NCBI RefSeq assembly: GCF_964355755.1
Contig: NC_092671.1
Span: 25,370,070 to 25,434,069, forward strand
From: Antedon mediterranea
Lineage: Eukaryota > Animalia > Echinodermata
Reading direction: 5' to 3'
DNA length: 64,000 nt
Below the pieces are notes generated by a model, which saw only the letters and a program-made list of their open reading frames with translations, was not told where the DNA came from and did not search any database. Both the position numbers and the translations under genes were made by a program. Below are positions 1 through 64,000 of the stretch, one piece after another. Numbering within the stretch: position 1 is the stretch's first letter; every line of letters begins with the position of its first letter.

Positions 1-338
1 TGGTGTTTCCAACTGTCACATGTTGGTCACAAGTTGTAACTTCTTGCAACTATTGTGTTGTTCTTTTTAATGAAATAAAGTGAATAATAGTTATTCAGAG
101 TCTAGGAAATGACCAAAGTATTACTTATTTCATCACATGATTGACAAGATATCATAGCATCACCTTACTAACACCACTACCAGGGTTTTAACCATTAGGG
201 GTACATTTTGTAGCCAGATGAAAAACTATATATTGAAATTAAAAAATAAAGTGAATACAATCTTGTAATTTCAATAATTGAAATTATAATCAAAATAATG
301 CAATGTCATTCAGGTTGCCATGATATATATTCTGATAT

Positions 339-3300
339 TTAATCTTCCTCTTCTAATGTCTTCTTTTTCTTTTTCTTCTTTTTCTTTTCAGTGCTGACCT
401 GAAGTATAAAAATGATGAAACATGGTCAACACAAAATCAAGTTTTTTTGTAATATTACAAATCAGTTTTACTATAACTACAAATTTCATTATAATTTATT
501 AGTATAATACACTCAATCAAGCTAAAAATAATCCATGTCATATCCAGATATATTTTCTTTTTACAACTTTATTTAATACAATACACTATGTGAAAATAAC
601 TTTTGCTATTCAAAGTTTGACTCCTGTAATTGTAAAAGTTACCTATCATATCCTGTTTAATAAACAAACAAGATCAACATTTTCAAATTGTTTGTTTTGT
701 ATGTAAATGTTAGTAAGCAAATAGCTGTAACCAACCTGTTTTCGTGGTAAGGTAAAGTAATTCCAAAATAATTAATAAATGAATTAAAAGTACGCTTATT
801 AAAATTGATAAGAAAAATAATGCTAAAAAAAGGAGGAATGGCATTTGGACTCCATCATTCTCAAGTTTACTTGAAGATTCAAGCAATTCAATGAGACAAA
901 CACAAATTAAAGGTCAAAGTTTAAAATGACAATAGGTCAATTATCACCTGCAATGCTAAACAAAGAGCTTAGATTTTGCAGGTTGTAGATAAGGCATTTC
1001 CTGAGTTACGCTAAAATAAGAATAAAACCTATTCTGATTAACATTATGGTCTTAAATGTTGCCCTAACAACATTATTGAATGTCCGAAAGTATTCTTAAT
1101 AATGACTGCTGCTGCCAAAAAAGAATGTAACTTACTGGGGCTGGTTCTTCTTCCTCTTCCTCCTCCTCCTCCTCTTTTGCAGCTTTCTTTTTCTTTTTCT
1201 TCTTTGGCGTCTCTTCTGAAAACACATGTTAATGCAATCGGATTAAAACACCGAAATAAATACAGGATCCACAAATTAATTCCCAATAAATTAAGAAAAG
1301 AGTAACTTGAAATTAAGACACGGAATACACTGAGATTATGCCAAATTGATTTTGGTGACAATTATTGGGACAATAATTGTATTGCCCTGGCAAACCAGAG
1401 AGGTGAAGCGGTAACTACTTTTAAATTATTTTAAGTTACCTTCAACTTCTTCCTTCACTTTCTTTTTTTTCTTTGTGCTTCCTTCTTCACTGGAACCATT
1501 TTCAAGTTTCACTTTCACACGTTTCGTACCACCATCTTCTTCATCATCAACCTCTTCAATTTTACGTTTCTTGGTCGCACTGGATGGCAAGGTTGAGTCA
1601 AGAGCGGGGTTGTACGTCTTCACTTCGCTTCTGTTTTCGTATTTGTCAAACTTTGCTTTAGCTTTTCCGGTTCCACTTATTCTCCTCATCTGAAATTATA
1701 AATAGAGACTGGTATTAAAAAATTCATCAAATATATTTAATTTTACTACCATTTAATGAGTGGCCGAGTGGTTAAGACAGTGGAACCGTAATCTATTGTC
1801 TTATGGAAAGGGTTCAAGACTCACTAGCTCCAAAGTTCTAGTAGTAATGAGTATTCTCGGTAAGGACTATGAACCGTAGGTCAAGTGTTCTAAAAAATGC
1901 TTGGGTACACTTTAACGAACACCTAGTACATCTTTCAAGACGAGTAGGGGGTTAGTACTAGGTCACACAAAAATTTATTGAGAGGGTCAACATACGTTGC
2001 CATCCTCTAACTCCCGCATTCTGCTTTCCAACTTGGCTCGACAATTAATACCGATCTCTGTGGACGTTTCATCTGAAAGGGCATCAACACGAATTGCCAA
2101 GGATGCCTTCGCTGCCAACATTCTGGACATCTGTAAAAAAAAAAATTTGTTGTATTTTACCATTATCAATTTTGTGCTCAACACTGTCCATACAAAAACA
2201 AAACTGACTGATGTAAACCTTGTGTGCTCACATTTATCCATACATGTTCTGTTTAAACATCAGTTTGTTTCTAACCTGGGTATGTGCCAGCATGTCATGA
2301 AATAAGACAGCCGACGACCGTAAGGTTAGAAATAGTTTAATATAGCCTGTATAAACCACCTCAAGATACGGATATTCTTCAGGGGTGGGTGTTGTCAGGC
2401 ATAAAAAGTTAAAAACTTCTTTACAATTCTTATTATTGGTTCTTATATAGTGCTTAATGCTAAGCACTGCCACATTATTACCTTAGTCATTTTTTATATG
2501 TGCAGAAACATACTACACATGTATATTGTGCAGCTAGTAATCAGCGCTGTTTGTGGTTTGATCTTACCAAGTACCCATTTGTACAACTTGGTGGCTGGAG
2601 AGAGGCAAACACGAAAGGACACAAGCAATGCAACAAGCATTGGATTTTAACCGATCAATCCAAATGCACCTCATGCTCTTAAGACCAATTTACAGACAAG
2701 TGGCAACGGTAGGCGGAAAATCTGTATAAAATCCTCAGCAGAAACCACCTGTCCGCTCCAAGCTGTGTGTAAATGGTCAAAAGGAATAACAGATTCTATA
2801 TTTTAATTACTGTTACCTCTCGTCTGTTTACATTGGCTGTTATGCTATGTTTGTTGATCTATTCTATTATCTAAAGATTGTATTTCGTGAATAGATTTTT
2901 GGAGTTTGGATCATATTATAGTAGCTTTTTCTCGATACACATACCTTTCCTTTGTTTCTTTGATTTGATTGTCCTACCAACGATGCATGATAGATGAGAC
3001 CATATTTAGGCGTGTCTTTCTTTGTTTTGAGAGCTCTAAACAATGCCTTCTCAGCTCCAAGAATTTGTACCGTTGATGCTGGATGTTTAGCAAGATTCAT
3101 CAAGGAACCTAATTGACAAATAAATAATCTGATAATTTACATATGTAACAAATCTAGTAAAATGTGGATACGTTTCCGAAATTGACATTTTGTATCGTTG
3201 CACAAGTAGAGGGCCTCAACTTTTTTAGGCATTGTAAATTATTTAAACCTTATTTTTATGTATTTAGTTATGGAAGATCATCTGTTAGATCAGTAATGAT

Positions 3301-6300
3301 GTTCAGTATTTTCTATAGAATTTTATTTGATGATAAATGTTCTAACATTTAACAACAAATAAAAAAAACCTTTAAAAAGGTTTTTTTTTAGTTTATGGGA
3401 GATATCAAGTTTTAAATAAATTTAGTATTACATGCTTAAAAAGTGGCCACATCCAACTACTGGTGGTATGAGAGGTACCAAATGCATTATTAGAAAAATA
3501 ATTTGCTTACGAGAGGCACTCCGACAAGGTGGTTTAACCGTGGTCAGTTGACCTTGAGGTCAATAATAAAGTTTGACTTGACCAACTTACCTGCATGTGA
3601 AATAAGCCTTGCACCAACCAATTCACCAACCAGTGTAGTCAGATTTGGTGCGATGGCTGTCATACGATTCTTCAGGTAGTCATAAAGTTGTGCTCGATAT
3701 TCAGAGATTTCAATAATCTATAAAAAGAATAAAATAAATATTATTGATGTGGCATGTGGCATGCAAAATTGTTATATTTTCCGAAATATATAAAACATAA
3801 GTTAATGTGATTCTTTTGCAATTATTTTAGGCTCGGATCAAGCATGACTATAAAAACAAAGCATTTTATACATGCATGTTATTCATACAAGGCCAGCACA
3901 ACCGGTGTTTATGAGATTGAAAACAAGTTTGGTATGGTACCACTAAGATTATTTTCAACATACAAAAAGCAGTTGCTGATAACAATTCAAACAATATAAC
4001 TTACATTAGTATCGAGAGAAATATGTGGTTTAATAATAATACTGGTACAAAAACAAATTAGAACAACTAACCTGATCACATAGGTAAAGGATGTTTATAA
4101 TGTCATGCTCAGAGATCTCTGTACCCATTGATATCTCTGCTGCAGATTTAACCTGCTCTTCAACCTCTTCTGGTAAGATCTTTGAAAGGTCTGTGGTTGC
4201 AGTATTTGTACGATCACCTGGGAATGAAATAAATATATTTGTTTATTTGTAACCATTCATTGCCTTCCTTATTTAAAGTAAAATATGTATTAGTTCACTG
4301 CTTGGCAACAAAGGTTGATGGGAAGTAAACTGAGGAATTTTAAAAAGGGATTTTTTTGCATGATTTAAAATGAATCTATCTCAGTGGTAGTGACGAATCT
4401 CTTTTTCTAACATCACATTTAAGTCAGTCGACAGAATATACATCATTGATAGATCATTATCAATCAACAAAAGCAATGTATTTATATATACATCATTGAT
4501 AGATCATTATCAATCAACAAAAGCAATGTATTTATTAAGCAAAAGCAGCATTTTACTTATTTACTATTCCATAAGGATAATTTTTATTTTACATCCTTCT
4601 AAAAAATATACATTGGAAAAGAGAATACTACTTTCACTTTTGTATGATCAACTACTAACGCATAGCATGTTGTAGATAACCCTGTTTTTCCACAATATAG
4701 AAAAGAATTGGTAAATGCACTTATATTTCATTTGTTTAAAAAGGTAAAGGTAATCATTGTCATAACCCAACAGAGTGTATTATTTTATTAAATATGCTAA
4801 GCCTTAGGCCTTATTATCCTGGCCTAGAATTTTGTTGTTTTAGCCTAGAAAACATTGATTGAAATGGTTGTCGTGGTAGACAAAAGACATGCCGGCATTG
4901 TTTGAATGCCTACGCTAACTTTGAGAGCTGCACTGCAACTCACATACATTGACGTACCTATTGTTTTGACAGTCTTTGAGTAAGCCAAGTTATCAGTGAC
5001 AATTTTTCCAAGTTCAGGAAAATGCCATCCATACCATTCTCGACAACGCATAATATAGTTGTTTAACTCTTTGTCTAGATCATCAAGTAACGCTAAAAGA
5101 TGAATATCAAATTAAGTCAAAACAAATGATAAATGGCATGTTATTTTATTTAATACATTAAAATTTGTACTGTACTAACAAGGAAGTCTTTTTTTCAACA
5201 TAAAAATGGTAATGAATAAAAACCTTACTCCATTTAATACTACTTTAATACCAAGACAAATTTTGTCCCAAGTTAGAGTAACTTTTAAATAGATAAAGAT
5301 TTGATACATTAATTCGAGGCAGCTTTAAGCTACAGTCATCCTGGATACAGAATGGTGGTGAAAAATACAGCTAGTTTTAATACTACTTAATCGTAAAGTC
5401 GCGTGGTACAGTGGCGAGTTTGACAGAACTCTGCTCAGGCTGCAAGATTATTGGAATATGTTTCATAAAAAATGAATGGGGTAATAATGTGAAACACTTA
5501 AAAAGCTTTGTATTTAAAAGCCCTATATAAAAACAACATATTGTTTACCCTAACTCATTCCAGATTCTATACAAAACACGGTGTGAATGGTAGAAACCAC
5601 CAGACCAAATCTAGGCTAATATGAACATAGCTTTACATTCTCATAACACCTTGTCGTTTCTGATTAATGTCATTCAAGAGATTTTTTATCCCAATGAAAT
5701 ATGATAATAATAATGATAGCTATCATTTAGGTTTATACACTTACAAATGGCTTGAACAATCATGGTATCTACTTTGTCAGGAGAGAACTTCAACTTGTAT
5801 CTGGATAGACTATTTGAAGAGAAAGAGGACATCATGAGAATGGCAGTGATGGATGAATAGGTCTTAATGAAGAAAGATCATTATTTAACCTTCAATCCAG
5901 TATTCTCATTTAAATCATCTGTCCCTAGTAGTTCCTTCAAACTTTGGACATTGGTTCCCACAAGAGGAGCTTTCGAATTAGCGATACAAGGAGGCAGAAG
6001 TCCAAGTATGTCAACTATACATGCAGTTGGATGTCTTCTGCATATTGAATATTACCCGTTTCAATATTACAGGACACGATTGTCTTTGCAACACGGTCAA
6101 AAGTGCCTACATAAACTGCCTCCAGGCAATGCCAAATCCTGGAAGTTTAGTTTTATTCGTATGCATGCTGTAAATTGGATGCAAAGTTTTAAAAGATCGC
6201 TAAGTGTAGTACGCGATCAAAAGCTTTATTTTTAATGCCTGTCACAAAAGCAATAAAATGTGGTGGGTATTCAGAAATTACTGTTGGTTTTAATATTTAG

Positions 6301-9300
6301 TGTACTGTAGTTCATTATTGATATATAGTTCTTTGAACAGAAGAAGGCCGAACTATGCAACTAAGAGGCCTTAGCCTAGCCATTGTTTAGATATAAATGG
6401 CTATATGTTTACTTACCTATGTGCTAACCCCAACGTCATAGCTGTTAATTCTTTCTCTGGTAGGCCCGTTACAAGGCCTTCAAATTGTGAGCGAATACCT
6501 CGCATTAGTTCCTGTATACTGTTATTGTAAACACAATTCAAATCAAATTTTTCCTGGTCATTGAAAGAAAAAATTACAAGTCATAGATAAACTAATGATA
6601 CATTTGTAGAGGAAATATAATAGCCTAAAATATGGGCCAAACAAATTGTTGCCAAAGCAGTGTCAACATAAATTGCTGAAAAACTACTACTAGGGTAAAA
6701 ATAGAGGGTACTATAGGAATTTCACTCGTGCATGCAATTTATATTGAAAGCCCTACAAACCCTTGCAGGGACCAAGTAATTGTGAGAAAATGTGGATTTA
6801 TCTCAGTGGTAGTGACGAATCTCTTTGTCTAACATCATAGCTAAAATCAGTCAACAGAATATACATCACTGATAAACCCTTACTAGAACTTGTATTCAAT
6901 CACATCACACAATAGAACAGTGTCTACATTCTATCTTAACTGCAATGGTAAATAATGGCTTATAAAAGGACACTAAAGTATCTTGGATATACACTGCAAA
7001 AAGCATGCACGTTCTGGCTAGATCTGGATGAAAATTGAAACTTATAATGGAAGTTTTTACACAACATTTACCTTTATTATATTGCCTAGTTTGGCATCAG
7101 CTACAGCCAGCTTATCAATGGCCTCTTTTGCTGCCATCTTTTTTAACATTTTCTTCAATCCTTTACCAAGTTTACCCTCAACAGCAGCCGTGGCAGCTAA
7201 AAATAGAAAAATAAAACCTGCATTCCACACATTTTCTCTTTCAATCTCATTATTTATCACTGTTCTTAGCATCCACCACTCGGAATTTCCGATCACCACT
7301 TTTATGATGCTGACCACCAACAATTTTTTTTCTCTAAAAAACCTATTTATGTTTTAGTTATGCACACAGTATAATTAAGACACTATGGGGTTGAATTACA
7401 ATTACAATAAGCATGCTAGCCACAAAATGATCAGACAAAGGTTTTAATTTGTATCTCCATTGTTAAGTTGGCCAGCCCTAGCTTAGCATTGTTTTCAAAA
7501 CTGTGAAGGCCAGGTACTACTCATGACATGCTGGTGAGAACCCAGATTAATTTATAGATTTGACAATTTTAGCATTTGAATTGAAAAAATTTGTGATCTA
7601 ATAATTTAGCTTCATGCATGTTTATTTCTGTAGACTGTTGGATTTGGGCTATTCCAAAAGACATTCATGGGGGCCCAGCTGAATATTTGTTTACTGTACC
7701 TGCCAATGCCTCTCGAGTGTCATCAAATTTCTGGAAATGTTTGAGTTTTACTCTAAAAAATTAGAAAAATACATTTATAATTATATACTGTAAAACTAAA
7801 TATTGAAAATATGAATTCAAACTGACAAAATGTGACAAGTAACAATTTATTACAAATATATTCCACATAGAGTAGAACCCGTTCTTCATGACCCCTCAAT
7901 TCAGGGATCCTTGGTAAAAGGGAAATTTTCAAGTAAAACGAACATGGAGAAAAACCTAACCCGTATTCATAGGATGAAGGGCACAATTAATTCGTTCTTA
8001 AATATAGGTTCTACTGTACATATTGATAGAAATCACGTTTATTAGTTTTCTTTTAACTCAAAGTAGATATTCAGAGTGGATAGTTTATAATCAATTGCGC
8101 ATCAGACGGCTTTTCCTATCAAGAAAATTGACTCATCATTTCAATCTACAACCAGAGTTACTTTAAAAAAAAATGCTTCACAGAAATGCATGATGGTAAA
8201 TCACTTACACTTGGTTTGCATCGTCAATTGTTTGAAAACTTTTGTACAGGTTATCTACTTCTTTTAACTTTTTTTCATCTAGAAGCTGAAAATAAAAATA
8301 ATATACTGTTGTATAAATTGAACACAAAATAACATAGCATAAAAGAGGAAGCATTGTCTTAGTCGCACAACCTTGGCAACAGTAGCTCATCATTAAAAAT
8401 ATTTCCACGGCAAGAGGATCGCGGTTATTCACTTAAAGAGTTGTTAGGTAACTTAAGCTCGGCATACAGTATTTGCCATCTAATTTTTCGACTGTGATTA
8501 CAACATCGTTTTATAATTTTTTATACTGTAGACACTAGATCTGCAATTGTTGACGTTTTGCAAAAATAATGCATATATATTTAAAATTTAAAAACATTAA
8601 CCCAGGTTATTTCTTGTCTTAAATGTGTGTTCTAAGGTTAATTATGATAAAAAGAAAACAATGCACTAAGTAGCTTACATCGAAAGTTCTATCGTAGACG
8701 TTTGTAGGCCTAGCTTAGTTGTGTGGCAGTAACATACAAACATCGTATGTATTTATTTTTACATAAAATATAATCCGTGACCTTAAATTAGGAAAAAAAA
8801 CTATAGGTCTAGTGTCTTTAACATTATTCTGTCAAGTTATTAATGTTACTTGTATTATATCAAGGTTTGGTTTATCAAATACAACAAAAATATCAAAACA
8901 TTGAATTGTGGAGTATCTCTATTAAAATTTCGCAAGAAAATGCTTGTGCAATTTCAAATTTCGTAAATCATACAGATGTCACTAGACCTCGACAAGGCAT
9001 TTTTAGAAAAATTTCTCAAGCCACCGTGGAGCCCTTTAAAAATGTTTTGTGGCCCAAATTTGGGCAATTGGCAAGTAAAGTCTGCCTATTCCATTGTACT
9101 CAATAAAGGAAATATGGCAAGTAAATGATTAATTTATGAATGAGTTTATTTAAATGATATCTGGGACATCACAAATTGATCAAATATCATGGTTTTGCTG
9201 CTTCTGTGGAAAATAAATAAAGTGTTAGCCCTACTCTAGAAATCATGACACCATCATACAAAAATATCAGCAAAAAATGAGTGATCAGAAATCAACTTGA

Positions 9301-9672
9301 ACAATCAATTACGCATCAGACGGCTTTTCCTATCAAGAAAATAAATTTCATCATTTCACTCAATAAAATCTTTCTAAATTTAGCCTTTTACTTGATGGCA
9401 TCCTATGATCATGGAGGTATAAAATAAATTTTATACCTCCATGCTATGATGGCCATCCTGCCCAACCACGTGCCTCATCCCAAACGGCAGCATGCCTCAT
9501 GCCTGGCATTGCCATTATGTTATTGTATGTTTTAGGCTAGCTAGGCCTGGCCCTTTTTAGTCTAATAATTATATTCAATCAAGCTGTTTAAACATAAAGT
9601 TATAATGTTTATATTTATTATATTTACCTTAAATACAGCGTATCCTGCCGGCGATTCGAATAACACCAACAT
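339..9672 (-). CDS. NOP58: Nucleolar protein 58 (box C/D snoRNP core protein), 14 coding exons, about 532 aa
   Basis: Exons in transcript order: 9628-9672, 8209-8285, 7700-7752, 7072-7196, 6417-6553, 5745-5809, 4958-5092, 4072-4217, 3591-3717, 2945-3108, 1996-2130, 1440-1689, 1136-1215, 339-398. All introns are GT-AG and the exons sum to 1599 nt in frame. Peptides: [92 protein letters not shown] (Nop domain), and a K/E-rich tail ending EED*. Confidence 0.97.
1758..1962 (+). mobile_element. tRNA-derived SINE in NOP58 intron 11
   Basis: A box TGGCCGAGTGG and B box GGTTCAAGAC, followed by a non-tRNA body (GGTAAGGACTATGAACCGTAGGTC...GAGTAGGGGG). No closed cloverleaf. Confidence 0.7.
2440..2680 (-). 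mobile_element. Degenerate SINE copy (same family as 35590-35898)
   Basis: Shares GCAGCTAGTAATCAGCGC, GTACCCATT, GAGAGAGGCAAAC and GCAATGC...TTGGATT with the 35.7 kb copy. Confidence 0.6.
2683..2779. repeat. Short inverted-repeat element (MITE-like)
   Basis: Imperfect terminal inverted repeat GACCAATTTACAGACA ... TGTGTGTAAATGGTC. Confidence 0.45.
4374..4454 (-). ncRNA. SNORD70: Box C/D snoRNA, SNORD70-like (guide for the 18S rRNA Am512 equivalent), NOP58 intron 7
   Basis: Minus strand reads ATCTATC-A-ATGATGT(C)...CTGA(D')...GTGATGT(C')...ATTCGTCACTACCA-CTGA(D)-GATAGAT with a terminal stem. The guide TTCGTCACTACC is complementary to conserved 18S GGTAGTGACGAA, and the D+5 rule selects the A. 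It matches the recalled SNORD70 3' end. Confidence 0.9.
4436..4535. repeat. Exact 50-bp tandem duplication including the snoRNA C box
   Basis: ATATACATCATTGATAGATCATTATCAATCAACAAAAGCAATGTATTTAT occurs at 4436-4485 and again at 4486-4535. Confidence 0.9.
5827..5924 (-). ncRNA. K-turn (C/D-like) capped long hairpin abutting the 3' splice site of NOP58 intron 5; cis-regulatory element or orphan snoRNA
   Basis: RNA reads GGACA-GAU-GAUU ... AUGA-UGUCC: a 5-bp stem, a 3-nt bulge, then G.A, A.G, U.U and U-A pairs. Interior pairings are AUGAGAAU/AUUCUCAU, UGGA/UCCA, UGAA/UUCA, AGGU/ACCU and UAAUGA/UCAUUA. It ends 15 nt before the acceptor AG. Confidence 0.6.
6797..6876 (-). ncRNA. SNORD70: Box C/D snoRNA, SNORD70-like paralog, NOP58 intron 4
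   Basis: TTTATC-A-GTGATGT(C)...CTGA(D')...ATGATGT(C')...ATTCGTCACTACCA-CTGA(D)-GATAAA. Same 18S guide as 4374-4454, with its own terminal stem. Confidence 0.9.
8063..8149 (-). ncRNA. SNORD49: Box C/D snoRNA, SNORD49 (U49)-like (guide for the 28S Cm4456/Cm4426 equivalent), NOP58 intron 2
   Basis: GTAGAT stem, ATGATGA (C), TGATAGGAAAAGCCGT-CTGA (guide plus D'), CTGA (D), ATCTAC stem. The guide is complementary (14/15) to conserved 28S CGGCTCTTCCTATCA near the peptidyl-transferase centre. Confidence 0.85.
8545..8820 (+). mobile_element. Shorter diverged relative of the Kolobok-like element family (16322, 34098)
   Basis: Shares GACGTTTTG..AAAATAAT, CTTGTCTTAAATGT, ATTATGATAAAAAG and TTAAATTAG blocks. 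Ends AGACACTAGATCT ... AGGTCTAGTGTCT are inverted. Confidence 0.6.
9278..9362 (-). ncRNA. SNORD49: Box C/D snoRNA, SNORD49 (U49)-like paralog, NOP58 intron 1
   Basis: TGAGTGA stem, ATGATGA (C), TTCTTGATAGGAAAAGCCGT-CTGA (D'), CTGA (D), TCACTCA stem. Core nearly identical to 8063-8149. Confidence 0.85.
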
Positions 9673-9820
9673 CTTATATATTATATTTATTTTACCGTAT
9701 TTTAATAACAGTTGTTAGCCGCAACTCACTTCGACAACATCCAAGCGATGAAAGGGAATTGCGATTTGTGAACACGCGGTTTGTCGAAAAAACGCGACTC
9801 CACATGTTTATTCTATTCAC

Positions 9821-9830
9821 AGAGAAGAGC
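9821..9830 (-). promoter_or_regulatory. Candidate TCT/5'TOP transcription start of NOP58
   Basis: Minus strand gCTCTTCTCTgtg lies about 155 nt upstream of the ATG in a CpG-richer patch. snoRNA host genes commonly start in pyrimidine tracts. Confidence 0.4.
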
Positions 9831-10151
9831 GCATGTGCAAAACGACTTGTGGTTACTAAGCGTCTGTAGAAAAAGTCTATCATCAAATTACTTACTCCTC
9901 TCTCTCAAGAGGGCTAGGCCTAGTTGTAAACTTTTCAATCTTTTCCAGAGGGAGAGAGAGGAGAGAGAGGCAAGTTGAAACTTCAATTTGAATATATCAT
10001 CCACTTTATCGTAATTTAAAAAATAAGGCAGGCCTAGGCTAAAGCTGTTCGGAGATACCGCCTATCTAACCTATCTAGCCTACGCTGTCTAGCTAGGTAG
10101 TAGTAGCCTAGCCTACTGGGCCTAGGCCTATAGATATAGGCCTACGAATTA

Positions 10152-11174
10152 CGATCATCTCGGTGGCGTTTCATTTCGGTCGCGTGTCAATTTTCAACAA
10201 TATCGATCGTGGTGTATGGCGCGTCAATTATGCATAAAGCATACGAAAATGGATGCTATTGTAGGATTGAGACTTAACTGTCCGATTTAACTCTCTTTCA
10301 GCACTAAACTTATTATGCTAATAATAAATAAAAGATTAAATAAATAGATAAATTAAATAACGTCTGTAGATGTAAATAGAGGTAAACATTGTTAATAAAT
10401 AAAATATTAAATACATAGGCCTAGATAAATTAAATAACGTTTGTAGATTTAAATAAAAAGGTTTTAATTTGAATGATGAATGTAAACATTTGTATATGCG
10501 TTTTTGTTTTAAAAATGAAAGGATTGAATTGAAAAACAGTGTGAAACGAGTTTGTTTTAAATTACATTAACGTATCTATGTTTTGTTTTTAAATATATGT
10601 AAATATTTGTGTATATGTTTTTGTTTTAAAAATAAAAAGATTGAATGATCATTGACAAAAGTGTAAAGTGAGTTTGTATGTTATTTTTCCCGTCAGAAAC
10701 AAATAGAATATTTACAAAATATATCAAAATATAATGCTTATAAAAACATTTAAAAAAAAGTTAAACTAATATTAATAACATACTGTTTTTAAAATATTTA
10801 TTTAAATATAATGATTATTATATAAAATCATTTTTAAATAAACACCCTAAAAATAATAGAGACTACACTTCGATCTTTAATTAGAGCTTACAGTGTACAG
10901 TACAGTCAACTCTCCCAATACCGGACACCTTTGGGCCAGCCAAATAAGTCTGGTTTTCCGGAAAGTCTGGTATTCGGAATGTGTTTTTAATGGTAAATAT
11001 AAATTTGGGACCTTTTGGTCCTCAAAAAAAGTCTGGTATTGGGAGAGTTTCTGGTTTTCAGAGAGTCCGGTATTGGGAGAGTTGACTGTACTGCATTGAG
11101 CGGCGTTCCATAGAAATCGCCGGAAGTTCGATTTACCGGAAGGGCGACCGAAATGAAACGCGACCGAGATGATC
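10152..11174. mobile_element. Non-autonomous DNA transposon with about 30-bp TIRs, containing a nested MITE
   Basis: GATCATCTCGGTGGCGTTTCATTTCGGTCGC ... GCGACCGAAATGAAACGCGACCGAGATGATC. No clear TSD. Confidence 0.75.
10903..11088. mobile_element. Tc1/mariner (pogo/Tigger-type) MITE
   Basis: TA|CAGTCAACTCTCCCAATACCGGAC ... GTCCGGTATTGGGAGAGTTGACTG|TA: perfect 24-bp TIR and TA TSD. Confidence 0.9.
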
Positions 11175-11241
11175 CGATACCAGGCCTACTAGCCTAGCTA
11201 GTAGTAGTAGTAGAGAGGCCTATTAAGTATTATAGGCCTAC

Positions 11242-11740
11242 CAATCAATCAATCGTTCGATTTATATAGCGCCATTCCAACATTATTGCTCATGGCTCTG
11301 TAAAAAATCAGAAAAGGTGAGTTTTGAGTAGTGACTTTAATAAAGTGACTCAATAATGATGTGTGTTTAATGTTCAAGGGTAGGTGGTTCCAGAGCCTAG
11401 CCTAGCCTAGGTCCAGCAACACTGAAAGTCCGATCTCCCCAACTATGTTTGCTCCTTGGAATGTCCAGTAGCACCTGATGACTAGATCTTAGTTCTCGCT
11501 TTCCCTTCTTGACTGCCAACAATTCTGAGAGATATTTTGGAGTGCAACTATTTAGGCATCGGAACACCAGCAGCAGGATCTTAAATTTAACACGTGACTC
11601 CATGGGTAGCCAATTTAACTCTTTGAACAATGGTGTGACGTGATCATACTTCTTGGCACACATCACCAAGCGAGCTGCCCAATTTTGCACCTTCTGGAGA
11701 GTCCGCAACTGCTTCTTTGGCAGACCATACAGCAGGGAAT
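11242..11740 (-). mobile_element. 5'-truncated L2-clade LINE (ORF2 C-terminus plus 3' tail)
   Basis: LQKVQNWAARLV...HVTPLFKELNWLP...RVKFKILLL...GDRTFSVAGPRLWN, followed by GCGCTATATAAAT and a (GATT)n tail. Confidence 0.9.
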
Positions 11741-11935
11741 ACCCTACTACCCTACTACTACTAGTACTAGGCTAGCTAGTTAGGCCTAGCTAGCTAGGCT
11801 ACTCTACTACTCTAGTTAGTTAGCCTAGGCCAAACCTAAAATACTAGGTAGCTAGGCCCTAACTTCTAACTAGGCCTAGATAGTAGGCCTATAACTACTA
11901 CTAGCTAACTAGGCTAGCTAGGTAGTAGTAAGTAG
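11741..11935. repeat. Low-complexity TAG/CTA, TAGGCCTA, TAGCTAG array (similar arrays at 9535-9555, 10030-10145, 11180-11240)
   Basis: Composed almost entirely of CTA, TAGG, GCCTA and AGCT units. Confidence 0.8.
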
Positions 11936-12089
11936 ACTTCCATGCACAGCCACATGTTAAGGAATATGAATCTCTTTATGATTTTAATATGGTTCGAAAT
12001 GATATTACACAACAACGATTAGACAGCAACTGTGCAAGAGTCCAACTAATAAAATCGGAATGATCAATTAATTGAACATTTACAGCATA

Positions 12090-12450
12090 AGGCCCATACA
12101 CTAGGACGATAACGATCGACGATAAATAGACAAATGTGCATTTTTAATACATAAACCAAAAGAAATATAAACAATTCCTTTGATGAAAATTATATTTTCA
12201 CACGTCCAATCAAATGACGTCAAGATTAGTAAGACCAATAATATCGTGACAATACAGCGATTTTATTGTTTTTATTTATCATGACGTCATTTGATTGGAA
12301 TTTGAAAAACATTATTTTTATCAAAGACAGCATAAATGATTATCCTATAGGTCTATAACGAAAACCTTTCTAATTTCTTTTGGTTTATGTAAAAAAAATG
12401 CATGCTATATATTTATCGTCCGTCGTTATCGTCATAGTGTAATTAAGCCT
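12090..12450. mobile_element. Foldback MITE (PIF/Harbinger-like ends)
   Basis: AGGC..TACACTAGGACGATAACGA..GACGATAAATA ... TATTTATCGTCCGTCGTTATCGTCATAGTGTA..GCCT. The arms pair over about 150 bp. Confidence 0.75.
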
Positions 12451-13775
12451 TTATACAAAAAAAAAATAAATTGATTACGAAGTTACATGTCATTTTCACC
12501 TATCACCAAAAAACTAACCTTTTCAACACTAATTGTTACGAAGCCAATTTATGTTATATATTTCATTAAAACTGAACTTTACGGTAAATGAAGAGTAAGT
12601 ATCAGTTATCTAGTTATATTATTCATATTAACAGTTAATATGAATAATATAACTAGTAGGTCTATGAACTTGCGTCCAGACACAGAACTGTGACATTAGT
12701 ATCATAAATGTTGAAACCACTTATAAAACCTTTTTTTAAAGAAAATATAATTGTGTTAGGAGAAGGCTAATAAACAAATAGATAATGTGCAAACCTTTTT
12801 CTGGATTAATTAATGGAGCAGGCGTTCCTAATAATCTGCTGCTGCTACCTAGACTGATTGTTCACCTTCTGACGATAATTGATTGGACCCCCCCCACGGC
12901 ATCTGATAACCAAAAAAAAATTTACCAGGACTGTTTCAATGATTTAATATCTGACGGCGTATTATTATAACATTGGCCTAGATTGACAGTCAAAAGAAAG
13001 TCAATGTAAATACCTCCCTTTATGTTGACAGAGCCAAAATAAAGTTTTGACCATTATCGAATGATTATTTGACAGTGACCTATTATAATACCGGCCTGGT
13101 TGACAGCAAAAACGAAGTTATTATTTATTGAACAAGATTTTACAGATTTCCGTCTACATCTCAATAATACTGTATTATCAGCAAAGGCTTTCATATAGAC
13201 TCTCTTCTCCCAGACGTTTTTTAGGTCCAGCAGCTACCTATAAATTATAGTCGAGTTTCCAAATTCACAAGCGCGAAAATCTGTATCTGAATGGACCATG
13301 GATGGTAGAGATGTGGATTGTGGTGTGTTTTATTGAGTAGATTATTTAAGTAAGGTTTTTTTAAACATCGTATCGATATCAGCAGAAGCAGGTTCACTTA
13401 TGGTACAGTTATGTGTGCTTTTCTCCTTTGCCTCGTACGGTGTGCACCAACACCTCCCCCCACCCCCATATTTTGTGCCACTGTCTCTTTTCATGGTGCC
13501 TAATCTTTCAGTTACTTGGTGCAGCACATTCTCCTCTACTGCACTGCTGCTACTTAAGTTCTACTTTTACTCATTATCCGTTACATGATCACATTATCAG
13601 GTACAAAAGATAAGACAGCACTTTACACATATTTCAAAATTGTTAGGCCTATTTCAAAATCATACTATAATTACTAAGAAGCATGCAGTATTTGCACAAT
13701 CTGTTCTGTCATGCAAATCCTCCAGTGCATGTTAAGTTAGAACTCTCCTCTGATAATTCGATAAACCACTATTAA

Positions 13776-15784
13776 AGCTTAGGTACAGGCATGAATTTTA
13801 AATACAATATCTTGTTAATTGCACACAAATCAAATATTTGTTACAGAAATCAAGACGAAAAAACATGAATTTCCCTTTAAATGGTCAACTACAAAATTCG
13901 GCAAAATTCTGCTATAAAAACCAGGAGACTTTTTTTCAGGTTGTTACAACTCCCTGGTTTAACCTAATGTAATAACATGTCTGGTGACTCCCTAGAAGGT
14001 GACAAAAGATGGTAGATATACGGTGGATAATTTTTGATAGCATGAAAATAAAACTGAAGTTAAATAAAAATACCAGAAGTTATTTACGGTAATTTATTAT
14101 AACTTAACTGTTTATTTTTCATAGTTTTTTAAAAATGCCTCTCTATTTACAACATTTGTGTACAAAAGAATAGAGATTTTACTGTGTATTTTGAACTGGT
14201 TCACACAATAACCCCTGTATCAGGGGGATTACCACCTATCTGATAGGACACATAGCCTGGGTGCAGAACAATTATTATACACATTTGCGGGAAAAAAGTA
14301 TAGGAAAATTTTTTTTTGGTTTTTCTAATAGAGTATATCATATAGAATGTCAGAAAAAAAATCCCCATCCCAGGGTCTTGGGGAAAATTTTTTATGGCAC
14401 TTTTAAATTTTGGCCTATATAACACACACAAATTCCTATTAACATACACAAATACCTATATATAGGGGATAGGGAAAATCAATTAACAGTTTTTGTTACT
14501 TGCAGTTGTGTTTTAATGATTAAAATTAGTAGAGGCTTACTTTAATAACTACTTCTCATAGTAGTTGATGAATCAAGTCGATACGATGACATCATCATGC
14601 CAGAATCCAATATGGCGTCCGATTTGGCGGGAAAAACAGGGTATTGCTAAACCCCCGCAAACCCCTGGAAACCTAAAAAAAAAAACATAGAAAACCCCAC
14701 CGAACCGACATAAAAGTGATTGAATCATGGAGTGTACACCCCACTGGGTATGTCCATGTAAAAAAAATTAAAATTTCTACTGTTAACTACTTATTTTTGG
14801 GATAAAACGTCATTTTTTGGTTAAAAATTAGCAATCATTTTTTACCAAAAAATGATGTTTTACCCCAAAAATAAGTAGTTAACAGTAGAAATTTTATTTT
14901 TTTAAAACATGGATATACCCAGTGGGTCGTACACTACATGATTCAATCACTTTTATTATGTTGGTTCGGTGGGGTTTGCTATGTTTTTTTGGAGGTTTGC
15001 AGGGTTTAGCAATCATTTTTGACCAAAAAATGATGTTTTGCCCCAAAAATAAGTAGTTAACAGTAGAAATTTAATTTTTTTTTTTTCATGGATATACCCA
15101 GTGGGTCGTACACTACATGATTCAATCACTTTTATGTTGGTTCGGTGGGGGTTTGCTATGTTATTTTGGAGGTTTCCAGGGGTTTGCGGGGGTTTAGCAA
15201 TACCCTGTTTTTTCCGCCAAATTGGACGCCATATTGGATTCTGGCATGATGATGTCATTGTTATCGACTCGATTTATCAACTACTATGAGAAGTAGTTAT
15301 TAAAGTAAGCCTCAGCTAATTTTAATAATCATAACACAACTCCAAGTTAAAAAAACCGTGAATTGGTTTTCCCTATCCCCTATATATAGGTATTTGTGTG
15401 TGTTAATAGGCATTTGTGTGTGTTATATAGGCCAAAATTTAAAAGTGCCGTAAAAAATTTTCCCCAAGACCCTGGGATGGGGATTTTTTTTCTGACATTC
15501 TATATGGTATACTCTATCAGAAAAAAAAGAAAAAAATTTTCCTATACTTTTTTCCCGCAAAATTTGTACTGCACCCAGGCTAACATTGCCTAAAGACATA
15601 AAATAAAATAAAATAAATAAATAAAATAAACTATCCTCCCACTGATAAGGAAGTGCTTATTTTCAACAAGCTTGTGTAACACAAATAAAATCACAAAATT
15701 ATGAAACATAGGTGAAACTATAGATCGATGATTATTGGAATGTATAACTATAATCAATAGAAATATTTTGCCTGCACCTGGCCT
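13776..15784. mobile_element. Kolobok-like non-autonomous element (TTAA TSD) carrying a nested foldback element
   Basis: TTAA|AGCTTAGGTACAGGCA ... TGCCTGCACCTGGCCT|TTAA. The same right end recurs at 42048-42067. Confidence 0.55.
14255..15580. mobile_element. 1.3-kb foldback element with about 550-bp inverted arms and TA flanks
   Basis: TA|GCCTGGGTGCAG ... CTGCACCCAGGC|TA. 14284-14830 is the reverse complement of 15013-15561, and 14833-15012 is an extra partial copy of the right arm. Confidence 0.9.
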
Positions 15785-15998
15785 TTAAATACAATAATGT
15801 CCTTTGTAGTACAGTATATCCCATCATACTGTTACTGCTACTTACATATTGATACAGTACTTCTTGTGTTTTTCTAGGAAACGGGGAATATCAGGAAATA
15901 TGAGCAAGAGAAGTGAACACTAATAAACCTAAATTTAGGCTTATACCATGTACTACAGTACTGTCTGAATCAAGAGTACTCTACATGTGGCCAAAATA

Positions 15999-18900
15999 AT
16001 GACCAATCAGGATGGTGAACACGGAGCGTGCTCACAAAGATCTGACAATCTCCCCGTTCTTGATGACAGCATCTCATATGATGAGTTCTTTGAGAAGTTT
16101 ATGATTGCCAATCAACCTTGCTTGTTCAAAGGTACTATTAACCAATGGCGAAGCATAAAGGAATGGGTGGACAGTAATGGCAGGCCAAATTTTCAATACT
16201 TATCCCAACATTTTGGTATGTACATACCTATCTTTATACTGTACTACAATTTTAGAATGCTTGTTACAGAGTGCCATGGTTTCTTTCAATTTATTTAATT
16301 CCTAATTAATTTAATTATTAAAAGAAACCTTCCCTACAATTTGTGACGTTTTGTAAAAATAATACATTACTTTAAAAACATTAAACCAGGTCATTCCTTG
16401 TCTTAAATGTACGTTTTATGGTAAATTATGATAAAAAGTGAGAAACAATGCTCTACCTAAGTAGCTCGTGGCGAATGACCTCTCGTGGATGGTCTTTAGG
16501 CCTAGCCTAGCTAGGCTTAGTTTGTAGGCCTAGCTGGTAAACATCAGTAACGTACGAACATCGTACGCTAGTTATATACCTAGCCCGACGTTGTATAGTT
16601 GACAAGTTAGGAGAGTCTTCCATTTGTTTTGGCCTCACGATCGATCGAAAATTGTGTGAATTACAGAAGAAAAAAAAATATCAATGCGCACGCAATGCAT
16701 TTTGGGATTTATAACGGGCCGCTACAATTATTAGAATCAACTTATTTTTCACATTTTTAATCGTTTAAAGACGAAAAAAATTATCGCAATAGGACCATAT
16801 AGTATTATTTTTACATTAAATATAGTTTGTGATCTTAAATTAGATCTAAAAAACGTAAGGAAGGGGTCTTTAAGCAAGAGACTAAATCTTTGGTGATACA
16901 AAGCGGTAAGCAGTATCTGATCTACTATGAAAATAACTTTAAAATGTCTTAGTTTACTTTATAAATCCAGAGAGTCTCTGATAGATTATTTTTAATGGTG
17001 AGCCTACTACTGGAAGTACTTGACATTGCTAATATGTTTTTAGTTCCAGTTTGGCTGGAGCCTTTTTAATTCTGTTAAATCATTGTTAGCAAAGTCACTT
17101 CTAGGGTAATAACAGTCAACCAATATCAGACTCTCTGAAAACCATAAACTTTTCCAAAAAATGATCCTTCTTGATGTCCAATTATTTTTCACCAATAAAA
17201 ATGCATATCACATTTCTTGAAAACCATCCATGTTTTTGGTATTGGGAAATTTCTTGATACCTTACAACTAGTGACTACTTTTTTCATAAAGCACTGTAAT
17301 ATGATATTTTGTTACTAATGAATCTTTCCAATTAAAAAAATTGATACAGTATGCATCATGTTTACACAAATGATATGTAACTACTGTACAATCAATGCAA
17401 ACAGTGTAGAATCTCTGCTATGACTGACATACCTTTTTATCTTTACAATCTCAAACCACTATTAATGACACATAATGCATATTTTCACTGGAATGTAGTC
17501 AATCTTTCAACTTGACATGGTAGGCTAAGCATAGTATAATGTTACCTCCATTGTAATTAATAAGCATTTATTATTTGTATGCACATAATATTATTATTAA
17601 AACTAGTAACAGTACAAATTATGTTAATTGAAAATAGACAATTTCTAGCATTCTCTAATTAGAACGCTTCAACCCAATTCACTTTTGAATTTTGTTTGAT
17701 CTTCCGATTTATTACACGTGTTGATACATGCATAGCAAATCGTTAGAAATCTCGGGAGAAAAGTATATTTGATTACTATGATTGGTCAGTTTAATACCAG
17801 GGCAATACATGCACGGGCAATTCTCGGGAAATCTCAGAAAAAAATCAAGCCTCTCGTGGGTGTGTTTTTTCCTAGAAAATTGTTTTCCTGGTTACAAGTT
17901 GTTACTTTTGTTAGGTGTGAAAAGGGTATTAAGTCATACAGTAATACTCTTTTCAATAACACACTTTTGCAAATTGTCATTTTTTCTAGGTGATACCACA
18001 GTTCCAGTTTCCAACTGTGGGAAAGAACAGTATGGTTCTCAACCAAAAGCAGACATGCTAATGAGGGACTTTATCAAATACTGGCAGGAATATATTGAAG
18101 AAGATTACAATGAGAACAAAAGATGTCTCTATCTTAAAGATTGGCATTTCACCAAGTAGGTTTCTGAGAGGGTACACTAGCTTCAATGCTTTAAATTCGC
18201 ATTGTTTATTATGAAATTATACAAATCAAAACAACATTGATATAAAAAAAACAAGTGTTAATTTTTATGGACCGCATTTCTGCTAAGTTTGCCCTTCCTA
18301 AAAATGTTTCAAAATCAGTGGGGTCGTTGAAAACTGATAACATTACCCGACAACATTTAAGATTCTACAGTTTTACTTGATCCAAGGTCAAAGGTGATCA
18401 ATAATAATAACCATCATTTTGCTTTATAAAGCTAAAAGTTGTAATTTATTGATAATTGCTAGTATAAAATAATCTTAAACAGGCCCGGCAGTAGTTATTT
18501 ACACAATTGATTGTTTTTCAAATACACAAACAATTTGGGTAAAGTACATAAGTACTCGGGGTACCCGAGTCTAGGACTTACTCATTTTCTCCTCCTCTTC
18601 TTCCCCCATCTGGACACTATTGAGTAAAAAGTGCGATTTTTAAAGTACTACTCCTCCCTTATTCGTTGTAGTATTGAGCTGGGATTTGGCATGAATATGC
18701 TACAGGGACATGTCCTCAAAGCTATAGAGCCGGATTTTTAATTTTCAAACCGAATGCAGCCATATGACGTCTCGAAGATGGTACCATATAGCCGTATTTG
18801 GTAGGTCATTGATGTGTATGTGACGTCACATCCCGTCTTATGACGTCATTACAGCTTCATTTGCTGTACCCCGAGTATCGCACATTCATTAATTAATTTG

Positions 18901-21900
18901 TTTAATTAAGAAGCCACAATGTGTGACACACACCACAGCGTTATGTAGTTATATGCGGCTTCTTGGCGTAGTGGTTATCACGTCTACTTAACACGTAGAA
19001 GGTCCCTGGTTCAAGCCTGGGCAAAACTTTTTTTTTTTAACTTTATGGTGAAAAGTACTGTATACGCAATATGATATAAAATATCTTATTTTTGTTATTT
19101 CTTGAAATACTTATTTTATGTAATCGGTAATTATCACTTTTACACATGTTTATTTTGCTTTGTGCTTATTACCATATTTATTTGTAATTTAAATGGATTA
19201 AAAAACTTTGTGTAACCCACATTTTTGGTGTAAGAGGTTTTGTAGTGTAGTGGTTGTCAAGTCTGCATAACACGCAGAAGGCCGGTCCCCGGTTCGAGTC
19301 CACCTGGCGAAACCTATTTTTCTTAAACTTAATGGTGAAATATACTGTACACGTAATAATAGAGTATATCTCGTTTTATTACTCTGGGTACCTGAGTCTA
19401 GGACTCTCTCAACTTTTCCTCTTCTTCTTCCATCCGGACACTGTTGAGCAAAAAGTGCGATTTATAAAGTACTACTCCTCCCTTATTCGTTGTAGTATTG
19501 AGGTTGGATTTGGCATGAATATACCACAGGGACATGTCCTCAAAGCTAGAGCCGGATGCAGCCATGTGCACGTCTCGAAGATGGTACCGTATAGCCGTAT
19601 TTGGTAGCGAAGTTATTGATGTGTATGTGACGTTACATCCGATCTTATGACGTCATTACAGCTTCTTTTGCTGTACCCCGAGTATCGCACATTCGTGCTT
19701 GTTTTTAACTATTTTACTATTAGTATTATTTTAGTAATTATTTAAAAAAATAAAAGAAATTTATATGAACAGTGACAGCGCCCTCTTGTATTAAAGTCTC
19801 AATACACACAGCAATTATAGTAGAAAACCTTTTATGTGCTTTTAGGTTAAAGATAACAACTTTAGAGCGTAAGGGCCCCCATGTGTTGTGGTATTAAGGA
19901 AAGCCCTTATACAAGCTTTTTATTGAATTCCAGTTTCATTATGTTGAATTTAAAATATTTTAAGTGACCACTCATTTAAGAGAATGGAATTGAAATGAAA
20001 GCCTATTTCTCTTTGTGATGGGATAAATGATATTGCATATAATCGTGTAATAGTATATAAATCATATAGGAGGGGGTGGGGGTAAATGTACCTCCCTTAA
20101 CCACACCCACCCTCCTCCTTCCCCGGCAAAATAAAAAAAAATTATAAAAGTTATTAAATTATAAGGGCCAACAATTTTGAATAAGGGCAACCATCCTTTA
20201 AGTTCAACTGGCCCTTCCAGCCCTGGTTATACAGTAATTGTTTATTTTTCACATTTTTTGTTTGTTTTATTTATTATTCATTCACATCCTGTTGAAAAAT
20301 AATGGTCTTTTCTCACTTAATTTAACCTTTATTTACCTATAATAGACCAACATGTATAATCATACAATTAAAGGTCAAAACTTCTATAATAAATGTATCG
20401 TCACTTGCATGATAAGTGATTATTTCTGAGAGCATTCAATCAGACGTCGGTAAATGAGATGATGATGTGGTATCCAAGATTGATTGTGGTAGTAAACTTG
20501 AATACAAGACAACTGTTTATCCCTTCATTAGTAGGTGAATTAAGAGTGCTGGACTTGTAGTCGGCATTTGTCTTTTGTTAATGAGACTGCATCATTAATC
20601 TTACAAGGGCCATATAAACTTAGAATGTCTTATTTTATAGAATTCTTGTGACCTTTCCCAATTCTGCTTTATGATAATGACAGATAGATTAATTCATTAC
20701 TTTCATTCATTAATGATGCTTTCAAAATTTTCTTCTTGATTTTATTATTGAAGTTTTGCATTAGTAATATACTGTAATTGTCCAGTCAGTCTAGAGATAT
20801 TTAGAGGAAACCCACCACCAATTGCAATAATAATAATAATATGTCGATCTTATAATAATGCAACTAAAGCACTTCACATTATTACCCCAGTAATGTTTTG
20901 GATTAAACACGTCTGGAAACATACTCACATGATGTTACAGTCAGTAATCAACGCAGTTGTGTTTTGACCAGATACTAATTTGTACACCTACAGTAGGAGG
21001 AGAGACTAGGTGGCATAGCATTACAAGAAAAGAGACTTATGTACGTTATCCTCTTGTAAAGCATATTCCACTGCCAAACAGTAACATCGTGCAGCTCACT
21101 AATTATCTGTTTTTTCTGTAACATTTCAATTTGCCTTCAACTTTATATTTTCCTTTATAGGATATTTCCTGACTATAATGCTTATGAAACACCTGTGTAT
21201 TTTACGTCTGACTGGTTGAATGAATTCTGGGATTGTACAAGGCAAGACAGCAAATCATGTGACGATTATCGCTTTGTTTATATGGGCCCAAAAAATTCAT
21301 GGTAAGTTTCTATAGTATTGTTCAAATATGAAATTGTATTGAATTACAAAGTATTGATCTTGTTGAGTGCATTGCTTGCCCATCAAAAATAAATGTCATA
21401 CTAAAAAGCACCCATGTTCATGAAAATAATGCCATGGCTATGAATGTATAAGAATGGTGCTGAATTTGAGAAACTGGATGGTACCATCTAGTTCGTGCCC
21501 ACAGATGGTTCTCGAATACATAGTAATTTCAGCATAAAAAAACTGGCGATTTCAAATGTACGTACGGCAGAACTTAAAAAAATATTTGTTTACAGAAACA
21601 AATAAATAGACACAATGATTTATGTAGTCAACCAAAATTAGCACCTAGAAACTTGTCACAAAATGAGTCCAAATTTTTTATTTGGACTCATTTAAACAAA
21701 CCCAATTTGTGTTTTGTATCTAACATTAGGGTTGGGGATGAGGATAGGTACAAAGAGGAACAATTTTTAAATATATTTTTTATATTAAATTATTCTTTGT
21801 ATTTCTTTATTATCCACTCAGTAACGAAATATTTTTTTTTTATAGGCCTATAAATAATATACCACTAAATAGAGTAAAACATTTCCGATTTAATACTTTG

Positions 21901-24900
21901 TTAAAACTGTCCGACTGTCTCATAGTCGATTGAAATAGTAAAGTACATTTAAAGACCACTACTACGTTTATATTTTTGTAATTATTAATTAATACAAACG
22001 TTGAGAAGCAACTGTCAGTAATAAAATATTATATTGTTATGTGTTTATAATCTAAAAGTATGCGCTACCCACACTCACAGTAATAAAGTTTATTAGTATA
22101 TTTGTTTATATTACTAACAGTACCAACACACTTTTGATTCAAATGGCGATCAAAAGTGGTTAATACAGTACCTATTTGCAGTATTGTATAGCATTACAAT
22201 ACTATTTATGTTTATTCTCCAAGGGTCCATACATTTACCTACTTGTGTTAAACCATGGAGGTATGTAAGTATGGTTAAACCAAATAATTTGGAATGTTCC
22301 ATTCATTGCAAATCAATACATTTGTATAAACGTATATTAAATCTATCAAAATAGTATTTTTTAAAGAAAATCGATCTGTCTTCAACATTATGATGCTGTA
22401 CTCGAGCTGTTCAACCGGTTTTCAGCCATTAAAAACATTATCGTAGGAGGAGATAGGAAAATGCGAAGCATCCTCGTATTATTGTATGCAGGTATTTTTC
22501 ACGATGGACATGCAGTAGACAGTGTATACCACGTTCGGGAAAACACCCCTATTTGGGGCAAATCGTTGAACCTAAATTCGATTTAATTGTCAATAACTAA
22601 TTATCTAACTTAATTTAATTAGTAAACAGGGTTACATCAGGTGGTTAAAATCAGTATCGAAAGTACGAACCAACTTTATATACCATCGAGTAAACATTCT
22701 AGAAGTAATGCGCGATTTACCGAATTTTGCCCTTACGTAAATTTATATATAGATGAAGCTTTGGGTTTCTTTTTCTGCCATTAATGAGCCATTCTATCTT
22801 TGCAACAGGATTGTCGTTAGCTGTCATAAACACCATAAAACATAATATAAAATAAGATGATAAAGATGGGCATTGCTTGTAGGAGACAAGCATTTCTAAT
22901 TTGTGTAATTAGTTATAAAAATAATAAATTTATTTTTATTTTTTAAATTTTTCTGATATTAAAAATGTACATTGTGATATAACAATTAAAATGATTATTT
23001 TAGACTGATTAAAATAATATTGCAATTTCTTTATGGCAGTGAATAACAAAGTGATATTGTTTGTCAACATGTCGCTGATATCAGTAATGACCGGGAGGCG
23101 GTCCGGATCATGGGATGACACTAAGTGTCAATTCCATGAAGATGTTTCAAATCAAGAGAAAGTACCCATGTTCATGAAAATGATGCCTTTGCTATGATTG
23201 TCTGATTTGGGAAATTAAACTCTGGTGACTATTCTCTGTGAGATGATATGGCACTTCCTTTCTTTGCAGCAGGAGTGTTGTTCAGCTTAAAGATGTCAAA
23301 TAGTGTATTTACTTACAGACTGAACCAAGGTCTTTCTTTCACCATTATAATGTACAAGAACATTTCTTATAGCGATATCATATGTGAACGATCCTACAGT
23401 ATGTGCTTGCATTATTTGGACTGCCCCTGCTATTTCTAGTGCTATGTGGAGACCACCTGAAAGAATAAGTTGTGAGTTTTCAGATTAGATGGCTTTAAAT
23501 AGAGTCACAAACTCAACGCGCTCTGGATGTCCAACATACTAAATATTCTTTTCTTTGAATAAAGCTTTCTTGCAAATTGTTTACATGAAAGATCATCTGC
23601 TTTCTCTCCAAGTATAACTAAATACTTGTACATCAATTGCTTAAAGGGCTATCTGAAGAATTTAGTCGATTTAACGATACTTCTCCGTTGCTGGAAACTT
23701 TATCAGAGTCATCTGAGAAATATAAACAATGAGATTTCTTTTATAAATAATATCATTGCTGGAAAAATTTAAAAGTTTACTTGTAATGGGTATAAATATT
23801 CCACTGCTTTCATTGGAAGATTTGTTGGTAAGAATCAAGAGATGATCAGGCAGGATTAAGTTGTTAAGCTGAAACTAAGAGAAAGTCGGCCAATGTCATA
23901 GTACAAGGCCATTCTTCAAGTATAGCCCAATGTTTCGCTATGCTGGCCAGTGCTCTGGTACGAGGTACACAAGATTTCTTTCCAATCTCTGGTGAATGAA
24001 TCTTCCGAAGTCATGATGTCGCCATCATAAACATTCATATCAATAAGGGCCAATTCTGCTTTTTCATTTTCTGGTAAGGTGATAATGATTACTTAAGAAA
24101 TTGTGATTCAATTGGTGCATAGAGCATTTTGAAGGCAAGTGATGTTATGATAATGTCGGACCGATATTGTGCTGGCAATGGTTGGCACAAAGATCATAAT
24201 TTCAAAATTGGTCTGTTATGGTTGACAATTATGTAAATTACAACACACCAGTTTTTATGAACTGCTCCCATATACCATCATGATCATAGTGGGAGATGGC
24301 AGAGAGATTAAATCTCCATTCTGTTGTATTTTGTGATAGCCATTCTTTAAATGGGGTCTTGTATGTCATTTAAGCACGAGTAAAGTGTTGGCAGTATGTA
24401 CAATTTCAATCTGGATGGCTCTTGGGGCTAAACATGTAAACAATAAACCATATCTCTCAACCAGACTCCTTCCTCGCAAATCCTTAAAAGGCTTGAACAT
24501 CCATCTTTTGGCAGAGAGGCCAACTTTTGTAGCTGCTTAGATAGATCTGACTGCAATTGTGATCAATCATGGAACATTTTCATTCGAGACCACCTTTAGT
24601 GGGCTGTATGGTAGGCAACTACATTCCAAAGCAACAATCCAATGTCTTAATCCTAACTGCAACCTGGTCCCTTATTACTGTAGGTGATTCCATCTGTCAA
24701 TGTCACTTTGAAAGCACCCATGTCCACGAAAATGATGCCAAAGATATGATTGTCTGATTTGGGAAATTAAACTCTGGTGACTGTTCTCTGTGAGAGAATA
24801 TGGCACATCCTTTTTTTGCAGCAGGAGTGTTGTTCAGCTTAAACATGTCAAATGTCCTGTGTGCTTGCATTATTTGAACTGCCCCTGCTATTTCTAGTGC

Positions 24901-27900
24901 TATGTGGAGACCACCTGAAAGAATAAGTTGTGAGTTTTCAGATTAGATGGCTTTAAATAGAGTCACAAACTCAACATGCTTTGGATGTCCAACATACTGG
25001 ATGACGATTCTTTTTAAATTTAAAATTTAATAAAGCTTTCTTGCAAATTCTAAAAGGACATTCTGCTTTCTCTTCAAGTGTAACTAAATACTTGTTCATC
25101 AATTGCTTAGATTTGCCTCAACAGGAGGGCTATTTTGAAGAATCTAGTCGATTAAACGATACTTCGCCGAAGCTGGAACCTTTTTCAGTGTCATCTTCTG
25201 GTTTATTTTCAAGATTTATAAATAATATCATTGATGGAAAAGTTAAAAATTTACCTGTAATGGGTATAAATCTTCCGCTGCTTTCATTGGAAGATTTGTT
25301 GGTAAAATGGAATCCAACATCAAGAGATGATCAGGCAGGATTAAGTTGTCCAGTAGATGTTAACATTCCTTACAAGTTGTACACGTTTAATACTAGGCCG
25401 CCTATTAATTAATTAATGAAACACTGAAACTAAGATTAAAAAAGTCGGCCAGTGTCATAGTACAAGGCACACATGATGTCTTGCACTTGTCAGCACTCTT
25501 TAAAACCAACCTTCACAATGATCAATTCCAACCTTGGAATAGGTAACTTTGGATCAAATGTGTACCAAAGATCTCTTGGACTCCTCATCTAACCTCAACG
25601 AACACATGTACTTCAGCAACTTCAGTAAGTCCCTAACAACCTAGTTACAGCTCATTCTATCACTTTGTGGATTAACTCTGTAAATTCTTTTTACGAATAA
25701 GATATCTTTTTATGCTATCTTTGAAAAATGTCTTTTTGCTGTTAGTACTGGATCTGGTGACATAACCCCATTGGGTCATTACCGAACTCATTACGGACAA
25801 GTGTCTTCTGGTCCATAGATATTGTTGTCAAGATAGCTTAACTCACTTCATTCTCTTAGTCACACTTTATACATAGCGTATGTTCACTGGGTATAATTCT
25901 CCGAGCCGAGCAATATTATTATTTGTTGGACGTGTTGAAGTATAAAGTTGAGTGTTCAGGTTTTACTTAGTTGAGTGTTCAGGTTTTACTTAGTTGAGTG
26001 TTCCGATTTTACTTAGTTGAGTGTTCGAGTTTTACTTATGTTGAGTGTTCCGATTTTACTTAGTTGAGTGTTCAGGTTTTACTTATGTTGAGTGTTCGGG
26101 TTTTACTTAGTTGAGTGTTCAGGTTTTACTTAGTTGAGTGTTCAGGTTTTACTTAGTTGAGTGTTCAGGTTTTACTTAGTTGAGTGTTCAGGTTTTACTT
26201 AGTTGAGTGTTCAGGTTTTTAACTTAGTTGATTGTTGAGGTTTTACTTAGTTGAGGGTTCTGCATCCTCTGGAAACATTCTTCATATAGCGTTGTAATTT
26301 ATGCTAAGCCTATATAAATACTTTCCTTAGGCTATCCTGAAGGAAGATAATTATGCCAAGACGTAGGTGTCCCCGAGAGCAGTATTCAGGGGTAGTCTAG
26401 TTGTCCAACCCTACAAGAATAAGGTCACAGCATGCAATGAAGTATCGTTTACCTCAAAATGGACCTGGGTAAGCCTAATTTTAAGAAGTCATTATATTTA
26501 AACGTTTGGTTTGCACAAATAACCGGCAAAAAATATGTTAAATTATAAAGAATTTTGTTAGCGATGCTTACCTTTTGAATTTCATGAAGTGAATGAGTTG
26601 ATGACCATGACTGTCGCCACAACAATGTGTTGCTAAGCGTAGATAGAACACGCACTTGCCGCGCGCATTATGGGACTATATCACCTTCTTTGAACGCCGT
26701 CGTAAAATGGGAATAGTTTTCTTTTAATTCATTTTGTGAATACGGTATGTATAACCACTGTATTCCAACGGCTCAGCTGTCTATTTTTTGCTTTTTCTTA
26801 AAATGTATTATTTTTTAAAGAAATAATGACTTCTTCCTCTTTCCTTTGGTGAAAATGAGCGTGAATATCTTTAAAATGTTCGAAATGAAATCGCACAATG
26901 AAACGCACACGTATTGCAATCCCATAATTCTTTTTGAAATGTATTACGCGCTGGCAAAATCCCGCGGATTGACAAGCCATATATCTTTATTAGAGTTCAG
27001 GCGACATTATAGTTCGTAAATTTTTATTTGATTTGACTTTGATTTAGCTATCAGAATTGAACAATACATAATGCAAACAACGATTTAAAATGTAGCACAA
27101 TAAAAAAAACTTTGATTGGAATTGTTCATTCATTTCTTTTTTTTTCGTAGTGTAAGGCATGCAAAACATACAAAAGAAAACAAATTCACCGTACCACATC
27201 TTTTACAAAAACAACCTAAACAATCATAGAATTTGCACGTATTTTCATTAAAATCTTGCAATCAGTCATTAAAATTTGACAAAAAATATTATCTATGGCC
27301 GTGTTTTTCTCCGCAGGCGAAAATTAACCGATAAAGTTCCTGTGGAAACTGGGTTTAACCGATTTCGCTGTAGAAAAATTAACCGATAATTATCGCATTC
27401 AAATCAGATAATTATTGGATACAATTGACAATTTTGAACATTTGACCTGAAAAAAATTGTGATAATAATTGATAATGCGCACTTTATTTGATTGGTTAAA
27501 TAATTAATCAAAAATTTGTGTTATACTGCTGCGGCAACACGGCATTAATTATTAAAAACATTAACATTCTGAGAATTGTAATAAACAACTTCGCAAGGAT
27601 TGGGTGCATTGGACCCTACATCTGGTAATAGTAAATAAATAGTAATACACTAACAATTTCAGTACCTGTACGATTTTGGTTGTAGTCTTTTGGTGATTTT
27701 AGTACAGGTTAAGTGCAGCCATTTATTTCAGACTAAACATAGTCCTCTTTTAAGATTACTATTAATAGTCCCCTGAACAAGATCCAAGGTTTAGTCCAGA
27801 ATAAAGATAGTTCTCCTTTAAAAGAATACCGCTTTAAGATAGCCCTGGACAAAATCCCAGGTTTAGTCCAGTACTAAAGTAACTCATCAAAGAATAATTA

Positions 27901-30900
27901 GGGCCTAGAAGTTTTGAAATGGCGCAGAGGACCGAACAATGTAAACAAAGGTGTTGTTTACTATCGAGGCTAATTGAATGTTTGGGATCACATTGTGAAT
28001 ATTCATCCATCTCAGGGTTATCATGTTTGGGAGTCAGTGATGTGCGGAAATGTTGGGAATATGGACTGCTGTAGACATATATGTGGGCCAAAATGCTCTG
28101 GTACAGAGAATTTGTTCAGAGTGTTCAAATAGCCCTGTAAGATTGAGATGTGACAAAATAAAGTTTCTCCAAAATTGGAAATTGGGTACTTTTTATTGAC
28201 TTTAAATTTCTGTTTTGAATTCAGGACTCCGTTGCATGCGGATGTGTTCCGATCTTTCAGTTGGTCGGCTAATATTTGTGGCAGTAAACGTTGGCTCATT
28301 TATCCTCCTGGCGAAGAGGAATTTCTCAGGGATAAGTATGGCAACCTACCATTTGATGTCACTTCATCTGAAATGAATGACAAGACAAAGTTTCCAAAAT
28401 TGTCTCAACTTAAGCAGTGCATTGAAGTGATTCAGAGAGCCGGGGAAGTAATATTCATTCCAAGTGGTTGGCATCACCAAGTGTTCAATTTAGTAAGTAA
28501 TTGTTCAAGCTCGTAGAAATTGTTATTATGGATGACATGAGTGATGTTCTACCTACCAGTGCCAATGTCTCCTTGACAAGATGGTCCTGCATATATTTTG
28601 CCCTTAGAGCTAGTTAAAACATCCCTCCTACTGTAATAGGTCACAAAACGAAGAAACTATCACAAAGTTCCTGATATAGAACTGTTCGGCCATTACTCAC
28701 TTTTAGGCACGTAATTCAAACAAACCTATTAACGTCAGACAAATCTATTTTGTTTCTTCTTGAATTAATCAACAGAATACTTGTTACTAGAATACTGAAA
28801 AATCTTACTAGAATACTGAAAAATCTTACTAGAATACTAGAAAATGTTACTTGAATACTGAAAAATCTTACTAGAATACTAGAAAATGTTACTTGAATAC
28901 TGGAAAATGTTACTAGAATACTAGAAAATGTTACTTGAATACTGAAAAATCTTACTAGAATACTGGAAAATGTTACTTGAATACTAGAAAATGTTACTTG
29001 AATACTAGAAAATGTTACTTGAATACTAGAAAATGTTACTTGAATACTGAAAAATCTTACTAGAATACTAGAAAATGTTACTTGAATACTAGAAAATGTT
29101 ACTTGAATACTGAAAAATCTTACTAGAATACTGGAAAATGTTACTTGAATACTAGAAAATGTTACTTGAATACTGAAAAATCTTACTAGAATACTAGAAA
29201 ATGTTACTTGAATACTAGAAAATGTTACTTGAATACTAGAAAATGTTTTTTAAATACTAGAAAATGCTAGTAAAACAGGAAATTTTTTCTAGGATCGAGT
29301 ATTTAACTTCCTATTTTAGTCGGTAAGTTGAGCACTGGTTTACAAATCAAACACATGTTGCGTGTTGTATTGAAATGTTTTCAAATTCTAACGCTCGTAT
29401 TCTGAAAGTGACCTTTAGTCCTAGTTCGAAATACTAACTTATGTTTGATTTAAGAATACGTGCGTCGGAAGTCTAAAGCCTCGATCGCACTGGTATAGAC
29501 TTAGCCAAGTCGTCGGCTAAATTGACTAAACCTAGCTAGCGTATAAAGTTTAAAAATACATTGTGCTTACTAATTTCCATCTAGTAGAATTTGAATACTA
29601 AAAAAAATTACAAGAGAAGAAATGTTTAATTGATTACATGATTGAGCAATGATTACATTTACTATACGATGACTGAGCTGTAGTAATTAGCACACGATGA
29701 ACTTTGATGATAACTTTATGAACAAATCATTCATTGATTAACCAATGGATAGGAGAAGAGACAGATACATAACGTCTTGTGAAGTAGTATTCGCTTATTG
29801 CTATAGACAAGTTAATTTGCATGTTTGCACTTACTGACAGTAGATGAGGATACCCATGATAGATAATTAAAGGTTTAAAATCAATAAATTCAGGATTGAT
29901 GTTGCATCCATCAATATTAACACCTCGCGTAGTTTACGTGTTAAAGAAAATTACCTTTTCTTTACAGCCTTTTCAGACAATAAATATAAATCAAGAAGGA
30001 TTGTGTTACTAAGTTTAATTAACATTACCAGTCCTTGTTGACAAATAGCTCGTAACAACATTGGAGTTTTAATATAAGATATAATTAGAACACACTGCCT
30101 TACATTTTTTACTTAGTTGTCCCTTTTCGCAGAGATTAATTATAACACATACCAGTATAGTTTGTAGGCCTTTGAGTAAATTGAAATTGTACATAGAAGC
30201 CACACATTTTAATTTATTAGTTAATTAATAAATGATAATGTTTTACCGCTGTTAAATACTTTTATTAGACTTTTAGAATGATTTGTCTTCGAGGAGAGTG
30301 CTTAAGGTCCACTCTTACAAAATGTCACTGGTTAACTATGTTACTCTTTTCTTAAATCTGTTGAAGCCTTGCACTACAGTATGTGACATTTAAAAAAAAT
30401 AAATCTTTTATTGAAAGTGTTCTCACTATTATATTAGTATTGTTTTGTTGTTTATCGGGACCACATGTAAGGATAAGTTAAAATGCCAACGTATTGTGCT
30501 TCACATATTATTGGAGCAGAGCTCAATTGAATCCATTTTTGATAAGAGAAACACTTTCAATTATACAGGAATCAACTCATCCAATTCACTATGTTTTTGA
30601 AGTTCTTAGCAGCGACAGAAGCTTCCGGTCAATAACCTCTCATATAAATAAGTTTCGTATTAGTTTTTATCTGTGTCATTTGATCACTGAATGTTAGTAG
30701 GCCTACTTCAAGCGTTTACATCAGTTCTGACCATTTTAACTACTGTCACAAATTGCTCTATTATGGAGTTTCACTCTAAGCAACGTGTGGAATTATAACT
30801 CGTTTACAATAAGACGATTTTGCTAATAGCTCGGCAATAAATAATAAGACAATTTTACTGCGGTACCCGGCAGATCCAATTTCACATTATGTTAGTTTCT

Positions 30901-33900
30901 TTTTCTTTTTTAAAAAAGAAAACCCGTATTCTAAACCTATTTTCTTCTATTTCTTTATTATTTACTTCTGTATTAAATGTTACATTGTTTTATTTGAGGT
31001 ATTACGTACCGTACGATATTATCAAACTATTGTACTTTTTTCTCTCTTGTGGGTATCGCTGAAGCGTATATACGGAGAATGAGCAATCTACGATTTTCCT
31101 GCATGCAACATTTATTAATGTTTTCTATGCCATAACTTACGGGTATCTTTTGTGTTCGTCATAATTATCTAAGTCCGGACAACCGGAAAGGTTTATTTAA
31201 CTACATGCTAACATGTTTATTGCTATTTGGATATTTAAATATTAATTATTACTTTTTACACAATTTATTTACTAACAAACTGTTCGCGTCAACTACCGGG
31301 GGCGTTGTTGACACGTTTTCACGAAGGATAGTTGAATAATATACAAATAATGAATGTTTATTTGTGTACAAATAATGGCATGAGGTGAATGTGTTGAAAT
31401 ATAACCTTTCATCATTCAACAAATGCCATTTATTTGTACCATTAAACTCTTAAACATTGATTGAAAAAGTAAAATTTATAATATTAAATATTATATTGAT
31501 TTGAATTTTATAAACACACCTACTGTAGTTTTAATTATGTAAATAGACGACCAAACAATCCTAGGCCTAGCCTAATACTAACAGGCCTAGCTAGGCTAGA
31601 AATCCAGTGATACCATTACGAAACTTCGACAGGCAATTTGAACTCATCTGCTAGGCTAATTCTGTTTTTTCCCCAACAATTCCACATCTTGTAGGGATGT
31701 CCCCGTTAATTAATCAAAATCATACAAACGATCTAAATCTAATTTAAATGCCTTTTTGGTCTAAAATTAGTACATATCTCTCTAAAAATGTACTTCTTCC
31801 ATCGCGAAACCAGTAATAACATTCAATCTTCGTGGCGGAAGTAAAAAAGGCCATATACATGGCTGCAGTCGCGTGCTCAAGTTAGTGTTTACTGACCAAC
31901 CGACCAACCGACCGACATAGTGAGCTATAGAATCGCGTTGCACGCGACTAAAAATAGGTCACGCAACTAAAAATAGGTGACGAGAAAAGATTTTTTTTTC
32001 CTACACGAAAAAAAGTACTATTGAACGACAGTTCAATAGTACGTACTATTGCACGCCATGTGAACCACAATCATTCAATCAAATAATAGGAATTATATTA
32101 GGTGTAATATAATATTTCAATATTTAAACTTGTTTCTGGTAGAAAAAAAAATTAAATTTAACATTGTAGCCTATTAATAACATGTATTTATATTTATTTA
32201 TATCATAAAAAACATTACTTTATTTACTAGGCATAGAATAGTATGCGGCAATGACAAGGAATAGACCATGCTGGTAATGCATTGTTGATTTTTGTTGTTG
32301 CTGTTCAGCCTTTATTTGTGAACTAATTTAGCATGGTAGTGGTAAAATAAATGAATAGAATTCACGTATACTAACTTATATAATATTATATGACAGATAC
32401 TCTACGCAACAACCATAATGATACAATATGATGTGTCAAAATGTTCCTTTTTAGCACATTATAAAGTTACAATTTTCTTAATTTTAATAATGTAATGTAT
32501 TTATTATGTATAACCCTGACAGTAATGCGATAAATTTCATAATTTTACTTCTGGCAATCCAACCAATTGGAAATGTCTGCATACAGGATGTTTAAAAAAA
32601 AAGAAATATTTTTAGTCTGTCATACTTATTAGGATGTATCTATATATAAATTATGGTTAATTCTGACATAGGCGAGCACAATGGAAAATAGTGGCTATAT
32701 CCATTTTAGTTTTTTGTTTATTTTCGGACCGCGCGTGTGAAGGTACAGTAGTTAAAAAATAAAAATTATACTGCAATTTAATATTAAGGTCAAATTAAAT
32801 ATACGCCACAAAGCATCGGAGTACTGTATATTGTGGGGAATATTATAAAATTACATAGGGAGATCTAATGATTAGACCTTTTGTTTAAAATCGAGTGAAA
32901 TCCCGATAGCCGAGTTTATTGAGTAAGCTGACAGGAATAACTGTGGGCTATCTGTGTCCCGTTAAGACCGGGATGCGATATTTCATGTGAAAGATAGCCG
33001 AACTACCTTCTAAAACGATTACAGTTCCTCTCTCTCTCGTCGTTCTACTCATATCTGAGTACTTGTGACCATTCTGATGAGGTGTCTCCATTCTTACAGT
33101 TCCTAGAAGGGAACAAATACTTATTGTACTTGACCAATCACAAGCGATGAATTATTCGAACTGTCGTTTTTCATTGGAAAAATCCCTTGCATTGCGTCGC
33201 TATTGGACCAAGCTTTACAGGTGAAGTATAGGCATACCGTCACCCACTAGAACGTAACGCAAGGACGTAAACGCAACGCAAGCGTTTTAACCAATGACAA
33301 GTGAAGTTATAGACAGTTAGCAATCACAAGCGAATAAGCCATCGCTTGTGATTGGTCAATTTACTTGCGTTGCGCTACGTCCTTGTGTAGCGTCGCTAGT
33401 GGGAACCACACTTAAGAACGCCGACATATTTTTCAAGATTTTACGGTGTGGGGAAGCATTGAACCACTTACGTACATTCATACAGTATGAAGTTTGCTTC
33501 ATAAAAGCTAAAAATAATGTGTAATTACTACGCATGACATGCTGTATACCGTCAGATGAGTACTATATTCCCCTAGTAGTAGTAAACATTTACTATGATA
33601 GCATTAACGTTTTATTACGTTAATCTACCACAAGATAAACAAAATAATGTATTGTATGGATGTCTATTAATGTACATGCTAGGCGAATGTTACTTATGTC
33701 AATACTTGCTAATGGCCAAAGTAAACATGAATACATATATAAAAAAAACGTATTTCTATTTTTTCCCCAAACCATGCCATACTTGGAACAACAATAATGT
33801 ATGCTCCATGGTAACAATACATTTATTTATTTTAACGATTTATTGTCTCCCAAAAACATGATAATGAAGAATAATGAAATTAGACTTTGAATATTTCCAG

Positions 33901-36900
33901 TTTCAGTATAAAATTTCACTTCCATATAAAAAAAAAATAATGATTTCACTTATAATAAGACAAACCTGCACAAAAACAACATTTAAGTTATCTGACAGAT
34001 AATTTGACTATTTGCTTGAAATAACACCTTTTTCAGGTAATTTTTGTCTCTATGCAATTTTTTGTCGAAGTGAATAACCATTGTGTGAAAAATTTAAAGA
34101 CCCCTTCCCTGCAATTTTGGACGTTTTTTAGAAAATAATACATATATATCACTTTAAAAACATTAAACCATGTCATTCCTTGTCTTAAATGTACGTTTTA
34201 TGGTAAATTATGATAAAAAGTGAAAAACAATGCACTACCTAAGTAGCTCGCGGCGATCGACCTCGTGGACGGTCTTAGGCCTAGCCCAGCTAGGCTTAGT
34301 TTTGTAGGCCTAGCTGGTAAACATCAGTAACGTACGAACATCGTACGCTAGCTATATACCTAGCCTGACGTTGTATAGTTGCTGCATTAATTGTCTTTCT
34401 ATTTTTGCCAGACTCCGTTGATACAAATTGGGGAAAACCCGGTATTTTCGCTGAAAAGTTAGGAGTCTTCCATTTGTTTTGGCCTCACGATCGATCGAAA
34501 AGTGGGCGAATTACAGTTGAAAAACAAAAATATCAATCCGCGCGCAATGCATTTTGGGATTTATGGCGGGCCGCTATAATTATTAGAATCGACTTATTTT
34601 TCACATTTTTAACCGTTTAAAGACGAAAAAAGTTATCGCAATAGGACCATATAGTATTATTTTTACATTAAATATAGTTTTTGATCTTAAATTAGAACTA
34701 AAAAACGTAGGGAATGGGGCTTTAAATGTTTTTTTATGTGGACAATATCTAATATATTATATAAGAATTAATAGTATAAAAGAAGGTTCTACTATTCTAA
34801 ATAACAAAACATTTATAATAAATTGCTGTCTATTTAATATTTTAGGACGATACAATATCGATCAATCACAACTGGTTTAACGGCTGCAATGTCAATATAG
34901 TCTGGGAATTTTTGAAAAGCGAACTATTAGCGGTACAACGATCCATTTACGACTGCAAAGACATGGATGAATGGGACGAACAGTGCCAGGTATAGATTCG
35001 CAATTTATTTTATTTTCACCCTTTTTTGATAATGATTATGCTGCATTTGTATTTTTACCTCATTTTTATTGTAATGTACTGTCAGTATTTTATCCAATTT
35101 ATGATATTGATAATTTTGGAGTTTTTTACAATGTTGTATCTGCTGTGTCAAGCAAGGAGAATTTCAAGCCATGTTATGTGATAGGCCACGATAAAGCTAA
35201 TCTATTATATAACATGTGAGAATTAATAAATGTAGGTCGTAAATATTAAGTAACTTAAATAGAGAATCCATTAGGTTCATTGTGGGATTACAAAGTGTTG
35301 TCTAACGACTTGCATACTCCCATTCCTAGTGTACATTATTTGCTAGTGTGTTTATCTAAAATGTGCTGAAAATAAAGTTAACCCGAATATAGATGTCCTA
35401 AACACACTAAAATACTATTTCTTGCCGAATCATGCTGTAAGTATTTTAGTAATAATTATTTTGAAAGCATCGTCACAATGGATTTAAGTATATACTAACA
35501 TCGTACATGATACTGCATGGGAATTCCCCGAAAATCCCTCGTTCAAAGTATACAGGATTCTGGATTGCAGTATTTTGTTTCGATTGCTCTATAATAATAA
35601 TAATAATAATAGTTCATTCTTATATAGCGCATATTATAAGCAAGCTCTCAATGCGCTGAACATTAGTCATTTTTTGGGATCAAACACGTATGGAAACATA
35701 CTCCCATAATGCAGCTAGTAATCAGCGCATTGTGTCTTGATCTAACCGGGTACCCAATTATACACCTGGGTGAAGAGAGAGGCAAACGTAAGTAAAGTAT
35801 CTTGCCTAAGGATTCAAGCAATGCGGCGAGAGTTGGATTCAAACCTCGATCTCACGATCAGTAGTCGAACGTCCAACACACTGCGCCACACGCCCTCACT
35901 TAAAATGCATGGCACCATCTGAAAACAATTACTATCTTTGTAATAATCCCATGTTGCACTATATTACACGTGTGCGTGTGGCCCTATTCACCATTTACAC
36001 TGACTAAGGGAAACATTTACCCTTAAAATCTCCTATCTAAGTGAATACAATTTAAGGGAAATACTTAAATATTTATTGAGTTAAGAGAAACACTTAATAT
36101 TTAAGGGAAATATCACACTTAATGTGATTGGTGCACACATGAAATAGGCCGTTGCAATGACATGACATATGCCTAATGCTTTATTAAATCGTCATAAATT
36201 GTAATGACAACTGTATTTATTTATTGTTTTTAGCTTATAATGAAAGCCAATACTGGAATTGATTATGCAGAATTCGTTAACTTTCTCACAACTATCGCGA
36301 GACCAAGAATGCGATTAATTTTAGAAATCGTGATGCAACATGAATCGAGTTGGCCTAAGTTAGCTGTCAACCCTGAAATAGATCAACACGAAAACTGTAT
36401 TGATGAAGATGACATACAAACTAAGCATTATTTACAAGTGAACCGCCCCATAGAGAACCATTCTGAGCACGTTTCTCCTGAGAACAATTTAGATTTGAAA
36501 GTTTTTGATAACATTATTCAAGCCAACGACAGCGGTTCTTACTCGGAAAATCAATCACAAAAATCGATCATTTTTAAAAGTAATTCTGCTGATAGATTAC
36601 TGAAAGCGGAAGAAGAGAACATTTTGAAGTTAGAAATGAATAAAGGTCACGGTTGTAGAATTACATATAAACGTTCTAATGATGAAGTTGATTGCGAGAT
36701 GACTTCTAAGATTGATCCGAGACGATGTTTACTGTCAAACGATCGGCGTCACCTTCTGTTTGATCTACTAAGATTGAAAGATGTTATGGATAAGCTTTTA
36801 ATGGAACCAGAGTTTAAGTTTGTCAAACTTGAGAGATTGATTGTAAATCCAGTCGAGATTTTAGATAAAGTAAAAAGTATACTCGCAAAGGTAGAAAATT

Positions 36901-36923
36901 CGGGATTAAGCGTACGTTTATAA
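15999..36923 (+). CDS. JMJD4: JmjC-domain 2-oxoglutarate/Fe(II) oxygenase JMJD4 (eRF1 lysyl hydroxylase family), 6 coding exons, about 541 aa
   Basis: Exons 15999-16215, 17990-18155, 21161-21301, 28225-28492, 34846-34989, 36234-36923. All introns are GT-AG and the exons total 1626 nt in frame. Motifs LYLKDWHF, YFTSDWLNEFW, DDYRFVYMGPK, WTPLHADVFRSFSWSANICG, FIPSGWHHQVFNL and DTISINHNWFNG are present, and the HxD...H iron ligands are intact. An upstream acceptor near 15877 implies a non-coding first exon. Confidence 0.95.
16322..16869 (+). mobile_element. Kolobok-like non-autonomous DNA transposon, copy 1
   Basis: TTAA flanks and TIR AGAAACCTTCCCTAC / GTAAGGAAGGGGTCT. Highly similar to 34098-34721. 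Confidence 0.8.
18553..18889 (+). mobile_element. Helentron-associated (HINE/DINE-1-like) element, copy 1
   Basis: 5' palindrome TACTCGGGGTACCCGAGT, 3' subterminal IR GTACCCCGAGTA and a truncated stem-loop. Direct repeat of 19380-19701. Confidence 0.7.
18957..19028 (+). pseudogene. tRNA-Val(AAC) pseudogene
   Basis: GCGTAGTGGTTATCACG D arm, TCTAC-TTAACAC-GTAGA anticodon arm (AAC), GGTTCAAGCC T loop and a downstream T run. The acceptor stem does not pair. Confidence 0.7.
19236..19315 (+). pseudogene. tRNA-Val(AAC) pseudogene, second tandem copy
   Basis: Acceptor GGTTTTG/CGAAACC pairs and the anticodon arm is TCTGC-ATAACAC-GCAGA. There are insertions in the variable loop and T stem. About 60 bp of 3' flank is shared with the first copy. 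Confidence 0.7.
19380..19701 (+). mobile_element. Helentron-associated (HINE/DINE-1-like) element, copy 2
   Basis: Subterminal IRs TACTCTGGGTAC / GTACCCCGAGTA, 3' stem-loop GCAC-ATTC-GTGC and T-rich flanks on both sides. Confidence 0.75.
20826..21030 (-). mobile_element. Degenerate SINE copy (family of 35590-35898)
   Basis: (AAT)n tail, AAACACGTCTGGAAACATACTC, AGTAATCAACGCA and TACACCT...GAGAGA are shared with the 35.7 kb copy. Confidence 0.6.
21480..22753 (-). mobile_element. Helitron-like non-autonomous element, inverted paralog of 47791-49040
   Basis: Minus-strand start A|TCTATATATAAATTTACGTAAGGGCAAAATTCGG, and more than 1 kb of colinear similarity to 47791-49040. The 3' end was not resolved. 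Confidence 0.65.
23160..25900 (-). mobile_element. Highly decayed BEL/Pao LTR retrotransposon pol remnant with an internal duplication of about 750 bp
   Basis: Minus-strand peptides: IPRLEL (about 25525-25545), NPA-DH (about 25325-25345 and 23840-23860), and integrase FKPFKDLRGRSLVERYGLLFTCLAPRAIQIEIV (about 24395-24500). 23164-23910 resembles 24716-25468. Boundaries are approximate. Confidence 0.8.
25946..26260. repeat. Minisatellite, 23-bp unit AGTTGAGTGTTCAGGTTTTACTT, about 13 copies
   Basis: Contiguous tandem units with no spacers. Confidence 0.95.
28784..29270. repeat. Minisatellite, 21-bp unit TTACT(A/T)GAATACT(AG/GA)AAAAT(G/C), about 23 copies
   Basis: Contiguous tandem units with interspersed variants. 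Confidence 0.95.
32639..32975 (+). mobile_element. Internally deleted, 3'-truncated copy of the Helitron at 57288-58069
   Basis: Identical 5' end A|TCTATATATAAATTATGGTTAATTCTGACATAGGCGAGCACAATGGAAAA, then jumps to the segment matching 57580-57880. Confidence 0.8.
33240..33412. mobile_element. Palindromic MITE
   Basis: CCCACTAG..CG.AACGCAAGGACGTA..CGCAACGCAAG ... CTTGCGTTGCGCTACGTCCTTGTGTAGCGTCGCTAGTGGG, with inner CAATCACAAGCGA/TCGCTTGTGATTG. Confidence 0.75.
34098..34721 (+). mobile_element. Kolobok-like non-autonomous DNA transposon, copy 2 (longer)
   Basis: TTAA|AGACCCCTTCCCTGC ... GTAGGGAATGGGGCT|TTAA. It has about 70 bp (34381-34452) absent from copy 1. Confidence 0.8.
35590..35898 (-). 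mobile_element. Full-length tRNA-derived SINE with L2-type 3' tail
   Basis: Minus strand: GGGCGTGTGGCGCAGTG (A box), GGTTTGAATCC (B box), TCCTTAGGCAAG...CACCCAGGTGTATAATTGGGTACC core, GCGCTATATAAG and (ATT)n tail. Confidence 0.85.
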
Positions 36924-37229
36924 ATCAAAGTGGTGTAATTTCTTAAGTTTTTTCAATGACTGCTTTTAGGATTGTACTATTCTAAAACTTCCTTTAAACG
37001 ACCATTTTAGTTATTATTGTTTGTTTAATTGCTGTCTAAAAGGATAGCTGTAAGTACCTTCTTTAACAAATCGTTGTGACATTCGTTTCCTATTTGAAAC
37101 TTAGTAATCAAATTTACATTGTTCAACGAATTATTATTACAGAATATAACATTTTCCAATTTAAAATCATGTAACTTTTCTAGTAAAAAATCATAATTAC
37201 TTTTCTTCAAATATAAACTTATTATTCAT

Positions 37230-37670
37230 ATTGTCAACGTTTTAAAATCACGCAAGGAAATTGGGCAAATATATTTGTGACTCCATTTCGTACTGTTACC
37301 AAGGCCAAGATAAATACTTTCAATTTCGGTTTTCGCACCGTCAGTTGGGTACTAATAGACTTCTTTTTTAATGGGTATAGCAGATATCAACTTGGTGCTT
37401 TTTGCCACACAGAAATAGAGACAATAGAACACTTATTTTGGTCATACAATGTAACCTCAAGTTTTATTTTAGATTGCGAACAACTATTCTTTGGGAGACA
37501 GTTTGTCCTCTCAAAGGAAGAGTTGTTTTTTGGTAAAGCACAAGATACCATAACCCAGTAAACATGAGTTCTATTCTACATTGTAAACAATACATTTTTA
37601 ACTGTAAGGTGAATATTAAGAGACCAGACTCTAATGTATTTTTTTTCACAAATTGTTGACAAAAGGCCTA
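37230..37670 (+). mobile_element. L1/Tx1-type LINE ORF2 C-terminal remnant
   Basis: AFCHTEIETIEHLFWSY...F resembles the degenerate CxFC...ETxxHLFWxC zinc knuckle of L1/Tx1 ORF2. Frameshifted. Confidence 0.65.
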
Positions 37671-38084
37671 GATTAGGCCATAAAAAGTACAATATTAATT
37701 AACATACACTTAGAGTAGTTAAATATATAAGCATATAAATCAATTCATGAAATGAATTAATAACTTGCTTAACATAGAGATATTATTGTTCACTGTAAAA
37801 TCTCAATGAATTAACTAAGTTAATGATTAAATATTGATTTTTAATTTGTTATAGATCAATTATGTCCATGAATATTTTAATTTTAATGAATATTTACATA
37901 GCATATATTATGTAACGCTGTTGCATTGTTTGAAATGCATCTCTTTATTGTGAAAAATACAAAAATTATTGAAAAAGTATTACATTTTTAAATTGTGTTT
38001 AACAAAATCCCAAATAATAAGAAGAAAGATTAAGATGTATGTCTCATAGGAACAGTGGAAATATAAGGTAAAGTTCATGGGTTT

Positions 38085-38420
38085 TTTTGGGCAGCCATTT
38101 TGATTTTTAAAATGTCGACCATTGGATGAGCTTAAATTAATTCTGTATTTATATTCCTTGACCCTCGAAACCTACATTTTGCCACCAAAATCATGTCTAT
38201 ACATGCTGTAGAAGCTGAGATATGGGCACACATCTGTATTTTAAGGCGGCTATTGGATTAACTTCAAAATGCTGTATTTGAATTCCTTGACCCTTAAAAA
38301 CATAAACTTTGCCACCAAAATCACTTACATACATAAAGAGAAGAGATATAAGCAAAACCTGTATTTTATGTCGGCCATTTTGAAAATCTAAAATGGCGGC
38401 TTTTCCCAGGCCAGATGAGC
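38085..38420. repeat. Repeat with internal direct units of about 125-140 bp
   Basis: GGC.GCCATTTTG / CTGTATTT..ATTCCTTGACCC...TTTGCCACCAAAATCA...GAGATAT repeated about 2.5 times. Confidence 0.6.
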
Positions 38421-39302
38421 TGGAACTTTGGTAGATATATAGACATCATATAATACAAAACACTTGTTTCTAATTTTTTTCCAGATTGGCCCGTTTTAGA
38501 TACTATTTTTTGGCAACAGTACTAAATAGTAATATAAAAATGATTACAAATACCAGAACCAACATTCCTATGTCAAAAATTAAGGATTTATTTGTTGAAC
38601 ACCAAACTGGTGGCTGTTTTGGTTCTGATATAGGTTGTTGGAGTACTTGTTCCTGTTGCATTCCTTGTTCTTGTTGCTGTTCTTGTAATTCTGCTTGTTG
38701 CTGTTCTGGTTCATTTAGTGGTAGTTGTTGATTTAGTTGTCTATGGAGGTTTAGTTGCTGCTGTGTTTCCAATTGATCTAGTTGTTTCCGTAGTAGTCTG
38801 TCATCCTTCTCATTCTTCATCATCGTCTCTGAAACACGCTCTTTTATTACATCAATTAGGAGACATAACACGCTAATCGCGATGACTGCTAAAAAAAATT
38901 GTCCTACCGAACAAGAAAAATACTTCAGATAAATAAAACGAAAAGATTTTGTGTTTAGGGAGACAATAAAATGACGTCATTTTAACTTATTTCAATTCAG
39001 TATATTAACATGTAAGCACATTTTCAGATGACGTGGCCAGTCTATGAAAACATAATAAGCCATGACAGAAATCTGAGTAGCGTGAAATTTTAGCAGTGTC
39101 CCGATTACGCTGCATTTCAAAATGAAGATGAAATCTTAGAAAGAGAAAGCTACGTTTCGTAAAAAAAATGAAAGGCTTAGTAAAACAGTATTGCGCAAAG
39201 TAAAGTACATTAAATTTTTATTATAATATGAATTAATTTTAAAATAACATATACTTTTTAGTTAAAAGTCAGTTGGGCCTTTCTAATTAAATCCTCCCTT
39301 TA

Positions 39303-40510
39303 TAGTTGGGGAGCCAGAAAGGGTTTACGTGCACCCTCTAGCAAACTATGTTAACAATGTGTTTTGCTTCCTTATATCAATACAAATAAATTTGTTGCTG
39401 TTGGCCGAAAACAAATTGGGATGCTTGGTCAGTACAGCGGCCAAAAGGTCAATATGGTCAAAGTTAGAACTGTGCGTAACTTGGTAACTACTGGGTGTAT
39501 TGGAATATTTTTTTGTGCCAAACTACTCTGAAGACCCATATTTCTATTCACTCTAATGGGAAACTTTTGCCAAAAGTGGACAGAAACCCCTTTTCTGACC
39601 ACTGATCAAGAAATTGGCCATATTAATATCTCATCAATCAGTGGTCAGAAAGTGATAATTGTGGTCTCAAATTCATTCCTAGTATTTTGAGAAGAAAACT
39701 ATCACTTTGTGACCTGGTTGCTAAATATTTCTATGGTCATTTTCTTGATCAGTGGTCATGATATGTCTTTTGGCACTTGTTCATTAGAGTGATATCAATT
39801 TGAGTGTATTTTGATATTAAGCAAAGACAACATTCGCTAGTTATTAAAAATGTGTGCTCCACGCAAAACTGATTGTACCAGCTATAGGTTAAATGTCAAA
39901 ATAAGGTGTTTTTTGGCAAAAGTTGTCCATTAAATTGAATAGAAATATGTATCTTCTGAGTATTTTGACACCAACTATGACCATATTATCCGCCCAACAA
40001 TTTCTGAGGTATGAAAAGTGTGCTCCAAGCCAACAATATTTGTGCAGGCTATATGTCAAAGGTCAAAATTAGGAATTTATTAACAGTTTTATAATTTGTA
40101 TTACATTAGAGAACAAATATAAAAATATACTTTGCGAGTAATTTGAGACCACAATTATCACTTTCTGACCAGTGATTGATGAGATATTCATATGGCCAAT
40201 TTCTTGACCAGTGGTCAGAAAAGGATTTCTGTCCACTTTGGCAAAAGTTTCCGATTAGAGTGAATAGAAATATGGGTCTTCTGAGTAGTTTGGCACAAAA
40301 AATATTTCAATACACCCACCCAGTAGTTACCAAGTTACGCACAGTTCTAACTTTGACCATATTGACCTTTTGGCCCCTGTACTGACCAAGCATCCCAATT
40401 TTTTTTCGGCCAAAAGCAAAAAAATTGACTTGTATTGATATAAGGAAGCAAAAAAACATTAACATAGTTTGCTAGAGGGTGCACGTAAACCCTTTCTGGC
40501 TCCCTAACTA
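39303..40510. mobile_element. 1.2-kb non-autonomous DNA transposon with about 370-bp TIRs
   Basis: TAGTTGGGGAGCCAGAAAGGGTTTACGTGCACCCTCTAGCAAACTATG ... CATAGTTTGCTAGAGGGTGCACGTAAACCCTTTCTGGCTCCCTAACTA, flanked by TTA on both sides (PIF/Harbinger-type TSD, or TA if the ends are drawn 2 bp inward). Confidence 0.92.
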
Positions 40511-41519
40511 TTATTTATATTGTTTCGTTTCGTACTGTTGTGCTTTTGTTCTCTATTTGATTTATGTATTTTTTAGAATTTGTATTATATGAAAATAAGT
40601 GCATGATTGAATATAGTCGGACATTTGGGTCTACAAATAATAAGTCTACGTTACGTATTAAAGCCGAGCAGCAATTTGCCGACGCCAACACGCTCTGTAA
40701 ATTTGTAGGAGTCTGACCGCGTCGTCGAAACGAAATGCGCTCTTATACATACCGGCATATTAATAGCAAGACAAAACTTATCTTATCGAAGTTAATAAAA
40801 ATTACCAATTTTTGGACTTTTATCTGCTACTGGAGGCAGAGACAAGACGATTAGCTGTTGAAAGACAATCTGCGCAAGTAGTACAGTTGTTTCATAATTA
40901 ATTTAATCTTCCTGCAGAATCGTACGGTATAAGAAACATAAAGGGCATCAGGAATGAACAAAGATAGTATGGAAAAATATAAAAGGTTTTTTGAAATTAG
41001 TCTCGTCGGTGTATGTGATCGAAAAGTTTGACGATGCATATAAAGTAGATAAATAATTATAGTCGATCGATTTCCTGTAAAGCTGACCAATTCCCAAATT
41101 CCATCGCCAACAAATTTACACTTAGCTTCAATCGGCTCAAAGTCTACTTGGCTTTCATCAAGTGTCGAGGACATAAATTCCAATAAACATGTTTGACTAT
41201 CTTTAGGATAATTTTCGATGTCAATATGACAATTATTATGTTCTAAATAAAGTTATGCTTGAAAGGCTAACGCTGCCGTTGTAGCATACTTTAACAGGAA
41301 CACTTTCCATGAAATATCTGTGATCTTTGTCTATACTAATTTATAATTTAAAAAAGTATAAAAGAACATTATTTTAGCATATAACAAAACGATATTGTTT
41401 GTATGGCGAAAAAAAAACATTAAAATATAATTTACATCATGTGATTTCTACAAAGAAATATAATAAAGTTGAGACATTGTTTTTTTAGTGTTCAATGATG
41501 AAACACCCATCAGAAATAT

Positions 41520-41963
41520 TACTAACCTGACACGAGAAGAATAAAAATTATGTAAAGAATTTGCACAGCGATGCGTCCGTTCTGATACAATTAAAGAATC
41601 AATTCTCGCACCACGGTATGGTTCTTAGAAAATCCAACGAATTCCTTATTCCAACACCCCACCCCACCAGCTCAAACAGAACGATATGGCAACAGTGCTA
41701 TACCCTTCCTTGCCAAACTTCTTAATGATTCTCGTTTTCGACGGTCATCTTGTGCAATTTATCTTCGCGAGTTGTTTATGCCTCTTGCATTCAGCATATA
41801 GTTGTTTGGTAATTTTCCATTTTTTTTATTGTATTTTATATTAATTGTTTAATATTTGAATGTTTTTTATATTTCTTATCTGTTTTTTATATTATTGTTA
41901 GGCTTATATTGTTGTAATTTAGCCTTGTGCTGTGATCACGATATTTTTTAAATAAATAAATAA
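41520..41963 (+). mobile_element. LINE 3' end fragment
   Basis: Peptides RRIKLCKEFAQRC and QTERYGNSAIPFLAKLLN resemble non-LTR ORF2 C-termini, followed by a T-rich UTR and an (AAAT)n tail. Confidence 0.6.
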
Positions 41964-43819
41964 CAGTCTTTTCACGTTTCTTGTTGATGTCGTTTTAGTG
42001 TCACAAAATAGTTAGTGAAATCATTTTTATGATCAATAGACATTTTTTGCCCGCACCTGGCCTTTAAGACGATTTCTGAAATAAAAGCGTGATTAGATAA
42101 TATGTTATATAATTAGTAGCCTATGTAAATTGAGTACCTCCATTAAATATACTTTTGGTTTTATTTTATGATGGCACTAGGCTACACTGAAAAACAATAA
42201 TAAAGCCGTTTATATATTAATATGTTTATAAGATCTCTGGCCTATATACTACTATGACTAGAATCTGCATAACTTCTTATCTTTTTATTATTTACTTTCT
42301 CTTTCTTTTTCTTAGTTTCAATAATGGCAAAATAACAATAATATACATAATAATATAATTAAGGCATTATTGAGGATCCTGTAAAAGAAGAAGTTTCTTG
42401 TCTCATGCAGGATCCCAAAGAAAATAAACATGAACAATTGTGACAGCCAGTTTTTCTATATCTGCATCATTGCCGTATTATAACTATGCCTAGTAACTGT
42501 ACATACTTTTTTAGAAGTACAATATCAGGTGTCCAGATTGTACTCTGTGGCAGTCGTAGGCATTCCCGTTTCGGTTAGGTTCCAGGCAATGAATTTTAAA
42601 AGGGGCCGCGTTTTGCCTTTAATGGGAAAATTGCAAAATCAGCACTGGTCATGTTTACAAAATAACAAATAGTTGTAAAAAAAATATAGACTACCGTATG
42701 ATGACACGAAATTATCCAACCGAATTGGATATATTCAGGAGTGCTATATCTTATCTACCAGTTCAATAATATGAGTTAACACAAAAGTAAATCCAATCTC
42801 GGTGACATTATCAGTGTTAAGTACTGGGCGGGTTGCTGGGGGTTGAGGATATCTTTCAGCAAGCTCTTTTGTAAGCTGTGCCGTTTTACTCGAATTATTC
42901 ACGACGTCCACGCTCGTCCCGCCATTTACTAAAGATAACATTGTTTACAAACATGCATGGAGGACATAAAACTTTTAGTGAAAGTTATGCAATAATTAAA
43001 AAAATTCAAAACATAGATAAATCTAATTGTTGTAAGATATTTAACATAATGCTAGTCTAATAACGCTTTTTAATACAAAAGTTACAGACCAATACTAATA
43101 TAATATACGGTACAGATACCATTATTTAAATATTATATGTATTTATTTATTTTTGTCAACAATATTTACAAAGGGTGTCCCTTCTAGGTCTTTTAAAGAG
43201 GATCTGATAACCATGGGCCCTTTTTATCAAATTTAAATTACAATATTTAAAATATAAAATTTGAACAAAAGATATACAAAACAAAACAAAATCAAATACA
43301 AATATTAAATTGCTTATCATTATCAAAATTGTCATTTTAGTGCTATGGTGAATACAATAACATAATATATATTTCTTTACATCGACCTATACGGTTAAAA
43401 ATTATTTGTTGTTTTCCCTAACCCAGAGAAATATATTTTTAATATAATGGCTCTGCCCTAACCTTGTAAAATGTATAATTTCAATTCGCGTTCTGTCTCC
43501 CAACTAAATGGTTGGAAATATCGCTACTACAGTGAGTGTATTACCGATGATGAAAACCTAAAAACGTACCGGTATTTTGTAGAAGTGCCGATACAAGTAG
43601 AAACGTTATAAGTATTTGCAAAGACACCACATTCAAGCAATTGGGCATAGTTGAGTAGTTTATATACTTCTTCTAAATGACTAAAAGAACAAAAACAATT
43701 ATTTTAATACCATTAAAGAGGCGTACGATGATGCTTTTTTAAAATGAATCTAGAAGTGAATTCACAGTCTACACTTTTTTCATTACACATACTATGGTAT
43801 ATATAGTATAGTATAGTAA

Positions 43820-43965
43820 CACAAATAAAAATAAATTGGTTACTTCATGGTACTTAATATTGACTGCAAATTTGTTTCGTAAGCTAGCAAAGTTACAAAG
43901 CTAGCTTACGAAACAAATTTGTAGTCAATTGTACCATAAAGTAACCAAGTTTATTTTTATTTGTG
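43820..43965. repeat. Inverted repeat of about 145 bp (MITE-like) upstream of the channel pseudogene ATG
   Basis: CACAAATAAAAATAAA...AAATTTGTTTCGTAAGCTAGC, an 11-nt loop, then GCTAGCTTACGAAACAAATTT...TTTATTTTTATTTGTG. Confidence 0.85.
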
Positions 43966-45814
43966 ATACATATCTAGCTCTACTAATGTTATCGAGCACT
44001 GTAACCAGAAGATCTAGTTATCTCTTACTCGTAAGTATAGTATTATATAGTATATAAAAATAAAGGAGGCACATGCTATATTGTATTACAATATACATAC
44101 ATCCTCTTTTATTTGTATTTCTTTTATTCCAGTCCACTCGCGCAGCGTTTTCATTCATTACAAAATTAATTTTCAATTCAAAATCAACATATCGGGGAGA
44201 ATTAGGCGACTGAAATTAAACAATTCACGTTTTAAATTATCTTTTGTTCAAAACACAATACGCACATTTTTTCGAGCACTTTTTAATTCAGTGTGTTAAA
44301 TGTTGCAATATTTGTATGTTTTATAGTATTTTTAAATGTATTTTAGAAGTATTTTAAACGTCATATAAAATTATTTACAATATATTTTAATATCCTATCT
44401 TTCCATGGAAGACGATTTTCAAAAAATTATGTTACATTTTTCACGAATAAAGTTGATCTATGTCAATATGTCTAAATCATAATAAAAATGTCACAGATAG
44501 ACCTACCTATGAAAACCTGAACAAACACAAAGTAAATCAGGATATTATAATGACTTAAATAGAAAATGCTGGGCTACTATAAGGCAACTATTTTTCCGAC
44601 CATGTGATCTCATGACTCCAATCTGAACTTAATTGCTATGAATGCATATGCCTTTTTCACGAAAAGGAAGACATCTTCGATCGATGACAAACAATGCTGC
44701 TGTGTAGGGAAGCGTAGAAGTTTCGTAAAAAAGGCGTATTGTTTAGCGACCGTTAAACGCTTTCTGAACACAAGCTATATAAAACATAATTGTAGGACTA
44801 GTTTTGAAAATTCACAGAGTTCGTACTACTACTACTACAATTGGTGCTATGATAAGTAAATATCAATAACGAAACTCAGTGTAAACGGAACTTGATGATG
44901 TTGGGGTGCGATATATATAATTATATAGGCATAATAATTGTGAATAATGTACGGGTATGTTGGAAGTTATGCTATGAGGTTAATGTGACATGTTGTGTTC
45001 TTGGATAGTAGGGTGTCTGATTAGATGGGGATTTGTTAGACGACCACGTCACGATTATGCCTGGCAGGGTTTATTAATGAGTGTCTGCAAACGAGATCTG
45101 GACGACGGATATAAGGAATGAGAGGCAGAAGAAATGCGGAAATAATGCCAGACAATGCTGCCTCATGTTTATGTTTCTGTTAAATAAAAACGGACAAAAT
45201 TAGGTAGACGTTTCAGAGGTAACTAATGGTGAAATATACAATACATGATAATGTGTATGAGTTCGACATATATTATCTTTCGGTAAATGTGTGCGAGTAT
45301 TTCTGTACCGTATATTTGAGGCCTATAGCCTAGAAAGATACAAAATAACCACATACTAAATCAAACTTAACAACAAGGTAGAGCTTGGCCACAAAATACT
45401 GGCCTATAACATGCGTTATATGGTGAAATAAATAATACATCCGAATTAGCATGTTTATTTACTTGGCTTGTAGGCCTTAATTGAAAGTTAGTACGGTATT
45501 CGTTCCAGTTGTTTCTCCCTTGTCTTAACCGGAAAACTATGACGTGATTTGATAGCGTATCCTTGAATGTCATTGTTGTAAGTGACGTCACACCCAAAAA
45601 AATGACATTTTTAAATGGGGCCAAAACAAATAAAGAAACACAATTTCGACGTAAAGTTGATATGGAAATGACCAGTGATAGGACATCTCCCTTTACTGCA
45701 ATGTATACCTCCGTGTGACGTGTCAGACAATATAAGAAATTGTCATGAATTCCGAGATTTTTCTTTAGGACATAACACAATTTAATTTAGTGTTCCATCC
45801 ATCCTTGCATTTGT

Positions 45815-46197
45815 TTGTTGCGCATGCGTCGCCATAAATAAATCGTATGCGCAGCCAGAGTGCTCTAGTAACGTGTGTGCTTCAAGAATTTGTCATTAAT
45901 TTTATCTACGGAAAGTACATCATTTTCTTACGAATTTAGTTTTAAGTATTTTAAAATATAATCAAAATATGCTATTTTTATATTTGAAATTAATTTTAAC
46001 ATGTGCAATGGCGGGCAATCCATGAATTGTGGTTTTATATCATATTATGGCTAGGATGCGATTTTGTATACGAGAATTCATTTGTAGTGCCTGGTAGTAG
46101 GCCTAGTAGTAGTGCTACGAGGTCATCTACGTCACCAGCTAAAAAACTTTCCAGCCTCTGTCGGTTTGGTTGTGATTTCTTCTCTGTTGTCTGAAGG
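45815..46197 (+). promoter_or_regulatory. Candidate promoter and non-coding first exon of a downstream plus-strand gene
   Basis: NRF1-like TGCGCATGCG at 45819, a CpG-richer patch, and a donor AGG|GTAAGG at 46198. No ORF. Confidence 0.35.
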
Positions 46198-47790
46198 GTA
46201 AGGTTGAGTAAGCTTACGTTTATGTTCGAAAAGTTCCCATCTCAAATCCAATTCCAGTGTATACTGCTCTTTGCTATACTCCGAGAGTGTGTCACCAAAA
46301 CCAAGTACAAAGTAAGTGAACAGACACTCGGTATTATGGCGGAAATATAAAGTTTTTAGGCCGCTATTAAGTAGGATATTTCTACATTCTTTACGTCTGT
46401 CTGTTTTTATTGATCATGTATGTACATGTAGGAGCATTAGAAATAACCGTATCTCCCATTATCCATTGACCACAACAGGACTTGAGGGATTCGACTAGTG
46501 TTCAATATCCGGAAAATTCGTCCTAGTTAATTAGCGAGTTTCATTAGTAAATTTGTTGTTGCGTCGTTATGTTACATTTGCAACCACAAACATTCATACC
46601 TCTTAACTCTTGAGATTATCAATCGCTAGTGTGGGCATTTTTAAATTGTAAGGTATGCAGTAGGACATTCTACATGGTGTGTTAATTGTGCAAGAGTATG
46701 TCAAAGCCAAATTGCACATGTATGATAAAGAATTTAAGTTTTAAACCAACAGTTCCTGTATCACGTAGTTTTATGCGTCATAATATCAAATAACACATAT
46801 AACAGTCTTTAAATAATTTTTTCAATATGAGTAGGCCTATTAAGTATGTCTAGCATCATTAAAGGTAATCAAACAAAGGACGCTGAGCCCGCTTGCCAAC
46901 ATAGGCATTAATTGGGAAGGGTTTTCAATTAGATAAAGGTTATAACGTACGGATTATGGATGATAACGTTTTGGTACTACCATTCACGTAGATCCTAATG
47001 ACATTTTGTGTAATTTTCCGTTGATCTAGGAAAGCCTATCCTGTGTTGTTTGATTGCCTTGCATCAATAAAGCAAATGCTGCATTGTGATGTCGGTCAAT
47101 AATTATTTTAAAACAACGACAATCAGCTAAATTAAATAATAATTAAACATATGCTTTGTTACACTAGCATAACGTACACTTTCCTCCCGTAACCGTAATG
47201 TACACACCGAGTACCGATCTTTCTCCGTATTTATGCCGTTTATTCATTACGTCATTCTATTAATTAATCACTAATAGGATGCCACCATAGTTTGCCTTTA
47301 TCCTGTCTTATCTAATATATAATCGATCGCGTGTGTTTGTTTGTTCGTTTGTTTAGCAGGATTACTCAAAAAAGTAATTACAAGATATTTACCAAAATGA
47401 AAATACAGATAGATATGTGGTCAACTTTTGAAGGCAATCCGAACCACGGTCCCAATTTTGGACCACTGTTTAGTATCATTTTCAGACCTGTTAGTGTTAA
47501 AATATAGGACAGAATTTTCAAAAGCCGGCGAGCACTCTTAAAGTAGCAAGTAAACAGAAATTGCATTTAAGAACTACTTGTCCAAGAAACTTCATTTTTG
47601 TACACGATGAAAGAGTTATAATTTGGGCTTTGGAAATTTAAATCATAATTTGATTTAATTTACTGGATTTTAAAAAAACCTATTTATTTTCAAATTCACC
47701 TGTTTGTGTTTGGCGTTGGCTATTCTATTAATACTCAACTGAAACTATTGTTAGTTGAAAGTCATTACACCAAATTCGCATACACATGCT

Positions 47791-49040
47791 TCTATATATA
47801 AATTTGCGTAAGGGCAAAATTCGGTAAATCACGCGTTATTTCTAGAATGTTTACTCGATGGTATATAAAGTTAGTTAGAATCTCGGTACTGATTTTAACC
47901 ACCTGATGTAACCCTGTTTACGCACGCGTTATTTCTAGAATGTTTAGTCGATGGTATATAAAGTTAGTTAGAATCTCGGTACGGTACTGATTTTAACCAC
48001 CTGATGTAACCCTGTTTACCCTGAAAATGTGTGTAGTTGGTCGCTTTCTTGTAGATGCTTTTATTGTAGGACGTAATTTATTTATTTTTCTCTGTTCTGG
48101 GTTTACCAACTAGCATAGGTGTTTAGCACCTGTTTGGTCTTTCCGTGCCTCCTTTTATAATTGTTTTGTCTTCTTTGTTATGTATATGGCAGAAATTAAA
48201 TAAATAAAACAAAAATAAATAAAAAATAATTAAATTGAGTTAGATAATTAGTTATTGGCAATTAAAACGAATTTAGGTTCTACGATTTGCCCCCAAATAG
48301 GGATGTTTTCCGATCGTGGTATACACTGTCTAATGGATGTCCTCTTGAAAAATACCTGCACACAATAATACGAGGATTGGAGAATAAAAATTATATATAG
48401 TATTGCAATACTTTGAAAATATTGTAAATACTGTACCTATTAACCATTTTTGGTCGTCATTTGAATCGAAACTGTCTTACTGTTAATGTGGTTACTATAT
48501 ACAAAACAAAATATACAAAGAACATTTATTACTGTGACTGTGGGTAGATTACTGACAGTTGCTTCTCAACGTTTGTATTAATTAATACTTATAAAACTAT
48601 AAACGTCGTAGTGGTGTATCGTTACATGTACTATACTATTTCAATCGACTATAACAGGGACAGTTTAAAAAAGTATTATAAATCGTAAATGTTTTACTGT
48701 GTTTAGCGGTTATTGATAGACCTATAAAACATTTAAAACAATATTTCGTTACTGAGTGGATAGAGAATATATTTAAAAATTGTTCTTCCCATCCTCTTCC
48801 CCATCCCTCAACTTTAATGTTATATACAAAACACAAATTGGGTTTGTTTAAATGAGTTCAAATAAAAAAATTGGACTCATTTTTAAGACAAGGCCTAATT
48901 CCCAGGGTGCTAATTTTACATGAATCATCGTGTCTATTTATTCGTTTCTGTAAACGACAATGTACTAATAGTCCTGTGGTACGTACATTTTTTACGCTGA
49001 AATTACTGTGTATTCGAGAACCATCTGTAGATGGTACGCG
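47791..49040 (+). mobile_element. Helitron-like non-autonomous element, paralog of 21480-22753
   Basis: TCTATATATAAATTTGCGTAAGGGCAAAATTCGG start. It contains a tandem duplication of about 90 bp (47830-48019) and an A-tailed insertion (about 48020-48225). Confidence 0.65.
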
Positions 49041-50109
49041 AACGTACCATAAATCACACAGCATATATGACACAACAATTAAAAATTCTGGTTTTTTTTC
49101 TGTTAAATCTTGTGTAGGAGAATGTTACAGTAGGCGGATATATGCACTCTCGGAGTGTCGTTATTAGGCCTACTATTTCTTTGTAAAGTAAGAAATACAT
49201 TTAAAAAAATAAAAATTGTACATTACAAAGAATGAAGGGAATTAACTTTATTTTTATTTGATTCAATTGTTAACCTGTTAATCATGATTATGATAATATT
49301 GTTAATACTATGAAGTAGATGTCGTATATTTGGATATTGTATTTGTATACATTTACATACATATATATGTTTGATCATGAACCTACAATTAGTTATTGGT
49401 CCATTGTTTGAGAAACTGGGGAAATTGTGTACAGCGCGCGTAGTAGCCTATATTCATCAACAAACAACAGCATGCACATTTACGTTTGATACTATTTTAC
49501 GAATGTTATTTTTCTCTTTGAATTATTCATTTTTGCGTATTATATACGCCTATGCAAGAGTATAATTAGTTTTTGCGTCAGAGAATTAATAGTCAGATAT
49601 CTGCTCAACTATGACGTAATAGAGGGAAATGCCGGGCAAACAGACGTCTATTAGAGTTGGGTATAAAATCATAATAAACCGCTTGGAGGCGCTGATTTTC
49701 CTATGCTTATGATACACCTTCTCAATGTTCTACAGCTAAATGATGTCGGATTTATTATTATTTCAAGCACTGGTTAAATTTTCAAAAAGTGTTTCAGTCA
49801 AATTCGATTTTTAATACAGAAAAAAACCAGAAAGTATGTGTAGGCCTAGACGAAATGTGCGCGATTTTTGCCCACATTTGATGATAAAAGATACACATTT
49901 ATCTTAAATGTGTTCAGATATTCATCTACTGACATTAATTGTAAGAGGCTTTGAAAATATTTTCTCTGATATTATAATATATAAATATATATATTTTAAT
50001 TAGGAACATTTAACATTAGGAACATATTTTCAGATCGGTAAAATTATTCCATTGACTACCAAAATTTAATTTTCAATATTAACCACCATTTAAGCTGTTT
50101 TTTAGTTTC

Positions 50110-50430
50110 ATTCCAAAATTGTTAATATCTCTACCAAGCTACCTTTTTTGTTTTCTACTCTTATTCAGACTCCACACTGTCACCTTTTGTTATATTCCTG
50201 TCTACCCAGGCAGCATTTGCCAGTTCTTATGCTATGACGTTATCAAAATTCCTTCACTTGACCAGTGTTGCCCGAAAGCTTTGCTAATTTTTCTGGCTGT
50301 TTTACTTTATCGTTTTGATTTAGCTTTTCGCTTTTATTTTTGTATCTCCATTGAGATCCAGACACTGATACCCGCAGCATTGTCATTTTTTCAGTAATTT
50401 GCCTTTGGATTAATATATATATTTATATTA
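50110..50430 (+). repeat. Dispersed repeat, also present at 54920-55030 and as an inverted pair at 55380-55800
   Basis: ATATCTCTACCAAGCTACCTT and AGTGTTGCCCGAAAGCT...TTTACTTTATCGTTTTGATTTAGCTT are shared. Confidence 0.75.
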
Positions 50431-51015
50431 CAACTATTTTTTTTCAGAGTGCACTTTTATATAATCATTACAGTAATAATCCTAATAATAATAGGTCTAT
50501 GATCAAACTTTGCTAGACCTTGATGCTAAGTACAGTAGATTTTAGGATACGTACCTTAATCTCGCATACGTAACAAAATCATATAATGTCTGTGATTGAT
50601 AGTCTATTTAGATGGGTTAGGTTTACAATGTTTATTTGAAAACTATTTATTCTGTAATAAAACAAATACAATGCCGTTATTCTACACCATTGTTGAAAGT
50701 ATAGCTGTGTACATTTGTCATTAAAATTGTGATAAAGTATTCGTAATAGGATTTATAGCTTGTGTTTGATCACACGTCTATGTAACCTAATGAAGATGTT
50801 TATACAGCGAAACAAGGATTTTCCTAAAGCGTTTCTTTATCCCTAGAGAGTGCGCGTTTTAATGAACTCTATCCCGAACGTGCTAATTTACAAGTATTTT
50901 CTTGTGACCACCGGTCACTCTGTTGGTATAATATAATTAATTAACAATTACAATTATTGATATTGAACAGTTAATTGAATTGTGATGTTTGAAACTAAAA
51001 CTGTATCTCTTCCAG

Positions 51016-51164
51016 GTGAAAGTTGAAGACCTTTTCTCAGGTTTAGATATCTATATTGAGGGTGGTTAAGACGAATCGCTACCAATAATCATAGGCTTAA
51101 AATTCAGGATGTATTCCTCCGACAAAACAACAACAAGTACTCTTTAAAGAAACACTTTGTAATG
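51016..51164 (+). other. Candidate internal exon (5'UTR, possibly ending in ATG) of the downstream gene
   Basis: Acceptor TATCTCTTCCAG|G and donor ATG|GTATGT. No continuous ORF. Confidence 0.35.
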
Positions 51165-54100
51165 GTATGTTTAAGCTTATAATTTCTCTTATTTGGGGAG
51201 TGATTAATCGGTGTCAATCCTTGGCACATAAACAAAATGAGTATCAGACCAATACTAATATTAATACTGTACCAACTTCTACTTTTTTATTTTGTTTTTA
51301 ATTTTAGGAATGTGACGAAAATGACAATGAAAAAAAAACACAATACTACAGTAGTGTGTCCTAATACTTTATTTATTCACTCGAATTTCTACTCTCATCT
51401 TTCTCAAGATAATAATTGAGCGAATTGATTTGATTTTATTCGGTTTCAACATAATTTCAAAAACCCATTTCAGCATAAGATTGCAAGACAATATCAGGGA
51501 ATAGTTACATTACAATTATATAATTTAACTCTTCCCTGGTTTTGCATGTAATTTAACTCTTCCCTGACAATATGAATTCACAAAATTTACAAGCAAATAC
51601 ATGCAGCAAATAATTATTAGAAACCAACGATAGCCCATAAAGTCGAAAGAAAGATCAACTTAATTCCAATTGTGTCCTTTAAAAACAGCATAGACAAACA
51701 CAACAAACAGTATGATATCAAACAAATCAAACACGCATAACAATAATATGGCAGAATGTACCACATGATGTTCCCATTATGTTTAAGTTCACTTGCTCAT
51801 GACTGAGTGGAACAAATTTACACGAGATTCGATTGTTATCTGCCCCCTACTGCCACCTACAATCTAATCTATATCGATTGAGTAAGACTGACATTAGTAT
51901 GATACACGTGTTAAGATGCAATATATTGAATTTTCATTTTCACAATTTGTTTTATTTTAAAGCTATCAATGCAATCGTGTCTTATTTAAAAATTTTAAAA
52001 AATTAACCAACTAGGCTATAAAAGTCATTACATGAATGATTTACAAAGGTGTTACAAGACGTTAACAATGCTTTCATCAGAATTTCAATTTTAGAATGTA
52101 TTAAACAATGTTAAGCTGCCATAATAAAACAAATCAAACTGATAATGTTGATACAGATTGTATCACTAATAGGAACTAGTTTGATTACCGTATTACGTGA
52201 TAACTAAGCAAAAAGCTATATTTTGTTGTCAGTTTTACTCGTTTGGGGATGTGACATTTTTTGTAGGCCTACTGTACTAATGGATAAAAAACTGCATGCA
52301 AAAGACACAAAATTCATAATTTAAAATCCTATAATTTCAGTGCTGTGTGTGTAATTTAGAAAACTTTAAAAAAAATAAAGAATAATTATCTGTTTTGCTT
52401 TTTTTTTTTTCCTTTATTCGAATTCACAAAAACACAATATATAAAATACAAAGAATGAATTCAGGGTAACACAAAAAAGTAACCAAAGGTCTAACTTATT
52501 TCCATTGTGGCCCTTAAGGATAAAAACACCTAAGAATAAACATTTACAATAATATTTGTCTATGGTAGACATCGTGTCGTTTTCCTGATTCTTTCAGTGC
52601 TCGGATGATCTGTCATTGACTTAATGTTCGATCCAAAAATAAGACATGCACAAATATCAAATTAATTAGTTAGTATGTCAACTATTATTTTGCCTTACCT
52701 TTTGATATATTTATAATAGTATAGAAAATACAAGCAAGTAATTTTTAAAAAGTAGATAATATGGAAAATATATTGAAATATTATACAAAATTTTAAAAAT
52801 GTAAATATTAATGATGATATTTGTTTTATCAAACTATATAAATGACAGAAAACATTTTGTGTTTGTCTTGTGTGGGGTCGTCGCACTTTTATTATAATTC
52901 TCTGTTTTATATATAAAAATAACGGTACATTTGTAACAATTAATTATTCGCATGAATATTTCTATTGTATATTGCTACGATTGTTACAGTGTTAAAAGTA
53001 GTTAAAATGCAGGCATATTTGCATAAAAAGATGATTGATTTCAATATAAAACCATATGCTTTCATTTACAATTTTAAATAAGAAGTTAATTAAAATATAA
53101 AGATAAAACATGGTAATAAAATTCTATGAACTGTCATTGAAATCGTTCTTATAAAATCTTGTTCATGTTCGGGTAGAGAGGCTATAAACTCAGAGGAGGA
53201 GTATAAATGAATAAATAATAAATGACAGAAAACATTAGAAAATAAAAAAAACTATAAGATAAAAATTCGAAATATTATATGAAAATGTTATGGTTATTAT
53301 ATGACATTAACAAAAGTATTTTTCACGCCACGAAAGAGAGAAAAAATATTATCATTTTGCTGCGCCGTGTGAATTATTGTATACCATAAAACTATAATAT
53401 AGTTCCATGGGTATACCTATGCTGTAAACCCATTAAATATCTCCCATGACGCAAGAGGGCCATGGGTTAATAATTCTTAATATTAAACTACCATTCATTT
53501 AACATGGTAAATGCGCAAATAAATTGTTTTACTTGTCACGTACCATTAATAATCGATATGCTCTAAAAATGACGCACTCGTACTCACCATGAAGGAATGC
53601 GTTTAATTATTCCTCCATGCACGTGCCATTCACGCAATAAAAATCCATATTCATTTGAGTACATTTATTTTTACATCTCCCTGCCAGGTTATGCCGTTCT
53701 GTTAATATAGCTGTGGTTGTTACCAATTAGAAAATTGTTTATTGTAACTTGTTATTGTATATATCTTATTGAGACAAAAATTAATTCATTGATATTTGTT
53801 ATTGATTTATTTGTCAGTGGCTCAAGCTACCCTACGTTTTTTCTCTTTTTTTTTGGTTATTATTTAGGCCTAATATTATTGACTATTACTATAACGTCCG
53901 CGTTTGAAAGTAAAATAACCTTATGAAGTATGTTATCAGGAAAGTTAAATGTATGTAGGCCTATCATTTTGAACGAAAGCTTATGATCTTCCAAACTAGA
54001 ACAAAACATTATATTCCTGTTTATTTACGGTATAGATTCTTTTAAAAATAAATGTGTAATGACATTATCCGCAATGATCTTAATATTTCTCAAGGCTAAT

Positions 54101-55379
54101 AATAACTATAATACGCTACCCTTATCTTTTCACTTTCTGAGGATTTATTATTTGTATGGCATATGTTTCAATAACTTATTAGCTCAATATAATATTAATT
54201 TTATCCACATTTACCTGCAGGCATTAAAAAAATTAATATTCTTAATTGTTTTTATGTTGCGTTTTATTGACATTGAGCATTAATTTTTAAACTGTTTATA
54301 GTGTATTTGGAGCTTAATTAATAGTAAAGAAAGAAAAAAAATCATTAAACTATTATAGCTATCGTTTTATGGCATAAGAGCGACCAAAAAAATAAAAGTT
54401 GGAAAACACTAAAAAGACAAAACCGAGCCGAATAATCGATCACAGGATTCTCATACGGTATTAACTTTAATTTTAATCAAGCGTTTCTGACGAATGTTCA
54501 TTCATAATAATAACATTTATTTCTTTCTCTTTCAAAGTAAACAAAATAACAATTGAAATATAAATAATTACGAGGCAATGAATATAATATGAGTGTTTAT
54601 GTTGAAAGCTGCTATATATACAATATATTTACATGAAAACAGTCAGTAAGCTTAACGTAGCTTTAGAAATGATATAAATGTAGACAAAATGTTTATACGT
54701 ACATTGATTCAAAAATAAAATACATTTTATTGGCCTATGGCAAGTTATATATTAGTATTAGCTATCCGTCGAGTTATAAGCCTTCACTCCATTAGGCCAC
54801 TTTCTATACTCTCATTACAGAATTGACTCTGTTGTTAATTGACAGTTTTTTTTTTATTTATAAGTAGCACCATTGGACACGGCAATAAATTTCTGAGGCA
54901 GTCGATTTATATTTTAAGTTCTATTCCAAAATTGTTTATATCTACCAAGCTATCTTCTTTGTTTAATACTCTTTCCACCCTCTATTCACCAGTTTGTGCC
55001 ACTTTTGTGTTTATTTCTTGATTTATTCCAGTTCACTCAGGCAGCGCTTGTCTGCTTATTCTATCTATTTATTCAACAAGAATCTTCATCGACAGTAAAC
55101 AATGCCATAGTTTCTGGCCAGTTTACATTTCACAACCCAGTCTGGACACATGGTCTTGTTTGGCCAGTCCACACCCAACTTTGAGACAATGCTATTGTTT
55201 TTAGCTTGTCTCACCCTGCTTTTCACACCTATCAGAAAAAATGCTCTTCTATAGCAAGTTTCCATTCACTATTGTTTTTGAGAAACAATGCTCTGCTATA
55301 GCTAGTTTAATTGATTTCGCCATGTGCAAACCTTCAAACAATTTATTCTATCTACTTGTCAAAGTACACTCACTTGCAT

Positions 55380-55800
55380 TGATGAAGGGCTAGTGTTGCC
55401 CGAAAGCTCTGCTACTTTTTCTGACTGTTTTACTTTATCGTTTTGATTTAGCTTTTTGATTATTTTATTTTTGTGTCTCCATTGAGATTCAGCCACTGAT
55501 ACCCACAGCATTGTCATTATTTTCAGTAATTTGCCTTTGGATTTATATATATATATATATATAAAATATAAATAAGCTAAATCAAAACGATAAAGTAAAC
55601 AGCCAGAAAAGTTAGCAGAGCTTTCGGGCAACACTAGCCCTTCATCAGTGCAAGTGAAGGAATTTGGATAACGTCATAGTATAAAGCTGGCAAGTGCTGC
55701 CTGGTTGGACAGGAATAAAAGAAATATAACAAAGGGAGCCAGGGTGGAGTCTGAATAAGAGTAGAAAACAAAGAAGGTAGCTTGGTAGAGATATAAACAA
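55380..55800. repeat. Inverted repeat pair (foldback) of the 50.1 kb repeat family
   Basis: 55380-55455 is the reverse complement of 55574-55648, with a (TA)n run in the spacer. Confidence 0.8.
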
Positions 55801-57287
55801 TTTTATATATAAACAAATCAGGCAAAGAACTATATATATATTATGTTTATAACTGTTTTTTAATGCACACGTGTTTATTGATGGTGATTGTGTGAAGTCA
55901 AAATTAAATTTACCAAAGGTAGTACAGTGATTACCTACCAATCACAGAAAAGCACCAAATGAAAAGATGGGATAACCATACACAAATGCCTACACCGCCT
56001 AGACAGAAATTAGAAACTTTCCAAACAGTAGAAAATTCTTAGTTTGCAAACAAAGTTTGGTTATGTTTCCTTCTTTTCTGCAAACTTTCTTTCAGAGAGA
56101 AACATTGTAAAATCAAACTTGTTTAAGTCAAACAACAAGTATAGTATCAGATAATTATGAATTGTCTGTTAGAATTTAGGGATACATATTATTATACAAA
56201 AATAACGAATGTTTTTTCGTTGAATACTGCCATTTAGCAAATACAGATCATTTATTATTTTTAGAACACACATACTGATCTGAATTAAACTTCAATTAAT
56301 CCGCTGCTTCCATCTTTTGCTTCTTGCTCTCTATATTGCACTGCCTCTACGTGGTTGCGTTGTGTCCTAGATACTGTGGCATACCAAGCTTTTGTGGTGT
56401 CGTTTTACACTTCTGATTACATTTTGATTAAGCTAATGTATTTTATTGTATTTCTAGTAGTTTTCTCTATCAATCGATAAAAACATGACTGCTGATTGTT
56501 TACATATTATCTATTTGTAGTCGGAGATTGTTTTATATCATTGATGTTCAACATTAATGCTTGTTCTCGTTCCTCCACTGTAAGAGCTATCAATTGAATA
56601 TAGTCGGAGAATTATTATTCGCGTCACGTAATAGCCATCCGAGAATGACCGACTACATCCTTTTACAATCTTCTTTTGACGTAAACGTTGTTTTCTCGTT
56701 TACGCACATTTTTAATTATTTACAACTGTTCTGCACACCTTTGGGTGATAATATTACCACTACTACTGCTACTACTACTACTTAATATATTTCAAATAAT
56801 GTAAATATTATGTTGTAACAAACAACAATCCTTCCCCCCACCCCTTAATATTTAAAACAATTATAATTCTGGCATGTTTTGAACATAGGGTCAGTTTTAT
56901 AAAACGTGCTTTCCAAAAAATATCATCTTAACATTGATTTGTAAGTTAAAGATTTTTAAAATAATAAGAATACCTGGTTTGATAAATAAAGACTCTTTTT
57001 TCACTTAAATACGTACTTTTCAACTACGTTAAAAATATTGATAATTCCATCTCGTGAGTAGGCCTACGTCATCTTCGTGGCACTATTTAAAGGGCAATCC
57101 TATTTATATTATTCTTTATTCGCCGGCCTGTACTTTTGATATCCAAGTATAAAAACATAATAATCCTTTATTCACATAATACACCATTACATAATACATC
57201 ATTAACATTCAATACTATGAAAGGTACGTCAGAACATCAAGATACCAAACATGATACAAATCACTACTGATTCATTTACAATAATAA

Positions 57288-58069
57288 TCTATATATAAAT
57301 TATGGTTAATTCTGACATAGGCGAGCACAATGGAAAAACCTCTAGACGAATCTCTGCCTTGGATACCTACCGGATCTATCTCAGATGTACCGCGAAATGT
57401 AAATTTGATAACATTGGTTTTCACTATTAAGATATTATAAAGAGTTTTAAAACAACATTTCTGGTTTCATCGGTAGATTTTCAACTCAATTTCAATTGTA
57501 CGCGGTCAAAGTAATTTCCGGGTTCACGATGAATTCACGAGTTCACCTTGCAACTACCTGGTTTCAACTAAGTTTTCCGTTAGTGGCTATAGCCATTTTA
57601 GTTTCTTGTTTATTTTCTGATTGGACCGCGTGTGAAGGTACAGTAATTCAAAAAAGAAAAATTATGCTGCAGATTAATAAAGATCAAATTAAATATACGC
57701 CATAAAGCATCGGAATACATTGTGGGGACTACTAGGCCTATTATAAAATTACATAGGGAGATCTAATGATAAGACATTTTGTTTATAATCGAGTGAAATC
57801 CCGATAGCCGAGTTTAATTGAGTAAGCTGGCAGGACTAACTGTAGGCTATCTGTGTACGTCCCGTTAGGACCGAGATGTCTGCCCATGTTTTTCAAGCCG
57901 TCTAAAACGTCTTCCTTCTGGGGCCGAAACGGCCCACTGTGTTGCGGAAGTTAGTTTCAAAAGAAAAACGTACAAGGAGAACGCACTTTTTACCCGAGTC
58001 ATTATCATTCCGAGAATCATCGCCTACACTTCCTAGAGGGGGAGCGAGCGAAGCGAGCTCATCCTCTAG
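57288..58069 (+). mobile_element. Complete non-autonomous Helitron (782 bp)
   Basis: Inserted between A and T. 5' TCTATATATAAA, 3' GC-rich hairpin GAGCGAGCGAAGCGAGCTC (extended by CTAGAGG/CCTCTAG) and terminal CTAG|T. Confidence 0.88.
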
Positions 58070-61000
58070 TGTTATCAAATTTGAATACATGATATTGTAA
58101 ACTAATGTATCCTATGGTTTACACGACAGGCAGTACATTAATTGGAGCATTTGGGAAAGTTATAATGTTCAATTAAGATTAATTGTGGTATTATTTGAAT
58201 CAATCACTCTGTAAGTGATATTCACACCTTCCTGGCTGTAATAAAAGCCACAATCATAATATTGTATACAGTAGGCCTACATAAAAAAGCAGCACTCGGA
58301 TTGCAGTGGCAGTGGAGTAGAACAGTGTTCTACACAGTCGATTTGCGAAACATTAACATAATATGTAAAAATGCTGAACGTGCAATAGAACCATTAAATA
58401 GAACTTTACCGTGTAATAGAACTAATACTGAACAACACGTGATACAAAATTAATCAATCAAATGATTGATAGATATCTTATTCGACACTTATTCGACTGC
58501 CTACGAATAAGTATAGCAATATACAACAAAATGAATTAAGTTATTTGTTCCATTGCACGAATATAAAAACATTATTTATTTGTTAAATTAATTCGCTAAA
58601 ACATTAGACCAGCCAATTGAAAAGTGAGCACGGAGTAGAACAATCACAGACGACACACGCAACAGACATATAACGAAATTCAACTCGCATATAACAAAAT
58701 TGCATTCTTGATGACGTAAGGATTCATTGGAGAAGTTTATTTAATATCATGTGACACATTAATGCATAATTTCTTGAAATTGAGTTTTCAAAGGTAGTCT
58801 AAGCCTACATTCTAATTCCCCGCGTTACACAAAATCTCAATTATAAGATGTGATCGTCGCCATTATTGCTAAGAAATAAATATTCTTTAAAAAAATTCAA
58901 ATTTCAAAACTTTGGATGAAATACAAATTTGGTCTGATATCATTTGATCAATAGGCCTAAATTTTTGTTTTCATTGTTTATAAATAGGTGAATGAACGAG
59001 AAAATGGATGAAAGAATGATCCGACTGAACGAACATTATGAACAAAAAGTGCGACTTTACAACCACTTTGATTGCCTGCATATTGATGACGTCACACTCT
59101 TATAATTACATTATTTGCAGGCAAGTAATAGTGTTTACTTTAATTGCATCATCGAAGTAGGCACATTGCTGATTGAAATTATGTGTACTGTTTTTAAAAT
59201 GTCAATCATTTCGGCCGTATATGCTACGCTTCCGGCGGACACGAAGCGTTGTCATCTTGTTGATTGTTAGTTTAACTTGTAATCTTTGAAGCAAGCAACC
59301 TATTTTTACGACTGTTTGATAGATAGAAATATACCACAATAGAATTGAACCAGGAAAGAGAAACGTAGAATCCGAACCATATTCCTATGCATGAATAATG
59401 TCTATTGAGTCGTATGTTGTCAATATTGAGTGTCATTATTCAAAAAACCGTAAAAAATCCGCGTTTCCCGCTCGATTGGTCAACAGCGCACGCTTCCGTT
59501 TGTTAGTGAGAAAATCTGTTGAAATCTATTCGATGAAATTATTTTAAGAATCCGAATTATTTATGGAATTAGATTTGTTGTATAGCGCGTAGCAGCACCA
59601 CGCTTGACGAGATTGCATGCGTGGATATGGAAAAACTCAAGCCTACGTCTTCATATTCACGAAACTTAAACATAATGTTTAAAAAATCCAATCTTATCAT
59701 ACCATAAAAAAACATGGTTCTTGTTACCAAAGGTCACTATTATTTGATACATTAATTAAAAAACATTTAACAATAATATAGTACATTCAAGTTTAAACCC
59801 ACCCATAAAAATAATAGCGTCTCAGTGGACAATGAAATCAATGCAATTTATGATCACATTCTTAAATGCGTTGCTTTTTACTAATAAAACAACAACATTA
59901 TTTTAAAATATATACAAAAACATTATTTATCAAAAGGATTATAACAGAATCATGAAGAAGAAGAAGAAGAAAAAGAAGAAGATAAGTTCACACTAAGCAA
60001 GGTGGTCGGATAAAAACGGGATGTATTTTGGAATAAAGCCGTTCACTTAACTCGCATTCCAGATTCTGTACAAAACGTATGTGAGTCGAAACACTTCACG
60101 TAGCTCGGCGATGTCTCCCACTATCGTACCGATTCCGGGGCTCAGTGAGAAGTTGAGTGAAAGGAGTTACATAAATAGTCATAATTGGAATACATGTCAC
60201 ATATTAAAATGCAAAAACCTCATATTGTACTAAGAAACGTTGTATGGTATGTATATAAAATAGGTCTGGTTATCAAATTCTTTTAGTACATCGTGCATCG
60301 GTTGATTATTCCAAAATTCAGTACATATTGCAAATTGCTATCTCTTTGTAATTGCAAATCGTGTCAACACTTTAATACCAATTGTTAATAATTCCAGTTA
60401 TTTGAATTTAATTACTAAATATTACATGTGGTGCCGAGTAAACTACTAAGACCTTTTGCCTAGTCACGTACGCCGATTTATTTTTCTCTGTAAATCTAGG
60501 TTTCCAGTCAGTGTTCGCATCTTAAATTCAAATTGATGAACTGATTTGTTACATTTTCAAGATTGTGTAAAACTGATGAATGAACGTATGGATTAAGGGA
60601 GAGTGCATTATAAAGAGGAGTGAATCATAAAACCTTTCACCACAAACCCCTCTCCCACCCACAATATATTGATATCAACTCGAGTACTTAAACAACCATA
60701 TCACATAACGATTTTCTGCTGTTGTGACAAAGTTTTATCGTAGATGTTTTTTTTTTTCTATAGGGTATGGAGACAATTTGCCTATAGCAAGTATATGTAT
60801 CTGCTGAATTAAACATTATAACAAGAATAACAATCACTGTAGTGATGTGATCGTATTACTTGATCTTACGACATTATATTCACTAATCTAAATGTAAATT
60901 TTCCAAAATAATTTTACTTTATTTTTTTTATATTCAGATATTGGAATTTGGAATATAATAATGTTTCCAATTTTGTAAGCTAATAGGCCAACACTCTTTA

Positions 61001-62589
61001 TTTGTAGTGTCACAGTGCGAAATGCTATTACGTTATATTATACATTTTAGGTAAATTAACTATCACACACTATGCTTAAAAAAGTACACTTCCATGACCT
61101 TGTTTTTGTGCAATTATATTAACACAATTAATCATTAAAATTTACATTTATATAATGAAAGCAATACGTCGTCTCAGACTCATTGATTATCAAACATTTT
61201 CTATAATGTATAACCTCTGGGCCTAAGTAATATTGTACGCAGATAAGTGCACGAGGTGACAGTGTTGTCATGGTGTGTATTGTAATGTATATTAAATATA
61301 ATTAAGGAGGTTTAAATATGGTGTTTTCAAACGAATTACGTAAACCTTAAAGATAGATCCCAACATGCAACGCGCAAATTCCGCCAATTTATAAACAAAT
61401 CGATCTGCGCCGGCGTAGGTATTACGGAAACCTTAGTTATGTTCATATTTATAACTTACGTCCAATAAAAACGTTAACCGTTTAATTACTTGAATTATTG
61501 CATCATTTATTATACGAAAAATGTTCTGTTTTTGTTTAAGTCAACAGAAAGAATATTAGTTATCAAATACATATAAATGAACTCGATCATCTATCGTACG
61601 AGTAAAATACGCAATACTTTACTTTACAAAACGCCCTGTCGTCTAGGAAAAAAAAACATTAAGCGCAACTGTTAAGGATGCGCTTTATGAAAATGTAATG
61701 ACATAATCAGGATTACGACTTCCACCCAAAAAATTACTTTATTATATAATAATAATTTGTATTGTCTTTCTTTCTTATAGGCTATATACATAATAGATCA
61801 TAACTTAAGTAAAAGAAGTTTTGGCCTTTAATACTGTATAAATAAAACTTAAATTACGTATATCATTTCTGCTGAACAATAGAGGCGGCAAAACTTACAT
61901 ACTAATAAAATAAATCACTGGAGTTATTATTTTGACTGAATGATATGGAATCAGTAATTAAAGATTCTACACACATTTTTTATCATAAACTAAGCATCAT
62001 AAAGAGTTATTAAATGGTCTTTGACAAAATTGAGAATTGAAATACTAGACGTAATATTGATTTGTCCCGGTCCTATATCTTGTTTGAGCTCACAACTATT
62101 GAGATAGAACAATGTCCATTCAAAATTATCATTACAATTACTGTTATTAAGTTCTCGTAAAAATGATTTCAGAGCTATAATACATGTGTAATTATTAGTA
62201 ATTAATTGAGTCAATTTCCATTCTTGGTTAAAACTCTTGAGATCCTAGCAACAAGCACGATAGCATCATTTGAATCTCGAGGACTATTTACACGATCACA
62301 TTGTTAATTTGATGCAAAATAAATGACCGAAAACCTGCTTTATACGATTCTCTTATATTTAATAGAAAAGTCGCGTGGAAGTTGACGTATTTACATCAAA
62401 ATCACATAAACTAACACGCCTTCTTATACCGTTCAATGCAGTAGTGATACTCCATCATCATGGAACGCACCTTGTGTCGAATCAATTTGCGTAAAAGATG
62501 TGTTATCTTTAAGTGGCAGTGGTATGTTGACATTCTTGGCTTGCCATACTAATCAGTTGTTGACTTGTCCAAGATCCTACTTTCAACAA

Positions 62590-62810
62590 ATGATTGGTAA
62601 CATGATGACGTCATGAGCGAACGATTGGCAAATCTAATTCTCCAGGCTCGGAGTATAAATAAGGCTTCGTCGATGTTCGATGAATTAATAGAACCCGTAA
62701 GTCACTCACGCAACAAATGATATCGACGATTGATATTCACAAACATTGAAACGAGACGACAAGATAATTTGGACGGTAATTGTTCGCCCCAGCAAAAATT
62801 ACACAGAGAG
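62590..62810 (+). promoter_or_regulatory. TATA promoter with CRE and two inverted CCAAT boxes, followed by a probable non-coding first exon
   Basis: ATTGG at 62593 and 62624, TGACGTCA at 62606-62613, TATAAATA at 62654-62661, and donor GAG|GTAAGA at 62811. Confidence 0.6.
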
Positions 62811-64000
62811 GTAAGAACGTAATTGTTTTCTCAGATTGTGGGGTAGTTTTGCCGAAGAAAGCTACAGTATTATTATCTTTTAGTTATTAGACAAACTATT
62901 CTTTTTTTTTTTAGTTTTAAATTTTAGCCTATTGATTTTAATCTAGTAAATTTACTGTAAAATGTATACGGCGCTTTTGATTGTGTATATTGAATATTAT
63001 ACGGTGACAGTACAGTGTGTTAGGTTATTTGGATACAATATAAATCGCAAAGTTTCTAAAGTGAATGAATCAACTTAAGTATTAGAATCATTATCTTGAC
63101 ATTACCACACGACATACTCTTAGTCTTAAAAAGTTAACTGTAATTTAATAGTAGTATCCAATACTAAAATGACATACTTTTTTGAAAGTTTAACTTATTG
63201 TTTTGCTATAGCATATATGTTATTTAGTTAAGAGGGCAAATTAAATAAAATACTGCGAAACAGGTAAATTCGAAATTTATACACGAAAATGCATGTGTCT
63301 TTTCTAAACTTTTTCAAAGCAACGATTTCCATTTTTAAACCCTTAGCTTTTAAACGCGTATGGGAGGATCAGAAAGTGAGTCACGAAGTATCAAACGAAG
63401 GCCTAAACATTTTCCAAATTCTGTAGAACTTTTTTCTAAATTACATTCAGCGCCACCTACATTTTAAAGGCATTGGAGACGGGCGTCACCTTCAATTTAG
63501 ACTATTTCAAATGACCATATATAAGGATAATTAACACGTAAATAACAAATGAAAAATTATTATATATAAATCGTGTTAATTTCTCCCGAAATTAATCGGC
63601 TGAAAAGAGCAAACAAAATCACTGGCTCAGTTTCGACAATTATATTTTACTTGATAACATTCCATAGACGAAATCTAATAAAATATACCGTACAATTATA
63701 AAAACACGGAGCGCTGACATGCTAACGTTTAAAATAATCCCAGTTAAACTAAAAGCATACTCACTAAATGGTAATAGTTTCTTTCCATACATTAGTCTAC
63801 ATTACGTGGTTGCAATAATTATTGCGTATTAATGTTTCCTAAAATATTAACAGGAACTTGCTGTATAACAGTTGGTTAAATATAAAGTGTTTAAAAGCAT
63901 TTTAACTTTTAAACAAAATAAGGAGATGTATTGCTCATTTGTTTAAAAGTTGGAACGTTCTTAATGAGTAGGCAAATAGTACTCTAAAACAGTATTTAAG

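What the first reader, a model, noticed from the sequence alone, without database searches (positions are those of the whole stretch)
5810..5930. K-turn hairpin masking the branch point of NOP58 intron 5: candidate box C/D snoRNP autoregulatory switch
Seen: the last 115 nt of intron 5 fold into a long hairpin closed by canonical K-turn geometry (GGACA-GAU-GAUU / AUGA-UGUCC). The usual C-box G : D-box C pair is replaced by a compensatory U-A. The stem ends only 15 nt before the acceptor AG, whereas the four ordinary snoRNAs in this gene sit more than 150 nt from their acceptors. The best branch-point match (UUCUCAU, A at -26) is the first base of the D-like box and can alternatively pair with AUGAGAAU, giving two competing folds. 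The downstream exon is 65 nt, so skipping it shifts the frame. I recognise no rRNA guide in it. Known: SNU13/15.5K binds K-turns and recruits NOP58, and human NOP56 is autoregulated by the cis-acting intronic SNORD86. Inference: excess SNU13/NOP58 assembling here would block U2 recognition and route NOP58 pre-mRNA to retention or skipping and NMD. This would be a 3' splice-site counterpart of the SNORD86 circuit that I do not know to be described.
Basis: partly seen in the sequence, partly recalled or inferred. Interest (0 to 1): 0.82.

Follow-up and report, generated by a model that had tools for sequence, protein, structure and literature searches.

The report
Guide-dead snoRNA over NOP58 splice acceptor
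The end of an intron in this animal's NOP58 gene carries a small-nucleolar-RNA-like fold, likely a worn-out copy of SNORD70, that overlaps the splicing signals and would, if the snoRNP proteins bind it as predicted, let the cell turn down production of one of those same proteins.

Summary
The motif is real, on the minus strand. A strict box C/D K-turn pattern gave 5 hits in 64 kb, both strands: three ordinary NOP58 snoRNAs (one counted twice) and this element. Intron and exon bounds are bridged by a spliced contig. No rRNA guide was found in the parts of rRNA I could test, and Rfam has no match. A 10-of-13 remnant of the SNORD70 guide, plus SNORD70 in intron 5 of 3 of 13 other loci, points to a decayed SNORD70 copy. 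New here: its two guide arms pair with each other as in SNORD86, an outer stem covers the polypyrimidine tract, and an upstream hairpin competes for the K-turn stem. The U-A change removes the bases Nop5/NOP58 reads. The same U-A occurs in paralogous snoRNA-like copies elsewhere. 0 of 13 orthologous introns (all divergent in sequence) have a K-turn at the acceptor. A second animal's NOP58 has a U-A K-turn beside a poison donor. A cis switch (0.40) narrowly leads a neutral relic (0.33); regulation is untested.

The parts
5826..5925 (-). box C/D-like element closed by a K-turn (6-bp terminal stem, 3 GC)
   Evidence: descriptor scan; sequence
5912..5918 (-). box C-like AUGAUUU (5 of 7 to RUGAUGA; last GA lost)
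   Evidence: sequence
5832..5835 (-). box D-like AUGA; A5835 (-26) is the best branch-point candidate in the usual window, and A5832 (-23) is also branch-point-like (my reading)
   Evidence: sequence
5920..5925 (-). 5' arm of the K-turn terminal stem; can pair with 5831-5826 or with the upstream competitor 5950-5946
5826..5831 (-). 3' arm of the terminal stem, start of the polypyrimidine tract
5902..5909 (-). D'-guide-position arm that pairs over 8 bp with 5841-5834 (D guide end plus first two bases of box D)
   Evidence: pair probabilities 0.83-0.97; 62 of 20000 shuffles
5850..5899 (-). inner hairpin holding possible D' (5900-5897 or 5895-5892) and C' (5881-5875) boxes; box assignment is my reading
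5841..5853 (-). remnant of the SNORD70 guide, 10 of 13 identical, three transitions, shifted 5 nt from box D
5935..5941 (-). 5' arm of predicted outer stem (7 Watson-Crick pairs with 5819-5813)
   Evidence: marginal against shuffles, 70 and 41 of 1000
5813..5819 (-). 3' arm of the outer stem, in the polypyrimidine tract, ending at -4
5946..5950 (-). upstream copy of UGUCC; closes a predicted competing hairpin 5950-5920 that forms first in a growing transcript
   Evidence: 675 of 20000 shuffles
5977..5983 (-). alternative distal branch-point candidate (A5978, -169)
   Evidence: top U2-pairing score in the last 200 nt
5810..6416 (-). NOP58 intron 5 (607 nt)
   Evidence: joint 5809/6417 in X1
5745..5809 (-). 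NOP58 exon 6 (65 nt; skipping shifts the frame, stop at codon 149)
6417..6553 (-). NOP58 exon 5
6791..6882 (-). SNORD70 copy in intron 4 (context, likely paralogue)
   Evidence: Rfam RF00575 51.4 bits
4369..4458 (-). SNORD70 copy in intron 7 (context, likely paralogue)
   Evidence: Rfam RF00575 55 bits
8069..8143 (-). SNORD49-like snoRNA in intron 2 (context)
   Evidence: 32.5 bits, below gathering 37
9283..9358 (-). SNORD49-like snoRNA in intron 1 (context)
   Evidence: 31.8 bits, below gathering 37

Best explanation
The last 135 bases of NOP58 intron 5 hold a box C/D K-turn motif whose box D overlaps the likeliest branch point; it is likely a SNORD70 copy that lost its guide role and is predicted to act in cis, where SNU13-containing snoRNP precursors would lock it shut over the branch point and polypyrimidine tract and would send the pre-mRNA to exon-6 skipping or intron retention and nonsense-mediated decay. 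Shown: the motif, its position, the splice bounds and the early stops. Predicted by folding: without protein, an upstream hairpin (5950-5920) forms first and leaves most of the pyrimidine tract free, while the D' and D guide arms pair as in SNORD86's protein-free form. The long stem that the K-turn needs covers the tract to -4 and is about 3 kcal/mol more stable at equilibrium. Inferred: SNU13 binds the intact G.A/A.G core. NOP58 binds weakly at best because its contact bases are gone, which would make a low-affinity sensor that fills only when core proteins are in excess. Protein binding would tip the race towards the closed form.
For: The K-turn descriptor hits only snoRNAs and this element in the window (5 hits; shuffle mean 0.83 at stem >=5 and 0.03 at stem >=6 with >=3 GC), with 0 antisense hits in 121,591 bases of other loci. 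Both boxes changed at the one paired position and stayed paired (U-A), while the guide decayed. The guide arms pair over 8 bp (62 of 20000; controls 3-4 bp), matching the review account of SNORD86. This is the strongest-folding of 13 intron ends. A mutually exclusive upstream hairpin lies 2.8-3.3 kcal/mol above the ensemble. SNORD70 origin: internal sequence against 12 SNORD70 copies gives z 2.4-3.8 under 4 scoring schemes (0-22 of 1000 shuffles); the guide match near box D is reached by 14 of 20000 shuffles; 12 other snoRNA copies give z <=0.98; SNORD70 lies in intron 5 in 3 of 13 loci. L035 has a non-Rfam U-A K-turn with the same box letters, between the normal donor and a donor 151 nt downstream. 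That donor scores 8 of 9, the best of 32 descriptor hits, and the extension holds a stop.
Against: 0 of 13 orthologous intron-5 ends have the strict motif within 45 nt of the acceptor; 8 have >=130 nt to inspect, and the flanking exons are divergent (exon 5 peptides 44-67% identical where held). The bases NOP58 is thought to read are lost. U-A at this pair also occurs in 2 of 3 paralogous snoRNA-like copies in L035 intron 5, so it does not mark a regulator. A5835 is paired in every predicted fold, and the K-turn form is 6.7-7.1 kcal/mol above the ensemble in a model that has no K-turn or protein term. Opening the last 33 nt costs 12.7 kcal/mol, only 3rd of 13 introns. The outer stem (70 and 41 of 1000) and the competitor (675 of 20000) are marginal and were found after the fact. 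A SNORD70 covariance model misses the element at E<=10, the non-guide part shows no likeness (291 of 1000), and the 13-mer with 3 mismatches is at chance level window-wide (15 seen, 13.9 expected). The L035 element is not similar in sequence (828-930 of 1000 shuffles as good), a U-A hit of its stem length arises at 0.029 per shuffle of that locus, and its donors do not change exposure between folds. If free SNU13 alone bound, repression of NOP58 would run against stoichiometric logic (inference).
Confidence: 0.4

Rival explanations
1. Neutral relic: a decaying SNORD70 (or other C/D) pseudogene that deletions left beside the acceptor. It still looks like a K-turn because decay is incomplete, and splicing ignores it.
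For: snoRNA copies differ in position between NOP58 genes. The L010 intron-5 SNORD70 copy also has a degenerate box C. snoRNA pseudogenes are common in animals (PMC11028025, text part 2). There is no conservation at the acceptor in 13 loci, the opening cost is unremarkable, and NOP58 contacts are lost.
Against: Two paired positions both changed and still pair. New 8-bp guide-guide pairing. The strongest fold of 13 intron ends sits on splice signals, where a useless structure should be selected against (inference).
Confidence: 0.33
2. An expressed orphan box C/D snoRNA with a new or unknown target, released after debranching and assembled without splicing thanks to its long outer stem.
For: The C, D, possible C' and D' boxes and a terminal stem are all present. 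U-A terminal motifs occur in paralogous snoRNA-like copies in L035. Long external stems allow splicing-independent assembly (PMC5519232, passage). The 3' third of the large-subunit rRNA and the snRNAs were not tested.
Against: No duplex above chance next to a box: longest 13 with G-U, reached by 4 of 40 shuffles, and that one not placed at box D or D'. The guides pair with each other. Human C/D snoRNAs lie about 50 nt upstream of the branch point, whereas this box D overlaps it.
Confidence: 0.12
3. Chance arrangement of AU-rich sequence and a pyrimidine tract that pairs with a purine-rich stretch.
For: Folding z is modest. Descriptor hits with 4-5 bp stems outside recognised snoRNAs occur in other loci (4 of 33 hits). 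The SNORD70 model and Rfam find nothing.
Against: 11 of 5000 and 1 of 5000 local shuffles. The only non-snoRNA hit in 128 kb of strands falls in a snoRNA host gene. Guide remnant 14 of 20000.
Confidence: 0.1
4. A 5'-tailed mirtron-like hairpin whose 3' arm is the last 22 nt of the intron.
For: The predicted outer and terminal stems end three bases before the intron end.
Against: The loop would be about 90 nt and the stem has a 5-nt bulge. It does not explain the K-turn. No Rfam microRNA match of note.
Confidence: 0.03

Closest known systems
SNORD86 in human NOP56 (Lykke-Andersen et al. 2018; not held, known here from review passages PMC7038934 and PMC11028025)
   Same: Orphan C/D-type RNA in an intron of a snoRNP core-protein gene. 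D and D' guides pair in the protein-free form. The alternative outcome would be an NMD substrate.
   Different: SNORD86 chooses between two donors; this element covers a branch point and acceptor. Its boxes are non-canonical at the NOP58 contact. The host is NOP58. No conservation or regulation is shown.
SNORD2 in EIF4A2 (PMC10324135, passages; PMC11028025, passages)
   Same: A C/D snoRNA fold hides the branch point, the next exon is skipped, and a premature stop leads to NMD.
   Different: There an ordinary snoRNA pairs with downstream intron, and the host is not a snoRNP protein. Here box D itself is the branch-point candidate, and the K-turn form is the closed one.
SNORD70 (Rfam RF00575; human SNORD70 and 70B in NOP58, 18S-512, PMC4914119 supplement rows)
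   Same: Same host gene; found in the same intron in 3 of 13 other loci; 10 of 13 guide letters.
   Different: The guide is broken and shifted 5 nt from box D, the element is about 20 nt longer, the boxes are altered, and neither Rfam nor a 12-sequence model detects it.
K-turn autoregulation by L7Ae-family proteins: yeast Rpl30 on its own pre-mRNA 5' splice site, archaeal L7Ae on its 5' UTR (both recalled, no call)
   Same: A protein-bound K-turn in a transcript limits expression.
   Different: Those proteins regulate their own gene. Here SNU13 would act on its partner's gene, at the 3' splice site.

Membership tests
box C/D-type K-turn | terminal helix, 3-nt bulge ending in U, tandem G.A/A.G, U.U, then a Watson-Crick pair | tested here: met
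   sequence
box C/D-type K-turn | binds SNU13/15.5K | not testable with these tools
   needs a gel shift
box C/D guide snoRNA | box C RUGAUGA and box D CUGA (NOP58 contact bases) | tested here: not met
   AUGAUUU and AUGA; contact bases per PMC5389607 passage
box C/D guide snoRNA | 10-21 nt antisense to rRNA or snRNA directly upstream of D or D' | tested here: inconclusive
   none in five 18S, one 5.8S and LSU model positions 1-2291 of 3401, while both SNORD70 controls gave 12 bp; SNORD49-like controls were also not recovered; the LSU 3' third and snRNAs were not available
box C/D guide snoRNA | lies about 50 nt upstream of the branch point | tested here: not met
   box D at -26 to -23 against PMC5519232 passage; assumes the branch point is at 5835 or 5832
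box C/D guide snoRNA | accumulates as a discrete small RNA | not testable with these tools
   only contigs were available
SNORD70 (RF00575) | scores with the family model | tested here: not met
   no Rfam hit at E<=10; own model R1 no hit at E<=10
SNORD70 (RF00575) | intact 18S guide adjacent to box D | tested here: not met
   10 of 13, shifted 5 nt
SNORD70 (RF00575) | descent from a SNORD70 copy | tested here: inconclusive
   guide remnant 14 of 20000 near D, 104 of 20000 anywhere; remainder 291 of 1000; 6 families were tried
SNORD86-type cis autoregulator | host gene encodes a box C/D core protein | tested here: met
SNORD86-type cis autoregulator | protein-free form with D and D' guides paired, distinct from the snoRNP form | tested here: met
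   predicted only:
SNORD86-type cis autoregulator | adjacent alternative splicing to an NMD substrate | tested here: inconclusive
   early stops follow from sequence; contigs cannot show rare forms
SNORD86-type cis autoregulator | conserved in the clade | tested here: inconclusive
   0 of 13 divergent loci; no close relative was reachable
SNORD86-type cis autoregulator | splicing responds to core-protein level through the element | not testable with these tools
   needs minigene and knockdown
transposon or dispersed repeat | further genomic copies | tested here: not met
   in three contig sets of one sample laid at 80% likeness only one contig covers 5810-5930, while a repeat at 5456-5511 drew many; contigs show presence, not absence

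The most novel reading that the evidence does not exclude
NOP58 has its own snoRNP feedback switch, built by re-using a dead SNORD70 copy whose box D became the branch point of intron 5. A U-A-weakened K-turn works as a threshold sensor that closes over the 3' splice site. Animals have evolved such U-A K-turn switches in NOP58 more than once (L035 intron 4, at a donor), so SNORD86-style control would be a recurring design rather than a eutherian NOP56 one-off.
Probability: 0.3. Interest if true: 0.78.

Novelty: new variant of a known kind. Interest (0 to 1): 0.5.

Why it matters
How cells balance NOP56, NOP58, SNU13 and fibrillarin is explained, in the reviews I read, only for NOP56 and only in placental mammals. 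A switch in NOP58 acting at the acceptor would extend that circuit to the partner protein. It would also give a traceable case of a snoRNA pseudogene becoming a cis-regulator, and a simple search pattern: U-A K-turns next to splice sites in snoRNP genes. If it is a relic, it is an ordinary example of snoRNA turnover.

Tried and rejected
No whole genome is held for the window, so no genome-wide scan was possible.

Sequencing runs: no RNA holder listed on record. X1 is guessed to be RNA and holds a spliced contig. X2-X5 are one sample and may be the source of the window. In X1 no contig skips exon 6 or spans the whole of intron 5. One unspliced contig covers 5858-6177, and other introns have such pieces too. 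Contigs drop rare forms and NMD would deplete them, so I count this neither way. X1 shows no letter differences over 5858-6177, so there is no polymorphism test.

No protein homolog list was obtained. The search for related loci with exon 6 was too short a query. Rfam gave nothing for the element or for the L035 element. The SNORD70 model R1 missed it. A 13-bp duplex with one of five 18S sequences (L044) ends 3 nt before box D but is absent from the other four and within the chance range, so I rejected it. The 3' third of the large-subunit rRNA could not be fetched (empty). Direct homology to the L035 element was rejected. Covariation could not be tested, since there is one sequence.

Lykke-Andersen 2018 and Watkins 2002 are not held. 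PMC10557570 had none of my terms. PMC12218528 (abstract and passages) was not relevant. An in-frame ATG ATG at 5835 upstream of exon 6, and an alternative AG at 5864-5863, were noted but not supported by any search.

Full report
Setting. The finding lies on the minus strand, in a 14-exon gene (the last two exon bounds in my model are approximate) whose exon 7 matches NOP58 better than NOP56. Rfam finds two SNORD70 copies above threshold and two SNORD49-like RNAs below it, and nothing at 5810-5930. One contig of run X1 (guessed RNA) joins exons 5, 6 and 7 at the predicted places. Human NOP58 hosts SNORD70, 70B, 11 and 11B in the one supplementary file of PMC4914119 that I could search. That file was cut when stored, and 2 other files were not searched.

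The observation. The K-turn geometry, the U-A pair, the 15-nt distance, A at -26 and the 65-nt exon are all as stated. My descriptor asked for a terminal stem of at least 5 bp, an N-R-U bulge, GA.GA, U.U and any Watson-Crick pair next, 40-130 nt apart. It gave 5 hits on the minus strand and 0 on the plus strand of 64 kb: one SNORD49-like RNA, both SNORD70s (one counted twice because of a 50-nt duplication) and this element. It missed the second SNORD49-like RNA. Shuffled strands gave 0.83 hits on average, or 0.03 at this element's stem quality. Local shuffles gave 11 and 1 of 5000. The last 135 nt are the most stably folded of 13 intron ends (z -2.61, 1 of 150). The feature is therefore probably real.

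(1) An 8-bp helix pairs the stretch after box C with the end of the D guide and the first two bases of box D (probability 0.83-0.97; 62 of 20000 shuffles; 3-4 bp in the four ordinary snoRNAs). A review describes D-D' guide pairing as the protein-free form of SNORD86 (PMC7038934, passage). (2) An outer stem, 5941-5935 with 5819-5813, extends the hairpin over the pyrimidine tract; this is marginal (70 and 41 of 1000). (3) The stem's 3' arm recurs upstream at 5950-5946 and closes a hairpin that takes both 5' arms. It appears first in a growing transcript, lies 2.8-3.3 kcal/mol above the ensemble, and frees the last 15 nt (675 of 20000; absent in 3 of 3 ordinary snoRNAs checked). The K-turn form costs 6.7-7.1 kcal/mol in a model that has no term for K-turns or protein. 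(5) Opening the last 33 nt costs 12.7 kcal/mol, third of 13 introns. (6) By U2 pairing a distal candidate, A5978, scores slightly higher than A5835.

Origin. A pattern scan of metagenome contigs returned 36 NOP58 loci. Of these, 22 lack intron 5, 1 has no upstream DNA and 13 have the intron (two identical there). None of the 13 has the strict motif within 45 nt of the acceptor, and one has a weak relaxed hit. Eight have at least 130 nt to inspect, four introns are only 50-58 nt, and one is cut at 72. Three carry SNORD70 there, 67-92 nt from the acceptor. The element's interior aligns to 12 SNORD70 copies better than its shuffles do (z 2.4-3.8), and not to 12 copies of five other families (z -2.1 to 0.98). 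The signal is all in a 10-of-13 guide remnant with three transitions (14 of 20000 near box D). The rest shows none (291 of 1000), a covariance model misses the element, and such a 13-mer match is at chance level across the window. SNORD70 descent is thus likely but not shown. The remnant is shifted 5 nt from box D, so it would not direct the SNORD70 methylation. No other guide was found in five 18S, one 5.8S and two thirds of one large-subunit rRNA, from unidentified eukaryotes. The rest of the large subunit and the snRNAs were not tested.

Which protein. PMC5389607 (passage) states, from archaeal structures, that the GA pairs and the bulged U form the L7Ae/Snu13 site, and that the only base-specific Nop5 contacts are the C of box D and the last GA of box C. 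The element keeps the first set and has lost the second. It is therefore a predicted SNU13 site with weak NOP58 assembly at best. SNU13 and NOP58 form a protein-only precursor (PMC5519232, passage), so a weak site could still fill when that complex is in excess; this is inference. U-A at this pair is not unique: two of three paralogous snoRNA-like copies in L035 intron 5 have it, and the third has C-G.

A second case. In L035, intron 4 opens with a hairpin closed by the same box letters (AUGAUUUAA, AUGA). It lies between the normal donor and a stronger donor 151 nt downstream. That donor is the best of 32 descriptor hits (8 of 9), and the extension contains a stop. This is the SNORD86 layout, in NOP58. 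It has no Rfam match and no sequence likeness to our element or to SNORD70. It could be chance (0.029 such hits per shuffle of the locus, before counting the donor), and folding shows no change in donor exposure. It is a lead, not confirmation.

Mechanism and rivals. I favour, narrowly (0.40), a guide-dead SNORD70 copy kept as a cis element. Protein-free, the upstream hairpin would leave the tract open long enough for splicing. Bound by SNU13-containing precursors, the K-turn would lock the long stem over the branch point and tract, giving skipping or retention with stops at codons 149 or 147 and NMD. A neutral relic is close behind (0.33), then an orphan snoRNA (0.12), chance (0.10) and a tailed mirtron (0.03). 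The RNA contigs cannot decide between them.

What is known. SNORD86/NOP56 is known to me only through review passages, as the paper is not held. Branch-point masking by a host snoRNA with skipping and NMD is described for SNORD2/EIF4A2 (PMC10324135, passages). Pairing of snoRNAs with branch point or tract is reported as frequent (PMC12645875, passages). Nine full-text searches (listings, plus the passages named) showed no report of a K-turn switch in NOP58. The library lacks most subscription papers and I could not see bioRxiv supplements, so this is weak evidence of novelty. One earlier scan note on a fungal NOP58 intron (e1-7646980) concerns a different structure and was not tested.

Verdict. 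A real box C/D K-turn motif in an unusual place, probably of snoRNA origin, that resembles SNORD86 in design but is not shown to regulate anything. New variant of a known kind; interest 0.5.

Noticed in passing
L035:5057-5207 (minus strand; intron 4 start): U-A type K-turn hairpin with the same box letters as the window element, between the normal donor and a stronger donor 151 nt downstream; the extension holds a stop. SNORD86-like layout in another animal's NOP58.
   Followed up: partly
L035:3172-3281, 3817-3926, 4282-4391 (minus strand; intron 5): Three paralogous C/D snoRNA-like copies, no Rfam hit, whose pair next to the U.U is U-A, U-A and C-G rather than G-C: natural covariation at that position. 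No target found in the rRNA tested.
   Followed up: partly
window 4436-4535: Exact 50-nt tandem duplication that copies the 5' stem and box C of the intron-7 SNORD70, giving it two possible 5' ends.
   Followed up: no
window 8069-8143 and 9283-9358: Two SNORD49-like snoRNAs below Rfam's threshold. All four ordinary snoRNAs here lie 163-999 nt from their acceptors, farther than the 43-106 nt seen for most copies in other loci.
   Followed up: partly
L003:653-728, L012 and L020 intron 4 (oriented coordinates): Canonical C/D motifs in NOP58 intron 4 with differing D guides and no Rfam hit; possibly an undescribed family.
   Followed up: no
L010:1953-2041: SNORD70 copy in intron 5 with a degenerate box C (AUGAUUA) and canonical box D: a possible early stage of the same decay.
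   Followed up: no
window 5456-5511: Short dispersed repeat of about 40 nt in intron 6, with many copies in the DNA contig sets; other repeats at about 1757-1954 and 8530-8800.
   Followed up: no
window 5835-5810 and 5864-5863: The box D-like ATG is in frame with exon 6 with no stop between; an AG after a pyrimidine run inside the inner hairpin could be an alternative acceptor adding 53 nt.
   Followed up: no
L037-L048: Eukaryotic rRNA motif in 12 contigs filed under prokaryotic genome assemblies; 9 of 9 scanned carry eukaryotic SSU rRNA, presumably contamination.
   Followed up: partly
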